A DNA stretch of 64,000 nucleotides from Gemella sp. (GTDB lineage Bacteria; Bacillota; Bacilli; Staphylococcales; Gemellaceae). The DNA lies in contig JAUMWC010000003.1 in assembly GCA_030529855.1 (NCBI GenBank), positions 9,433-73,432 of the forward strand, given 5' to 3'. Both the position numbers and the translations under genes were made by a program. Below, piece after piece: positions 1-64,000 of this stretch. The first letter of the stretch is position 1; each line of letters opens with the position of its first letter. The notes below the pieces were generated by a model. The model worked only from the letters and a program-made list of their open reading frames with translations, was not told the DNA's origin and made no database searches.

Positions 1-4
1 TAAC

Positions 5-40
5 AAAAAGAGCATACACAGTTTAAGTGTATGCTTTTTT
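5..40 (+). terminator. Rho-independent terminator of the upstream gene (probably tsf)
   Basis: Stem AGCATACAC / GTGTATGCT with a 7-nt loop, followed by TTTTTT. Confidence 0.6.
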
Positions 41-60
41 AACAAAATGGAGGTAGCAAA

Positions 61-777
61 ATGTCAAAATCATATAAAAGAGTTTTATTAAAACTTAGTG
101 GAGAGGCTTTAGCGGGAAATAAAGGATTTGGAATTGATTCTGAAATAGTTAATAAAATGACTAAACAAATAGCTGAAGTAGTAAAACAAGGAGTTCAAGT
201 AGCCATTGTTGTCGGTGGTGGAAATATCTGGAGAGGTAAAACTGGAGAAGAGTTAGGTATGGAGCGAGCTACAGCAGATTCGATGGGAATGCTAGCTACA
301 GTAATGAATTCATTAGCACTACAAGATTCTTTAGAGCAAAAAGGTGTAGATACTAGGGTTCTAACATCAGTAGAAATGAAAGCTATGGCTGAACCTTATA
401 TCAGACGTCGAGCTATTAGACATCTTGAAAAAGGAAGAGTAGCGATATTTGCCGCTGGAATTGGTAATCCATTCTTCTCAACTGATACAACAGCGGCACT
501 AAGAGCAAAAGAAATAGATGCGGATGTTATATTAATGGGGAAAAATGCAGTAGACGGTGTATATTCTGCAGATCCTAAAGTGGAAAAAGATGCAACTAAG
601 TTTGATGATTTAACTCATATCGATGTTATTAGTAAAGGATTAGCGGTAATGGATTCAACAGCAATATCATTCTGTATGGATAATAATTTGCCAATCATAG
701 TATTCTCTATTGACGAAGACGATAATATTGTTAGAGTAATTAATGGAGAAAAAATGGGAACGATAATTACAAAATAA
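61..777 (+). CDS. pyrH: UMP kinase
   Basis: 238 aa; N-terminus [12 protein letters not shown] and a GGGN glycine-rich motif; sits immediately before frr as in the conserved tsf-pyrH-frr cluster. Confidence 0.95.
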
Positions 778-792
778 TTTAGGAGAAAAATA

Positions 793-1350
793 ATGCCAGA
801 ACAAGTTATTTCAAATTTAGAAGAAAAAATGACAAAAGCTATTGCTAGTTTAAAAAGAGAATTAGCATCAATAAGAGCTGGTAAAGCAAGTGCTTCAGTA
901 TTAGATAGATTGAGTGTGGAATACTATGGGGTACCTACACCAATAAATCAAGTTGCAGGAATTTCTGTTCCGGAAGCAAAAATGTTAGTTATATCACCTT
1001 ATGAAAAATCATTATTAGGTGATATTGAAAAAGCTATTCAAGCATCCGATTTAGGTCTTAATCCATCAAATGATGGATCAGTAATAAGAATAGTGTTTCC
1101 AGCTTTAACAGAAGAAAGACGTAAAGAGCTAGCTAAGCAAGTAGGAAAAGAATCAGAAAATGCAAAAGTTGCTGTAAGAAATGTACGTCGTGATGCTATG
1201 GATGCTATCAAAAAATTGGAAAAATCATCACAAATAACAGAAGATGATTTAAAATCATACTCTGAAGATATCCAAAAATTTACTGACAAATACGTTTCTG
1301 AAATTGATGGTGTAACAAAAGAAAAACAAGATGAATTAATGAGTGTATAA
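793..1350 (+). CDS. frr: Ribosome recycling factor
   Basis: 185 aa; conserved RRF sequence ([11 protein letters not shown]...[10 protein letters not shown]); RBS AGGAG upstream. Confidence 0.95.
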
Positions 1351-1352
1351 GC

Positions 1353-1565
1353 ATGGAAATGTCAGAAATAATTGCTAAAATTAATGAATTAAATGCAATA
1401 AAAAAACAAAGAAATTTATCTGAAAAAGAAGTAGCTGAATTACAGGACTTTAGAAAGTTATATTTGGAAAATTTCAAGGCGAATTTCAAACAAATTTTAG
1501 ATAATACAAGAGTTATAAATGAAAATGGAGATGATATCACTCCAATTAAGAAAGGAAATAATTAA
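1353..1565 (+). CDS. DUF896 family small protein (YnzC-like)
   Basis: 70 aa; INELNAIKKQR...LSEKE...FRKLYLENFKANFKQILDN pattern typical of UPF0291/DUF896. Confidence 0.6.
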   Translation: MEMSEIIAKINELNAIKKQRNLSEKEVAELQDFRKLYLENFKANFKQILDNTRVINENGDDITPIKKGNN

Positions 1566-1566
1566 A

Positions 1567-1806
1567 ATGTCAACAGGATTAGTAATTTTAATTGCTACAA
1601 TTACTTTTTTACTAGGGTTAGTTGCAGGATTTTTTATCGCTCGTAAAAACTTTATGAACTATATGGAAAATAATCCACAATTAAATGAGGAAGTAATGAT
1701 GAGTATGTTATCTCAAATGGGGCAAAAGCCATCTAAGAAAAAAATTAATCAAATGATGAGTAATATGCAGAAAGCTCAAAAACAAGCTGTAAAAGGTAAA
1801 AAATAA
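1567..1806 (+). CDS. UPF0154 family small membrane protein (YneF-like)
   Basis: ATG at 1567 (MSTGLVILIA...) 6 nt after an AAGGAAA RBS; one N-terminal TM helix followed by a charged tail, as in YneF. The tracked ORF start at 1519 overlaps the preceding gene. Confidence 0.6.
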   Translation: MSTGLVILIATITFLLGLVAGFFIARKNFMNYMENNPQLNEEVMMSMLSQMGQKPSKKKINQMMSNMQKAQKQAVKGKK

Positions 1807-1813
1807 GTATAGT

Positions 1814-1847
1814 ATGCACATCTTTATTTAGAGATGTGCATTTTTTA
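1814..1847 (+). terminator. Rho-independent terminator
   Basis: ATGCACATCT / AGATGTGCAT stem followed by TTTTT. Confidence 0.65.
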
Positions 1848-1868
1848 ATAAAATATAAGGAGAAATCT

Positions 1869-2771
1869 ATGGAAAATAAAAAAATTCGATATCTAAGTAA
1901 TGAAAATGATAGAATTGATAAATTTTTGATGAAAGAACTAGTAGATGTATCTAGAACGACTATTCAAAATTTAATTAATGAAAATTATATTTTAGTTAAT
2001 AATAATAATGTTAAATCTAATTACAAGTTAAAAGAAAATGATGAAATAACAGTTATTTTTAAAGAAGCAGAAGAGTTAAATGTTATTAAACAAGATATAG
2101 CGATTAACATAGTTTATGAAGATAATGATTTATTGATAGTAAATAAAGAAAAGGGAATGGTAGTTCATCCTTCTGTAGGGCATAAAGATGGTACATTAGT
2201 TAATGCATTAATGTTTCACTGTAAAAACTTATCTAGTATAAATGGTATTATAAGACCTGGAATTGTACATAGAATCGATAAAGATACATCTGGATTGCTT
2301 ATAGTCGCTAAAAATGATAAAACACATGTTAAACTATCCGAAATGATATCAAATAAAGAAATAAAACGAAAATATTATGCACTGGTTCATGGAACAATAA
2401 AGCATGATTATGGAACTATTGAAGCACCTATTGCAAGGAATCCTAGAGAAAGAAAGGAAATGGCTATAATAGATGATGGAAAACATGCAGTTACACATTT
2501 TAGAGTTATAGAAAGATTTGAAAAATATACTTTAGTAGAATGTGAACTTGAAACAGGGAGAACTCACCAGATACGAGTACATATGAAATATATTAATTTC
2601 CCTCTAGTGGGAGATCCAGTATACGGTCCTAGAAAAACATTAGAAACAGGTGGACAAATGTTACATTCAAAATCGTTAGAGTTTGTACATCCTATAACTA
2701 ATGAAAAGATAGAGATTGTTACTGAATTACCCTCATATTTTGAGAATGTTTTAAATAAATTAGAGAGATAA
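1869..2771 (+). CDS. rluD: RluA-family 23S rRNA pseudouridine synthase (RluD-like)
   Basis: N-terminal S4-like region, then HRIDKDTSGLLIVAKN and HQIRVHM catalytic motifs. Start placed at MENKK after a GGAG RBS; the tracked start at 1836 lies inside the upstream terminator. Confidence 0.85.
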   Translation: MENKKIRYLSNENDRIDKFLMKELVDVSRTTIQNLINENYILVNNNNVKSNYKLKENDEITVIFKEAEELNVIKQDIAINIVYEDNDLLIVNKEKGMVVHPSVGHKDGTLVNALMFHCKNLSSINGIIRPGIVHRIDKDTSGLLIVAKNDKTHVKLSEMISNKEIKRKYYALVHGTIKHDYGTIEAPIARNPRERKEMAIIDDGKHAVTHFRVIERFEKYTLVECELETGRTHQIRVHMKYINFPLVGDPVYGPRKTLETGGQMLHSKSLEFVHPITNEKIEIVTELPSYFENVLNKLER

Positions 2772-2875
2772 ACTACATTTTTTGTATAAAATTATCTAAA
2801 TATATTTATTTTTTATCACAATTGTAGTATTATATAATTATAACAATTATTTATATATTCAGGGAGGAAATGAAT

Positions 2876-3742
2876 ATGGCATTAGTATCTGCAAGAGATA
2901 TGTTAGTAAAAGCTAAAAAGGAAGGATATGCAGTTGCACAATTTAACATTAACAACTTAGAGTGGACAAAAGCTGTTTTAGAGGCTTGTGAAGAAGCAAA
3001 AAGTCCAGTAATTTTAGGTGTTAGTGAAGGTGCTGCTAAGTACATGACAGGATTTAAAACTGTAGCTGATATGGTTAAAGCTATGGTAGAATCATTAAAC
3101 ATCACAGTTCCTGTAGCATTACACTTAGATCACGGATCTTACCAAGGAACTCAAGATGCGATTGAAGCTGGATTCTCTTCAGTAATGTTCGACGGTTCTC
3201 ACTATCCATTTGAAGAAAATGTTGCTAAATCTAAAGAGATGATTTCATTAGCTCATTCAAAAGGAATTTCTATTGAGTGTGAAGTTGGATCAATCGGTGG
3301 AGAAGAAGACGGAGTTATAGGTTCTGGTGAATTAGCTGATCCAAAAGAATGTCAAGCAATGGCTGACTTAGGAATTGACTTCTTAGCAGCTGGTATTGGA
3401 AACATTCACGGAAAGTATCCAGAAAACTGGGCTGGATTAAGCTTTGAAACTTTAGAAGAAATCTCTAAAGTAACAAATGGATTACCATTAGTATTACACG
3501 GTGGAACTGGAATCCCAGCTGACCAAATTAAAAAAGCTATTTCTCTAGGAGTTTCTAAAATTAACGTTAATACTGAATTACAATTAGTATTCGCAGAAGC
3601 TACACGTAAATATGTTGAATCTGGAAAAGATTTAGAAGGTAAAGGATTTGACCCACGTAAATTATTAGCACCAGGATTTGATGCTATTAAAGCAATGGTT
3701 AATGAGAAAATTGATATCTTTGGATCAAGAAACAAAGCGTAA
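2876..3742 (+). CDS. fba: Class II fructose-1,6-bisphosphate aldolase
   Basis: MALVSARDMLVKAKKEGYAVAQFNINNLEW...HLDHGS motifs; GGGAGG RBS 8 nt upstream of the ATG at 2876. Confidence 0.9.
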   Translation: MALVSARDMLVKAKKEGYAVAQFNINNLEWTKAVLEACEEAKSPVILGVSEGAAKYMTGFKTVADMVKAMVESLNITVPVALHLDHGSYQGTQDAIEAGFSSVMFDGSHYPFEENVAKSKEMISLAHSKGISIECEVGSIGGEEDGVIGSGELADPKECQAMADLGIDFLAAGIGNIHGKYPENWAGLSFETLEEISKVTNGLPLVLHGGTGIPADQIKKAISLGVSKINVNTELQLVFAEATRKYVESGKDLEGKGFDPRKLLAPGFDAIKAMVNEKIDIFGSRNKA

Positions 3743-3748
3743 TTAGAT

Positions 3749-3786
3749 AAAAAAGAAACTAAGTATATACTTAGTTTCTTTTTTAT
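3749..3786 (+). terminator. Rho-independent terminator after fba
   Basis: Palindrome AAGAAACTAAGTATATACTTAGTTTCTT followed by TTTT. Confidence 0.65.
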
Positions 3787-3858
3787 TTAAAAATGTTGAA
3801 TTTGTTTTCATTTAATGAGATAATATTAATATATAATTTAAACATAAGGAGAAAAATT

Positions 3859-5034
3859 ATGACAAAAATTTTAGCGATAAATTCAGGAAGTTCTTCATTA
3901 AAATTTCAATTGTTTGAAATGCCAGAAGAAACAGTTATTGCCAAAGGTTTAGTAGAACGTATAGGAATAGGAAATGGTGTATTTACTATAGAATTTAACG
4001 GAGAGAAATTTGTAGATGAATTAGATATTCCAAATCACAATTTTGCTATTGAAAGATTAGTTACTAAACTAACAGAATTAAAAATAGTAGAAAAAGTCGA
4101 AGAAATTGAAGGTGTAGGACATCGAGTAGTTCACGGTGGAGAGTTTTATAATACTTCAGTATTAGTAACAGATGAAGTATTGTCACAATTGGATACGATT
4201 AAAGATTTAGCGCCTTTACACAATCCAGCAAATATCATGGGAGTACAAGCGTTTCAAAAAGTATTACCAGGGGTGCCTAACGTACTAACATTTGATACAG
4301 CATTCCACCAAACTATGCCTAAATCAACATATTTATATGCTGTTCCAAGAGAATATTATGAAAAACATGGTGTAAGAAAATATGGAGCCCATGGAACTAG
4401 TCATAGATATATCGCACAAATGGCAGAAGAATTAACAGGTAAAAAAGAACAAAAAATAATTTCTTGTCACATAGGGAATGGAGCATCGATATGTGCTATT
4501 AAAAATGGAGAATCTTTTGATACATCTATGGGATTCACACCATTATCAGGATTAGTAATGGGAACTAGAACAGGTGATATAGATCCAGCTACGATTCCAT
4601 ATATTTCATTAAAGACAGGATTAGATTTAAAAGAAATAGTACATGTATTTAATAATGAATCTGGTTTAAAAGGTTTATCTTCAATTTCTTCTGATTTGAG
4701 AGACATAGAAAATGTACGTAGTACAGATACAAATGCAGCCGAGGCAATTGATGTGTACATTAATAGAATAAAACAATATATTGGATCATATGCTGCGGCT
4801 ATGAATGGAGTAGATATGATTGTCTTTACGGCTGGAGTAGGTGAGAATGCTACTTGGGTTAGAGAAGAAGTATTAGAAGGTGTATCTTTCCTAGGAATAG
4901 ATTTTGATAAAGAAGCGAACAACGTTCGCGGGAAAGTAGCTAAACTTACAAAAGAAGGTTCTAAAGTTGCGGCATATGTAATTCCAACTAATGAGGAATT
5001 AATGATTGCTAGAGATACTTTTGAATTAAAATAA
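3859..5034 (+). CDS. ackA: Acetate kinase
   Basis: MTKILAINSGSSSLKFQLF N-terminus; AAGGAGA RBS. The tracked ORF start at 3793 lacks an RBS. Confidence 0.92.
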   Translation: MTKILAINSGSSSLKFQLFEMPEETVIAKGLVERIGIGNGVFTIEFNGEKFVDELDIPNHNFAIERLVTKLTELKIVEKVEEIEGVGHRVVHGGEFYNTSVLVTDEVLSQLDTIKDLAPLHNPANIMGVQAFQKVLPGVPNVLTFDTAFHQTMPKSTYLYAVPREYYEKHGVRKYGAHGTSHRYIAQMAEELTGKKEQKIISCHIGNGASICAIKNGESFDTSMGFTPLSGLVMGTRTGDIDPATIPYISLKTGLDLKEIVHVFNNESGLKGLSSISSDLRDIENVRSTDTNAAEAIDVYINRIKQYIGSYAAAMNGVDMIVFTAGVGENATWVREEVLEGVSFLGIDFDKEANNVRGKVAKLTKEGSKVAAYVIPTNEELMIARDTFELK

Positions 5035-5048
5035 AATACAACTAATGT

Positions 5049-5095
5049 AAAAAATATATTCTAAATACATATTTGTATTTAGAATATATTTTTTA
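5049..5095 (+). terminator. Rho-independent terminator after ackA
   Basis: Long A/T-rich inverted repeat ATATATTCTAAATACA / TGTATTTAGAATATAT followed by TTTTT. Confidence 0.5.
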
Positions 5096-5179
5096 GTCTG
5101 AATAAAATACCATACTATTTATTTTAAAACTACACTATGCTATAATAATATATGAAATATTAATAAGGAGAACATTACA

Positions 5180-6274
5180 ATGGCTCGAGAAAAAAAAATA
5201 AAAGAAACAGCAGTAAATTCTGATAGACAAGCTGCATTGGAAAAAGCTATTAAAGACATAGAAAAAAGTTATGGAAAAGGTGCAATTATGGATCTAGATG
5301 GGGATACTTCTGTGAAAGTTGAAGTAGTATCATCAGGATCACTAGCAATAGACAAAGCATTAGGTGTTGGAGGGTATCCTCGCGGAAGAATAATCGAGGT
5401 TTATGGTCCGGAATCTTCAGGGAAGACAACAGTTACTTTACATGCTATAGCAGAGGTACAAAAACAAGGTGGAGTCGCTGCATTTATTGATGCAGAAAAT
5501 GCTCTAGATCCTGAGTATGCCAAAGCATTAGGAGTAGATTTCACAAAAGGAAGATTCTTTTTATCTCAACCTGATACAGGAGAGCAAGCTTTAGATATTA
5601 CTGAAAGATTAGTACAATCTGGTGCAATTGATATTATAGTTATTGACTCGGTAGCTGCATTAGTTCCAAGAACAGAGATTGAAGGAGAGATGGGAGATTC
5701 ACATATAGGATTGCAAGCAAGGTTGATGTCACAAGCTCTAAGAAAATTAACAGGAATAATTAACAAATCTAATGTTATTGCAATATTCATAAATCAACTT
5801 AGGGAAAAAGTTGGAGTTATGTACGGAAATCCAGAAGTAACGACTGGAGGTCGAGCACTAAAATTCTATTCAACAATAAGAATGGAAGTTAGAAGAGGGG
5901 ATCAAATAAAAGAAGGATCTGAAGTTTTAGGGAATAGAACAAAAATAAAAATTGTAAAAAATAAAGTAGCCCCTCCATTCAAAGTAGCAGAAGTAGATAT
6001 AATGTATGGGGAAGGGATATCTCCAGTAGGAGAAACCTTGGATATAGCTGCTGAATATGAGATTGTAAAGAAAGCTGGAGCATGGTATTCATACGAAGGA
6101 GAACGATTAGGTCAAGGTCGTGAATCAGTGAAAAAATTATTAAAAGAAAATCCGGAATTATACTGGGAGATTTATGGTAAAGTAAGGGAAGTATTTTTAA
6201 ATAAAGGCGCAACTTCCGATAACAATGAAATAAACGAGGATATAAAAGAAGTAAATGAGCAAGAAGATATTTAA
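5180..6274 (+). CDS. recA: Recombinase RecA
   Basis: GPESSGKTT Walker A; conserved RecA core along the full 364 aa. Confidence 0.97.
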
Positions 6275-6356
6275 AATAATTATTTGGTTGGTAATAATAG
6301 CTATAGTTGCTAGTGGTATTGTAGCAAGTATGGCTCCGTTATTTATGTAGTTTTAG

Positions 6357-6390
6357 TAACAAAACCTAGAAATTTCTAGGTTTTGTTTTT
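6357..6390 (+). terminator. Rho-independent terminator after recA
   Basis: Perfect palindrome AAAACCTAGAAATTTCTAGGTTTT followed by GTTTTT. Confidence 0.7.
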
Positions 6391-6458
6391 CATTTATAAA
6401 AGGAAAAATATGATAAAATATGATAAAATATAGTGAATATATATAATAGGAGTAGTAC

Positions 6459-10642
<4,184 letters not shown>

Positions 10643-10654
10643 AAGGTGTGCAGT

Positions 10655-12910
10655 ATGGGAATAAAATATAATTGGAAACTCCCGGATTATAATGATAATA
10701 AAATAAAAGAATTAATGTCCACATATAATGTATCAGAAAATATTGCTAAAGTACTTTATTCTAGAGAAATTACTCAAGATGAAACCATTAGAAATTATTT
10801 AATTGGAGAGTATGATGAAGGGTACGATCCATTTTTAATGTATGACATGGACAAAGCGGTTGAAAGAATAAATATAGCAATAGAGAATGAAGAAAAAATA
10901 CTGATATATGGGGATTATGATGCAGATGGTATTACTTCAACAGTACTTATGTACGAAACATTATCTTCTCTAGGTGCCAATGTATCCACATATATTCCTA
11001 GTAGATTTACTGAAGGATACGGTCCAAATAAGAAAGCATTTGGTAATATTATAGATTCAGGAGTTACCCTTATTATTACTGTTGATAATGGTATTGCAGC
11101 TGTTGAGGAAATAAAATTTGCTCAATCTTTAGGGTGTGATGTAATTCTTACCGACCATCATCAAATACAAGAAGAAATTCCAAAAGCTTACGCAGTAATA
11201 CACCCTGAACACCCATTAGCCTCCTATCCATTTGGTAAACTTGCAGGGGTTGGAGTAGCTTTTAAATTAGCTCATGCATTACTTGGAATATATCCTGATT
11301 TCCTTTTGGACTTAGTTGCAATCGGAAGTATTGCTGATATGGTACCTGTTTATTCAGAAAATAGAATATTTATTAAACAAGGACTAAAGTTATTAAATGA
11401 AGATCCACGTCTAGGAATAAAATTATTATTAGAAAAAGCTAATCATAAAACAACAATAGATGAACAAACAATAGGATTTATTATATCTCCACGATTGAAT
11501 TCTATAGGAAGAATGGCTAATGCTAAAGAGGGGGTTGCCTTATTAACAATCGAAGATGAACAAATTGCTTATCAATTAATTGAACAAATAGAACAGCACA
11601 ATATAGAGAGAAAATCTACAACTGAAAAAATAGTCTTACACGCGCAAAATAGTATAAATGAGAACAATGATATTCTTATAATGTATTCAGATGAATATCA
11701 TGAAGGTGTCTTAGGGATTGTGGCATCTAATTTGGTTGAAAAATATAAAAAGCCTGTACTAATTGCGAAAAAAGAAAATGATATTTTAAAAGGATCTGCT
11801 CGAAGTTTTTTAGATTTTAATATTTACGAAGCATTGTATTCCTTGAAAGATAATTTTATTGCATTTGGTGGTCACCATTCTGCAGCAGGTTTTTCAATAC
11901 ACATCGATAATTTAGAAGAAATTCAAAAAAAATTAAATTTTCTCTATACTGAGTATCTGCAAACATCTACTGGAAAAAATGATAAAATAATAGATTTAAA
12001 AATCGATTTTGATAATGTGAGTTATCAGTTACTTAATGACCTAGATTTTCTAAAACCTTACGGTAATAATTTTGAGAGTGTCACTATTTTATCTACAAAT
12101 GTTTCTGTAGTAGATAAAATATACTTTGGAAATGAGAAACAATATCTTAGACTTTTATTAGGGGATACTTTTTCTAATTTAGAAGCCATTACTTTTAAAG
12201 ATACTAAAGATTTTGATGTGATTAATGCGGGCGATGTTATAGATATTATATATAATCTTTCTAAAAATTATTTTAACGGGAGAACAAAATTACAAATTCA
12301 AATTATAGATGTAATGAAAAAAGACTTTTTGTTTTATGATTCAAGAGAAAATAACATTATAGTTGATAATTTAGATAAAAATGAATTAAAAATAACAACT
12401 TCATACACCGACATAAATAACAATTATTATACATATAAAGAACTAGATACTATTCCACGTACTTTTTCTATTATTAATTTATTAGATATCCCTACATCTA
12501 GTGACCAAATTTCAAAAATATTAGATTTGAACCCGATACGAATAAATCTAGCATATAAGCCCCCTGTACCTTTATATAAAAAGTATAAGATTGATAAGAA
12601 TAGATTAATAAAATTATTTAATTTATTATTAAAATACAATAAACTAGAATTAAATAATAAGGCTTCGTTGATTAATATTTTAAATTTTTTAAACACAAAT
12701 ATTGAGAGTTTAAAATTAATGTTAACTATTCTAGAAGAATTAAACTTATGCAAAAATGTAAAAAATATTATAATTTTAAATAAAGAGTATACTGCTATTG
12801 AATTAGAGAATTCCGTTACTTATGCAACAATGAAAGATAGATTTTATATAGAACAAATATTTACAGAATATAAAATTCAAGATATCAATAGAATTTTTAG
12901 TGAAAATTAA
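10655..12910 (+). CDS. recJ: Single-stranded-DNA-specific exonuclease RecJ (DHH family)
   Basis: DHH motifs (GDYDADGITS, DHHQ), DHHA1 region and a long C-terminal extension; ATG at 10655 after an AAGGTG RBS. The tracked start at 10646 is a GTG. Confidence 0.85.
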   Translation: MGIKYNWKLPDYNDNKIKELMSTYNVSENIAKVLYSREITQDETIRNYLIGEYDEGYDPFLMYDMDKAVERINIAIENEEKILIYGDYDADGITSTVLMYETLSSLGANVSTYIPSRFTEGYGPNKKAFGNIIDSGVTLIITVDNGIAAVEEIKFAQSLGCDVILTDHHQIQEEIPKAYAVIHPEHPLASYPFGKLAGVGVAFKLAHALLGIYPDFLLDLVAIGSIADMVPVYSENRIFIKQGLKLLNEDPRLGIKLLLEKANHKTTIDEQTIGFIISPRLNSIGRMANAKEGVALLTIEDEQIAYQLIEQIEQHNIERKSTTEKIVLHAQNSINENNDILIMYSDEYHEGVLGIVASNLVEKYKKPVLIAKKENDILKGSARSFLDFNIYEALYSLKDNFIAFGGHHSAAGFSIHIDNLEEIQKKLNFLYTEYLQTSTGKNDKIIDLKIDFDNVSYQLLNDLDFLKPYGNNFESVTILSTNVSVVDKIYFGNEKQYLRLLLGDTFSNLEAITFKDTKDFDVINAGDVIDIIYNLSKNYFNGRTKLQIQIIDVMKKDFLFYDSRENNIIVDNLDKNELKITTSYTDINNNYYTYKELDTIPRTFSIINLLDIPTSSDQISKILDLNPIRINLAYKPPVPLYKKYKIDKNRLIKLFNLLLKYNKLELNNKASLINILNFLNTNIESLKLMLTILEELNLCKNVKNIIILNKEYTAIELENSVTYATMKDRFYIEQIFTEYKIQDINRIFSEN

Positions 12911-12914
12911 GAAA

Positions 12915-12944
12915 TTAGACAAACGTAAATCTTTATAGTATAAT
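12915..12944 (+). promoter_or_regulatory. Putative sigma-A promoter for apt
   Basis: TTAGAC, 18-nt spacer, TATAAT, about 37 nt upstream of the apt start. Confidence 0.35.
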
Positions 12945-12981
12945 TTTAATGTTAAAAATACATAAAATTAGGAGAATAGAT

Positions 12982-13494
12982 ATGAATTTAGAAAAATACA
13001 TCTCTATAGTAGAAAACTGGCCTAAAGAAGGAATTAGTTTTAAAGACATTACAACTTTAATGGCTGATGGGGAAGCGTATAAATATGCAACTGATCAAAT
13101 TGTGAATTATGCAAAAGAAAAAGAAATTGACGTAATAGTTGGACCAGAAGCTAGAGGTTTTATCATAGGATGTCCAGTAGCGTATTCTTTAGGTATAGGA
13201 TTTGTACCTGTAAGAAAACCAAATAAGTTACCACGTGAAGTAATTTCGTATGAGTATGATTTAGAATATGGATCTAATACCCTAACGATGCATAAAGATG
13301 CTATTAAACCAGGACAAAGAGTTCTAATTACAGACGATTTACTTGCAACTGGTGGTACAATTGAAGCAACAATTAAATTAGTAGAAGAATTAGGAGGAGT
13401 CGTAGCTGGAATTGCATTTTTAATTGAGTTAGATGGACTTAATGGATTAGAGAAACTTAACGGATATGATGTTTTAACTTTATTAAAGATGTAA
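12982..13494 (+). CDS. apt: Adenine phosphoribosyltransferase
   Basis: 170 aa from [10 protein letters not shown]; PRPP-binding motif [13 protein letters not shown]; GGAG RBS. Confidence 0.93.
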
Positions 13495-13509
13495 TTACTA
13501 CGTATAAAT

Positions 13510-16374
13510 ATGGAATTTAATTTACTAAGTAAAGAATATTTAAAAGATATTGATACAACTGCTTACTTATATGAACATAAAAAAACTAAAGCAAGATTGA
13601 TATTTTTTAATAATTCAGATGAAAATAAATCTTTTAGTATTTCATTCAAAACGATTCCTTACAATGATAATGGAATTTTCCATATTTTAGAGCATTCAGT
13701 GTTGTGCGGTTCAGAAAAATATCCATTAAAAGAGCCTTTTGTAGAACTTATAAAAGGTTCTTTTAATACTTTTATTAATGCTATGACATTTCCGGATAAA
13801 ACAATGTACCCTGTATCCTCTAAAAATAATAATGATTTGAAAATATTAATGGATATATATTTAGATGCTGTTTTTAATCCCAATTTGTTAAATAATGAAA
13901 ACATTTTAAAACAAGAGGGTTGGCATTACCATATGGAATCAAATGCGGATGATTTAATTTATAAGGGGGTAGTGTATAGCGAGATGAAAGGTGTATATTC
14001 TTCAGATGAAGAAATAATAGATATGCACGTCTCTGAGTCGCTATTTACAAATACACCATATAAATATTCATATGGTGGAAAACCACAGGCTATCACTAAT
14101 TTAAAACAAAAAGAATTTGTTGAAACATATAATTATTGTTATCATCCTAGTAATTCTTATATATTTTTATACGGGAATTTAGAAATTGAAGAATATCTAA
14201 CAAGTATTGATTCATATTTACAAAATTACGAATACAAGGACTATAGTAATTATATTATTGAAAAACAAGATGTTTTCACTTCCGATATTGTTAAAAAGTC
14301 GTATTTTAATGATGAGCCTGAAAACAAAAACTATTTTTCTGTTAGTTATATAATCGGGGATAATGAGGAATTAAATTTAATAAATAGCATCAATATAATA
14401 GATGAGCTTCTATTGGGAAATTCTAATACAGAATTCCGAAAATTTTTTATAGATAACAATATTTGTGAAGATGTGTATAGTTATCTTCAAAGAGACAAAC
14501 AAGAAGTCGTGTACACAATCATATTTAAAAATGTTGTAGACAAAGAATTGGATAGAATTCCTTTATTATATGAGAATTGTCTTGAAGAAGAGATCTCTAA
14601 AGGGTTTGATAAAGAATATATACAGGCAATAATAAATAAATATATTTTCACTCTAAAAGAAGAAGTAAACAAAGTAAGTTCTCCTAAGGGGGTTAACTAT
14701 GCTGTTCGAGCTTTGAGAAGTTGGTTATATGGTGGAAATCCATTTACTCAATTTAAGTATACAGAAATAATTGATGCTTTAAATGCTAATCTTTTTTCAA
14801 ATGAATTTGAAAAAATTGCGAATACTTTCTTATTAGATAATAAAAAGAAATCTTTGGTTGTTATTAGGGCAAATAAAGAAAAAATTGATACTGAAGAGGA
14901 TTTAAATTTATATAAAAATTCATTAACAGACTCTCAAATTAAAGAAATAATTAGAGATACTACACAATTATTAGAATGGCAAAATAGTGAAGAAAATCCT
15001 GAAGATTTAAGGAGAATTCAAAGTGTAGATGCTAAAACAGTTAAATTAACAAATCCCTACAATAAAACAGAATTTAAGAAAATTGATGGAGTAACATACG
15101 CCCACTATAATATTAATACTAGTAATATAATTTATTCTAATTTATTATTTGATATTTCTTTTTTTGATGAAAATGAAATACAATATGCTAGCTTATTATC
15201 TTATCTTCTTTTTAATATTAATACTAAGAATAAATCTGAAATTGATATCCAGAAAGACATTGATTATAACTTAGGAGATATTCATTCGAATATTAGTATT
15301 TTTAAAAACGATAATAACAAAAAAACAAAAATAAAATTTACGATAGTTGCTAAAAATTTAGTAGCGAAACTAGAAAATCTGGTTGCAATACTAAAAGAAA
15401 ATACTTTGAATTCAGATTTTTCAAATGAAAAAGCAATATATAATATTTTATTAGAACTCAAATTAAGTTTAGAAAGCAGAATTAAAGAGAGTGGTCATAC
15501 TTTTATTAATAGAAGACTACTGTCTTATAATTCATTAAATAATTATTTACATGAACTTACTTCTGGATATGAGTTTTACTTATTTGTATCTAAAATAGTA
15601 GATAATTTTGAAACTGAATATAGTAATTTGTCTAAAAACTTGGAAATTATAGTAACTAAGATCTTTAACAAAAATAACCTTATAATTAGTTCTACTTGTA
15701 ATGATAGTGATAATTTTGAGTTTTTCAAACATATTAAAAATTATGTAGCCCAATTAGGAGATTTTTCATCGCATATAGAATTTAGTGAAATTGAATTTAA
15801 TAAAAAAGAAAACTATTCTGAAGCATACTATTTTGATACTATGGTCAATTATATAGGGGTTGGTTTTGATAATATCGAAAATTATTCCGGTCACTTGTTA
15901 GTATTGCGCAATATAATTAATCTAGATTATCTATGGAATAAAGTAAGAGTCAAAGGTGGAGCCTATGGAGCCGGACTTTCCATCAATAAATTTGGTGAAG
16001 TAACTTTTTGGTCGTTTAGAGATCCAAATATAGAAAATACGCTAAACATTTATTCTAATGTTGCGAGATTTATTAATAATTTACAACTAGATGATGAAAG
16101 TTTGAATAAGTACATTATAGGTACTTTAAACACATTTGATCAATTATTGTCTCCAAAAGATAAGGCATTAATCTCATTAAATCATTTTATTAATGAGACA
16201 GATCCTACTAAATTTGATCAACTAGTAGAAGAAATAAAATCAACAAAAGTAGAAGATTTATTACTTTTAGCTAAACAATTTGATAATAAAAATAAAAATA
16301 TATGTTTAATAACATCTAGATCATATATCGAAAATAATAGTGATAAATTTTCTAAAGTAATAGAAATTAAATAA
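13510..16374 (+). CDS. M16C-family zinc metallopeptidase (pitrilysin / PreP-like)
   Basis: 954 aa; inverted zinc motif HILEH near the N-terminus with a downstream E (EMKGVYSSDEE); the length matches M16C presequence-protease-like enzymes. Confidence 0.8.
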   Translation: MEFNLLSKEYLKDIDTTAYLYEHKKTKARLIFFNNSDENKSFSISFKTIPYNDNGIFHILEHSVLCGSEKYPLKEPFVELIKGSFNTFINAMTFPDKTMYPVSSKNNNDLKILMDIYLDAVFNPNLLNNENILKQEGWHYHMESNADDLIYKGVVYSEMKGVYSSDEEIIDMHVSESLFTNTPYKYSYGGKPQAITNLKQKEFVETYNYCYHPSNSYIFLYGNLEIEEYLTSIDSYLQNYEYKDYSNYIIEKQDVFTSDIVKKSYFNDEPENKNYFSVSYIIGDNEELNLINSINIIDELLLGNSNTEFRKFFIDNNICEDVYSYLQRDKQEVVYTIIFKNVVDKELDRIPLLYENCLEEEISKGFDKEYIQAIINKYIFTLKEEVNKVSSPKGVNYAVRALRSWLYGGNPFTQFKYTEIIDALNANLFSNEFEKIANTFLLDNKKKSLVVIRANKEKIDTEEDLNLYKNSLTDSQIKEIIRDTTQLLEWQNSEENPEDLRRIQSVDAKTVKLTNPYNKTEFKKIDGVTYAHYNINTSNIIYSNLLFDISFFDENEIQYASLLSYLLFNINTKNKSEIDIQKDIDYNLGDIHSNISIFKNDNNKKTKIKFTIVAKNLVAKLENLVAILKENTLNSDFSNEKAIYNILLELKLSLESRIKESGHTFINRRLLSYNSLNNYLHELTSGYEFYLFVSKIVDNFETEYSNLSKNLEIIVTKIFNKNNLIISSTCNDSDNFEFFKHIKNYVAQLGDFSSHIEFSEIEFNKKENYSEAYYFDTMVNYIGVGFDNIENYSGHLLVLRNIINLDYLWNKVRVKGGAYGAGLSINKFGEVTFWSFRDPNIENTLNIYSNVARFINNLQLDDESLNKYIIGTLNTFDQLLSPKDKALISLNHFINETDPTKFDQLVEEIKSTKVEDLLLLAKQFDNKNKNICLITSRSYIENNSDKFSKVIEIK

Positions 16375-16386
16375 GAGGTGCAATAA

Positions 16387-17025
16387 ATGAGAGTTAGATT
16401 TCGTTCAGATGCAAAAGAAAGATTAGAGAAAAATCCTTTTGTATTTATTGAACCAAGTGAAAATAAAAACAATTGGAAAAATATTTTTAAAAATGAAAAT
16501 CCTATTCACCTAGAAATAGGTACAGGAAAAGGTCAGTTTATATTCAATTTAGCAAAACAAAATCCTGAAATTAATTTTATTGGATTAGAAACGCAACCTA
16601 CTGTTTTAAGTTACTTATTGGATAAAATAGAAAAAGATCAGGTACAAAACCTAAGATTAATTTTAGCAGACGCAAGTAGTCTTGTTGAGTACTTTTCTGA
16701 AGGAGAAATAAGTAAACTGTACTTAAATTTTTCAGATCCGTGGCCTAAAACAAGGCATGAAAAACGTCGATTAACATTTAAAAAATTCTTAGAACAGTAT
16801 GATTTTGTGTTGAATGATAATAAAATTATTGTACAAAAAACAGATAATATGAAGTTGTTTGAATACAGTTTGTGGTCTTACGCTGATTATGGATTTAAAA
16901 TCAATAAAATTTCCTTAGATTTAACTAATAGTGAATATGAGAAGGAGAATATCCACACTGAGTATGAAGATAAGTTTATAAAAAAAGGAAATAATATCTA
17001 TTATGTAGAACTATATAAAAAATAG
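16387..17025 (+). CDS. trmB: tRNA (guanine46-N7)-methyltransferase
   Basis: 212 aa; SAM-binding LEIGTGKGQF and the FSDPWPK motif. Confidence 0.9.
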   Translation: MRVRFRSDAKERLEKNPFVFIEPSENKNNWKNIFKNENPIHLEIGTGKGQFIFNLAKQNPEINFIGLETQPTVLSYLLDKIEKDQVQNLRLILADASSLVEYFSEGEISKLYLNFSDPWPKTRHEKRRLTFKKFLEQYDFVLNDNKIIVQKTDNMKLFEYSLWSYADYGFKINKISLDLTNSEYEKENIHTEYEDKFIKKGNNIYYVELYKK

Positions 17026-17055
17026 TTGATTTTTTATTACAAAATAATATATAAT
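17026..17055 (+). promoter_or_regulatory. Putative sigma-A promoter for efp
   Basis: TTGATT, 18-nt spacer, TATAAT, upstream of the efp RBS. Confidence 0.3.
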
Positions 17056-17089
17056 TTACAGTAAAGCATTTAAATTAAGGAGATAAAAT

Positions 17090-17647
17090 ATGATTTCAGT
17101 TAATGATTTTAAAACAGGAGTTACTATCGAAGTAGACGGTAATATTTGGAAAGTATTAGAATTCCAACATGTAAAACCAGGTAAAGGAGCTGCATTTGTT
17201 CGCTCTAAGTTAAGAAATATGAGAACTGGAGCTGTTAATGATAAAACATTTAGAGCAGGGGAAAAGGTTGCTAAAGCGCTTATTACAAATGAAAAAATGT
17301 CTTATCTATACGCATCAGGTGATGGATATGTATTCATGAACAATGAGACATATGACCAAATAGAAATTCCGGAAGCAAACATAAAATACGAATTAAACTT
17401 CTTAAAAGAAAATATGGAAGTCTCTATTTTAATGTTTGGTAGTGAGATTTTAGGAGTTGATTTACCTACAACAGTTGAATTAGAAGTTACTGAAACAGAG
17501 CCTGGTGTTAAAGGAGATACTGCAACAGGTGCAACTAAATCTGCCACTGTAGAAACAGGCTATACATTACAAGTGCCTTTATTTGTAAAAGAAGGTGATG
17601 TTCTTGTAATCAATACTTCTGAAGGGTATTATGTATCTAGAGCTTAA
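17090..17647 (+). CDS. efp: Elongation factor P
   Basis: 185 aa; [15 protein letters not shown] loop containing the conserved modified lysine. Confidence 0.96.
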
Positions 17648-17751
17648 TTAAAGATATAAATTCTTGCAATATATTAATTATTATGGTATTATATTCAATG
17701 TGTATGTAGTAAATGTTATGAATATACTATTTCCAAAAGGAGGATTAATTC

Positions 17752-17940
17752 ATGGCAAAAGTTTGTTACGTTACTGGACGTAAAGCTCGTTCAGGAAATG
17801 CTCGTTCACACGCGATGAACGCTACAAAAAGAAGATTTAAAGCTAACTTACAAAAAGTTACTATTTTAGTAGATGGAGAGCCTAAAAAAGTTTGGGTTTC
17901 TGCTCGTGCTTTAAAATCTGGAAAAGTGCAACGTGTATAA
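17752..17940 (+). CDS. rpmB: 50S ribosomal protein L28
   Basis: 62 aa; [29 protein letters not shown] is the canonical L28 sequence. Confidence 0.95.
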
Positions 17941-17960
17941 TTAATACAAAACAATACTTT

Positions 17961-17997
17961 AACTATCTAAGATTTTATTATCTTAGATAGTTTTTTA
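17961..17997 (+). terminator. Rho-independent terminator after rpmB
   Basis: AACTATCTAAGAT / ATCTTAGATAGTT stem followed by TTTTT. Confidence 0.7.
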
Positions 17998-18020
17998 CTA
18001 TATCGATTAAAGGAGGACGA

Positions 18021-19109
18021 ATGAATTATTCAATACTATTTTTCTTTTTTATTATTTTATTATTAATAAGTATTTATGTATATAAAAAAATTAGCATTAT
18101 TCTACTTATTATATTTCCAAACGTTAAACTTAGGTTAATTTCATTTATACTAGCAGCTATTCCACTTATAATGGTTTTCTCAAGATCATTTTCTAGTTTT
18201 CTGATATTTATTTTTTATGTAATCATATTTTCAATACTTATAGACAGCATTAATATTTATGTCAAAAGATTCAACAATAAAACTTGGAAAATAATCCATA
18301 GATTTTTAATAATTCCTATTATAGTATCTACCATATTTACATCATATGGTTATTACAATGCGCACAACATTCAGAAAACAACTTATAACATAATAAGTGA
18401 GAAAGATATAAAACAAGATTATAAAATTGCGCTTATTAGTGATTTACATTTTGGTAATAATTTTAATTTAGAAAAATTAAAAGAACAAGTAAATATAATA
18501 TCTGCAGACAATCCTGATTTAGTAGTTCTAGCCGGAGATATTGTAGATGAACAAACTCCCGTAGACACATATGAAGAGGTCTTTAAAATTTTATCAAGTA
18601 TAAAATCAACATATGGTGTGTATTACATTTTAGGGAATCATGATGAAAATAGATATATCAATCCTACTGATGATAGAAATACAAAATTAAATAATGCGAT
18701 AAAAAATACAAATATTATAGTGTTAAATGATACATCAAAACAAATAAATGGAGATATTTTTATTAGTGGACGAATTGATTATTCATACGAAAGAGATGCT
18801 CAAAGAATACCCGCTATAGATCTAATTAAAGAATTAGATACTAATAAATTCTTACTAGTGGCAGATCATCAACCAAGTCAATATAAAGAGAATAAAGAAG
18901 CCGGTTTCGACTTACAAGTATCCGGACACACTCACGCTGGTCAAATTTGGCCTTTCGGTATAGTTACAAGCAGTATAGGTTTTGACTATGGTTTATTGAA
19001 AGAGGATAATTTTAATTTAGTAGTAAGCTCTGGAATGGGATTATGGGGTATGCCAGTAAGAACAGAAGAAAAATCAGAATATGTTATAATAGAAATAAAA
19101 AAGAAGTAG
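18021..19109 (+). CDS. Membrane-anchored calcineurin-like metallophosphoesterase
   Basis: N-terminal multi-TM region, then phosphoesterase motifs DLHFG, GDIVD, GNHDE and GHTH. Confidence 0.8.
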   Translation: MNYSILFFFFIILLLISIYVYKKISIILLIIFPNVKLRLISFILAAIPLIMVFSRSFSSFLIFIFYVIIFSILIDSINIYVKRFNNKTWKIIHRFLIIPIIVSTIFTSYGYYNAHNIQKTTYNIISEKDIKQDYKIALISDLHFGNNFNLEKLKEQVNIISADNPDLVVLAGDIVDEQTPVDTYEEVFKILSSIKSTYGVYYILGNHDENRYINPTDDRNTKLNNAIKNTNIIVLNDTSKQINGDIFISGRIDYSYERDAQRIPAIDLIKELDTNKFLLVADHQPSQYKENKEAGFDLQVSGHTHAGQIWPFGIVTSSIGFDYGLLKEDNFNLVVSSGMGLWGMPVRTEEKSEYVIIEIKKK

Positions 19110-19167
19110 CTACAAATATATTTGTAGCTTTTTATTGTTTTATAAGGAAAAGTGTGGTAAAATATAT

Positions 19168-19197
19168 TTGTTCGCATAATACATATTATGTGTACAA
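19168..19197. other. dif: dif-like Xer recombination site (near-symmetric 12-6-12)
   Basis: TTGTTCGCATAA-TACATA-TTATGTGTACAA. The arms are inverted repeats (10/12). The arms resemble the canonical dif XerC arm (GCGCATAA) and XerD arm (TTATGT). It lies 31 bp upstream of the xerS-like start, at the point where gene strand polarity switches. Confidence 0.6.
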
Positions 19198-19228
19198 TTG
19201 ATAGTTTAATAATGGAGATTGTAACTTT

Positions 19229-20275
19229 ATGAATCAAAAAGATTATTATAAAAAGAAAATAAATAATGATATCAAAAATTTCCCCTCGTATATTGAAGAT
19301 TTCTTTGATACTTATTATGATATTTTGTCACCACTAACACTGCATAGATATTTAGAAAGCTATAAATCTTTTCTCTCTTGGTTAATATCAGAATCGATTT
19401 CGGATATTACTGATATTAAAGATACAAAAATTTCTACACTTGAAAATCTATCAAAAAAAGAAATGGAATCATACTTTAAATATTTATCTAGAGAGGAAAT
19501 TAATGGTAAATATAGAAGTCATGCAACAATAAACAACTATAAAGCTGCACTTCGTTCACTATACAAATTTCTTACTATTACTAGTGAAAACGAATTAGGA
19601 AAACCCTATTTTGAAAGAAATGTTATGTTGAAAATTCCTATAAACAGAGTAAAAGAAACACTATCATCTAGATCTAAAAAAATTTCTGAAAAAATTTTTA
19701 CAGAATCTCAAGATGATGATTTTTTAAATTATGTAGAATATAAGTATGAAGAAACTTTAACTAAACATCAAAAATCATTCTTTCTAAGAGACAAAAAAAG
19801 AGATATTGCTATCTTAACTTTATTCTTAAGAAGTGGTATCCGTGTCAATGAATTAGCAGGTTTAAGAATGAAAGATGTTGATTTTATCAATACAGAAATT
19901 AATATCGTAAGAAAAGGTAATAAATTGGACACAGTGATTGTAACCGAATCAGCAATGAAAAAAATTAAAGAGTATCTATTAGATTTATCTTTTGAACTTA
20001 CACGAGAAGACCCGCTATTCGTTACCAAAAATAAAAAACCAATTTCTATTAGAGCAATACAAAAATTGGTTATGAAATATACTGATTCGTATAATATACC
20101 AATGTCCCCACACAAATTAAGACACAGTTATGGTACAAAATTAGCACAAAAGACCAATGGAAATATTCCTATTATAATGACACAAATGGGACATTCAAAT
20201 AGCGATACTTCTATGTTATATATAAATGAATCTAAAAGGTTAATTAAACAATCTGTAGAAAAATTAGATGAATAA
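19229..20275 (+). CDS. xerS: XerS-like single tyrosine recombinase (Xer family, extended N-terminus)
   Basis: 348 aa. C-terminal tyrosine-recombinase catalytic region (R...HKLRHSY...MGHSNSDTSMLY, with Tyr) and a long N-terminal domain as in XerS. The gene sits immediately downstream of the dif-like site, the typical xerS/dif arrangement. Confidence 0.6.
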   Translation: MNQKDYYKKKINNDIKNFPSYIEDFFDTYYDILSPLTLHRYLESYKSFLSWLISESISDITDIKDTKISTLENLSKKEMESYFKYLSREEINGKYRSHATINNYKAALRSLYKFLTITSENELGKPYFERNVMLKIPINRVKETLSSRSKKISEKIFTESQDDDFLNYVEYKYEETLTKHQKSFFLRDKKRDIAILTLFLRSGIRVNELAGLRMKDVDFINTEINIVRKGNKLDTVIVTESAMKKIKEYLLDLSFELTREDPLFVTKNKKPISIRAIQKLVMKYTDSYNIPMSPHKLRHSYGTKLAQKTNGNIPIIMTQMGHSNSDTSMLYINESKRLIKQSVEKLDE

Positions 20276-20300
20276 AAAAGACCATATATATGGTCTTTTT
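20276..20300. terminator. Bidirectional terminator between convergent xerS and pgsA
   Basis: AAAAAGACCATATATATGGTCTTTTTT: a palindromic stem flanked by an A-run and a T-run. Confidence 0.7.
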
Positions 20301-20875
20301 TATTTGAAAACATGTTTTGAATTTTTAAAATATTCTAGTGCTGAAAGCATCGTAAGAACAACTGATAACCATAATACTATTCTATCCAACGGAATATTTA
20401 TTAGCTGGAATATTGGATTTCCAAATAATATTAATATAATTGCTACTATCTGGAGTATAGTTTTTAATTTTCCTAAAAAACCAGCTGCAATTACTTGTCC
20501 CTGCTCTACAGCTAACATTCTTAAACCAGTTACAGCAAATTCCCTAGCAATTACACAAACAACCATCCAACTCTCTATCATTTCTAGTTCTACCATAACT
20601 ATAAATGCACTTCCAACTAATAATTTATCTGCTAAAGGATCTAAAAATTTTCCCATATTTGTTACTAAATTATATTTTCTAGCTAAATATCCATCTAAAA
20701 AATCTGTTATAGACGCTAAAATAAAAATAAAATTAGCAATCAATATATTATATGATATTTCTCTACCGCCTAAAAAAGAAAGTGTTTCTGGTATATCAAA
20801 TAATAGGAAAAATATAAATAATGGTATTAAAATTGTTCTGAGTAATGTAATTTTATTAGGTAGATTCTTATCCAT
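20300..20875 (-). CDS. pgsA: CDP-diacylglycerol--glycerol-3-phosphate 3-phosphatidyltransferase
   Basis: 191 aa; CDP-alcohol phosphotransferase motif DGYLAR...G...DPLADK. Confidence 0.92.
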   Translation of the reverse strand: MDKNLPNKITLLRTILIPLFIFFLLFDIPETLSFLGGREISYNILIANFIFILASITDFLDGYLARKYNLVTNMGKFLDPLADKLLVGSAFIVMVELEMIESWMVVCVIAREFAVTGLRMLAVEQGQVIAAGFLGKLKTILQIVAIILILFGNPIFQLINIPLDRIVLWLSVVLTMLSALEYFKNSKHVFK

Positions 20876-20942
20876 TCAAACACCTCTTATATACTAATTT
20901 CAACAGAATAATTATAACATAAAATGCTAGAGATTTCTATAT

Positions 20943-23168
20943 CTACTCATTATTTTCAGCAAACTCTGGCTCTAAGAATACTTTTCTAGGTTTACTTGAA
21001 TCTGCTGGTCCTATATATCCATCTTCTTCTAATGTTTCTATTATTCTTGCAGCTCTATTATATCCTATCTTAAATCGTCTTTGTAATAGAGAAGCTGACG
21101 CTTTTTGTTGTTTTGCAATAAAGAGAAGTACTTCATGATACAGAGGATCAATCTCTTCTGAATTAGTAATTTCTCGTGATGAATTTTCCGATGGTTGCAT
21201 TGAAGGATCATATTCTGTTTCTGCTTGATTTTTAATATAATCTACTATATTTTCTACTTCTTGATCTGATAAAAATGCTCCTTGAATTCGGATCGGTTTA
21301 CTAGAATCAGCTGATTGAAATAACATATCTCCTTTTCCTAATAGAGTTTCCGCTCCTGATTTATCTAAAATTGTTCTCGAATCAATACTTGAACTCACAG
21401 CGAATGCAATTCTAGATGGGATATTAGATTTTATTACTCCTGTTATTACATCTACAGAAGGGCGTTGTGTTGCTATTATTAAATGAATTCCAGCTGCCCT
21501 AGCCATTTGAGTAATTCTTGCGATGGATTCTTCTACTTCTTTGGAAGCGACCAACATTAAATCTGCTAACTCGTCAATTATAACTACCATATATGGCATT
21601 ACTTTATATTCTTCGTCTTTCTGAGCTATTTTATTATAACCCTCTATATTTTTTACCCTAGCAATTGAAAATTCTCTGTATCTTCTCTCCATCTCTAAAA
21701 CAACTTTGTGTAAAACATCCGCTGCTTTTAATGGGTTTGTAACTACAGGGGTTAATAAATGAGGTATCCCATCATATATTGATAGTTCTACCATTTTAGG
21801 ATCTATCATTATAAGTTTTACTTGATCTGGTCTATTTTTTAATAATATACTTGTTATTATTGTATTTACACATACAGATTTACCAGAACCAGTGGATCCT
21901 GCAACTAGTAAATGAGGCATTTTATCTAATCTAGCGAATATCGACTCCCCAGAAACGTCTTTTCCTAGTGTAACAGAAAGGGGCGCATCATCTTCATTGT
22001 TAATGAATACTTCTTTCATTGTCACCAACTGATTTATTGTATTAGGTATCTCTATACCTATTAAAGATTTACCTGGAATTGGAGCTTCTATTCGAATATC
22101 TTTAGCGGCAAGATTTAAAGCAATATCACTAGAAAGGTTAGTTATTTTACTAACTTTTGTTCCAGGAGTAGGTAATATTTGAAATTGAGTTATTGAAGGG
22201 CCTACTACAGCTTTAACGATCTTTACTTCTATCCCAAAATTTTTGAAGGTTGATTGAAGTATTTTAGATTTACTAACTATATCTTCTTTAGATATTTTTT
22301 TATTCTCGATGGGATTACTCAATAAATCAAGTGGTGGTAGCTTATAATTAGCATAGTCGACATTATTTTCTTTAGTTGAACTTATAGAATCGTTATTTTC
22401 TCCTATTTCAGGTTTAGGAATACGTTTCTTCTCATTAGATAGTAGTTCTACTTTCTCTTCTTCCACTTTAAATTCATTAATATCTATTTCCAACTCGTCA
22501 TTTTTGATATTATCATAGTATTCATTTATAACATTTTTTTCTCTATCTAAATCTACCTTGTTATTACTATTTGTAGTAACAGTATTTTTTTTATGAAATA
22601 TCTGCTTAATCTTATTAAATATTTCCGAAAGATAATTAGGTAATCTATTAGGATATACACTATTTATATATAAGGAGATACTCATAATCAACAATACTAT
22701 TGTCAGCAACATCGTCCCTGTATATGATATTAAATATATAGCCATTTTTACTATGTTTCTTATTAAAACTCCTGAACCAATAATATTATTATAATTATTT
22801 ACAGCAAATATATAACTAAATGAAGAATAAGTTGGATTATTTACATATATTAATTCCCATAAAATTGAAATTAAAATTAATATACTAGATATATACCTTT
22901 TATAATTAATTGTGAGTCCGATAATATATAGAATTCCAATAATTATAACGAATATATATATTATATATATTATATTACCAAATAAATATTTTAATATATT
23001 ATCGAGTAGTTCTCCTATAATTCCCATTCGGAATATAGCAATAAAAGTTATAAAAACAATTATGGAGACAAATAGACTATTATACAGTTCTATATTATTA
23101 TTTTTTAATGATTTTATACTATCTACTACTGACAGTTTATTTTCTTTTTTCTTCTTTTTCTTTTTCAA
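20943..23168 (-). CDS. ftsK: DNA translocase FtsK/SpoIIIE
   Basis: 741 aa; N-terminal TM segments, a linker, a motor domain with Walker A GSTGSGKS, and a C-terminal winged-helix gamma domain (LYHEVLLFIAKQQKASASLLQRRFKIGYNRAARIIETLEE). Confidence 0.93.
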   Translation of the reverse strand: MKKKKKKKENKLSVVDSIKSLKNNNIELYNSLFVSIIVFITFIAIFRMGIIGELLDNILKYLFGNIIYIIYIFVIIIGILYIIGLTINYKRYISSILILISILWELIYVNNPTYSSFSYIFAVNNYNNIIGSGVLIRNIVKMAIYLISYTGTMLLTIVLLIMSISLYINSVYPNRLPNYLSEIFNKIKQIFHKKNTVTTNSNNKVDLDREKNVINEYYDNIKNDELEIDINEFKVEEEKVELLSNEKKRIPKPEIGENNDSISSTKENNVDYANYKLPPLDLLSNPIENKKISKEDIVSKSKILQSTFKNFGIEVKIVKAVVGPSITQFQILPTPGTKVSKITNLSSDIALNLAAKDIRIEAPIPGKSLIGIEIPNTINQLVTMKEVFINNEDDAPLSVTLGKDVSGESIFARLDKMPHLLVAGSTGSGKSVCVNTIITSILLKNRPDQVKLIMIDPKMVELSIYDGIPHLLTPVVTNPLKAADVLHKVVLEMERRYREFSIARVKNIEGYNKIAQKDEEYKVMPYMVVIIDELADLMLVASKEVEESIARITQMARAAGIHLIIATQRPSVDVITGVIKSNIPSRIAFAVSSSIDSRTILDKSGAETLLGKGDMLFQSADSSKPIRIQGAFLSDQEVENIVDYIKNQAETEYDPSMQPSENSSREITNSEEIDPLYHEVLLFIAKQQKASASLLQRRFKIGYNRAARIIETLEEDGYIGPADSSKPRKVFLEPEFAENNE

Positions 23169-23179
23169 AAAGCTCCTCC

Positions 23180-23752
23180 TTAGATTTGCGTTAAATAATC
23201 ACATAGTTTATCCAAAGCTTTTTTTCTATGACTTATTTTATTTTTTTCTTCAGATGAAACTTCTGCAAAGGTTTTGTTAAGTGATTCTACAAAAAAGATA
23301 GGATCATATCCAAAACCATTATTACCTTGCTTCTTTGTAATTATTTTCCCATGACATTCTCCAGTAAATGTATATTCATTTTTATTTTTATCTATCAATG
23401 AGATTACACATACATATTTTGCAAGAGATTCCTCTCCTTGTAATTTCTCTAATACTTTTTGAAGATTATCTTCATCATCTCCACTTTGAGAATACCTAGC
23501 AGAATATACTCCAGGTTCGTTGTTCAAACGTTCGACACAAAGTCCACTATCATCTGCAATTGTCATTTTCCCTGAAAATTCAGCTACTCTCCTAGCTTTT
23601 ATCAATGAATTTTCTTCAAAAGTAATCCCGGTTTCTTCAATTTCTTCTTTAAAACCAATATCATGTAAACTCAAAATCATATATTCTGTTAAAATATTTT
23701 GAATTTCCTTTATCTTATGTTTATTATTTGAAGCTAATACTAACTCTTTCAT
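23180..23752 (-). CDS. rdgB: Non-canonical purine NTP pyrophosphatase (RdgB/HAM1)
   Basis: Start at MKELVLASNNKHKIKE after a GGAGAAG RBS; SNNKHK and FGYDPIF signature motifs. The tracked start at 23806 overlaps murI. Confidence 0.88.
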   Translation of the reverse strand: MKELVLASNNKHKIKEIQNILTEYMILSLHDIGFKEEIEETGITFEENSLIKARRVAEFSGKMTIADDSGLCVERLNNEPGVYSARYSQSGDDEDNLQKVLEKLQGEESLAKYVCVISLIDKNKNEYTFTGECHGKIITKKQGNNGFGYDPIFFVESLNKTFAEVSSEEKNKISHRKKALDKLCDYLTQI

Positions 23753-23760
23753 TCTTCTCC

Positions 23761-24555
23761 TTAAATTGTGTTTACAATTTCTGCATGTACTTCCATATTC
23801 AACCATTTTTCTGCAGTTTCTATAAATTTATTATTTTTATTTGTTATAAAAAAACTATACTCCTTATCTCCCGTTGTATTATGTAAATCTAAGAATGTTA
23901 AGATACTGCTTACTTCTCTAGCTGTCTCTCTTCCAGAAGAAATTACCATTTTTTGATTATCGAAATAAGCATCTATATATTTTTGTAGTAAGGGATAGTG
24001 TGTACATCCTAAAATTATAGTATCAAATTCTAAATTTTTACACTCTTTTAATTCGTTATGTATAAGTTCTGTAGTCTCAATAGGATCATCATAATTTTTA
24101 TTTTCTACATATGGAACAAACGTTTGACACGCTTTATTATAAACCGTTATATTTCTATTAATTTTATGTATTTCATTACTATACGCTTTTGATTTAGCTG
24201 TAAAATTAGTACCCAATACTAAAACTTTTCCAGAGTTTGTAGTTTGTAAAGCTGTAATTGCACCTGGTTTAATTACCCCAATTATGGGTACCGAATATTT
24301 TTCTCTTAATGTCTCTAAGGCCGCCGCTGTTGCAGTATTACAAGCAATAACAACTAGTTTGACACCTCTAGATACTAAAAAATTAACAGCAGTGTCGGTA
24401 TGCTGAATTATTTCTTCTTTAGTTTTATCACCATAAGGACAATTTTTAACATCTCCAAAAAAATAAATGCTTTCATTAGGTAATTGTCTCATTATCTCTT
24501 TTGTTACAGTAAGCCCACCCACACCACTGTCAAAAACACCAATAGGTTTACTCAT
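23761..24555 (-). CDS. murI: Glutamate racemase
   Basis: 264 aa; GVFDSGVGGLTV N-terminus and the conserved ACNTA and GCTHYP cysteine motifs. Confidence 0.93.
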   Translation of the reverse strand: MSKPIGVFDSGVGGLTVTKEIMRQLPNESIYFFGDVKNCPYGDKTKEEIIQHTDTAVNFLVSRGVKLVVIACNTATAAALETLREKYSVPIIGVIKPGAITALQTTNSGKVLVLGTNFTAKSKAYSNEIHKINRNITVYNKACQTFVPYVENKNYDDPIETTELIHNELKECKNLEFDTIILGCTHYPLLQKYIDAYFDNQKMVISSGRETAREVSSILTFLDLHNTTGDKEYSFFITNKNNKFIETAEKWLNMEVHAEIVNTI

Positions 24556-24557
24556 GA

Positions 24558-25289
24558 TTAATTTTTCCTTTCAAAATTATATAACAAAGATTCTAAATCC
24601 TGTATTTTCTTATATGTTACTGTTTCTACACCAATATATTCTTTCATTATCTGATTTAAAAATTCTAACACCATAGCGTACTCTATTTCATTCAGTGCAA
24701 TACTTTCTAAAATATTAAGATCGGATTTTATACTCAATATATGAATTAATTTTACCAATTTGTCTGATAATGGATATGTTTTCTTATTTATTTCATTCGT
24801 AAATAAATTCAAAGAAAAATCATATCCTACATATAACTTATCCGTCTTCTTATATTTAAACTTAAACCCTTCTTTATTTAATAATTTACAAATAAAAAAT
24901 ATATTTAGTAAAGGGGCTTCTATGCAATTTTTATTTAATTTATCAAGAACTTCTTCTAGTTGAACATAGTTTACAAAATCGTTGTCGCTACCTACTATAG
25001 TAATTAATTCTATTATGTTTCCTACATACATAAATGCAGTTATATCATGTACTATGTTTTTGTAATAATCCTCAACATCTACTGCGATTAATCTGTTCAT
25101 TCTATAGTTATTTAAATATATAATATTAACTTTACAAGGAATTGTAATCTTATTTTTTTTAGTTTTTTGTCCATTTTCTAAAAAGAAACTTTCTATTTTC
25201 CCTGTTTCTAATAAGATATGCAATATTTCATGTTTTTCTTTGTAAGCTATTTTTTTTATTATAATACCCCTATTAGTCGTAGATATCAT
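24558..25289 (-). CDS. recO: DNA repair protein RecO
   Basis: 243 aa. Position directly downstream of era matches the conserved era-recO pair. The N-terminal OB-fold-like region is consistent with RecO but the similarity is modest. Confidence 0.65.
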   Translation of the reverse strand: MISTTNRGIIIKKIAYKEKHEILHILLETGKIESFFLENGQKTKKNKITIPCKVNIIYLNNYRMNRLIAVDVEDYYKNIVHDITAFMYVGNIIELITIVGSDNDFVNYVQLEEVLDKLNKNCIEAPLLNIFFICKLLNKEGFKFKYKKTDKLYVGYDFSLNLFTNEINKKTYPLSDKLVKLIHILSIKSDLNILESIALNEIEYAMVLEFLNQIMKEYIGVETVTYKKIQDLESLLYNFERKN

Positions 25290-26181
25290 CTCTATAACCC
25301 AACTCTTTAATCAAATTAGGCTTTGTACGCCAGCTGTCTATAACCTTAACCCACAATTCTAAAAAGATCTTCTCACCTAATAACTCTTCAATATCTCGCC
25401 TTGCTAACTGCCCTATTTTCTTTATCATTTGACCTTGTTTTCCGATAATCATTCCTTTTTGTGATTTGCGTTCAACTATTATTGAAGCAATAATTTGTTT
25501 TTTAGAATTTCCATCCGTAGATATTTTATCAATAACCACTGCCACTGAATGTGGAATCTCTTGTGCTGTTAACTTTAACACTTTTTCTCTTATGAACTCA
25601 GAGATAATAAAATATTCAGGTGAATCCGTTATCACATCATCAGGATACATTTTATAACTTGGTTGGAGATATTTCTTAGTTACTGTTAGTAAACTATCAA
25701 CATTAATTGATTCTAAAGCAGAGATAGGAACTATCTCTGCAAATGAGTGCAGTCTACTATAAAAATCAATAGTTTTTAGCACTTTTTCTTTAGATACTAG
25801 ATCAATTTTATTAAGTAATAAAATTGTAGGTACATTCAACTCTTTAATTGTTTTTAATATACGTTCATCTCCTGTACCAAATTCATCAGCTACGTTTACT
25901 ATTAGATATACTACCTCTGATTCTGTTATTGCACTATTTGTTAACTTCATCATATAATCCCCTAATTTATGTTTAGGTTTATGTATACCAGGAGTATCTA
26001 TAAATACAATTTGTGAGTCCGCATCCGTGTAAACTCCGTTTATTATATTTCTTGTAGTTTGGGGTTTATCTGACATGATTGCTATTTTTTGTTGTAAAAT
26101 ATTATTCAATAATGTGGATTTTCCAGCATTTGGTCTCCCAATTATTGTAATAAATCCTGTTTTAATTAAATTTTCCATCAC
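25273..26181 (-). CDS. era: GTPase Era
   Basis: GRPNAGKST G1 motif, DTPG G3 motif, NKID G4 motif, C-terminal KH domain. Confidence 0.95.
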   Translation of the reverse strand: MMENLIKTGFITIIGRPNAGKSTLLNNILQQKIAIMSDKPQTTRNIINGVYTDADSQIVFIDTPGIHKPKHKLGDYMMKLTNSAITESEVVYLIVNVADEFGTGDERILKTIKELNVPTILLLNKIDLVSKEKVLKTIDFYSRLHSFAEIVPISALESINVDSLLTVTKKYLQPSYKMYPDDVITDSPEYFIISEFIREKVLKLTAQEIPHSVAVVIDKISTDGNSKKQIIASIIVERKSQKGMIIGKQGQMIKKIGQLARRDIEELLGEKIFLELWVKVIDSWRTKPNLIKELGYRDDIYD

Positions 26182-26191
26182 TACTCCTCAT

Positions 26192-26662
26192 CTATCTTAG
26201 TAACCCAAATTGTTCTAAAATTTGATTTTGTTTTCCAAACATAACTTTTTCTTCTTCTTCAGTCATATGGTCATATCCAAGTAAGTGTAAGAATCCATGT
26301 ACAGCTAAAAAACCTAATTCTCTCTCATAAGAATGACCGTACTCTTTAGCCTGTTCTTCGGCTATATTTGTACAAATTATAATATCACCTATATAATTCA
26401 TATCTTCACCACCAATAATTTCTAATTCACCCTCCACATCATCATTAAGTGCAAATGAAATTACATCTGTGGGTCTATCAATCCCTCTATATTCTTTATT
26501 TATATCGTGTATTTCTTTTTCATCAACAAAAGAAAGTGAAAATTCTGTATTTTCTTTTTCTACACCCTCACTTTCTGCTGCAACTTCTAATAAATTCACT
26601 AACATAATTTTTATTCTATCTTCCACTAAAGAGCTTTCATCTATTATCTCTACAAAATTCAT
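26192..26662 (-). CDS. ybeY: Endoribonuclease YbeY (rRNA maturation factor)
   Basis: 156 aa; metal-binding H-x-x-x-H-x-x-G-x-D-H motif (HGFLHLLGYDH). Confidence 0.93.
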   Translation of the reverse strand: MNFVEIIDESSLVEDRIKIMLVNLLEVAAESEGVEKENTEFSLSFVDEKEIHDINKEYRGIDRPTDVISFALNDDVEGELEIIGGEDMNYIGDIIICTNIAEEQAKEYGHSYERELGFLAVHGFLHLLGYDHMTEEEEKVMFGKQNQILEQFGLLR

Positions 26663-26681
26663 ACTATCCTCCGTTATATTT

Positions 26682-26711
26682 TATGTAAATATATTATAAT
26701 ATATTTACATA
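26682..26711. promoter_or_regulatory. Perfect 30-bp palindrome (candidate operator, or a weak A/T-only hairpin) between uvrC and ybeY
   Basis: TATGTAAATATATTATAATATATTTACATA equals its own reverse complement. It has a central TATAAT. It lies 20 nt upstream of the ybeY RBS and downstream of the uvrC stop. Confidence 0.45.
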
Positions 26712-26729
26712 AAAAAAGCTATGTACTCA

Positions 26730-28475
26730 TTATAATCGTTTTTTTAATTCGTTTGCAATAGATTTAGGTATTCCTAAATTTTTTAAGATATCATAATCTG
26801 CTGCTTTTATTTCTTCTATACTTGAAAAATGTTGTAATAATTTTCGTTTTCTTTCTTTACCTATTCCTTTTATAGTATTTAAAGGGTTATTAAACATAGT
26901 ATCATTTCTTAGAGCTTTATGGTAAGTTATAGCAAACCTGTGAACTTCATCTTGCATTTTCTTAAAGAATAGGTACTCTTCTGAATTTTTGTTTAATTCT
27001 ATAATTTCAAAATCATCAGTTACTATGTATTCAGTTACATGTTTACTATTTTTCGCCAAACCTATTATTCGTATATCTAGTTTTAATTTCTTATGAATAA
27101 CATCTATTGCTGCTTTGACATGATTTTTACCACCGTCAACAATTATTAGATTGGTATTACTTCCTTTATTCTTATATGTTCTTAATAGTACTTCCTTCAT
27201 AGATGCGATATCATCTATACCTTCCACTGTTTTTATTTTATATTTTCTATATCCATATGTATTTTTCTTACCATTTAAGAAATTCACCTTAACCGATACT
27301 GCATCACGTCCCATAATATTTGAATTATCAAATATGTCAATACTTTGTAAACTGTCTACCATCAATATTTTTTCTAAACGTTTCATTATTTGTTTGTGTT
27401 CATCTTCTTTTTTTTCAATAATACTTAATTCATTCTCTAAATAATACTTAGCATTGGCTTCTAGTGTGTCTAGTATTTTCACATGCTTTCCTTTTATTGG
27501 ATTAATTGTATCAATATCAATTAAATTAGACACTATTTGAGAATCAATATTTTTTATGTATATTTTTTTAGGAGCTTTATTTATTACGTAATATTGAGTT
27601 AAGTACGATAATAATATTTCTTCTGGCTCTGAATATAAGTCAAAATACTCTACTTTTCTTTCGATTATAGAACCAAATCTATATAAAAACATCTGTATAC
27701 ACAAATAATTATCATTGGAATGATACCCTATATAATCCACATCTGCATGGGTACTTGTATTTACTATTTGATTTTCTACAGATTTATTAATTGAATCTAT
27801 ATATTCGTAAATCTGTTGTGCCGATTCAAATTCTAATCTACTTACATATTGACGAACAATCGTATGTAATTCTTGTAACACCTTTTCAGTTTTACCTGAT
27901 AAAAAACTTTTTATTTCATCTATTCTTTTATTATACTCTGAAGATTCAATATTTTTTGCACATGGTCCTATACATTCTCCAATCTGATAATATACACATG
28001 CACGTTTTTCTATTGGATTGCACTTTCTTAAAGGATATATTTTATCTATTATTTTTTTTAAGTTATTCGCTGATTTAACATCTACATATGGGCCGAAATA
28101 AATATCCTTACTGTTTTTTCTATATTTTCTTGTTAATAATAGTCTAGGATGTTTCTCACGAGTAATCATCAAATATGGATACGATTTATCATCCTTTAAC
28201 TTTATATTATAGTAAGGTCGATATTTTTTTATAAGATTATTTTCTAGTAACAATGCCTCTTTTTCGGAGTTCACTATAATATATTCAAGATCTACTATTT
28301 TGTTTACTAAACTCTGAGTCTTTCTATTAAGACTTCCGGTAAAATAACTTTTGATTCTATTTTTTAATACTTTAGCCTTTCCTACATAAATATATTCTCC
28401 GTATTTATCTTTGTAAAGATAGCATCCCGGTGATTCAGGTAGTAATTCTAGTTTTTTTTTCAATATATCATTCAT
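26730..28475 (-). CDS. uvrC: Excinuclease ABC subunit C
   Basis: 581 aa; N-terminal GIY-YIG (GCYLYKD...YVGKA), UvrBC-interaction region, C-terminal RNase H-like and HhH regions. Confidence 0.93.
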   Translation of the reverse strand: MNDILKKKLELLPESPGCYLYKDKYGEYIYVGKAKVLKNRIKSYFTGSLNRKTQSLVNKIVDLEYIIVNSEKEALLLENNLIKKYRPYYNIKLKDDKSYPYLMITREKHPRLLLTRKYRKNSKDIYFGPYVDVKSANNLKKIIDKIYPLRKCNPIEKRACVYYQIGECIGPCAKNIESSEYNKRIDEIKSFLSGKTEKVLQELHTIVRQYVSRLEFESAQQIYEYIDSINKSVENQIVNTSTHADVDYIGYHSNDNYLCIQMFLYRFGSIIERKVEYFDLYSEPEEILLSYLTQYYVINKAPKKIYIKNIDSQIVSNLIDIDTINPIKGKHVKILDTLEANAKYYLENELSIIEKKEDEHKQIMKRLEKILMVDSLQSIDIFDNSNIMGRDAVSVKVNFLNGKKNTYGYRKYKIKTVEGIDDIASMKEVLLRTYKNKGSNTNLIIVDGGKNHVKAAIDVIHKKLKLDIRIIGLAKNSKHVTEYIVTDDFEIIELNKNSEEYLFFKKMQDEVHRFAITYHKALRNDTMFNNPLNTIKGIGKERKRKLLQHFSSIEEIKAADYDILKNLGIPKSIANELKKRL

Positions 28476-28537
28476 TATGTCTCCCTATAAAGCAATAGGT
28501 AAGATATACCTTGTATATCCCACCTACTATGCTATAT

Positions 28538-29854
28538 TTAATTTTTTATTAATTTACAGATGAAAAAACCATCACAGTTATACTCATCTGGTAATATCCT
28601 TATCATACCTTTATCTATTGTTTCAATATTTTCTATATTAATAGGTTCAATTGTAAAATCAACATTATTTTTCAAAAATTTAGATATATTATACTCATTC
28701 TCACGTTTATCGATTGTGCACGTTGAATATATAAGAATTCCACCTTTTTTTAAATATTTTTTACTATTTTCTAAGATTTCTAACTGTAAATTAGCTATTT
28801 CATCAATGTATGAATCACGAATCTTATACTTTATCTCGGGTTTGTTTTTTATAACCCCCATTCCAGAACAAGGAACATCACAAATAAGTATATCAAATTT
28901 ATCTATAAACTCACTATTAGATTTTCTTGCATCTTGCTCTATTACATTTATATTAGTGATACCTAATTTATTAGCATTTGATTCAATCAACTTTAATTTA
29001 TGGATATATTTATCGCAAGAAGTTATTTCTGAATTACTATATAAACTAGCTATATGTAAACTCTTTCCACCAGGTGCTGCACAAACATCTAATATATTGT
29101 ACTGATGGTCTTTATCTTGATTAATAGTATGTGCAACCAAAGAACTAGCCTCATCTTGAATAATATAGTATCCATTCTTAAACAACGGGTCATTAATATC
29201 AATATTACTTACAAGTAAACTATCTTCTACTATCGAACTTTCTTTTACACTTATACCTGCTTTTGAAAAAGAGTTCATTAACTCCTGTTTATTAGTTTTT
29301 AATGTATTTATTCTAACACTGTTTTCACTAGTATTGTTAAATGATTTAACAATAGAGATAGCTTTTTCACTACCATATTGTTCTTTTAAAATTTCAAATA
29401 ATTCTTTAGGACAAGAGTATTTTATACAAATCTCTTCTTCAATATCATTAAAGGTATTTTCTGATAACACATCTATATTTCGAATAATATTTCTCAGTAT
29501 AGCATTAACAAATTTACTTGTATGTATACCGAATAATTTTTTCGATAAGTTAACTGCCTCGTTTACAACTGCGAAATTCGGTGTTTTATCTAATTCTAAT
29601 ATTTGATATGCAGACATAATTATTAATATTTTTACTTTTGTTTTTATCCTACTATTAGCAAATTTTTTTATAATATACTCTAAATAAATTTTATTTTTAA
29701 TACTTCCATATACCAACTGCGTTATATATCTTTTATCTTGCTGATTAATATTATTCTTAGAGAACGTTTTATTAATGCTAATATTACTATACGCCTCAGT
29801 TACCAAGATATCTACTAATATTTCATAGGCATATTCCCTGGCTGTTTTATTCAT
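28538..29854 (-). CDS. rsmB: 16S rRNA (cytosine967-C5)-methyltransferase RsmB
   Basis: 438 aa; N-terminal NusB-like region; SAM motifs DVCAAPGGKS, DVPCSG and YSTCT. Confidence 0.88.
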   Translation of the reverse strand: MNKTAREYAYEILVDILVTEAYSNISINKTFSKNNINQQDKRYITQLVYGSIKNKIYLEYIIKKFANSRIKTKVKILIIMSAYQILELDKTPNFAVVNEAVNLSKKLFGIHTSKFVNAILRNIIRNIDVLSENTFNDIEEEICIKYSCPKELFEILKEQYGSEKAISIVKSFNNTSENSVRINTLKTNKQELMNSFSKAGISVKESSIVEDSLLVSNIDINDPLFKNGYYIIQDEASSLVAHTINQDKDHQYNILDVCAAPGGKSLHIASLYSNSEITSCDKYIHKLKLIESNANKLGITNINVIEQDARKSNSEFIDKFDILICDVPCSGMGVIKNKPEIKYKIRDSYIDEIANLQLEILENSKKYLKKGGILIYSTCTIDKRENEYNISKFLKNNVDFTIEPINIENIETIDKGMIRILPDEYNCDGFFICKLIKN

Positions 29855-30803
29855 TATTTACTCCCAACACCTGTCCTGTATAATCATTTTGATTAGATAA
29901 GAAATTTTTAACGTCCACTCTTTTTTTACCTGATATTTGAACTTCTAATATCTTTATTGTAGTATTATTACCACACTTCACATACAAAGAATCTTTTTCT
30001 TGCTTTACTATTGTTCCTACTACAGCTGAGCTCTCTATATTCTCTACAATTTCAACTCTCCAAATTTTAAATACTTGATTATTTAAATGTGTAAATGCAC
30101 CTGGTACTGGATCAAATGCTCTCACTTTATTAAAAATCTCTCTAGCCGAAGAAGACCAATCAATTCTCTCATCATCTCTTGTAATATTACTCGCAAACGT
30201 TACCAATGATTCATCTTGTTCTATTGGGGTAATATCCCCACTAAAAATTTTAGGCAATGTTTCTTTCAATAAATCACTACCAGCTAAAGACATTCTGTCA
30301 TGAACAGTTTGAAAATTATCATTCTCTAAAATATCAAATTCAACTTGAGAAATAATATCTCCTGCATCTAACCTTTTTACCATATACATTATAGTAACTC
30401 CTGTTTTTTCATGCCCTTCTAAAATTGAATACTGGATCGGAGCGCCACCTCTTAGTTTTGGTAAAAGCGATCCATGGACATTTATACACTTGTGCTCAGG
30501 AATTTCTAATATTTTTTCTGGAACTATCTGACCGTATGCAGCTGTAATTATTATGTCTGGTTGTACATCTAATAATTTTTTATATGTATAATCATCTGTT
30601 GCGATCTTTTCTGGTTGTAGAACCTCTATACTATGTTTTTCTGCTAGTACTTTAACAGGTGTTGGTGTGAGTACTTTTTTTCTTCCAACTTTTTTGTCTG
30701 GCTGAGTTATTACTAATTCAACATTATAATTTTCTATAAGCATTTCTAGTATTGGTACTGCGAAAACTGGTGTTCCCATAAATACAATTTTTTTTCTATT
30801 CAT
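29847..30803 (-). CDS. fmt: Methionyl-tRNA formyltransferase
   Basis: 318 aa; formyltransferase motif HGSLLPKLRGGAPI; overlaps rsmB by 8 bp as in the conserved fmt-rsmB operon. Confidence 0.93.
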   Translation of the reverse strand: MNRKKIVFMGTPVFAVPILEMLIENYNVELVITQPDKKVGRKKVLTPTPVKVLAEKHSIEVLQPEKIATDDYTYKKLLDVQPDIIITAAYGQIVPEKILEIPEHKCINVHGSLLPKLRGGAPIQYSILEGHEKTGVTIMYMVKRLDAGDIISQVEFDILENDNFQTVHDRMSLAGSDLLKETLPKIFSGDITPIEQDESLVTFASNITRDDERIDWSSSAREIFNKVRAFDPVPGAFTHLNNQVFKIWRVEIVENIESSAVVGTIVKQEKDSLYVKCGNNTTIKILEVQISGKKRVDVKNFLSNQNDYTGQVLGVNNE

Positions 30804-30916
30804 CTAATTATCCTACCTTAAAACATACTTTATTTAACTAATTATATCATACTCTAATTAATTCAACCAACTAGAAAGTGTCAATAAAAAAAGTTGACAC
30901 TTCTTAAAGTGAATTC

Positions 30917-30946
30917 TTGACAGATACTATTATTAAATGTTAAAAT
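30917..30946 (+). promoter_or_regulatory. Putative sigma-A promoter for rpsP with an extended -10
   Basis: TTGACA, 18-nt spacer, TGtTAAAAT. This leaves a leader of about 105 nt before the rpsP start. Confidence 0.35.
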
Positions 30947-31057
30947 ATCTTTAGCTTAATTAGATACCTTACTGAAATTCTCAACTTTCATTATTTTTAT
31001 TAACACACAACACACTATAAATAAAAGTTGAAAAGAATTATTCAAAGGAGTATTAAA

Positions 31058-31330
31058 ATGGCAGTTAAAATCCGTTTAAAAAGATTAGGTGCTAAGAAAT
31101 CACCTTTCTACCGTATCGTTGTAGCTGATTCAAGATCACCACGTGATGGTCGTTCAATCGAAACTATTGGAACTTATAACCCAGTTAAAGAACCAGCAGA
31201 AGTAAAAATCGACGAAGAATTAGCTTTAAAATGGTTAGGTAATGGAGCACAACCTTCTGATACAGTAAGAAGTTTATTATCTAAAGAAGGAATCTTAAAA
31301 AAATTCCACGACACTAAATTAAGCAAATAA
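31058..31330 (+). CDS. rpsP: 30S ribosomal protein S16
   Basis: [32 protein letters not shown] is the canonical S16 sequence; AAGGAG RBS. The tracked start at 31028 is upstream of the RBS. Confidence 0.95.
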
Positions 31331-31349
31331 GAGACTTCTATTAGTCTTG

Positions 31350-31379
31350 AGACTTAAACCTTAGCGTTTAAGTCTTTTA
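31350..31379 (+). terminator. Rho-independent terminator after rpsP
   Basis: AGACTTAAAC / GTTTAAGTCT stem followed by TTTT. Confidence 0.65.
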
Positions 31380-31389
31380 ACTTATAACT

Positions 31390-31429
31390 AAAAAAGAAAT
31401 TGTAGAAATATCTACAATTTCTTTTTTTT
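31390..31429. terminator. Bidirectional terminator (also serves mltG on the - strand)
   Basis: AAAAAA, GAAATTGTAGA, loop AATA, TCTACAATTTC, TTTTTTTT. Confidence 0.65.
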
Positions 31430-31434
31430 AAAAT

Positions 31435-32577
31435 TTAATTAGTTGAGACATAACCTGGAATATGTTCCCTTGCTAATACTTCATGTTCTGCATAAGTGGT
31501 TGCAAAGTAAGCTTTTCCATCTTTATCCGTTAGGAAGTACAGGTAATCATGCTTAACAACGTTATTTAATGCATCATAGGATCTTTTACTTGGAGATGAT
31601 ATAGGTCCTGGTGTTAGCCCAGTATTGGTATATGTATTATAGGGATCTTGATTTTTTAAATCTTCAAAACTCAGTTCTACTACCCTATTATTTAAACTAT
31701 ACATAACAGATGGATCAGTCTGCAAAGGCATATTAATTTTAAGTCTATTCATAAATACACCTGCTATAGCTCCATTATCTGTTGCTGAAGTAGATTCTTT
31801 TTCCAAAATACTCGCCATAGTTATATACTGATGAATTGATATTGGAACATCTTTGTTATTTATGTTCCAAACTTTATTACTTAAATTATATAATGGAAGT
31901 ACATTGGTTTCCGTTGCTTCAATCATTGATCTTATTAAGATTTCTGGATTAGTCTTATTTCGATCATCTATATCATATTTAGCTGGATATAAATATCCTT
32001 CTAATTTATATTTTAAATTAGGCGAATCTAACTCATTAGTTATTAAATTAGGATAATCCACCTTCAATTTATTAATAAACTCTTGATCATTTGTTTTATT
32101 GATAAATTCTTCTGGTGATATATCTGTAACTTCTGAAACTTTATTTGCTATTTTAGCTATATTATCTCCATCTATAACACTCACTGTTATACCAGATTTT
32201 CCTTGTGATTTAGTAGTTAGTACTTTTAAAATTTCTGAAAGTGTCATATTTTTACTAATTTCATAGTTACCGATATAAAATTCTTCGTAATTACCAAATT
32301 TTGAATATAATTTAAACATTAATGAACTTTTTATCAAATCTTTCTGAATTAATAAATCTGATATAACACTAGCGCCATAACTCTCTTTTATTTCGACTGT
32401 TACTTTCTCTGTACTATCTTTATCTACCGGAGTAGTTACATAATATCCCCATGATAACATTGCTATCCCCAATACAATAAATATTGAAAGAACTATAGCA
32501 AATAAATCCCCTCTCTTTTTCTTCTTTTTATTTTTCTTTCTTAATTCTTCTCTCCTCTTTATACGTTTTTCGTCCAT
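31435..32577 (-). CDS. mltG: Endolytic murein transglycosylase MltG (YceG family)
   Basis: 380 aa; basic N-terminus, one TM helix, then a YceG-like domain. Confidence 0.88.
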   Translation of the reverse strand: MDEKRIKRREELRKKNKKKKKRGDLFAIVLSIFIVLGIAMLSWGYYVTTPVDKDSTEKVTVEIKESYGASVISDLLIQKDLIKSSLMFKLYSKFGNYEEFYIGNYEISKNMTLSEILKVLTTKSQGKSGITVSVIDGDNIAKIANKVSEVTDISPEEFINKTNDQEFINKLKVDYPNLITNELDSPNLKYKLEGYLYPAKYDIDDRNKTNPEILIRSMIEATETNVLPLYNLSNKVWNINNKDVPISIHQYITMASILEKESTSATDNGAIAGVFMNRLKINMPLQTDPSVMYSLNNRVVELSFEDLKNQDPYNTYTNTGLTPGPISSPSKRSYDALNNVVKHDYLYFLTDKDGKAYFATTYAEHEVLAREHIPGYVSTN

Positions 32578-32583
32578 TAATAA

Positions 32584-32892
32584 CTATTCTCCTTCTTCTG
32601 AATCAAAATATAATATATCTAATACTTCAGATATCATATCATATTCTTCATCTGTTTCTACAGGCTCAAACCTTATGTTATCTCCCTCTTCTATACAAAC
32701 CATTGGGAAAATTTGTAATTCTTCTTCATCAATTCTGTCTTCTTCTGCAAAAATATAATATAAGTTATTGTTTGTAGGATTAGTAAATTCTAGTATTTTT
32801 CTATACTCTTTTTCTGTACCCGTGTCATCACTTAAAGTAAATACTTCCTCATCCATTCCTACGTTCATTTTATCTAAATCTTTTTCTAACAT
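32584..32892 (-). CDS. DUF1292 (UPF0473) family protein
   Basis: 102 aa; acidic protein located between ruvX and mltG, the conserved position of YrzB-like genes. Confidence 0.6.
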   Translation of the reverse strand: MLEKDLDKMNVGMDEEVFTLSDDTGTEKEYRKILEFTNPTNNNLYYIFAEEDRIDEEELQIFPMVCIEEGDNIRFEPVETDEEYDMISEVLDILYFDSEEGE

Positions 32893-32919
32893 AATAGTTA
32901 TCTCCTTTAATTTTTAATT

Positions 32920-33345
32920 CTATTTTTTCATATCTAAAAATGTTTGTAATATTAGAACAGCAGCCATTTTATCAACAACGTCTTTTCTTTTTTTTCTAGA
33001 AACATTAGCATCTATTAAGACTCTTTCCGCTGCCAATGTAGTAAGCCTTTCATCTTGAAATTCTATTTCTACACTCTTTATTTTATTTTTAAGAATATCT
33101 ACGAAATTAATAGTAGCTTCACCTCTAAATCCTATACTGTTATCCATATTTTTAGGTAGACCTACTACTATCATTCCTACATTATATTCTCTTACTAATT
33201 CTTTTAATTTTTTAATTTTGAAGTCTTTTATCGCTTCATTTACTTGTAATGTTTCTATACCTTGGGCTGTTATGTTTAATGCATCACTTATGGCTACTCC
33301 AATTGTCTTGCTACCGTAATCAAGAGCCATTATTCTTTTTTCCAT
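32920..33345 (-). CDS. ruvX: Holliday-junction resolvase-like / pre-16S rRNA nuclease RuvX (YqgF)
   Basis: 141 aa; MALDYGSKTIGVAISD N-terminal RNase H-like motif. Confidence 0.92.
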   Translation of the reverse strand: MEKRIMALDYGSKTIGVAISDALNITAQGIETLQVNEAIKDFKIKKLKELVREYNVGMIVVGLPKNMDNSIGFRGEATINFVDILKNKIKSVEIEFQDERLTTLAAERVLIDANVSRKKRKDVVDKMAAVLILQTFLDMKK

Positions 33346-33367
33346 ATATTCTCCCTAAATTCACCTA

Positions 33368-33847
33368 TTATTTTCTCTTTAAATGAATAAATGTATAATT
33401 ACATTCATTATCATCATCTTTATTATAGGATTTTTTACTAACTATTTCCCATTCATCATCATTAATAAGTGGGAAATAACTGTCACCTTTAACTTCTATG
33501 TCCATTTCTGTAATAAACATTTCTTCAACATAGTTTATATATTTAGAATATATTTCACTTCCTCCAAATATATATAATTTTTCAGTATCATAATCCTCAA
33601 GAATACTGTTATCATCTGTATAGATCTCAATCCCCTCAAAATCATACTCAGAATCTCTTGTTAACACTCTATTAATCCTATTAGGGAGTGGTCTTCCTAT
33701 ACTCTCGAAAGTCTTTCTTCCCATTAAGATAGTTTGATTAGTTGTCAATTCCTTTACTCTTAACATATCTGCTTTTGACTTCCATGGAATAGTATTATTG
33801 TCCCCTATACATCTATTTTTATCATATGCTACAATTAATGAAATCAT
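33368..33847 (-). CDS. folA: Dihydrofolate reductase
   Basis: 159 aa; MISLIVAYDKNRCIGDNNTIPW, ILMGRKTFESIG and IFGG motifs. Confidence 0.93.
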   Translation of the reverse strand: MISLIVAYDKNRCIGDNNTIPWKSKADMLRVKELTTNQTILMGRKTFESIGRPLPNRINRVLTRDSEYDFEGIEIYTDDNSILEDYDTEKLYIFGGSEIYSKYINYVEEMFITEMDIEVKGDSYFPLINDDEWEIVSKKSYNKDDDNECNYTFIHLKRK

Positions 33848-33855
33848 ATTTCCTC

Positions 33856-34788
33856 CTAAACAGCTATAGGTGCTTTAATATATGGATGACTTTCGTAATC
33901 TACCACTGTTACATCAGATATATTTAACTCAAATATGCTTTTAAAATCGTTAATTTTTAAATGTGGTAAGCTATACGGTTCTCTAGAAAGTTGTAATTTA
34001 ACTTGTTCAAAATGGTTTGTATATATATGAGCATCTCCCAAAGTATGAATGAATTCTCCTACATCTAAATCACATTCCTTAGCTATAATCATAGTTAGTA
34101 GCGCGTAAGAGGCAATATTAAACGGGACCCCTAAAAATACATCTCCACTTCTTTGATAAAGCTGACACGACAATTTATTATCATTTACATAAAATTGAAA
34201 CATAGTGTGACAAGGCGGCAATGCCATTGAATCTATTTCTAAAGGATTCCATGCGGAAATAATAATTCTTCTTGAATTTGGATTATTTTTAATTTGTTCT
34301 ATTACATTTTTCAACTGGTCTATACCGTTAAAATTACGCCACTGCTTTCCATACACATTCCCTAAATCTCCATATTTTTTAGAAAAGTTATCGTCAGTTA
34401 AAATTTTATTTTTAAAATTCTCTAATTCTCTTTCATATTCTAATTTAAATTCCTCATCTTTAAGTACTCTATGACCAAAATCAGTCATGTCTACTCCTGT
34501 ATATTCATCACTTTCTATCCATTTTTTAAAGGCCCATTCATTCCAAATATTATTATTATTTTCCAATAAAAATTTTATATTTGTATCACCTCTAATAAAC
34601 CATAGTAGTTCTGACCAAATAAGATTAAAATTTATTTTTTTTGTTGTCAGAAGCGGAAATCCTTTACTTAGATCAAACCTCATTTGATATCCAAAAACAC
34701 TTTTTGTTCCTACTCCTGTTCTATCTTCTTTTAAAATTCCTTCATCCATTATATATTTACATAACTTCAGATATTCTTTATCAGCCAA
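33856..34788 (-). CDS. thyA: Thymidylate synthase (ThyA type)
   Basis: 310 aa; active-site [12 protein letters not shown]; directly upstream of folA. Confidence 0.95.
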
Positions 34789-34806
34789 TATAGAATACCT
34801 CCTTTT

Positions 34807-35592
34807 TTAATAAATTTTGAAGGGATCCCTTTCACTTTCAGCTATAACGACTTCATAAGAATTAGAAGTCGGTAATTTTTCCAAATACGACTTAAATAAC
34901 GCCTTACTAGCCTTTTCTGCGAAATGCCCTATATCGAGAAGATTTTGATTCATTTCTATAGCGTCAACCGCATCATGATAACCAATATCACCAGTAAGAT
35001 AAATATCTACTTCTGGTAAAGTTTGAATGAACGATGCCCCACTGCCTCCTAATATAGCTACAGATTTTATATTAATATCATTTGCTTTTACTAATTTTAC
35101 AAATTTTAAACCTAATTTTTCTTTAGCATATTCTATAAATTCTTCTTGAGACATACTTTCGGATAAGTTACCTATTCTACCTAAACCAGTATCTTCTACT
35201 TGTTTATTAGGAACTAAAACTTTAGTTTCTTGTAATTCTAATAACTTTGACAAATAGTCATTCAAACCAAATTTTGCTGAATCTAGATTTGTATGTGCAG
35301 AAATTACAGATATATCATTCTTTATTAATTCTTTTAATATTTTCCCTTTAAAATCATTAAAATTAATGTTTCTTATCCCCTTAAATATTAGTGGATGATG
35401 TGAAATAATTAAATCTATACTTTTTTCTTTTGCTTCTTTCACAACATCTGTAGTTACATCCAAGCATACTAAGATTTTCTCTACTTTTTGATTTTCATCA
35501 CCTAAAATAAGTCCTACATTATCCCATGATTCGGCTAAATTCTCGTCAGCCAGATCTTTTATGAAACTATATATATCTTTAACTTTAACCAT
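34807..35592 (-). CDS. Nif3-family dinuclear-metal-centre protein (GTP cyclohydrolase 1 type 2 homolog)
   Basis: Start at MVKVKDIY (RBS upstream); motifs SWDNVGL, ISHHPLIF and C-terminal IDIGHF. Confidence 0.85.
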   Translation of the reverse strand: MVKVKDIYSFIKDLADENLAESWDNVGLILGDENQKVEKILVCLDVTTDVVKEAKEKSIDLIISHHPLIFKGIRNINFNDFKGKILKELIKNDISVISAHTNLDSAKFGLNDYLSKLLELQETKVLVPNKQVEDTGLGRIGNLSESMSQEEFIEYAKEKLGLKFVKLVKANDINIKSVAILGGSGASFIQTLPEVDIYLTGDIGYHDAVDAIEMNQNLLDIGHFAEKASKALFKSYLEKLPTSNSYEVVIAESERDPFKIY

Positions 35593-35720
35593 ACTATCTC
35601 CTCTCACTATCAAATTATATCACAATAATTATAAAATATACAATTATGTTCCTTCTCCTCTGACTTAATCAGTATAAGTATGTTATAATTAAAGATGATA
35701 TTTTTAATGTGGAGAATTGT

Positions 35721-38054
35721 ATGATTAATGTAGAAGGTTATATAAATAAAATAATATTTCATAATCAAGACAATAATTATTGTATATTATCTGTGTTCTT
35801 AAACAAAAAGTATGATTTTATAGATGGTGATTACATTTCTATTGTCGGGACATTTGATATAGATTTTGTAGAGGATGAACTCTACTCATTTAAAGGAGAT
35901 ATGACACATCATAAAAAATTTGGAACACAAATTCATGCAATAGTAGCTGAAAGAGTCATAAAAAAAGATGCCTCTTCGGTAATAGATTATCTTTCTAGTA
36001 CTACTTTTCCGGGAATTGGTAAAAAAACTGCAGAACTTATCGTCGATAAATTGGGAATAGATTGCCTGGATATCATATATGCTGATAAAAATAAATTATT
36101 AGAGATTGCATCAATACCCAATCAAAAAAAAGAAATAATATATCAAAATATTATTAATAATAAACAATCCCAAGATATTATATTAAAATTAAATGACCTA
36201 GGATTCAGTAACAAAATCATTAATAAAATATACAGCTACTACAAAGGAAATACTCTAAACATAATTAATAATAATCCTTACGAATTAATCGCTACTATTA
36301 AAGGAATTGGGTTCTTAACTATTGATAGAATTGCTGATAAAATTGGAATTGAATTTAATGACTCTGAAAGAATTAAACACGCTCTAATTTTTTCAATTAA
36401 TGAACAATCATTTTCAAATGGAGATACTTATATTTTAGAGAGAGAATTATTATATAAAACCTTCAATCTATTATATAAATCTAGACCCATCCCAATAGCA
36501 AAAGAAGATATTATATCTGCCTTCAATGAGTGCATAAAAAATAGAGAACTTATACAAATCGAAGATAAAATCTTTCTTCCCTCTATATATGAAGCTGAAT
36601 ATTTTATATATAATGATATAAAATATAGAATTAAGTTATCTGAAACTGAAGAAATGCATATTCCAATATCCAAACTAGATTCTTATATACAAGAAATTGA
36701 AAACGAACTGAATATAACATATGATATAGCTCAAATTGAAGCTATTAAAAATTCCATAACCAATAATTTTTCCATTCTTACTGGAGGGCCTGGTACAGGA
36801 AAAACAACTATTATATTAGCAATAATTAAAATATTTCAAAAAATAAATAATTTTTCTCATAACGATTTACTAGATGAAGAAAAAAACATACTATGTCTAT
36901 GTGCTCCTACTGGAAAGGCAGCTAAACGTATGTCAGAAGCAACAGGTTTCTATTCATCTACTATTCACAAAGCTATTGGATGGACTACTGAAGATACTGA
37001 TATTCATGAATTTTCTAGTGATAAGTATATTAAGTCAAAATTAGTTATAGTTGATGAAACTAGTATGATTGATGTTTTTCTTATGCAAAATCTTCTGAAA
37101 ATAATTGATAAAAATTCCAAAATAGTTCTTGTAGGAGATACAGATCAATTACCATCTATATCTCCAGGTAATATATTAAAAGATTTAGTTAACACTTATA
37201 GTGTACCTACAGCACAATTAAACAAAGTCTTTAGACAAGCTAATGATTCTAGTATAATAAATTTATCTTATTCAATAAAGAATAACTTTCCTATCGATAT
37301 TTTAGAAAATTATAGTGATCGTGAATTCTTCTTCTCAAATAAAAATGATATTTTAGACACTACATTGACTATTTATAAAAATTTATTAGAGGAAACAACT
37401 CCAGATAAAATACAAATATTAATTCCACTCTATAAATCCCTATATGGTATTAATAATTTTAATACTCTTATTCAAAATACCTTCAATAATTCTACGGTTC
37501 AAATAGAATATGGTGATTTTATCTATAAATTAAATGATAGAGTTATGCAATTGGAAAATAGATCAGAAGACAATATATTTAACGGAGATACTGGTATTAT
37601 TGAATCAATTTTTGAAGAAGATGGAAAACAGAAAATAGTTGTTAACTTTGATAATAACTACATAACTTATGAAAAACAAGAATTAAACCAATTAATCCTT
37701 GCGTATTCATGCTCTATTCATAAATCTCAGGGATCTGAATTTGAATACATTATTATTCCTTTGGTAGATAACTATAATTTCATGTATAATAAAAATCTTA
37801 TTTATACAGCTATCACAAGAGCAAAAAAGAAGTTAATTTTTTGTGGGAATCCTTCCGTATTTTATAATGCTATTGCCCCAAATAATACTATACAAAGAAA
37901 TTCTTATTTATCAACTTTTTTCTCTAATTCAGGAGAAAGTTTAGAAAATTTTAGTGAAAGTACTACTTATATACTTAACGAATGTAATATCAATACAATT
38001 GATCCTATGATTGGTATGGAAAATATAAATTTATACGAAAAAAATGCAGATTAA
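35721..38054 (+). CDS. recD2: RecD2-type ATP-dependent DNA helicase (RecD/TraA family, YrrC-like)
   Basis: About 777 aa; N-terminal OB/HhH region, Walker A GGPGTGKTT, LVGDTDQLPS motif, C-terminal SH3-like region. ATG at 35721 after a GGAG RBS; the tracked start at 35709 is a GTG. Confidence 0.85.
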   Translation: MINVEGYINKIIFHNQDNNYCILSVFLNKKYDFIDGDYISIVGTFDIDFVEDELYSFKGDMTHHKKFGTQIHAIVAERVIKKDASSVIDYLSSTTFPGIGKKTAELIVDKLGIDCLDIIYADKNKLLEIASIPNQKKEIIYQNIINNKQSQDIILKLNDLGFSNKIINKIYSYYKGNTLNIINNNPYELIATIKGIGFLTIDRIADKIGIEFNDSERIKHALIFSINEQSFSNGDTYILERELLYKTFNLLYKSRPIPIAKEDIISAFNECIKNRELIQIEDKIFLPSIYEAEYFIYNDIKYRIKLSETEEMHIPISKLDSYIQEIENELNITYDIAQIEAIKNSITNNFSILTGGPGTGKTTIILAIIKIFQKINNFSHNDLLDEEKNILCLCAPTGKAAKRMSEATGFYSSTIHKAIGWTTEDTDIHEFSSDKYIKSKLVIVDETSMIDVFLMQNLLKIIDKNSKIVLVGDTDQLPSISPGNILKDLVNTYSVPTAQLNKVFRQANDSSIINLSYSIKNNFPIDILENYSDREFFFSNKNDILDTTLTIYKNLLEETTPDKIQILIPLYKSLYGINNFNTLIQNTFNNSTVQIEYGDFIYKLNDRVMQLENRSEDNIFNGDTGIIESIFEEDGKQKIVVNFDNNYITYEKQELNQLILAYSCSIHKSQGSEFEYIIIPLVDNYNFMYNKNLIYTAITRAKKKLIFCGNPSVFYNAIAPNNTIQRNSYLSTFFSNSGESLENFSESTTYILNECNINTIDPMIGMENINLYEKNAD

Positions 38055-38068
38055 AACAATCTGCATTT

Positions 38069-38641
38069 TTAATTTGTTTTGCAATATTCATATCTAAAAC
38101 AATCAGTTGTATGATCATTTATAATTCCAATAGCTTGTAAATATGAATATATAATTGTAGACCCTACAAATTTAAAACCACGTTTCTTCATATCTTTGGA
38201 AATTATATCGGATAAGTCTGATTTGGTTAGTCGTTCTTCCTCGTTTTCTATAGTATTTATAACTTTTTTAAATTTTACAAATGACCAAATATATTCATAA
38301 AAAGTTCCATATTCTTTTCTAATTTCTATAAACGAGATAGCATTTTGTCTCACGGAATAAATTTTTAATTTATTCCTAATAATAGAACTATTTTCCAGTA
38401 GACTTTCTAAATATTCATCACTATACTCAGCACATCTATTGAAATCAAAATTATTGAATGCAATATTAAAAGCCGCTCTCTTTTTTAATATTATATTCCA
38501 ACTAAGCCCAGCCTGCATCCCCTCTAAAATTAACAATTCAAATAATTTTCTGTCATCTTTTGTAACAAGTCCCCACTCACGATCATGGTATTCTTTATCA
38601 AAATCATCTTTGACCCAAGAACATCTTAGTTTACTCTTCAT
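38069..38641 (-). CDS. tag: DNA-3-methyladenine glycosylase I
   Basis: 190 aa; RCSWV...YHDREWG and the EGMQAGLSW Tag signature; C-terminal zinc-site cysteine/histidine residues. Confidence 0.9.
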   Translation of the reverse strand: MKSKLRCSWVKDDFDKEYHDREWGLVTKDDRKLFELLILEGMQAGLSWNIILKKRAAFNIAFNNFDFNRCAEYSDEYLESLLENSSIIRNKLKIYSVRQNAISFIEIRKEYGTFYEYIWSFVKFKKVINTIENEEERLTKSDLSDIISKDMKKRGFKFVGSTIIYSYLQAIGIINDHTTDCFRYEYCKTN

Positions 38642-38642
38642 G

Positions 38643-41600
38643 TTATCTCCTTATACTAGGTTCGATTAATTTTAATAATTTGAGTGTCCATTTTAGAAGA
38701 TTCGCTTTCTTTTTATCAAATTCTAATATTAATATATCTTTTACTTGTATCCTTACATCTCTGTGATTTATTAGTTGTTCAAATAACTTTGGTCCATCTA
38801 AGACTTCTAAAATTTCTTTTCTAAATTCTATCACAACCTTATTAGCTAGTTCTTTGATTGTAGCTACATATAACTTTTCGGAAAATATTCGAATAAGTGT
38901 ATTATCTAAAAGATTTTCCACCTCTACTCCATAATCTGAAAATCTATCTATCATTTCATCAGCTAATTCAAAAACATCATCTTCAGTCTGACTTTGAGCC
39001 AATTTTTTATAGAAATAAAGTTTATCAGAATCTTTAGACATATAACCTTTGGGAATATATGCGTCCATATTAAATTTAATTTCAACTTTACTTTCTTTTA
39101 ATTCAAAAATATCCTCAACTTTCTCTTTTGGGATATTATTCACTATATTTTCATAATATTCTATAGATTTTGTTTTATCTCCGCTTAAAATAGGTTGTAG
39201 TACTTCTTTTTTATTTAACAATTCTCTCTCTAGTAGTTGTGAATACAATGTATATCCCACAGAGTCAATAAATCCATGTTGTTTTGCTCCTAAAGTATCT
39301 CCAGCACCCCTTATTGAAAGATCTTGCATAGCTATTTTAAATCCACTTCCTAAAGCAGTAAAGTTCTTTATAGCAGCTAATCTCTTTTCAGAGTTTTCTG
39401 TTAATATTTTAGCTGGTTTATACATAAAATACGCATAAGCTTCTCTACTACTTCTTCCTACTCTACCTCTTATTTGGTATAGCTGACTTAATCCAAATTT
39501 ATCAGCATCTTCTACAATTAATGTATTAACATTAGAAATATCAATTCCGGTTTCTATTATAGTAGTTGTTATTAACATGTCATATTCTTTATTTATCAGA
39601 TCCGTCATAATAGTTTCTAATTCCTTCTGAGACATTCTTCCGTGTGCATAAGCTATATTAATTTCTGGTAACAGTTTTTTTAACTCTAAATATTTCTCTT
39701 CTATACTTTCAACTTTATTGTAAAGATAAAAAACTTGACCATTTCTCTCAACTTCATTCAAAACCGCTTCTCTAATAATAGTTGAATTTTCTCTAGTTAT
39801 AAAAGTTTGAATAGGTTGTCTATTAGTAGGTGGTGTTTCTATAACAGACAAATCTCGTATCCCTATCAAGCTCATATGAAGAGTTCTCGGTATAGGCGTG
39901 GCACTTAAAGTTAATACATCTATCAAATTCTTTAAATGTTTTATTTTTTCTTTATGCTTTACTCCAAACCTTTGCTCTTCATCTATTATTAACAAACCTA
40001 AATCTTTATATTTAAATTTATCATTTAATAATTTATGTGTCCCTATGATAATATCAATTTTTCCTTGGTTAAGCTTATCAATTATTTCGTTAATTTCTTT
40101 TGTAGACTTGAATCTATTAACTACTTCTATATTCACAGGGAAATTAGAAAATCTTGCTATAAAGTTTTCATAGTGTTGCTCAGCCAATAAAGTAGTAGGC
40201 ACCAACACTGCAACTTGTTTATTATCCATTACAGCTTTAAATGCGATTCTCATTGCTACTTCTGTTTTTCCAAATCCAACATCACCACAAAGAAGTCTGT
40301 CCATAGGCCTTGACTTCTGCATATCCTCTTTTATTTCAAGAGTAACCTTCTCTTGATCTTCTGTTGCATCAAATACAAAATCTTGTTCAAATTCTTTTTG
40401 CATAGATGTATCGTCACTGAAAGCATACCCTTGGTTTAACTCTCTCTGAATGTACATCTTTATTAACTCTTCTGAAATATCTTCTATTTCTTTCTTTACT
40501 TTAAATTTTACTTGATTCCATTTTTTAGTTCCTAATTTATTAAGTTTAGGTTTTCTATTATCTGTCGAAGACATATACTTTTGTATATATTGCATATTCT
40601 CAATATCTACATAAATTATGTCGCTTCCCTCATAAGCTACTTTAAGAAAATCTTTGTATATCCCATTAACTTCAATATTTTCTATTCCTTGATATAGTCC
40701 AATTCCGTGGTGAATATGCACTATATAATCACCTACATTTAAATCTTGGTAATTTCTAATTTTTTCTGAATTTGAATACTTAAAAGAAACTTTCTTTTTC
40801 TTTTTTGATATATTTTTAAATATTTCTCTAGGTGTTATAAATATAAATTTATTTTCAGTATTAGTAAAACCCTTTAAACTTAAAGAAGATTCCTCTAAAT
40901 GTATTTTACCTGCACTTAATCCTATATTTATTTTATCATATAAATCATAATCAAATAAAACTTTTTCAACATAATCTCTTTGCTTCTTTGTATGTACAAG
41001 TATCGCTATCTCAAATTTTTGGTTTATTTTATTAACTAATTCTTTCCCCAATTCTTCCCCTGTGAAAAAAAATTCTAAATCTTGGATTCCCAAGTTAATT
41101 TGATTTTTAAAATACCTATCTCCAGATTTTAACAATGTTAAATTATATTTTACATTCTTTGAATTAATAAATTTATCAAAAGCTAAATCATCATAGATTT
41201 TCTGATAAATATTTGTATTTGATATATCTTTTAAATTATCAATATAATACTCTTGCAGACTCTCATGTTTTTCTTTTAGCTTAGCAAAATTATCAAAAAA
41301 TATATCTGCGGTTTCGTCTATATAATCAAATATTGAATATACATCTTTATATATATAATTTGAAAATGGAGTTAATTCATCAAAAACTCTACTTTCTCTA
41401 TAAAATTTTATTTTATATTCCAAATATGTTTTTACATCCGAAAAATTTTCTATTTCATTTAATTCATTATCGTGTAACTTTTGTTCTAATATATCCACGA
41501 CTATATCTTTTTCATTGCTAGTTAAATAAAAATCACTTGTAGGATATATTTTTATTTTTTCTATAGTTTCTATTGACTTTTGCGTAGCATAATCAAATTT

Positions 41601-42173
41601 TTTTATACTATCTAATTCACTGTCAAAATAATCTAACCTTATTGGTGTATCTGATAATGGACTGTACACATCTATAATCGATCCACGTTTAGAGTATTCG
41701 CCTACGTTTTCTACCGAATCTACAAGAGTATACCCTAAATCATTTAAATTTTTAGAAATTGTTTCAAAACTAGGGTATTCTTCAAGTGAAATATTTATAA
41801 AATTATTTTTAAAATCGTCTGGTTTTCTTAAAGTACGGTATATAGCAGAAATAGGTATTATCAAAATCATAGGTACATTAGTAGTTAAATTTTCTAATAT
41901 TTTTATTGATACTTGATATAAATCATTACTAATAGTTGTAAATTTCCTTAACACATCTATTTCTGGGAAAATATATACATCTTCCGTAAGTGATAATATA
42001 TCCTCTTGTAATTTTTCTGCTTCCTTTTTTGAGTCTGTTATTAATACTACAGTTTTCCCTTGTGTATACTTTTTATATAATAGTAGTACTTTTGTGGTAT
42101 GGTTATTGGAATAAAATTCTGTATTTTCATCATTATTGGATAACTTAATAATTTCTAATAATCTATTAAACAC
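38643..42173 (-). CDS. mfd: Transcription-repair coupling factor
   Basis: 1176 aa; UvrB-homology N-terminus, CarD/TRCF domain, superfamily-2 helicase motifs (GDVGFGKTEVA, DEEQRFG), TRG motif and C-terminal domain. Conserved mfd-pth-prs neighbourhood. Confidence 0.95.
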   Translation of the reverse strand: MFNRLLEIIKLSNNDENTEFYSNNHTTKVLLLYKKYTQGKTVVLITDSKKEAEKLQEDILSLTEDVYIFPEIDVLRKFTTISNDLYQVSIKILENLTTNVPMILIIPISAIYRTLRKPDDFKNNFINISLEEYPSFETISKNLNDLGYTLVDSVENVGEYSKRGSIIDVYSPLSDTPIRLDYFDSELDSIKKFDYATQKSIETIEKIKIYPTSDFYLTSNEKDIVVDILEQKLHDNELNEIENFSDVKTYLEYKIKFYRESRVFDELTPFSNYIYKDVYSIFDYIDETADIFFDNFAKLKEKHESLQEYYIDNLKDISNTNIYQKIYDDLAFDKFINSKNVKYNLTLLKSGDRYFKNQINLGIQDLEFFFTGEELGKELVNKINQKFEIAILVHTKKQRDYVEKVLFDYDLYDKINIGLSAGKIHLEESSLSLKGFTNTENKFIFITPREIFKNISKKKKKVSFKYSNSEKIRNYQDLNVGDYIVHIHHGIGLYQGIENIEVNGIYKDFLKVAYEGSDIIYVDIENMQYIQKYMSSTDNRKPKLNKLGTKKWNQVKFKVKKEIEDISEELIKMYIQRELNQGYAFSDDTSMQKEFEQDFVFDATEDQEKVTLEIKEDMQKSRPMDRLLCGDVGFGKTEVAMRIAFKAVMDNKQVAVLVPTTLLAEQHYENFIARFSNFPVNIEVVNRFKSTKEINEIIDKLNQGKIDIIIGTHKLLNDKFKYKDLGLLIIDEEQRFGVKHKEKIKHLKNLIDVLTLSATPIPRTLHMSLIGIRDLSVIETPPTNRQPIQTFITRENSTIIREAVLNEVERNGQVFYLYNKVESIEEKYLELKKLLPEINIAYAHGRMSQKELETIMTDLINKEYDMLITTTIIETGIDISNVNTLIVEDADKFGLSQLYQIRGRVGRSSREAYAYFMYKPAKILTENSEKRLAAIKNFTALGSGFKIAMQDLSIRGAGDTLGAKQHGFIDSVGYTLYSQLLERELLNKKEVLQPILSGDKTKSIEYYENIVNNIPKEKVEDIFELKESKVEIKFNMDAYIPKGYMSKDSDKLYFYKKLAQSQTEDDVFELADEMIDRFSDYGVEVENLLDNTLIRIFSEKLYVATIKELANKVVIEFRKEILEVLDGPKLFEQLINHRDVRIQVKDILILEFDKKKANLLKWTLKLLKLIEPSIRR

Positions 42174-42176
42174 AAC

Positions 42177-42740
42177 CTACCTCTTATTATATTTATTCAT
42201 TAAATCTATAAATGACATCTTCGAAAAATCTTCTATGCATTCATTAGATTTCGTATATATTTTTTCCAATTCTATTATTTCTTCTTTACTAAAACGTCCT
42301 AATACATAATCAGATACCTTCATTCCATTTCTAGGTCTATCTATTCCAATTTTTAATCTATTAAATTTTTCTGTAGCAAGATGAGATATAATACTCTTAA
42401 TTCCATTATGTCCACCACTACTTCCTCTATTTCGCAACCTAAAATTAGCTGTTTTTGTATCCAAATCATCATAAATCACCAAAATATCTTCAATATCTAT
42501 ATTGAAATAATCATAAAATTTTCTAACAGACTCTCCCGATAAATTCATATACGTCTTAGGTTTCACTAATAAATATTTTTCTCCATTAATATAGAACATT
42601 GCATAATCTGAATTAAATTTTTCTTTATCAAAAGAAACATTATATTTTCTTACAAATTCATCTAACAACATAAAACCTATATTATGACGCGTATTTTCAT
42701 ATTCTTTTCCAGGATTCCCTAACCCTACTATCATTTTCAT
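42177..42740 (-). CDS. pth: Peptidyl-tRNA hydrolase
   Basis: 187 aa; GLGNPG...TRHNIGF motif. Confidence 0.95.
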   Translation of the reverse strand: MKMIVGLGNPGKEYENTRHNIGFMLLDEFVRKYNVSFDKEKFNSDYAMFYINGEKYLLVKPKTYMNLSGESVRKFYDYFNIDIEDILVIYDDLDTKTANFRLRNRGSSGGHNGIKSIISHLATEKFNRLKIGIDRPRNGMKVSDYVLGRFSKEEIIELEKIYTKSNECIEDFSKMSFIDLMNKYNKR

Positions 42741-42768
42741 TGAATTTTACCTCCTAAAATATAAATAG

Positions 42769-42801
42769 CAAAAAAGGTAACTTTACAGAGTTACCTTTTT
42801 G
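42769..42801 (-). terminator. Terminator between prs and pth
   Basis: AAAAAGGTAACT, loop TTACAGA, GTTACCTTTTT. Confidence 0.55.
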
Positions 42802-42811
42802 CTGTATTCAT

Positions 42812-43765
42812 CTATTCAAACAGTACACTAACTGGTTCATTTTTGTGGATTCTATAAATCGCTTTCCCAATTAATTCTCCTACACATAAAGGAGTCATTT
42901 TTTCTAATTTTTTGTCTGCTGGGATATTAATCGTGTTAGCATAAACTAACTCTTTTATCGGTGAATCTTCTATTCTTTCTAAAGCAGGTCCACTTAAAAC
43001 CGCATGAGAACAAGAAGCATACACTTCTTTAGCCCCTTTTTCTATTAAAGCTCTCGCTCCTAAAGTAATAGTTCCTGCTGTATCAATAATATCATCTATT
43101 AAAATACACGTCTTACCTTCAATATTTCCTACAATATTCATAACCTCTGCGACATTTGGCTTAGGTCTACGTTTATCTATTATAGCAATCGGTGTATTTA
43201 ATAAATCTGCAAGTTTTCTTGCTCTAGTAACCCCACCATGATCTGGAGATACTATGACAACATCCTCCATGTTAGGTAATGTCTCTTGAAAATGTTTTGC
43301 TATAATAGGCGCAACCATCAAGTGATCTACTGGTATATCAAAGAAACCTTGAATCTGTAAAGCATGTAAATCCATTGTAATTACTCTATCTGCTCCGGCT
43401 GTTTCTATTAAATTAGCTACTAACTTAGCTGTAATAGGCTCTCTACTTCTTGCTTTTCTATCTTGTCGTGCATACCCATAATATGGAATAACTACGTTGA
43501 TCGTATCAACTGAGGCTCTTTTTAGTGCATCTATCATTATAAGTAATGTCATTAGACTTTCATTTACCGGATTACTAGTAGATTGTATTACAAAAACTTC
43601 ACTTCCTCTAACACTTTCCTCTATATTGATAGAAACTTCTCCATCGCTAAATTTTTTAACGCTACATTTACTTAATTTTATCCCCATTGCATCAGCTACC
43701 TTTTCTGCTAAAGGTATGTTAGAGTCTAATGAAAATAACATTAGTGGTTTTTCTTCGATAAGCAT
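42812..43765 (-). CDS. prs: Ribose-phosphate pyrophosphokinase
   Basis: 317 aa; PRPP synthetase motifs ([19 protein letters not shown]). Confidence 0.95.
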
Positions 43766-43856
43766 ATTAAATCCCCCAAAAATCAGTATTATTTAGAATA
43801 ATTTTATCATAAAAAGGCTTTTATTTCCAGTATATTCATTAAATATCCTAATATAT

Positions 43857-43893
43857 AGAAAAAGTACTAAATATTTAAATTTAGTACTTTTTG
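43857..43893 (-). terminator. Rho-independent terminator after trxA
   Basis: AAAGTACTAAAT, loop ATTT, AAATTTAGTACTTT, flanked by T/A runs. Confidence 0.65.
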
Positions 43894-43897
43894 ATTA

Positions 43898-44206
43898 TTA
43901 ATTATATTTTGCTAAAATTTCTTCTAAATCTGATTTAGGTCTAAATCCTACTAATTGTTCTAAAACTTGCCCTTCTTTTACTACAAGTAATGCTGGAATA
44001 GACATTATTCCATGTTCTCCTGCAGCTTCTTGATGGTCATCTACATTCAATTTAACAAAGTTAATATTTGTCAATTCTTGTGATAACTCTTCTAAAACAG
44101 GTGTTGTCATTTTACAAGGTCCACACCATGGCGCCCAAAAATCTACTAAAGTTACTTGTGAACCATTTTTCAATTCATAAAATTCTTTATCGTTAATATC
44201 TTTCAT
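43898..44206 (-). CDS. trxA: Thioredoxin
   Basis: 102 aa; WAPWCGPCKM active site. Confidence 0.96.
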   Translation of the reverse strand: MKDINDKEFYELKNGSQVTLVDFWAPWCGPCKMTTPVLEELSQELTNINFVKLNVDDHQEAAGEHGIMSIPALLVVKEGQVLEQLVGFRPKSDLEEILAKYN

Positions 44207-44252
44207 AATTAAATACTCCTTAATTTAATATAGATATATTCTACTCTTTTAT

Positions 44253-46592
44253 CTATTTCATTTCAACTATTGTGACTCCTAGTCCACCTTCTCCTTCTCC
44301 ACCACTTCTATAGGCTGCAACATATCTATTGTTCTTTAAATATTCTGCTATATTTTTCTTTAATATTCCAGAACCTACACCATGAATTATTGTAAAAGTA
44401 TCATATCCAGACAACAATACTTTGTCAAGATAATCTTCAATTATTCTCAATGCACTTTCTGTGTTTTCTCCAATTACATTGACATCTAATCCAACTTTAG
44501 TTACTGTCTTTTGCGAAATTGTTACAGATCTTGATTTCGTTTTTTCTTTTTTTATTTTTCTAAGATCTTTTAATTTAGCAGTAATTTTCATGGATCCTAA
44601 TTTTATTACTACCTCCATTCCCTTTATTTCTAAAACTTCTGCTCGTTGATTATATTTTAAGAATACAACATCATCTCCTACAGAAATACTTTCTCTACTG
44701 TCTAATTCTGTATTTTCAAAAACCTTTTTATTAGATACCTTTACTTTATTTGCATCCATATTCTCAATCATTTCATTAAATTGATGTTGCTTAATTGAAT
44801 CAGAAGAATTCTTAAAGTTTTTATATACTTCATACATTTCTTCTTTTTTCTCTTCAATTTCTTTGTTTAATTCTTCGTTAGCTTTTTCATATAGTGTATG
44901 TTTATATAACTCAAAATCATTTAGATTATTTGTTAATATATCTTTAATTGTTCTAATTTCTAATATTTCTTCATTTAGTCTTCTAATTTTATCTTCATAT
45001 TCTTTTATATCCTTTGATAACTCATCTATAAGTAGACTATTTTCTTTTTCCGTTTCTTCTAAAAATGTATTTGCTTCAGCTATCATAGATTCTTCCAAAC
45101 CTATTTTATACGAAATGTTAATAGCATTAGATTTTCCTGGTAAACCTATTACAAATTTATATGTTGGCTTTAAAGTATCAAAATCAAATTCTAATGAAGA
45201 ATTCTTGTAATAATTTGATTTAAAACAATAATCTTTTATCTCAGGATAATGAGTTGTGCATAAGACTGTTGTTCTTAATTCTTTAAATTTATTTAGTATG
45301 GCCATTGATAATGCTGCACCTTCACTTGGATCAGTACCTGAACATAACTCGTCAAGCAATACTATAGATTTATCTGTTGTATTCTCTAAGATACTTACTA
45401 TATTCTTCATATGTGATGAAAATGTTGATAAATTATTTGCGATAGACTGCTCATCTCCTATATCTATAAAGATATTTTCAAAAAATCCCACAACAGACTT
45501 GTTAGCCGCTGGAATATATAATCCTAAGTGAGTTAATAATACTGCTAATCCAACCGTTTTTAATATTACGGTTTTCCCACCAGTATTAGGTCCTGTTATT
45601 ATCAAAGAATTATCATAATTATTTAATAATACATCATTTTTAACAACTATATCTCTATCTAATAATGGATTATATGCTTTTTTCAAATCTATTACTTGCT
45701 CATTTCTTATTATCGGCTTTTCTAAACCTTTATTGATTGAGAAGTTTATTTTAGAAAATATAAATTCCACTTCTGAAAAATTATCTAAAGCTATTTTTAA
45801 ATCTAAACTATTTTCTTTTATTTTTTCTGTAGCTTCTGATAAAATCCTAAAAATTTCTTCCTTTTCTTTCCTAGATAAGATAGATATTTCATTGCTAATT
45901 ATTACATTTTCTCTTGGTTCTATATAGAAAGTATTTCCTGATGCTGATTGATCATGAATTATTCCACCAAAATCATTTTTATATTCTGGTTTTACTAAAA
46001 TTACATATCTATCATTTCGTTTGGTAACAATGGATTCTGTTAATTTAGAAGCATTACTACGTATAATTGATCTAAGTGTTTTATCAGCTTTTGATTGAAG
46101 TGATTTCATCTTATCTTTGATTTCTTTCAACTCAGAACTAGCGTCGGATTTTATATATCCATCTTCATCAATAATTTTTTGTAAATATTCTATTAAATCA
46201 TTAAAAACAGGAATTTGAGTTACATAATTTTCAATATGTTCATAATTTTCTGTATCTGTATTTCTAATATACTCAAATTTATTTTTGAATAATCTAAATA
46301 TCTCTAAATTCCTTAATATATAATGTAATTCTTTTTCTATTAACATACTATCTATTTTAGATTTTTGTAGTGCAGTATAGTAATCATAGATTTTTAATTT
46401 AAATTCTCCAGGATATTTTCTTAGTAAATTTTCTACTTCTTCATTTTCTTTTTGAACAGTTACTAACTTATCAAAATTCTTAATATATTTTAATTCCTTA
46501 AATTTTCTTAAGGATAACTCAGAATAAGTATATTTTTCAACATCTTCTAATAATATATCTAAATCTAATTTTTTTGCTAAAGTTACTTTCAC
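44253..46592 (-). CDS. mutS2: Endonuclease MutS2
   Basis: 779 aa; MutS ATPase Walker A GPNTGGKT, long coiled-coil region, C-terminal Smr domain. Confidence 0.93.
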   Translation of the reverse strand: MKVTLAKKLDLDILLEDVEKYTYSELSLRKFKELKYIKNFDKLVTVQKENEEVENLLRKYPGEFKLKIYDYYTALQKSKIDSMLIEKELHYILRNLEIFRLFKNKFEYIRNTDTENYEHIENYVTQIPVFNDLIEYLQKIIDEDGYIKSDASSELKEIKDKMKSLQSKADKTLRSIIRSNASKLTESIVTKRNDRYVILVKPEYKNDFGGIIHDQSASGNTFYIEPRENVIISNEISILSRKEKEEIFRILSEATEKIKENSLDLKIALDNFSEVEFIFSKINFSINKGLEKPIIRNEQVIDLKKAYNPLLDRDIVVKNDVLLNNYDNSLIITGPNTGGKTVILKTVGLAVLLTHLGLYIPAANKSVVGFFENIFIDIGDEQSIANNLSTFSSHMKNIVSILENTTDKSIVLLDELCSGTDPSEGAALSMAILNKFKELRTTVLCTTHYPEIKDYCFKSNYYKNSSLEFDFDTLKPTYKFVIGLPGKSNAINISYKIGLEESMIAEANTFLEETEKENSLLIDELSKDIKEYEDKIRRLNEEILEIRTIKDILTNNLNDFELYKHTLYEKANEELNKEIEEKKEEMYEVYKNFKNSSDSIKQHQFNEMIENMDANKVKVSNKKVFENTELDSRESISVGDDVVFLKYNQRAEVLEIKGMEVVIKLGSMKITAKLKDLRKIKKEKTKSRSVTISQKTVTKVGLDVNVIGENTESALRIIEDYLDKVLLSGYDTFTIIHGVGSGILKKNIAEYLKNNRYVAAYRSGGEGEGGLGVTIVEMK

Positions 46593-46640
46593 ATTTATTC
46601 ACCTCTATTCTAGAATAAAAGATTAGATAGAATCATCTAT

Positions 46641-47246
46641 CTAATCTTCTTTTTCATCTACTACTTTATCCATTTCTTCAATAATTTTATTCACATTTAT
46701 CTTTTTAACAGAAGAAAATGGAATAATGTCTATATTATTTGATAAATCAAGCTTACTTTCTATTTTTTTTCTATTTTTTGCAAGCTCATTTCTTGAAATT
46801 TTGTCAGTTTTAGTAAGTACAACCAAAAATGGAATCTCGTAATAGTTTAAAAATTCATTCATCATTATATCATCTTCAGATGGACTATGTCTACTATCTA
46901 AAAGATGCATAACAAAACTTAGATTTTGACTATTTACAAAATATTCAACTATCATATCATATAGCTTTTCTTTTTCCGTTTTTGATAACTTTGCATATCC
47001 ATACCCCGGAACATCAACTAGCACTAATTTATTATCAATATCGAAAAAATTTAATGTTCTAGTTTTACCAGGTTTTGCTGAAACTCTTGCATAATTTTTT
47101 CTATTTAAAATAGTATTAATAAACGATGATTTTCCCACATTAGATCTACCACACATTGCAACTTCAGGTAAATCATGCTCTGGATATTGTTTTTTAGATA
47201 CTGCGCTTATTAGTAAATCTACGTTATTTACATTAAATTTAGCCAT
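46641..47246 (-). CDS. engB: Ribosome biogenesis GTPase EngB/YsxC
   Basis: 201 aa; GRSNVGKSS G1 motif, DVPGYG G3 motif, TKTDK G4 motif. Downstream of lon as in the Bacillus clpX-lon-ysxC cluster. Confidence 0.92.
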   Translation of the reverse strand: MAKFNVNNVDLLISAVSKKQYPEHDLPEVAMCGRSNVGKSSFINTILNRKNYARVSAKPGKTRTLNFFDIDNKLVLVDVPGYGYAKLSKTEKEKLYDMIVEYFVNSQNLSFVMHLLDSRHSPSEDDIMMNEFLNYYEIPFLVVLTKTDKISRNELAKNRKKIESKLDLSNNIDIIPFSSVKKINVNKIIEEMDKVVDEKED

Positions 47247-49548
47247 TTGCCACCTCTTTAAATACTATCTCAAATACCTCAGTCATATTTTTCACAAAAT
47301 GAATTGATAGTTTATCTAAAACTTCTTTAGGAATATCAAGTAAATCACCTTTGTTTTTCTCAGGTAAGATAATTTTATTTATTCCCATCTTTTCAGAACT
47401 TAATATTTTTTCTTTAACTCCTCCGATAGGTAATACTTTCCCATGTAAAGTTATTTCACCTGTCATTGCAATATTATTATCAACGTTTATTTTTTTTAAA
47501 GTTGAATATAATGAAGTTGTAATAGTTATACCCGCGGAAGGGCCATCCTTAGGAACCGCTCCTTCTGGAACATGAATATGGATATCTATCTTATCAAAAG
47601 CAATTTCTTCTAAATCTAATTCTTTAGAATTAGATCGTAAATAAGAAATTGCTGTTTGGGCAGATTCTTTCATAACATCTCCAAGTTTTCCTGTAAGTAT
47701 TATTTTTCCATTTCCAGTAGATACAGCAGTTTCAATTTCAAGTGTATCACCACCTACAGTTGTATAGGCAAGACCATTAACTATACCTACTTGTGGTACT
47801 CTATTCTTTTCTTTCATATCATATTTAGATATTCCTAAGAATTCTTCTAAAGTATTAACTCCTACTTTAACCTTTTCTTCACCTTTAAGTATCTTCAGTG
47901 CTGCTTTTCTACAGACTTTACCTATAATTCTATCTAAATTTCTAACTCCTGCTTCATAAGTATATCCAGTTATAATTTTATTAATAGCTTGCTTAGTAAA
48001 CGTAATTTGCTTACTGTTTAAACCATTTTCTTTTATTTGTTTCTTAATCAGATATTCTTTAGCAATGCTCTCTTTTTCTTTTACAGTATACGATTCTAAG
48101 TCAATAACTTCCATCCTATCTCTTAATGGTGCTGGAATCATCGATAAATTGTTAGCTGTAGCTACAAATAGAACTTTAGACAAATCAAAAGGAATATCTA
48201 AATAATGGTCTACAAATTCATTATTCTGTTCAGGATCAATTACTTCAAGCATTGCAGCAGCCGGATCTCCTTTAATATCAGATGCCATTTTATCTATTTC
48301 ATCTAGTAAAATAACAGGATTATTAGATTTTACCTTTTTCAAAGACTGTATTAATTTACCTGGTAATGCTCCTACGTATGTTCTTCTATGCCCTCTTATT
48401 TCCGCTTCATCTCTTACTCCACCAAGGGACACTCTTATAAAGTTTCTGCCCATAGCTTCAGCAATTGATTTTGCTAATGATGATTTACCTACACCTGGCG
48501 GCCCTGCTAAACAAAGAATTGGTGATTTCATATCTTCTCTTAATTTTTTAACAGCTAAAAATTCTAAAATTCTCTCTTTTATCTTCTCTAAACCATGATG
48601 TTTTGAATTAAGAATTTTTTCAGACTTATCCATATCAATTTCATCTTTTGTTCCTTCATTCCATGGAAGTGAAATAACAGTTTCTAAATATGTTCTTAAA
48701 ATTGAATTTTCTGGAACCATTGGAGGTGTTTTTTCTAATCGGGAAACTTCTTTTAATAAATACTCTTCATTTTGACTGGCCAATTTTAAATTTAATATCG
48801 CTTCTTTTAACTTTTCAATGTCATCTTCTTCTGGTGCTAATTCTTTCAATTCTTCTTGAACAACTTTCATTTGTTCACGTAAAAAATATTCTTTTTGTTG
48901 ATTATCTATATTACGTCTAACTTTCCTGTCAATATCTCCTTTGTATTGAGATGCAACTAAAAGATTATCTATAACTTTAATGATATAATCTGTTCTCTTT
49001 TCTAAATCAGTTGTGAAAACTATTCTTTTCTGCATTTGTACATCTAGAGGGAAATATCTTAAATTTTTATTTATAAATTTATTTAGATCATTAATGTTAA
49101 AAACACCAATATCCATTCTTTCTCTAGATAAATATTCTTTAAATGTTTTTTTTAAGGTCTGTAATTTTCCATTCTGATCAAAATCAGTATTTACTACTTC
49201 TTTTAATGACACCTCTAGGTATTCTACAACATTATCCTTATAAACCCCACTTAGCACCTCAGCTATTCCTTCGCATGTATAAGTATATAGCTTACTATCT
49301 TTATCGTATTTTAGACTTCCATATGTACCAAAGAATTTATTAAATCCTTGTTCATCATAAATTTCTAAATCTTTATTTTCTTCGTTAAAATTATCCATAG
49401 GCTTTCTGTCATTTGTAACAAAAATTCTAATGGTTTTATTTTTCAAATTATTTGTAGCCTTAAAAAAATACTTATCTTTTATTTCTAAATTATAACTATT
49501 ATCTGGTACAAATAATTCTTTATGTTCTAATAAATAATATTTAGCCAC
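47239..49548 (-). CDS. lon: ATP-dependent Lon protease (LonA type) with a divergent N-terminal domain
   Basis: 769 aa; AAA+ Walker A GPPGVGKSS, sensor and arginine-finger regions, protease catalytic serine in PKDGPSAG with a downstream lysine. The N-terminal ~200 aa lack the usual LPLLPLR-type Lon N-domain sequence. Confidence 0.88.
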   Translation of the reverse strand: MAKYYLLEHKELFVPDNSYNLEIKDKYFFKATNNLKNKTIRIFVTNDRKPMDNFNEENKDLEIYDEQGFNKFFGTYGSLKYDKDSKLYTYTCEGIAEVLSGVYKDNVVEYLEVSLKEVVNTDFDQNGKLQTLKKTFKEYLSRERMDIGVFNINDLNKFINKNLRYFPLDVQMQKRIVFTTDLEKRTDYIIKVIDNLLVASQYKGDIDRKVRRNIDNQQKEYFLREQMKVVQEELKELAPEEDDIEKLKEAILNLKLASQNEEYLLKEVSRLEKTPPMVPENSILRTYLETVISLPWNEGTKDEIDMDKSEKILNSKHHGLEKIKERILEFLAVKKLREDMKSPILCLAGPPGVGKSSLAKSIAEAMGRNFIRVSLGGVRDEAEIRGHRRTYVGALPGKLIQSLKKVKSNNPVILLDEIDKMASDIKGDPAAAMLEVIDPEQNNEFVDHYLDIPFDLSKVLFVATANNLSMIPAPLRDRMEVIDLESYTVKEKESIAKEYLIKKQIKENGLNSKQITFTKQAINKIITGYTYEAGVRNLDRIIGKVCRKAALKILKGEEKVKVGVNTLEEFLGISKYDMKEKNRVPQVGIVNGLAYTTVGGDTLEIETAVSTGNGKIILTGKLGDVMKESAQTAISYLRSNSKELDLEEIAFDKIDIHIHVPEGAVPKDGPSAGITITTSLYSTLKKINVDNNIAMTGEITLHGKVLPIGGVKEKILSSEKMGINKIILPEKNKGDLLDIPKEVLDKLSIHFVKNMTEVFEIVFKEVANG

Positions 49549-49559
49549 TATTGTTCTCC

Positions 49560-50771
49560 TTATTTCAATATAGGATTAGTTTTATTTATAATATTTTCTT
49601 TTTTCACTATGCATTGACTTATATTTGATTTACTTGGTAATTCAAACATAACATCCAATAATACTTCTTCAATAATTGCTCTTAATCCTCTGGCACCTGT
49701 TTTTCGTTTTATGGTTTCTCTAGCGATTTCATTCAAAGCTTCTTTCTCAAAAGTTAATTTTACATTATCTAATTCAAATAAATATTCATATTGTTTAATA
49801 ACAGAATTTTTAGGTTCAACTAATACTCTTACTAAATCATCTTCTGATAACTCTTCTAATGAGCAAATTAATGGTATTCTTCCTATAAACTCCGGAATAA
49901 TCCCAAATTTAACTAAATCTTCCTGTTTAACTTTAGAAATAATACTACCTTCTATGTTTTCATTATCTTCAGATTTTGAAAAACCTACTACATTTTCTCC
50001 TAAACGTCTTTTTATGATTTCTTCAATTCCAGCAAAAGCTCCACCAATTATAAAAAGAATATCTTTTGTGTCTATCTTTAACATTTCTTGACCAGGATGT
50101 TTTCTTCCCCCCTGTGGCGGAACACTTGCAATTGTTCCCTCTAATATTTTTAGTAAGGCTTGCTGAACACCTTCACCTGAAACATCTCTAGTTATAGAAA
50201 CATTTTCTCCTTTTTTGGCTATTTTATCAATCTCATCTATATAGATTATTCCTTTTTCGGCTTTTTTTATATCATAATTAGCATTTTCAATAAGTCGTAA
50301 CAAGATATTTTCTACATCTTCTCCTACATATCCTGCTTCGGTAAGCGTTGTTGCATCAGTCATAGCAAAAGGAACATCTAACATTTTTGCTAAAGTTTGT
50401 GCTATTAGAGTTTTACCAGAACCAGTAGACCCTATTAATGCAATATTACTTTTTTGGAGTTCAACATCTGTTGCTGAACGCTCATCTAGTAAAACTCTTT
50501 TATAATGATTATATACTGCTACTGCTACCGCTTTTTTAGCTTTATCTTGACTAATAACATATTCATTTAATTTTTCTAGTATTTCTTTTGGTTTTAATAA
50601 TTTAATATCTGTACTTTGATTTTCGTTAAAAAACTCTTGTTCATCTATCATCTCAGAGCATAAGTCTACACATTCATCACAAATAAATACTCCATTACCA
50701 GCAATTAATTTAAATACTTCATCTGAATGTTTCCCACAAAAAGAACATGAAAAATTGTTATTTTTTTCCAT
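49560..50771 (-). CDS. clpX: ATP-dependent Clp protease ATP-binding subunit ClpX
   Basis: 403 aa; N-terminal C4 zinc-binding domain (CSFCGK...CDEC), Walker [12 protein letters not shown]-type ClpP-docking loop. Confidence 0.96.
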
Positions 50772-50823
50772 TTTGTCACCTCATTAAAATATCTTTTTAT
50801 TATACTATAGCTATGTTTTAAAG

Positions 50824-50868
50824 TCAAAAAAATAAGAGAGTGAAGCACTTTAGAAGTGCTCCTCCCTC
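50824..50868 (-). terminator. Terminator after the cpsB-like gene
   Basis: Imperfect GC-containing hairpin (AAGAGGGAGGAGCACTT / AAGTGCTTCACTCTCTT on the - strand) followed by a T-run. Confidence 0.5.
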
Positions 50869-51591
50869 TTATTTTCTTAATATTTTTTCTGCATTTTTTC
50901 TACATAATTTATCAGCTAAATCTTTTCCATATTTTGAAGTGATAAATTCATAAGCTTCTTTTAAATGTGGTTTTCTATCTTCTAAATTATGCATATCTGT
51001 AGCTACAAATGAAATTAAATCATTATCTATAAAATATTTAGCTCTTTTTTTATAGACTTTATGTTTGTCTCCAAAAAGCTTAATTTTTAATACACTGGAT
51101 GAATTGACTTGCATTAAAGCACCTTTGTGTATTAGTTCTTTAACTTGTTCCTTGTTATTTTCTAAACAATTATATCTTTCAATATGTGCTAATATTGGCT
51201 TTAAACCTAATAATATTATAGAATCAACAGCAGAAAAAATTTCTTTATACATAACATTAGAACTAAATTCTAATAATACATATTCTGTTGACGCTAAGGT
51301 TGGGGTTGTTTTATTTTCTAGCTTTTCTAATATACTAGAAGTATAGTATAATTCCCCACCGTAATAAATATCTAAATCGCTATATATTGATTTTAATTTT
51401 TCTTTTAAAATCAAGAAATTTTCTTTAATTTTTTCCTCTGGTGTATTAAACATCCCTCTTCGTCTATGCGACGTGGCTATTATTGATCTAATTCCTTGAG
51501 AATATGCCTCTTCTACTAATTTTAGACTATCTTCTAGTGTTCTAGGACCATCGTCTACTCCAAAAATTATATGAGAATGTATATCTATCAT
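50869..51591 (-). CDS. cpsB: PHP-family Mn-dependent protein-tyrosine phosphatase (CpsB/YwqE type)
   Basis: 240 aa; MIDIHSHIIFGVDDGP N-terminal PHP motif, then ATSH and further histidine motifs. Confidence 0.88.
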   Translation of the reverse strand: MIDIHSHIIFGVDDGPRTLEDSLKLVEEAYSQGIRSIIATSHRRRGMFNTPEEKIKENFLILKEKLKSIYSDLDIYYGGELYYTSSILEKLENKTTPTLASTEYVLLEFSSNVMYKEIFSAVDSIILLGLKPILAHIERYNCLENNKEQVKELIHKGALMQVNSSSVLKIKLFGDKHKVYKKRAKYFIDNDLISFVATDMHNLEDRKPHLKEAYEFITSKYGKDLADKLCRKNAEKILRK

Positions 51592-53027
51592 TCTTTAGCT
51601 CCAATGACATCTTCCATATTATTTTTAACTTCTTTTAGACTATTTTCATCAACCTTCATCATATATAAATTATACCCCGGCATCGCATAAGAAGGCATTC
51701 CCATTGTTCCTTGTCCCTCTAAAGCCTGTGATGAGACATTGTATTCTGATTTCTTTTCTACCTGCTCATTTGCTAATGACATTAATTGTTCTACTGGCAT
51801 GTCAGTTTGAATAGAAGTAGACAACTCACTAATAATATCTTGCGAATTCAATAATGCATTACTTGTAGTTAATTTCTTTATAATTGCCGTTATTACTTTT
51901 TGTTGATTTTTACCTCTATCATGATCACCACCAGATAATCCATATCGCTCTCTTACAAATTCAAGTGCTTGCTCTGAATTAAGCGTTATATTCCCTTGAC
52001 GATATACCTGTCCATCTCTTGTTCCTTTGAATTCTTGATCATTATAAACCTCAATTCCACCTAATATATCCACCAATTTTATAAATGAAGTAAAGTTAAT
52101 TCTTGCATAATAATTAATATCGATATTATAAAGATTTTCTAAAGTATGTATAGATGCATCTACCCCATAAACACCAGCATGTGTTAACTTATCATATTGA
52201 TCATTTCCTCCATCTGCTATTCTAACATATGAATCCCTAGGTGTTGTCGTTAAAAGAATCTTATTAGTTTTCTTATTAATTGTCATAATAATATTAACAT
52301 CTGATCTAGATACTGATGTTATTGGCCCATATGTATCTATTCCGCTAATATATATATTAAGAACATCCGAATTAGAACTTACTTTATTTTGTCGTTTAGC
52401 AACTTCTTTAGTGTAAGTTGTTTTATATATTTTTTTTATCTTATTAGAATATTCTGGATCATTCATTTCTAATATATTTTCATATGCGCTACTTATTATT
52501 ACAGCTTTGTTTTGAGAGTTTACTAAATCATCATAGGCTTTTACATAAGACTCCGCCTCTATTACTTCAAACGTTACACCCTCTTTGTTCTTTATATCTG
52601 AAATAAATTTATTTATATTTTCAGTATCTATTTTCACAGGTGCTGCAACTTCAGATGAATTTAAATCCTGTATGCTATTTATACTAGAGTCTTTAGGTAC
52701 TACAATACTCATTTCTGTAGTATTTATATTTGTATTCTTATTTAAATTACCAATTAAATTAACTGTACTATTTATCTGAGAATACGCAAATGCTGTTGTA
52801 CCCAATAATAATATTGAAGAAATTAAAACAAGTATCTTCGCCTTGTTTCTTATTAACATAATTAACAGTACTAATAACACCACTGCCAAAATTGCTGTAA
52901 TAATATAATTAACATTCATAAATGCCAACATATTATATTTAAAAATAGCATATATCATGAATGCTGAAGATATTATTGCTAAAATTAGTAATATAGAATT
53001 AATAACTTTAAAAATTTTTGAATTCAT
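51588..53027 (-). CDS. cpsA: LytR-CpsA-Psr (LCP) family phosphotransferase, CpsA-like
   Basis: 479 aa; three N-terminal TM segments, an accessory domain, then the LCP domain (TTPRDSYVRIADGGNDQYDKLTHAGVYG). Overlaps cpsB by 4 bp. Confidence 0.85.
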   Translation of the reverse strand: MNSKIFKVINSILLILAIISSAFMIYAIFKYNMLAFMNVNYIITAILAVVLLVLLIMLIRNKAKILVLISSILLLGTTAFAYSQINSTVNLIGNLNKNTNINTTEMSIVVPKDSSINSIQDLNSSEVAAPVKIDTENINKFISDIKNKEGVTFEVIEAESYVKAYDDLVNSQNKAVIISSAYENILEMNDPEYSNKIKKIYKTTYTKEVAKRQNKVSSNSDVLNIYISGIDTYGPITSVSRSDVNIIMTINKKTNKILLTTTPRDSYVRIADGGNDQYDKLTHAGVYGVDASIHTLENLYNIDINYYARINFTSFIKLVDILGGIEVYNDQEFKGTRDGQVYRQGNITLNSEQALEFVRERYGLSGGDHDRGKNQQKVITAIIKKLTTSNALLNSQDIISELSTSIQTDMPVEQLMSLANEQVEKKSEYNVSSQALEGQGTMGMPSYAMPGYNLYMMKVDENSLKEVKNNMEDVIGAKE

Positions 53028-53133
53028 TATATTCCTCCTTTAATTAATCTACTTAATTCTACCTTTTAAATTTTCTAATGTCAATAAATTCAAATATAGC
53101 AGTAACTATGTTATACTGGTATTATAAATATAA

Positions 53134-53619
53134 TTGGAGGTCGTAAATATGAATATAGTTGACCATAAAGAAACATTTATTTCTCAAGCTAAATCATTAA
53201 TTCAAGGAGAAGAAAATCTTTTTGCTAATCTTTCTAATCTATCTGCTCTATATAATGAATATATTGATGATATAAACTGGATAGGATTTTATTTACTTGA
53301 TGAAAAAAATAATAATCTTGTTTTAGGTCCATTTCAAGGAAAAGTGGCATGTATTAGAATCCCTTTTAACAAAGGTGTTTGTGGTCACTGCTATACAATT
53401 CAAGAGGCAGTCTATGTTGAGGATGTCCACAAGTTCCCAGGGCATATAGCATGTGATTCTGCAACAAATAGTGAATTAGTTATTCCTATTTTAAAAAAAG
53501 AAAAAGTAGTTGCGCTACTTGATATTGACTCTATTTCGTTTGATAGATTTTCTAAAGAAGAAATAGATGTACTTATTGACGTAACAAATCAAATTTTCAA
53601 TGAACTTAATTTCGAATAA
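53134..53619 (+). CDS. GAF-domain protein, free methionine-(R)-sulfoxide reductase-like (YtsP / fRMsr family)
   Basis: About 160 aa; GAF-domain signature with conserved cysteines (VACIRIP...GVCGHCY...HIACDS). The start may instead be MNIVDH at 53149. Confidence 0.75.
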   Translation: MEVVNMNIVDHKETFISQAKSLIQGEENLFANLSNLSALYNEYIDDINWIGFYLLDEKNNNLVLGPFQGKVACIRIPFNKGVCGHCYTIQEAVYVEDVHKFPGHIACDSATNSELVIPILKKEKVVALLDIDSISFDRFSKEEIDVLIDVTNQIFNELNFE

Positions 53620-53620
53620 A

Positions 53621-53655
53621 AAAATAAGGGGTGTTAAACACCCCTTATTTTTTTA
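53621..53655. terminator. Bidirectional terminator between the GAF gene and lepB
   Basis: AAAAATAAGGGGTGTTtaaACACCCCTTATTTTTTT: a GC-rich stem flanked by A- and T-runs. Confidence 0.75.
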
Positions 53656-54216
53656 TTCGATACTGAAAAACTCAAAAGAAGAGAATGGGTAGTATCTTAA
53701 AACTACATTACCTACTATCTTATCTTCTTTTACAAAACCTAACAACCTACTATCTGTAGAATTCGGTCTGTTATCTCCCATCACAAAATACATTCCTTCT
53801 GGTACTGTTTTTGATTGAGTTGATGCTAAATATTCAATATTAAAATCCTGAGTCAGATTTGTATTAGAACCACTATTTCTTAACTCTTCTTTTTTCTTAT
53901 CTAAATAAGGTTCATCTACTTTTTTACCATTTACATATAAAACATCATCTACCATTTCAACAGTATCTCCAGGAACACCTATAACTCTCTTAATATAGTC
54001 GTCTTGTTCATTTGCATGAAAAACAATCTCTTCTCCGCGTTCATAAGTACTTCCTATTTTACTAATAAATACTTTATCATTATCAGCAAAAGTATAGTCC
54101 ATTGATTTCCCTTTTACAGTATATGGAGAAACTAAAAATGTTGTTATTAAAAAATATAGTCCGATAGACACTATAACAACAAGAATCCACTCCATTATTT
54201 CTCTTATGATTTTCAC
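53653..54216 (-). CDS. lepB: Signal peptidase I
   Basis: 187 aa; N-terminal TM helix, catalytic serine box (KGKSMDYTF), lysine box (KRVIGVPGD), GDNR motif. Confidence 0.92.
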   Translation of the reverse strand: MKIIREIMEWILVVIVSIGLYFLITTFLVSPYTVKGKSMDYTFADNDKVFISKIGSTYERGEEIVFHANEQDDYIKRVIGVPGDTVEMVDDVLYVNGKKVDEPYLDKKKEELRNSGSNTNLTQDFNIEYLASTQSKTVPEGMYFVMGDNRPNSTDSRLLGFVKEDKIVGNVVLRYYPFSSFEFFSIE

Positions 54217-54274
54217 AATATTTACCTCTTTAATACTATTTTCAAATAATTATATCACACTACTAGCATTTATT

Positions 54275-55126
54275 CTAACTATTTAAATATTTTTGTAATT
54301 CATCTAATTTATTATTTGCATCTTCTAGACCTAGATTATAAATTTCTTTAATTTTATCTACATTTTTTTCTAAACGAGATACCTTAATTTCTTTACTAGG
54401 TCTAATAACAAATATCTCTTTTTTATTTTCATAATCAATTATTTTAGATACAGTATTATTATATCTCTGTCCTCTAGATAGAATAACATCCCCTAAAACT
54501 CTTCCATACTTTTTATACGTTAGTTTTTCTATAATTTTATTATGATTTTCTTTTTTTCTATACTCTATATCTCTTGTTAATATTAGTATAATTTTATCAA
54601 AATTCATTGATTTTGCTTTTTCAATTGGAATACTATCCGCAATACCACCATCAAGATATTTTTTATTGTCTATTTCTATAACTTCTGATAAAAATGGCAT
54701 GGCTGAACTGGCTCTTAAATACTCCATTTGTTCAAACACATTACTTATTTTAATGTATTCTGCCTCACCTGTCTCTACATTTGTTACAGTAGCATAGTAA
54801 TCAATATTTGACTTTTCAAATTTTTCTTGATCAAACACATCTAATCGCTTTGGCAGTATATAATAAGCAAATTCCTTGTTTACTACATTACCTGTTTTCA
54901 CTAAAGACTTAAGACTCATATACATTGGATACTTTAAATACTTTGTATTATAGTTTAACGCTCGCCCTCTTTGTTTAGATGCGTAATTAACTCCAAATAA
55001 TGCCCCTGCTGATACAGAAATTATCGTGTCTACCTTTATATCGTAATCTATAAAAGAATCTAAAACACCCGCTGTATACATTCCACGCATAGCTCCGCCT
55101 TCTAATACTAATGCAACTTTACTCAT
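54275..55126 (-). CDS. Patatin-like phospholipase
   Basis: 283 aa; GGAMRG oxyanion motif, GxSxG nucleophile (SVSAG), DGG catalytic aspartate motif. Confidence 0.85.
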   Translation of the reverse strand: MSKVALVLEGGAMRGMYTAGVLDSFIDYDIKVDTIISVSAGALFGVNYASKQRGRALNYNTKYLKYPMYMSLKSLVKTGNVVNKEFAYYILPKRLDVFDQEKFEKSNIDYYATVTNVETGEAEYIKISNVFEQMEYLRASSAMPFLSEVIEIDNKKYLDGGIADSIPIEKAKSMNFDKIILILTRDIEYRKKENHNKIIEKLTYKKYGRVLGDVILSRGQRYNNTVSKIIDYENKKEIFVIRPSKEIKVSRLEKNVDKIKEIYNLGLEDANNKLDELQKYLNS

Positions 55127-55138
55127 GAATGTTCCTTC

Positions 55139-56173
55139 CTATTCTAAAATTTGACTTAATAGATATTTTGTTACTAATATCTCCGTTGCTTTTATTGAAT
55201 CAATGTGTGTTCTTTCATAGGCATGACTTGATTCAATACCCGCACCAATTAGTCCATGTTTAACATCAGCTCCTGCTGTCATTGCAGCAGATGCATCACT
55301 ACCATAAAACGGATATATATCTAATTTATAATCTATGTTATTTTTTTCACAAATTTCCTTTAAGTGTTCTCTCAATTCATAATTATAAGGTCCCGAGCTA
55401 TCTTTTACACATATAGAAACACTATATTCATCTGTACTTTGTCCATCGCCCATTGCTCCCATATCCACAGCAAGATATTCCACTACTTTTTCATTAATAT
55501 GTGAATTCCCTCCATAACCTATTTCCTCATTATTAGAAAAATAAAAATTAGTTGTATAAGGTAACTTTATATTATTTTCTTTAAATTCTTTAAGAATATT
55601 AATAATTATTGCTGCACTTACCTTATCATCTAAGTGGCGAGATTTTATAAAACCAGACTCGGTTACAATTGTTCTTGTATCAAAGGATACAAAGTCTCCT
55701 ATATTCACCCCAAGATCTATGGTATCTTGTTTTGAATGTACTTTTTCATCTAAGCGTATCTCTATATTTTCCTGATTTCTTTCCGCTGTTCTTGCATCTT
55801 TATAAACATGAACACTTGTTTGGTGCATCAATATAGTACCTGAAATTTTCTTACCATTGGCAAGATGAATTGTACAATTTTCTCCCTCTATTGAATTAAA
55901 GGTAAATCCACCTACCAGAACTATCGATAATCTTCCATCTGGTTTGATTGATTTTACCATTGCTCCTAATGTATCAATATGTGCCGTTATATATCTCTCT
56001 TTTTCTTGGTTTTCACCTATCAATGTAAGTAATAATCCACCTTTATTAGTGATTCTACTTTCGTATCCAAACGAAACTAACTCATCTTTTATATACTTTA
56101 TAATTTCTTTAGTATATCCTGTCGGTGATGGGATACTTGTTAATTTTTCTAAATAGTGTATTGTATTTTTCAT
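55139..56173 (-). CDS. M42-family aminopeptidase (glutamyl aminopeptidase / FrvX-like)
   Basis: 344 aa; M42 metal-binding residues (HIDTLG..., DDK..., EEIG, final H). Confidence 0.85.
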   Translation of the reverse strand: MKNTIHYLEKLTSIPSPTGYTKEIIKYIKDELVSFGYESRITNKGGLLLTLIGENQEKERYITAHIDTLGAMVKSIKPDGRLSIVLVGGFTFNSIEGENCTIHLANGKKISGTILMHQTSVHVYKDARTAERNQENIEIRLDEKVHSKQDTIDLGVNIGDFVSFDTRTIVTESGFIKSRHLDDKVSAAIIINILKEFKENNIKLPYTTNFYFSNNEEIGYGGNSHINEKVVEYLAVDMGAMGDGQSTDEYSVSICVKDSSGPYNYELREHLKEICEKNNIDYKLDIYPFYGSDASAAMTAGADVKHGLIGAGIESSHAYERTHIDSIKATEILVTKYLLSQILE

Positions 56174-56227
56174 AATTTCAACTCCTTATAAATAATTATT
56201 ATACCATTTTTTAATATTATAAGAAAA

Positions 56228-56257
56228 TAAACTAGCAGATTAATAATCTACTAGTTT
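56228..56257 (-). terminator. Terminator after cshA
   Basis: AAACTAG, 16-nt loop, CTAGTTT, then a T-rich tail. Weak. Confidence 0.35.
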
Positions 56258-56261
56258 ATTT

Positions 56262-57728
<1,467 letters not shown>

Positions 57729-57816
57729 CTATATATTTGTGTTTGTTTACTTTTACATAACTTTACTAGTATAACTGATAATTTCTAATTTGTCACGTAA
57801 TATCAAAAAATATATC

Positions 57817-57852
57817 AAAAAAGCTGATGGAGATAATCCATCAGCTTTTTTG
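57817..57852 (-). terminator. Terminator after the rplU-prp-rpmA operon
   Basis: AAAAAAGCTGATGG, loop AGATAAT, CCATCAGCTTTTTT. Confidence 0.7.
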
Positions 57853-57862
57853 TATAAGTTTA

Positions 57863-58144
57863 TTATGCTTGTGGGTATACAGAAACTTTCTTACGGCTAC
57901 GTCCGAATCTTTCAAAACGAACTACACCATCTACTAGTGAGAATAAAGTGTCATCTCCACCTTTTCCTACGTTAGTTCCTGGGTAAATTTTAGTACCACG
58001 TTGTCTATATAAAATAGAACCTGCAGTAACAAATTGACCATCTGCACGCTTAGCACCTAATCTTTTAGATTCTGAGTCACGACCGTTCTTAGTAGATCCT
58101 ACCCCTTTTTTAGATGCGAAGAATTGTAAATTTAATTTTAACAT
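57863..58144 (-). CDS. rpmA: 50S ribosomal protein L27 (with the Prp-cleaved N-terminal extension)
   Basis: [37 protein letters not shown] is the Firmicutes L27 sequence with its N-terminal propeptide. Two additional in-frame ATG codons lie upstream, which would extend the gene to 58150. Confidence 0.93.
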
Positions 58145-58149
58145 CATCA

Positions 58150-58479
58150 CTATTTCACCTCTCTTGTTTCAATTTTAATAAAATCTGAATAATTTTCTTC
58201 TATTGCTTGTAATGATATAACCATTGAATTTAAAAGAAGTTGTTCTTTGACCGTTGACTCTAATGAACGATATGTAATGTGCCCTGTTTCATCTTCATTG
58301 GCTGAAACATCAAAGACGACATCATCGTCCAAAATATCAATGGAATTTATTATTCCAATAACAACAGCTGAAACTCCTGCACAAACTATATCAGAACCAA
58401 GTTCTGCAAAATCGGCGTGTCCATCGACACTTAGAAGTTTAACTATATCTTCTTTTTTTTCAATTAAAACATTTATCAT
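58150..58479 (-). CDS. prp: Ribosomal-processing cysteine protease Prp
   Basis: 109 aa; [21 protein letters not shown] motifs (catalytic His and Cys); located between rplU and rpmA. Confidence 0.92.
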
Positions 58480-58481
58480 AA

Positions 58482-58790
58482 TTATCCGTTAATTTTTTCA
58501 ACAACCAATTTAGTGAAAGGTTGACGGTGTCCTAATTTACGGTGATTATTTTTCTTAGCTTTGTATTTGAATACTGTAATCTTTTTACCTTTACCGTGAG
58601 CAACAACTTTAGCTGTTACTGTTGCACCTGCAACGTAAGGTGTTCCGATTTTAGTTGATTCTCCACCTACTAATAAAACTTTATCAAAAGTGAAAGTTGA
58701 TTCTTCTTCAGCGAATAATTTTTCTACGAAGATAGTTTGTCCTTCTTCTACTCTTAATTGTTTACCACCTGTTTCAATAACTGCGTACAT
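58482..58790 (-). CDS. rplU: 50S ribosomal protein L21
   Basis: [25 protein letters not shown] is the canonical L21 N-terminus. Confidence 0.96.
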
Positions 58791-58794
58791 ATCT

Positions 58795-58925
58795 GCACCT
58801 CCTTAAATTTTTACTAAGACTCGCCAAATAAGGTGGATTACTCTCTTTTAAACCCTATTCGTGCGGTTGTAGTAGCAGGAGCTACTTCAACATTAATGAT
58901 TCTACCATACTATTCAAATTGAGTC
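58795..58925 (-). ncRNA. Putative ribosomal protein L21 leader (cis-regulatory 5' UTR)
   Basis: About 130-nt untranslated region immediately upstream of rplU with GC-rich self-complementary segments (GCTCCTGCTACTACAACCGCACGAATAGGG). Firmicutes are known to carry a structured L21 leader at this position. I could not verify it against a covariance model. Confidence 0.3.
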
Positions 58926-58932
58926 AATTATT

Positions 58933-60360
58933 TTACTTAGATATTTTCCAAGCACGTAACATATTTTTTTCAATATCTTCTCTTAAAAATGGTGTATAGG
59001 TATTTAATTTTTCATTATCATCTAATGGATCATTAATATAATACCTATTATTATGCATTCCACGTAGTACTTTATAACTTATTTTTTCTCCAAATTTCCC
59101 AGATTTAAACTGAACTAGTACTGGTGTATTTTCTCTCAGTGCTTCATCTACTTTGTACATCTGGTTACTATTATACATATCTACTTTTAATCCTCGTTCT
59201 TTTGCAAAATCTGTAACTATCGTAGATAATGTTCCTTGATCTTTTCTATAGTATTTTTCACCAGCCCACTCTGAAATTTGTTGAACACTACGTGAATTTT
59301 CTTTATTAAAGTATTTATCCAACATTGCTAGAGAAATTATTGCATCACCATTTTCAGAAATTGTCTTACTTCCATCATTACCGTAAGCGATATTCTTATA
59401 CTGCTCTTCATTTGTATAATAAAATGGAATATCTAAGCCTCTTTTTTCTGCTGTTAACAATTCATTTTTTCTTTTATTGTTACTATCCTCTATCTTTAAT
59501 AAATAATATAGATATTCTTCAACCCCTCGCTTAAGTCCGATTACAGATTGCTGAATATAAATATTATCATTCAATATGTTTTTATTAGGTTTATCCAAAT
59601 TATTTCCGACCATAATAGTTAGTTGTGTTCGGTCTTGATCAATTTTTTGAACAAGAGAGTCGTTTCTTTGAGGAGAATTTACTTTATATATATATTTTTC
59701 TTTTAAGTTTTTTTCTAGATATTTACTTATTAATTGTGAGTTTTCTGTATCATTATAATACAATGATATTCCACTTGGAGATTTTTCATCTTCAAATAAG
59801 CCGACATTTAATATCACGTTAACTTTGTTTTCATTGGAAATTCGCTCTACTTCAGCCAATGAAATAAACTCATTATTTTCTCTACTTAATATTACTTTAA
59901 TATTTCTTTTCTCTAATTCTGTCTTAATCATTTTCGACAAATTGAGCGTATATTCTCCACTTCCCTCTGTATAAATAGGATTTAATAATACTACAAAATT
60001 ATTAAGTTGTTCATACATTCTCTCTTCTGGACTCTTTATATTAGATCCAACCACATCCCATAAAGGAATCCAACCTACTACATTTTCCTGTGTTAATACT
60101 TCTATCCAATTAGATTCCTCGTTTTGCTGTTTCAAAATTTCACCTGTGGATATCTTTTTTAAAACAGGATAATTTTCTCCGGGACCAGTTCTTATTTCTG
60201 TCTCTTTTTCAATTGAAACTTCTGTAGCTGTAAACATATTATTTTCAACTATATTTTTGTTGTACCTATAATATATAACCGTTGACATTATTAATAATAA
60301 GCAAACGAGAGAAATAATTACAACTACTACATTAGGTTTCTTTTTTCTTTTTATTCTCAT
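58933..60360 (-). CDS. Membrane-anchored cell-wall protein: TM, SH3b, amidase_3-like and peptidase_C39_2-like (YvpB-like) domains
   Basis: 475 aa. Basic N-terminus plus one TM helix. SH3b-like segment (TEIRTGPGENYPVLKKISTGEILK...NWIEV...GWIPLWDV). Middle region resembles N-acetylmuramoyl-L-alanine amidase_3 (VNVILNVGLFEDEKSPSGISLYYND) but lacks the DAGHGG histidine. C-terminal region resembles the C39-like domain (GDAIISLAM...YYIND) without an obvious catalytic cysteine. Confidence 0.6.
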   Translation of the reverse strand: MRIKRKKKPNVVVVIISLVCLLLIMSTVIYYRYNKNIVENNMFTATEVSIEKETEIRTGPGENYPVLKKISTGEILKQQNEESNWIEVLTQENVVGWIPLWDVVGSNIKSPEERMYEQLNNFVVLLNPIYTEGSGEYTLNLSKMIKTELEKRNIKVILSRENNEFISLAEVERISNENKVNVILNVGLFEDEKSPSGISLYYNDTENSQLISKYLEKNLKEKYIYKVNSPQRNDSLVQKIDQDRTQLTIMVGNNLDKPNKNILNDNIYIQQSVIGLKRGVEEYLYYLLKIEDSNNKRKNELLTAEKRGLDIPFYYTNEEQYKNIAYGNDGSKTISENGDAIISLAMLDKYFNKENSRSVQQISEWAGEKYYRKDQGTLSTIVTDFAKERGLKVDMYNSNQMYKVDEALRENTPVLVQFKSGKFGEKISYKVLRGMHNNRYYINDPLDDNEKLNTYTPFLREDIEKNMLRAWKISK

Positions 60361-60369
60361 ATTGTTACC

Positions 60370-60819
60370 TTAACTAGTTACTAAACTATCATATATTACT
60401 GTAATCGGACCATCGTTCTCAATCAGTACATTCATATGACTTTGAAAAATTCCTTTCTCTACTTTTATATTCTCTAGTTCTAAATATTCGTTGAATTTTT
60501 CATATAAAAATTTTGCATCGTCTGGACGTGCTGCATCTGTGAAACTAGGTCTGTTTCCTTTTTTCACATTCGCATATAGTGTAAATTGAGAAATAGACAA
60601 TATTTCTCCTTTTACTTCCTTTAAAGATAAATTAATTTTTCCATCTTCATCTTCAAATAATCTAGCATTCGCGATTTTTTTTGCTAGAAATTCAGCATCT
60701 TTTTCCGTTGAATCCTTGTGCACACCTACTAATAGACAGTAACCTTTGTTTATTTTCCCTACTACTTCATCATCCACAGTCACCTGAGCTTTATTAACTT
60801 TTTGTAAAACTACTTTCAC
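60370..60819 (-). CDS. dtd: D-aminoacyl-tRNA deacylase
   Basis: 149 aa; SQFTLYA motif and C-terminal NDGPVT-like motif. Directly downstream of rel, as in the conserved relA-dtd pair. Confidence 0.93.
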   Translation of the reverse strand: MKVVLQKVNKAQVTVDDEVVGKINKGYCLLVGVHKDSTEKDAEFLAKKIANARLFEDEDGKINLSLKEVKGEILSISQFTLYANVKKGNRPSFTDAARPDDAKFLYEKFNEYLELENIKVEKGIFQSHMNVLIENDGPITVIYDSLVTS

Positions 60820-62999
60820 TACTTAATTACCCTTTCAACGATATAAATATCCGATATTTGTTTCAATTTTTTTATAATAAAATCACATTCTTCTATATTT
60901 TTAACCATTAAACTTATATCTATAATACATGTTTTATCAGATTTAATTTCTGAATTTAGTTTAGTAACTACTACTTTCGTTTCATTTAATTTTAGTAATA
61001 CATTACTTAGTAACATCTCTCTATCAAACCCGTGTAATTGTAAACTGATAGAATAATTTCTTTTTGATAATGATCCTACCCATTCAACATCTAAAAATCT
61101 ATTTATATCTTCATTTTTAACATTCGGGCACTCTTCTCTATGTACAGTGACTCCGCGTCCTTTCGTAATAAACCCAACAATTTTATCGCCTGGGATAGGT
61201 TGACAACATTTAGATAATCTAACAAGTATATTGTCCACACCTTTTACATACACACCTGTTTCTGTAAGAATTTTCTTATTATCTTCTGTTGCATTAATTA
61301 ACTTATCAAGTTTTTCTTGATTTTGCTTTTCTTTTCTAATCTTTTCAGTCAAACGCATAAAAACTTGGTTTGCTGTTATTGCACCATAGCCAATAGTTCT
61401 ATATAATTCATCTATCGAAGGAAATCTATATCTTTTTAAAACACTATCAATAGCTTCTGAAGTCATAACTTCTGATATTTCAAAACCTTGTAGTTTTATC
61501 TCATCTTTTAATAGAATTTCTCCCTTAACTAGATTTTCTTCTCTTGCAACTTTTTTAAAATAAGATTTTATTTTTGACTTTGTTTGTGAAGATTTTGCAA
61601 TATTCAACCAATCTCTACTTGGACCAGTAGATGCTTTACTAGTTCTAACATCGCAAATTTCCCCTGTTGAAAGTTCATAATCAAAAGGAACTATTTTATC
61701 ATTAATAGTTGCTCCTACCATCTTATTTCCTACTTCGGTATGTATAGCATAAGCAAAGTCTACAACACAAGAACCTTTTGGTAATTCGATAATATCACTG
61801 CTTGGTGTAAACACATATATCTTATCACTTAATAGATCAACTTTTAGAGAATCCATAAAGTCTTCTGCGCTTGTTTCAGTCTTATCTCCCTCGGCCATTT
61901 TTTGGAACCAATCTAATTTTTGATAGAAGCTATCTGATTTTCCTGTTTTCCTTCCTTCTTTATATGCCCAGTGTGCTGCAATTCCTTTTTCGGCAATTTC
62001 ATGCATTTCATAAGTTCTAATCTGAACTTCCAGTGGTTGCCCATTTGGCGATAATAGTGTAGTATGCAATGACTGGTACATATTAGGTTTAGGCATTGCA
62101 ATATAATCTTTCATTCTTCCTGGAATAGGTAGCCACATATTATTTACTAAACCTAATGTAGCATAGCAATCTACAACACTATCTACTAAAACCCTAACAG
62201 CTAACAAATCATATATTTCTTCAAATGATTTGTTACTTTTCTGCATCTTTTTATATATGCTATATATATGTTTAGGTCTTCCACTTACTTCTCCGACTAT
62301 TCCATTTTGTGCTAAAAGCTCTAGTATATTATCGCAAGCTTGTTTTATACTCTCAACTCTTACACTTCTCTTTTGCTTCATCATTCCTACTATAGAAAAA
62401 TATTGTTCTGGATGTAAATAACGAAGTGATGTATCTTCTAACTCCCATTTTATAGAACTAATTCCCAGTCTATGAGCTAATGGAGCATAGATTTCCAAAG
62501 TTTCACTTGAAATTTCTTTTTGTTTCTCTGCTCTCATATGTTTTAAAGTTCTCATATTGTGAAGTCTATCTGCTAATTTCACAAAAATTACCCTTATATC
62601 ACTCGCTATTGCAATAAACAATTTTCTATGATTTTCTGCTTGAGTTTCTTTTTTCGATGTGAATTTTACTTTATCTAATTTTGTTACACCATCTACAATT
62701 GCTGAAATATCTTCATTAAACATATTTGTAATATCGTCTAACGTATATTCTGTGTCTTCAACAACATCATGTAAAAAACCTGCACAAACAGTAGCATAAT
62801 CTAATTTTAATTCTGCTAATATTCCTGCTACTTGAATGGGATGTAATATATATTCTTCACCAGATTTTCTCATTTGTCCTTTATGAGCTTTTTCTGCTAA
62901 TTGATATGATTTTTCAATACTATCCCAATATTTTTCTGGAATATATGTCTTACATATATTATATACATCTTCAAAAGAATAAGGATATTCTAAATTCAT
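60819..62999 (-). CDS. rel: Bifunctional (p)ppGpp synthetase/hydrolase Rel (RelA/SpoT)
   Basis: About 726 aa from MNLEYPYSF (GAGGT RBS upstream); HD hydrolase domain (HPIQVAGIL...HDVVED), synthetase domain (RPKHIYSIYKKM), TGS and ACT regions. The tracked start at 63062 lacks an RBS. Confidence 0.93.
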   Translation of the reverse strand: MNLEYPYSFEDVYNICKTYIPEKYWDSIEKSYQLAEKAHKGQMRKSGEEYILHPIQVAGILAELKLDYATVCAGFLHDVVEDTEYTLDDITNMFNEDISAIVDGVTKLDKVKFTSKKETQAENHRKLFIAIASDIRVIFVKLADRLHNMRTLKHMRAEKQKEISSETLEIYAPLAHRLGISSIKWELEDTSLRYLHPEQYFSIVGMMKQKRSVRVESIKQACDNILELLAQNGIVGEVSGRPKHIYSIYKKMQKSNKSFEEIYDLLAVRVLVDSVVDCYATLGLVNNMWLPIPGRMKDYIAMPKPNMYQSLHTTLLSPNGQPLEVQIRTYEMHEIAEKGIAAHWAYKEGRKTGKSDSFYQKLDWFQKMAEGDKTETSAEDFMDSLKVDLLSDKIYVFTPSSDIIELPKGSCVVDFAYAIHTEVGNKMVGATINDKIVPFDYELSTGEICDVRTSKASTGPSRDWLNIAKSSQTKSKIKSYFKKVAREENLVKGEILLKDEIKLQGFEISEVMTSEAIDSVLKRYRFPSIDELYRTIGYGAITANQVFMRLTEKIRKEKQNQEKLDKLINATEDNKKILTETGVYVKGVDNILVRLSKCCQPIPGDKIVGFITKGRGVTVHREECPNVKNEDINRFLDVEWVGSLSKRNYSISLQLHGFDREMLLSNVLLKLNETKVVVTKLNSEIKSDKTCIIDISLMVKNIEECDFIIKKLKQISDIYIVERVIK

Positions 63000-63073
63000 A
63001 ACTACAACCTCTATTTTTCTTAATATCCTTTCAATTATACTATATCTTATGTAAACTATCAATTATCCCATAA

Positions 63074-63101
63074 TAAAAAAAGCCTTAAATAAGGCTTTTT
63101 T
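63074..63101. terminator. Terminator between the DUF1634 gene and rel
   Basis: AAAAAAAGCCTTAAATAAGGCTTTTTT. Confidence 0.65.
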
Positions 63102-63105
63102 ATTT

Positions 63106-63447
63106 TTAATGAGTTGCCCCCATAATTAAACTTATACATAGTATAAAAATTATTATACATGAAATTAGCACATATTTATAATTTTTCAAGATTATAAATT
63201 GTATTTTCATTGATACAATCCTAATAATAGGCGTTAAAATCAAAATGAAGATTCCTAACATATAATACGTAGCTGCATCCAGATTTAATAATCCATTCCA
63301 CGTATTTTCAAAATTAAAAGTATACGATAAAGAACTTTCTAATTTATTATTCCCAAAAATGATAGCAAAAATTATTAAAACAGAACTTAAAATAACTCCC
63401 GATAACAATACTTTCGATAAAAGTTCTTCTATTTTTTTCAATTTCAT
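63106..63447 (-). CDS. DUF1634 family small membrane protein
   Basis: 113 aa; three or four TM helices; overlaps by 4 bp with, and lies downstream of, a TauE/SafE gene, the usual DUF81-DUF1634 pairing. Confidence 0.6.
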   Translation of the reverse strand: MKLKKIEELLSKVLLSGVILSSVLIIFAIIFGNNKLESSLSYTFNFENTWNGLLNLDAATYYMLGIFILILTPIIRIVSMKIQFIILKNYKYVLISCIIIFILCISLIMGATH

Positions 63448-64000
63448 ATTAAACCAAACCCTTTCAAAATCATATTAATTATCGTAAAGAATAATATCGG
63501 TAACATGAGATATCTTAGGTATTTAGAATTTAAATGTTGCATGATTCTTGAACCAATCATCGCACCTACCAATGTTCCAAGCGCTACTGGAGCAGCTATA
63601 TAAGGATTAATAGTACCATTGAAAAAATACACTAGTGCACTGGCACTTGCGGTAACCCCCATCATAAAATTACTTGTTGCAGTACTAACTTTTATAGGTA
63701 ACTTCATATAACCATCTAATGCCATTATTTTAAAAGCACCGCTTCCTATTCCTAATAAACCACTTGCTAGCCCTGCTCCAAACATAACAGCAGAACCTTG
63801 CTTAACATTATATACATCATAAGTTATTGTTCTTTTTTCTGCTTTATCATAATATGAAGATGAAAACTCTAACTTCTCTGCATATAAATCTTTTTTCTCA
63901 ATTTTTTCATTACTTTTTTTTACTTTAATTAAACCTGATTTTTTTAACATTCCATAAAAAGAATTCATTAATATAATTGAAAATAATATATACAATACTT
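63444..64000 (-). CDS. TauE/SafE (DUF81) family anion exporter, partial (5' end beyond the window)
   Basis: C-terminal fragment with glycine-rich TM helices (GAGLASGLLGIGSGAFKIMAL; the PYIAAPVALGTLVGAMIGSR repeat). Confidence 0.7.
   Translation of the reverse strand, partial: VLYILFSIILMNSFYGMLKKSGLIKVKKSNEKIEKKDLYAEKLEFSSSYYDKAEKRTITYDVYNVKQGSAVMFGAGLASGLLGIGSGAFKIMALDGYMKLPIKVSTATSNFMMGVTASASALVYFFNGTINPYIAAPVALGTLVGAMIGSRIMQHLNSKYLRYLMLPILFFTIINMILKGFGLI

Follow-up and report, generated by a model that had tools for sequence, protein, structure and literature searches.

The region between 19 and 20.3 kb of the analyzed Gemella DNA (the whole 64-kb stretch, hereafter the window) is probably the terminus of the chromosome, with the palindrome at 19168–19197 serving as the dif site of the chromosome and the neighboring gene, xerS, encoding a dedicated single recombinase of the XerS family. 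The module is a variation on an established type of system, in which XerS is paired with a classical-looking dif site and not with difSL.

The mechanism we propose is modeled on the experimentally studied XerS/difSL systems of L. lactis and S. pneumoniae (PMC1914069, PMC2965235). When homologous recombination generates a chromosome dimer, septum-anchored FtsK, whose gene is located 0.7 kb downstream of xerS, would pump the DNA toward the terminus until the two sister dif sites meet. Bound to the two arms of each site, XerS would then perform two strand exchanges and restore monomers. In this scheme, XerS would act alone at the site, and recombination would depend on FtsK; the FtsK encoded in the window is membrane-anchored, has a gamma domain, and is presumed to be the activator of recombination at the site.

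Strand polarity and GC skew around the xerS locus

The ORF map of the window showed that all long ORFs from 61 to 20275 were on the + strand and that 39 long ORFs from 20300 to 63995 were on the − strand. The exceptions to the − strand bias were recD2 (35709–38054, +), a GAF-domain gene (53134–53619, +), and a doubtful 100-aa TTG ORF, and scans with NCBIfam and Pfam indicated that the ORFs defining the polarity are real housekeeping genes. The original prediction had described this polarity reversal and placed it in the same interval as the dif-like palindrome. The reversal is real and lies nearby, but the exact switch is the 24-bp gap between xerS and pgsA (20276–20299), whereas the palindrome is in the intergenic region 19110–19228, one gene and about 1.1 kb to the left. 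At the point of gene convergence, a terminator scan detected a bidirectional terminator hairpin with a 15-pair stem (20271–20304).

Ahead of the site, the left replichore ends with a gene that was predicted to encode a membrane metallophosphoesterase (18021–19109, +; Pfam Metallophos, 67 bits) and is followed by an intrinsic terminator (19108–19139, +), an inverted repeat with a 9-bp stem and a T-run found by the terminator scan. This slot is variable: the phosphoesterase gene was present in loci L001, L002, and L004, and other genes occupied the position in most other Gemella loci. The right replichore begins with pgsA (20300–20875, −; TIGR00560, 184.6 bits against a cut-off of 109), followed by full-length ftsK (20943–23168, −), encoding a membrane-anchored DNA translocase with hydrophobic N-terminal segments and the Pfam domains FtsK_alpha, FtsK_SpoIIIE, and FtsK_gamma (winged-helix). 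The convergence of xerS with pgsA and ftsK was thus as originally described. The proximity of ftsK had been considered unusual, and indeed ftsK was 1–3.5 kb from xerS in most Gemella and near xerS in none of the 120 streptococcal and lactococcal difSL loci examined. However, ftsK was missing from the xerS-adjacent position in Gemelliphila palaticanis and Gemella sp. GH3; since its adjacency varies among lineages, we regard it as lineage-specific synteny and not as a component of the module.

GC skew ranged from +0.09 to +0.27 until about 19 kb and from −0.1 to −0.35 past about 20 kb, with a uniform sign over 19 kb to the left of the switch and 44 kb to the right. The sign flipped at 19–20.3 kb, where the original prediction had expected it, and the cumulative G−C value reached its maximum within the window at 19,972. 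When the loci of at least 11 kb were taken for a local test, the skew peak was 48–1474 bp from the site in all 21 Gemella/Gemelliphila loci. The skew switch also accompanied the site in L003 and L004, whose right-hand genes differ. In addition, the ackA..recD2 block is apparently inverted almost symmetrically about the site relative to another Gemella genome, which we count in favor of a terminus. Genome-wide placement comes from a single complete record, the 1,558,665-bp CP076443.1, in which xerS is at 45%, expressed as percent along the record and not as distance from oriC. On the same scale, xerS is at 82% of record CP022615.1, which counts against the terminus reading. The anticipated convergence of KOPS-like motifs was observed: GAAGAAG, the Lactococcus KOPS, and other purine-rich oligomers aim at the site from both flanks, with 26 leading-strand and 2 lagging-strand copies. 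This bias is inseparable from that of the coding strand and is therefore not discriminating. Taken together, skew, polarity, and the comparative loci support the replication terminus that had been proposed for this window.

The xerS gene and the adjacent site

The 348-aa product of xerS (19229–20275, +), originally described as XerS-like, belongs to the XerS family: NCBIfam model NF003462 aligned to residues 3–347 with 343.8 bits (cut-off, 267). The next best family was XerA, with 133 bits, and the XerC and XerD models failed, with 103 and 88 bits against cut-offs of 335 and 330, respectively. The catalytic set R, K, H-x-x-R, H, Y is complete (R205, K229, H295, R298, H322, and Y331). In a full-length colinear alignment, Y331 corresponds to Y341, the catalytic residue of L. 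lactis-type XerS for which a Y341F mutant has been reported (PMC2965235). No other tyrosine recombinase was found among the window ORFs scanned with NCBIfam and Pfam.

The candidate dif-like recombination site (19168–19197, +) is, as had been noticed, an imperfect palindrome; its 30 bp comprise arms at 19168–19181 and 19184–19197 that are 86% complementary. The 28-bp core (19169–19196) consists of the left arm TGTTCGCATAA, the center TACATA, and the right arm TTATGTGTACA, giving an apparent 11-6-11 layout with a 6-bp central region. The end of the site and the xerS start codon are separated by 31 bp. The 30-mer occurs once in the 64 kb, even at three mismatches (none expected from shuffles), and within this stretch the concern that it might be a multicopy repeat was not borne out. 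All 36 Gemella/Gemelliphila loci that extend upstream of xerS contained the site-xerS pair with one copy per locus, and this pair and the convergent gene order were conserved across both genera. The site core TTCG[CT]ATAATACATATTAT was invariant among these 36 loci, with divergent flanks, and the Gemella form of the site is TGTTCGYATAA-TACATA-TTATATGTATA. The right arm is degenerate and matches the inverted left arm at 7–9 of 11 positions, which counts against our main reading.

Aligned in register with classical dif sequences, including that of Nitrosococcus oceani (table in PMC2731167), the site showed 20–24 identities over 28 positions, better than any of 2000 shuffles, with 24/28 for N. 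oceani, and it was the highest-scoring classical-dif position in the entire window. On the other hand, the best ungapped match to the 31-bp difSL consensus ATCTTTCCGAAAAACTRTAATTTTCTTGAMA had 16–17/31 identities, which 8–65% of shuffles equaled, and the site was not among the best difSL matches of the window. Assignment of the site as difSL was rejected at this chance level of identity.

A putative xerS promoter was read from the sequence at 19135–19163 (+), with a −35 box TTGTTT (19135–19140), a 17-nt spacer, and an extended −10 box TGGTAAAAT (19155–19163), and the predicted transcription start is within the left arm. In the majority of Gemella loci, the corresponding sequence, equally far from the site, is TTGAAA-17 nt-TATAAT preceded by TG. 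A consensus scanner did not call the promoter of the window itself, the −35 box of which matches at only 3 of 6 positions. Because the site overlaps the promoter and the transcription start, XerS occupancy would probably repress its own gene.

Comparison with known Xer systems

Like the XerS/difSL system of Streptococcus and Lactococcus (Le Bourgeois 2007, PMC1914069; Nolivos 2010, PMC2965235), the Gemella module has a single tyrosine recombinase of about 350 aa, full-length colinear with XerS and with equal catalytic residues. In both, the site is directly upstream of xerS and overlaps the promoter region, the module is at the GC-skew switch, and a septal-type FtsK carrying a gamma domain is encoded in the same genome. 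The two systems differ in host (Gemellaceae and Streptococcaceae, respectively), in the neighborhood of ftsK described above, and in the recombinase, which shares 34–40% identity with streptococcal XerS and is on a separate branch of the tree. The sites also differ: difSL is 31 bp long with a reported 11-bp central region (PMC5357621), and the Gemella site is downstream of the −10 box, whereas the L. lactis-like locus has a site whose right end, TTGACA, resembles a −35 box. The papers searched, among them a review from 2017 and a study from 2022, describe XerS/difSL as characteristic of streptococci and lactococci, and we found no joint mention of XerS and Gemella in them.

In a simple neighbor-joining tree, Gemella XerS grouped with XerS of Bacillaceae plasmids and not with streptococcal XerS. 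The plasmid genes (Niallia, Alkalihalophilus pseudofirmus pBpOF4-02, and Cytobacillus, by annotation only) are the closest outside Gemellaceae, with 45–48% identity. An 11-6-11 site with TTCG...CGAA arms was directly upstream of xerS in each of the nearest relatives, namely one at 54–56% identity and the Niallia and Alkalihalophilus plasmids at 47–48%. The plasmid sites, TGTTCGTAAAA-ATTGTA-TTATACGAACA and TATTCGTATTA-ATTGTC-TTATACGAACA, have arms as in the Gemella site; their right arm is an almost perfect inverted copy of the left arm, in contrast to the degenerate right arm in Gemella. The Bacillaceae modules are carried by plasmids of 100–390 kb, where they presumably resolve multimers, whereas the Gemella module is at the chromosomal terminus. 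The hosts are Bacillaceae, and the arms of B. subtilis dif are unlike those of the plasmid sites; the site type therefore appears to travel with xerS and not with the host XerCD.

The XerCD/dif systems of E. coli and B. subtilis (CodV/RipX) resemble the Gemella module in their 28-bp terminus site, whose 11-bp arms and 6-bp center correspond to the apparent layout in Gemella, and in an FtsK partner, presumed in Gemella. Some proteobacterial dif sequences are nearly identical to the Gemella left arm and center, with 23 consecutive identities in N. oceani (PMC2731167 table). In contrast to Gemella, with one recombinase encoded beside the site, XerCD consists of two paralogues encoded far from it. 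XerH/difH of Helicobacter and Campylobacter and XerL/dif of Legionellales (PMC2731167, PMC9765430) resolve dimers at the terminus with a single recombinase, as proposed for the Gemella module. The XerH gene is linked to its site, as in Gemella, and xerL is far from its site; both belong to recombinase lineages unrelated to XerS. The difH site resembles difSL and not the Gemella site (15–16/33 identities).

Alternative explanations and implications

The in-register match to classical dif and the dissimilarity to difSL would also fit a classical dif processed by XerC/XerD encoded elsewhere, with xerS as a bystander or an accessory enzyme. We consider this quite unlikely. The normally well-conserved XerD arm (TTATGTTAAAT or TTATGTAAACT; consensus TTATGT(T/A)AA(A/C)T) is not conserved, matching at 6–7 of 11 positions as read from the sequence; the two arms resemble each other, as expected of one enzyme; the site adjoins xerS in every Gemella/Gemelliphila locus; and a like site type accompanies xerS on Bacillaceae plasmids. 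In Bacillus and Staphylococcus, xerC and xerD are near the rpsB-tsf-pyrH and fur positions; two Gemella genomes had no integrase-family gene upstream of rpsB-tsf-pyrH or beside fur. The plasmid relationship raises the different possibility that a module for resolution or integration was acquired from a plasmid or another element and has no role in chromosome dimer resolution, its position at the strand switch being incidental. XerS-family genes are present on 923 plasmid records, including pXO1 and the megaplasmids of B. thuringiensis and E. faecium, and, besides the grouping in the tree, the immediate flanking genes of the Gemella module differ between species. Nevertheless, across the genus the module is found in one and the same position, efp ... 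site-xerS ... pgsA-ftsK, even as XerS identity drops to 72%, which argues for vertical inheritance under selection. The single copy of the site lacks a flanking direct repeat in the window and the related loci, plasmid and phage genes were not found nearby, and the module always coincides with the skew switch, making this explanation very unlikely.

Since the palindrome is flanked by the −10 box predicted for xerS and the ribosome-binding site of this gene and can form a 13-pair RNA hairpin, it could be only a regulatory element of xerS (an operator or a 5′-UTR hairpin) and not a recombination substrate, which we regard as highly improbable. The RNA fold of the site region was no more stable than that of shuffles (z = −0.92), which points to a DNA site. 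Variation in the arms was uncompensated (pair 8, for instance, is C-A in 6 of 10 variants), and in Gemelliphila palaticanis the entire site is inverted between the promoter and the RBS, yet conserved. In layout the palindrome corresponds to a tyrosine-recombinase core site, as do the sites of related modules, and an operator role would be compatible with a dif role without replacing it. Finally, since our view was limited to 64 kb and rearrangements occur in the region, the polarity and skew switch might mark a recent inversion breakpoint instead of a terminus. This appears barely plausible: the same two genes flank the switch in species whose XerS proteins are as little as 72% identical, including those with different right-hand neighbors, the skew is uniform on both sides, and the G-rich + strand on the left with converging genes has the direction of a terminus and not of an origin.

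If the site and xerS form a terminus module, XerS-family modules mark termini in another family of Bacilli besides Streptococcaceae. The nearest XerS relatives are on large plasmids, with further relatives on pXO1 and enterococcal megaplasmids. We tentatively suggest, as a possibility short of probable, that dimer resolution in Gemellaceae arose by separate recruitment of a plasmid-type cassette, xerS plus an 11-6-11 site with TTCG...CGAA arms, to the terminus, where it replaced XerCD. If true, XerS would be a widespread resolution family of large replicons in Bacilli that chromosomes adopted more than once, and the ancestral site would have looked classical, with streptococcal difSL as a diverged form of it and not the defining substrate of the family. 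The module offers a concrete, testable case for the origin of single-recombinase dimer resolution and the replacement of XerCD, and the series of plasmid, Gemella, and streptococcal sites and enzymes may reveal how XerS reads the arms and the length of the central region. The conserved 30-mer may also serve as a terminus marker for Gemella assemblies and is a possible target for integrating genetic tools in oral Gemella.

Gene polarity and GC skew at the xerS locus

The window belongs to a metagenome-assembled genome of Gemella sp., and its XerS and PyrH were 100% identical to NCBI proteins encoded on a Gemella contig of 100,667 bp. The G+C content of the window was about 28%. In the ORF map, the long ORFs from 61 to 20275 were on the + strand without exception, namely pyrH, frr, a UPF0154 gene, rluD, fba, ackA, recA, pcrA, ligA, recJ, a phosphoribosyltransferase gene, an M16 peptidase gene, trmB, efp, a metallophosphoesterase gene, and xerS (19229–20275). 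From 20300 to the window end, 39 long ORFs were on the − strand, including, among others, pgsA (20300–20875), ftsK (20943–23168), rdgB, murI, recO, era, ybeY, uvrC, rsmB, fmt, mltG, thyA, mfd, prs, mutS2, lon, clpX, cpsA/B-like genes, cshA, and relA, and the only clear exceptions in this part were recD2 and a GAF-domain gene. GC skew was +0.09 to +0.27 until about 19 kb and −0.1 to −0.35 beyond about 20 kb, and the cumulative G−C curve reached its maximum at 19,972, within a plateau of about 19.5–20.3 kb. The ORF map and this peak bear out the predicted flip of gene polarity and switch of skew at about 19–20 kb. This pattern, in which genes converge and the + strand is G-rich on the left but C-rich on the right, characterises a terminus, as opposed to an origin.

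A terminator scan found a bidirectional terminator (20271–20304) in the 24-bp gap between xerS and pgsA, which is the true convergence point. The original prediction had placed the flip and a dif-like palindrome (19168–19197) in the same intergenic interval. The flip is indeed near the palindrome, but the palindrome is located one gene to the left of the xerS/pgsA gap, so the statement on the shared interval was slightly off; the observation and its interpretation were judged sound overall.

In the 21 comparison loci that span at least 11 kb, the cumulative skew had its local maximum 48–1474 bp from the site in the direction of xerS. Gemelliphila palaticanis (L003) and Gemella sp. GH3 (L004) have other genes to the right of xerS, yet these kept the opposite strand, and the skew flipped there. 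As fractions of record length only, xerS was at 45% of CP076443.1 (1,558,665 bp) and at 82% of CP022615.1.

KOPS-like oligomers were skewed toward the site as anticipated, with leading-to-lagging counts in the window of 26:2 for GAAGAAG and 14:1 for GTAGAAG; GAGAAGGG and GGGCAGGG had zero occurrences in the window. However, this skew was inseparable from coding-strand bias and did not discriminate, because dozens of purine-rich 7- and 8-mers were equally strand-skewed in the window and almost every gene is transcribed in the direction of replication. The compact arrangement of ftsK, recombinase gene, and site is real but is not a general feature of XerS modules. The order efp ... site-xerS, convergent pgsA ... 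ftsK-rdgB-murI was kept in most Gemella, and its pgsA ... ftsK-rdgB-murI part was missing in L003 and L004. No FtsK gene was found near difSL, the 31-bp XerS target of Streptococcus and Lactococcus, in any of 120 streptococcal/lactococcal loci (985 kb in total). The closeness of ftsK is a matter of lineage-specific synteny.

DNA repair and recombination genes were unusually dense in the roughly 25 kb on either side of the terminus, with recA, pcrA, ligA, and recJ on its left (5180–12910) and ftsK, rdgB, recO, uvrC, recD2, a methyladenine glycosylase gene, mfd, and mutS2 on its right (20943–46592). In another Gemella genome, JAHKEI010000001.1 (L164:12809–20717, compared with window 3793–38054), fba was directly followed by recD2 (−) and by NIF3, thyA, dfrA ... 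mltG on the + strand, a block of genes that belong to the right arm in the window. This order fits a terminus-symmetric inversion of ackA..recD2, with ends 15.4 kb to the left and 18.9 kb to the right of the site, as judged from one of its two junctions.

The dif-like site upstream of xerS

The arms of the palindrome (19168–19181 and 19184–19197) were 86% complementary, and the 30-mer occurred once in the window even at three mismatches (0 expected), in agreement with a single-copy site. The comparison set consisted of 33 Gemella/Gemelliphila species-representative loci and 4 loci from complete or draft genomes; one of these 37 starts within xerS and is hence uninformative on the site. All 36 informative loci had exactly one copy of the site immediately 5′ of xerS. 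In a site-anchored alignment, TTCG[CT]ATAATACATATTAT was unchanged across loci, 10 variants of the 30-mer were present, and both flanks diverged. As XerS identity among these loci was as low as 72%, the conservation of the site reflects more than recent common ancestry. An RNA hairpin reading of the palindrome was rejected, since the RNA fold of the site region was no better than that of shuffled sequences (z = −0.92). Together with the arm positions, which varied without compensation across the 30-mer variants, this result argues for a DNA site that is bound by protein.

In L003 (positions 5945–5976; strain CIP 106318), the dif-like site of about 30 bp was flipped relative to xerS, and the flip was limited to the site, as the promoter (TTGCAA-17 nt-TATAAT) and RBS around it had the usual order and orientation. 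In the window and in all 35 remaining loci, the site faces the other way, so its orientation with respect to xerS can vary.

The 28-bp core (19169–19196) has the layout TGTTCGCATAA / TACATA / TTATGTGTACA. Identity of the site with difSL or with difH, the XerH target of Helicobacter and Campylobacter, was rejected because the matches were at chance level; the best ungapped match to difSL was 16–17/31, within the shuffle range, and a whole-window difSL scan did not single out the site. Using 28-bp classical dif sequences from PMC2731167 as queries, in-register matches of 24/28 with Nitrosococcus oceani dif (23 of them consecutive), 21/28 with Neisseria meningitidis dif, and 20/28 with Escherichia coli dif were obtained, and 0 of 2000 shuffles reached these values. 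With each of the three queries, position 19169 ranked first in the 64 kb, leading the next-best position by only one identity in the E. coli dif scan. The left arm resembles the XerC arm. The right arm matched the XerD arm at 6–7 of 11 positions and the inverted left arm at 7–9 of 11, and thus reads as a degenerate, inverted version of the left arm, not as a XerD arm. Such likeness of the two arms is as expected for a single-recombinase site. The arms of Bacillus subtilis dif differ from those of the site; with this query, a likeness was rejected because the site matched at 19/28 and unrelated AT-rich positions at 20. The site has no specific likeness to a Firmicute XerCD site.

Most Gemella loci had a near-consensus promoter (TTGAAA-17 nt-TATAAT, with TG before the −10 box) ending 5–6 nt before the left arm, and the predicted xerS promoter of the window was located at 19135–19163 on the + strand (TTGTTT, 17 nt, TGGTAAAAT). 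Because the site covers the predicted transcription start, autorepression is plausible, in which XerS bound at the site would repress its own gene. The same idea was put forward for difSL by Le Bourgeois and colleagues (PMC1914069). In an L. lactis-like metagenome contig (L058), about 60 bp 5′ of xerS, the right end of difSL (TTGACA) and a TATACT 18 nt further on together resemble the xerS promoter. An overlap of difSL with the −35 box would result in this lactococcal type, whereas the Gemella site is downstream of the −10 box.

The XerS recombinase and its plasmid-borne relatives

The 348-aa product of xerS scored 343.8 bits on the NCBI XerS equivalog model (cut-off, 267) and far lower on the XerA, XerC, and XerD models, and NCBI automatic annotation already labels it XerS. 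For a set of authentic XerS proteins, the L. lactis difSL sequence (PMC2965235) was used to fetch 120 streptococcal/lactococcal metagenome loci, and translation of the gene 3′ of difSL in each locus gave 69 distinct proteins of 356–357 aa. Gemella XerS was 34–40% identical to these proteins over essentially its full length, the XerS-specific N-terminal half was present in the alignment, and the catalytic residues R205, K229, H295, R298, H322, and Y331 were all present, Y331 being aligned to Y341, the catalytic tyrosine of L. lactis XerS. The family model, the N-terminal half, and the catalytic residues identify the protein, by sequence, as a genuine though distant member of the XerS family. 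A search of a phage collection gave only four partial, weak matches. Bacillus and Staphylococcus have xerC and xerD upstream of rpsB-tsf-pyrH and next to fur. A synteny search at these positions in two Gemella genomes found no integrase-family gene, which is weak evidence for the absence of XerCD. Streptococci retain XerD-like genes, which are not involved (PMC1914069).

A tblastn search with Gemella XerS as a query detected genes of the XerS family on 923 plasmid records. Most of these are large plasmids of Bacillus (410) and Enterococcus (382), and the carriers included pXO1, B. thuringiensis megaplasmids, and E. faecium megaplasmids. On B. anthracis pXO1, the XerS-annotated recombinase is located at 167094–168179 (L170). 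The closest plasmid copies, from Niallia, Alkalihalophilus, and Cytobacillus, were 45–48% identical to Gemella XerS and nearer to it than streptococcal XerS. Directly 5′ of xerS, we found TGTTCGTAAAA-ATTGTA-TTATACGAACA on the Niallia plasmid, TATTCGTATTA-ATTGTC-TTATACGAACA on A. pseudofirmus pBpOF4-02, and TATTCGCATAA-TACAGG-TTTTACGAATA in a further relative with a 54–56% identical XerS. The same site type next to the closest xerS genes, including those on Bacillaceae plasmids, suggests that it travels with this XerS branch, and XerS, not XerCD, is likely the enzyme for the site.

No clear-cut Gemella-type site was found upstream of xerS in a Lactobacillus chromosome, an L. crispatus plasmid, pXO1, Cytobacillus pBO1, and a Peribacillus chromosome. 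In E. faecium plasmids (L171/L172), a perfect 11-6-11 palindrome, TCTATAATTGG-TATAGT-CCAATTATAGA, is located 38 bp before the xerS start codon; its sequence is unrelated to the Gemella site, and it is likely a site for plasmid multimer resolution that belongs to another sequence class. As more distant xerS genes had other or no recognisable upstream sites, the site type is common only to the clade proximal to Gemella. In a simple neighbor-joining tree, midpoint-rooted and without bootstraps, Gemella XerS and the 54–56% identical relative joined the Bacillaceae plasmid clade and were separate from the difSL-linked XerS.

Single-recombinase Xer modules at the terminus are a kind of system already known. 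XerS is described as confined to streptococci and lactococci (PMC1914069, PMC5357621, and PMC9765430), and no mention of XerS in the host family of Gemella was found in the searchable literature. What is new is the putative cognate site, which is classical-dif-like and common to plasmid-borne xerS modules, not difSL. This suggests that the XerS module was recruited separately in Gemella.

Other features of the window and the comparison loci

Two genes at 50869–53027 (−) scored strongly on streptococcal capsule-regulator models, with 665 bits on the LCP-family CpsA model (cut-off, 650) and 363 bits on the Cps4B model, which is below that model's cut-off (400). In the window, the pair has no obvious neighbours for capsule biosynthesis. 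An Rfam scan of the window gave a ribosomal protein L21 leader as the sole match (58807–58878, −; RF00559, 64.8 bits), upstream of the rplU-ysxB-rpmA operon and far from the xerS locus, and a tRNA scan found zero tRNA genes in the 64 kb. PNGU01000002.1 (L005, 'Streptococcus sp. UMB1385') and the MAG contig CAUSWF010000031.1 (L015, 'uncultured Erysipelotrichaceae bacterium') contained a site-xerS locus of the Gemella type in the gene order of Gemella, and their XerS proteins were 75% identical to that of the window; both are probably mislabelled or mis-binned Gemella sequences.
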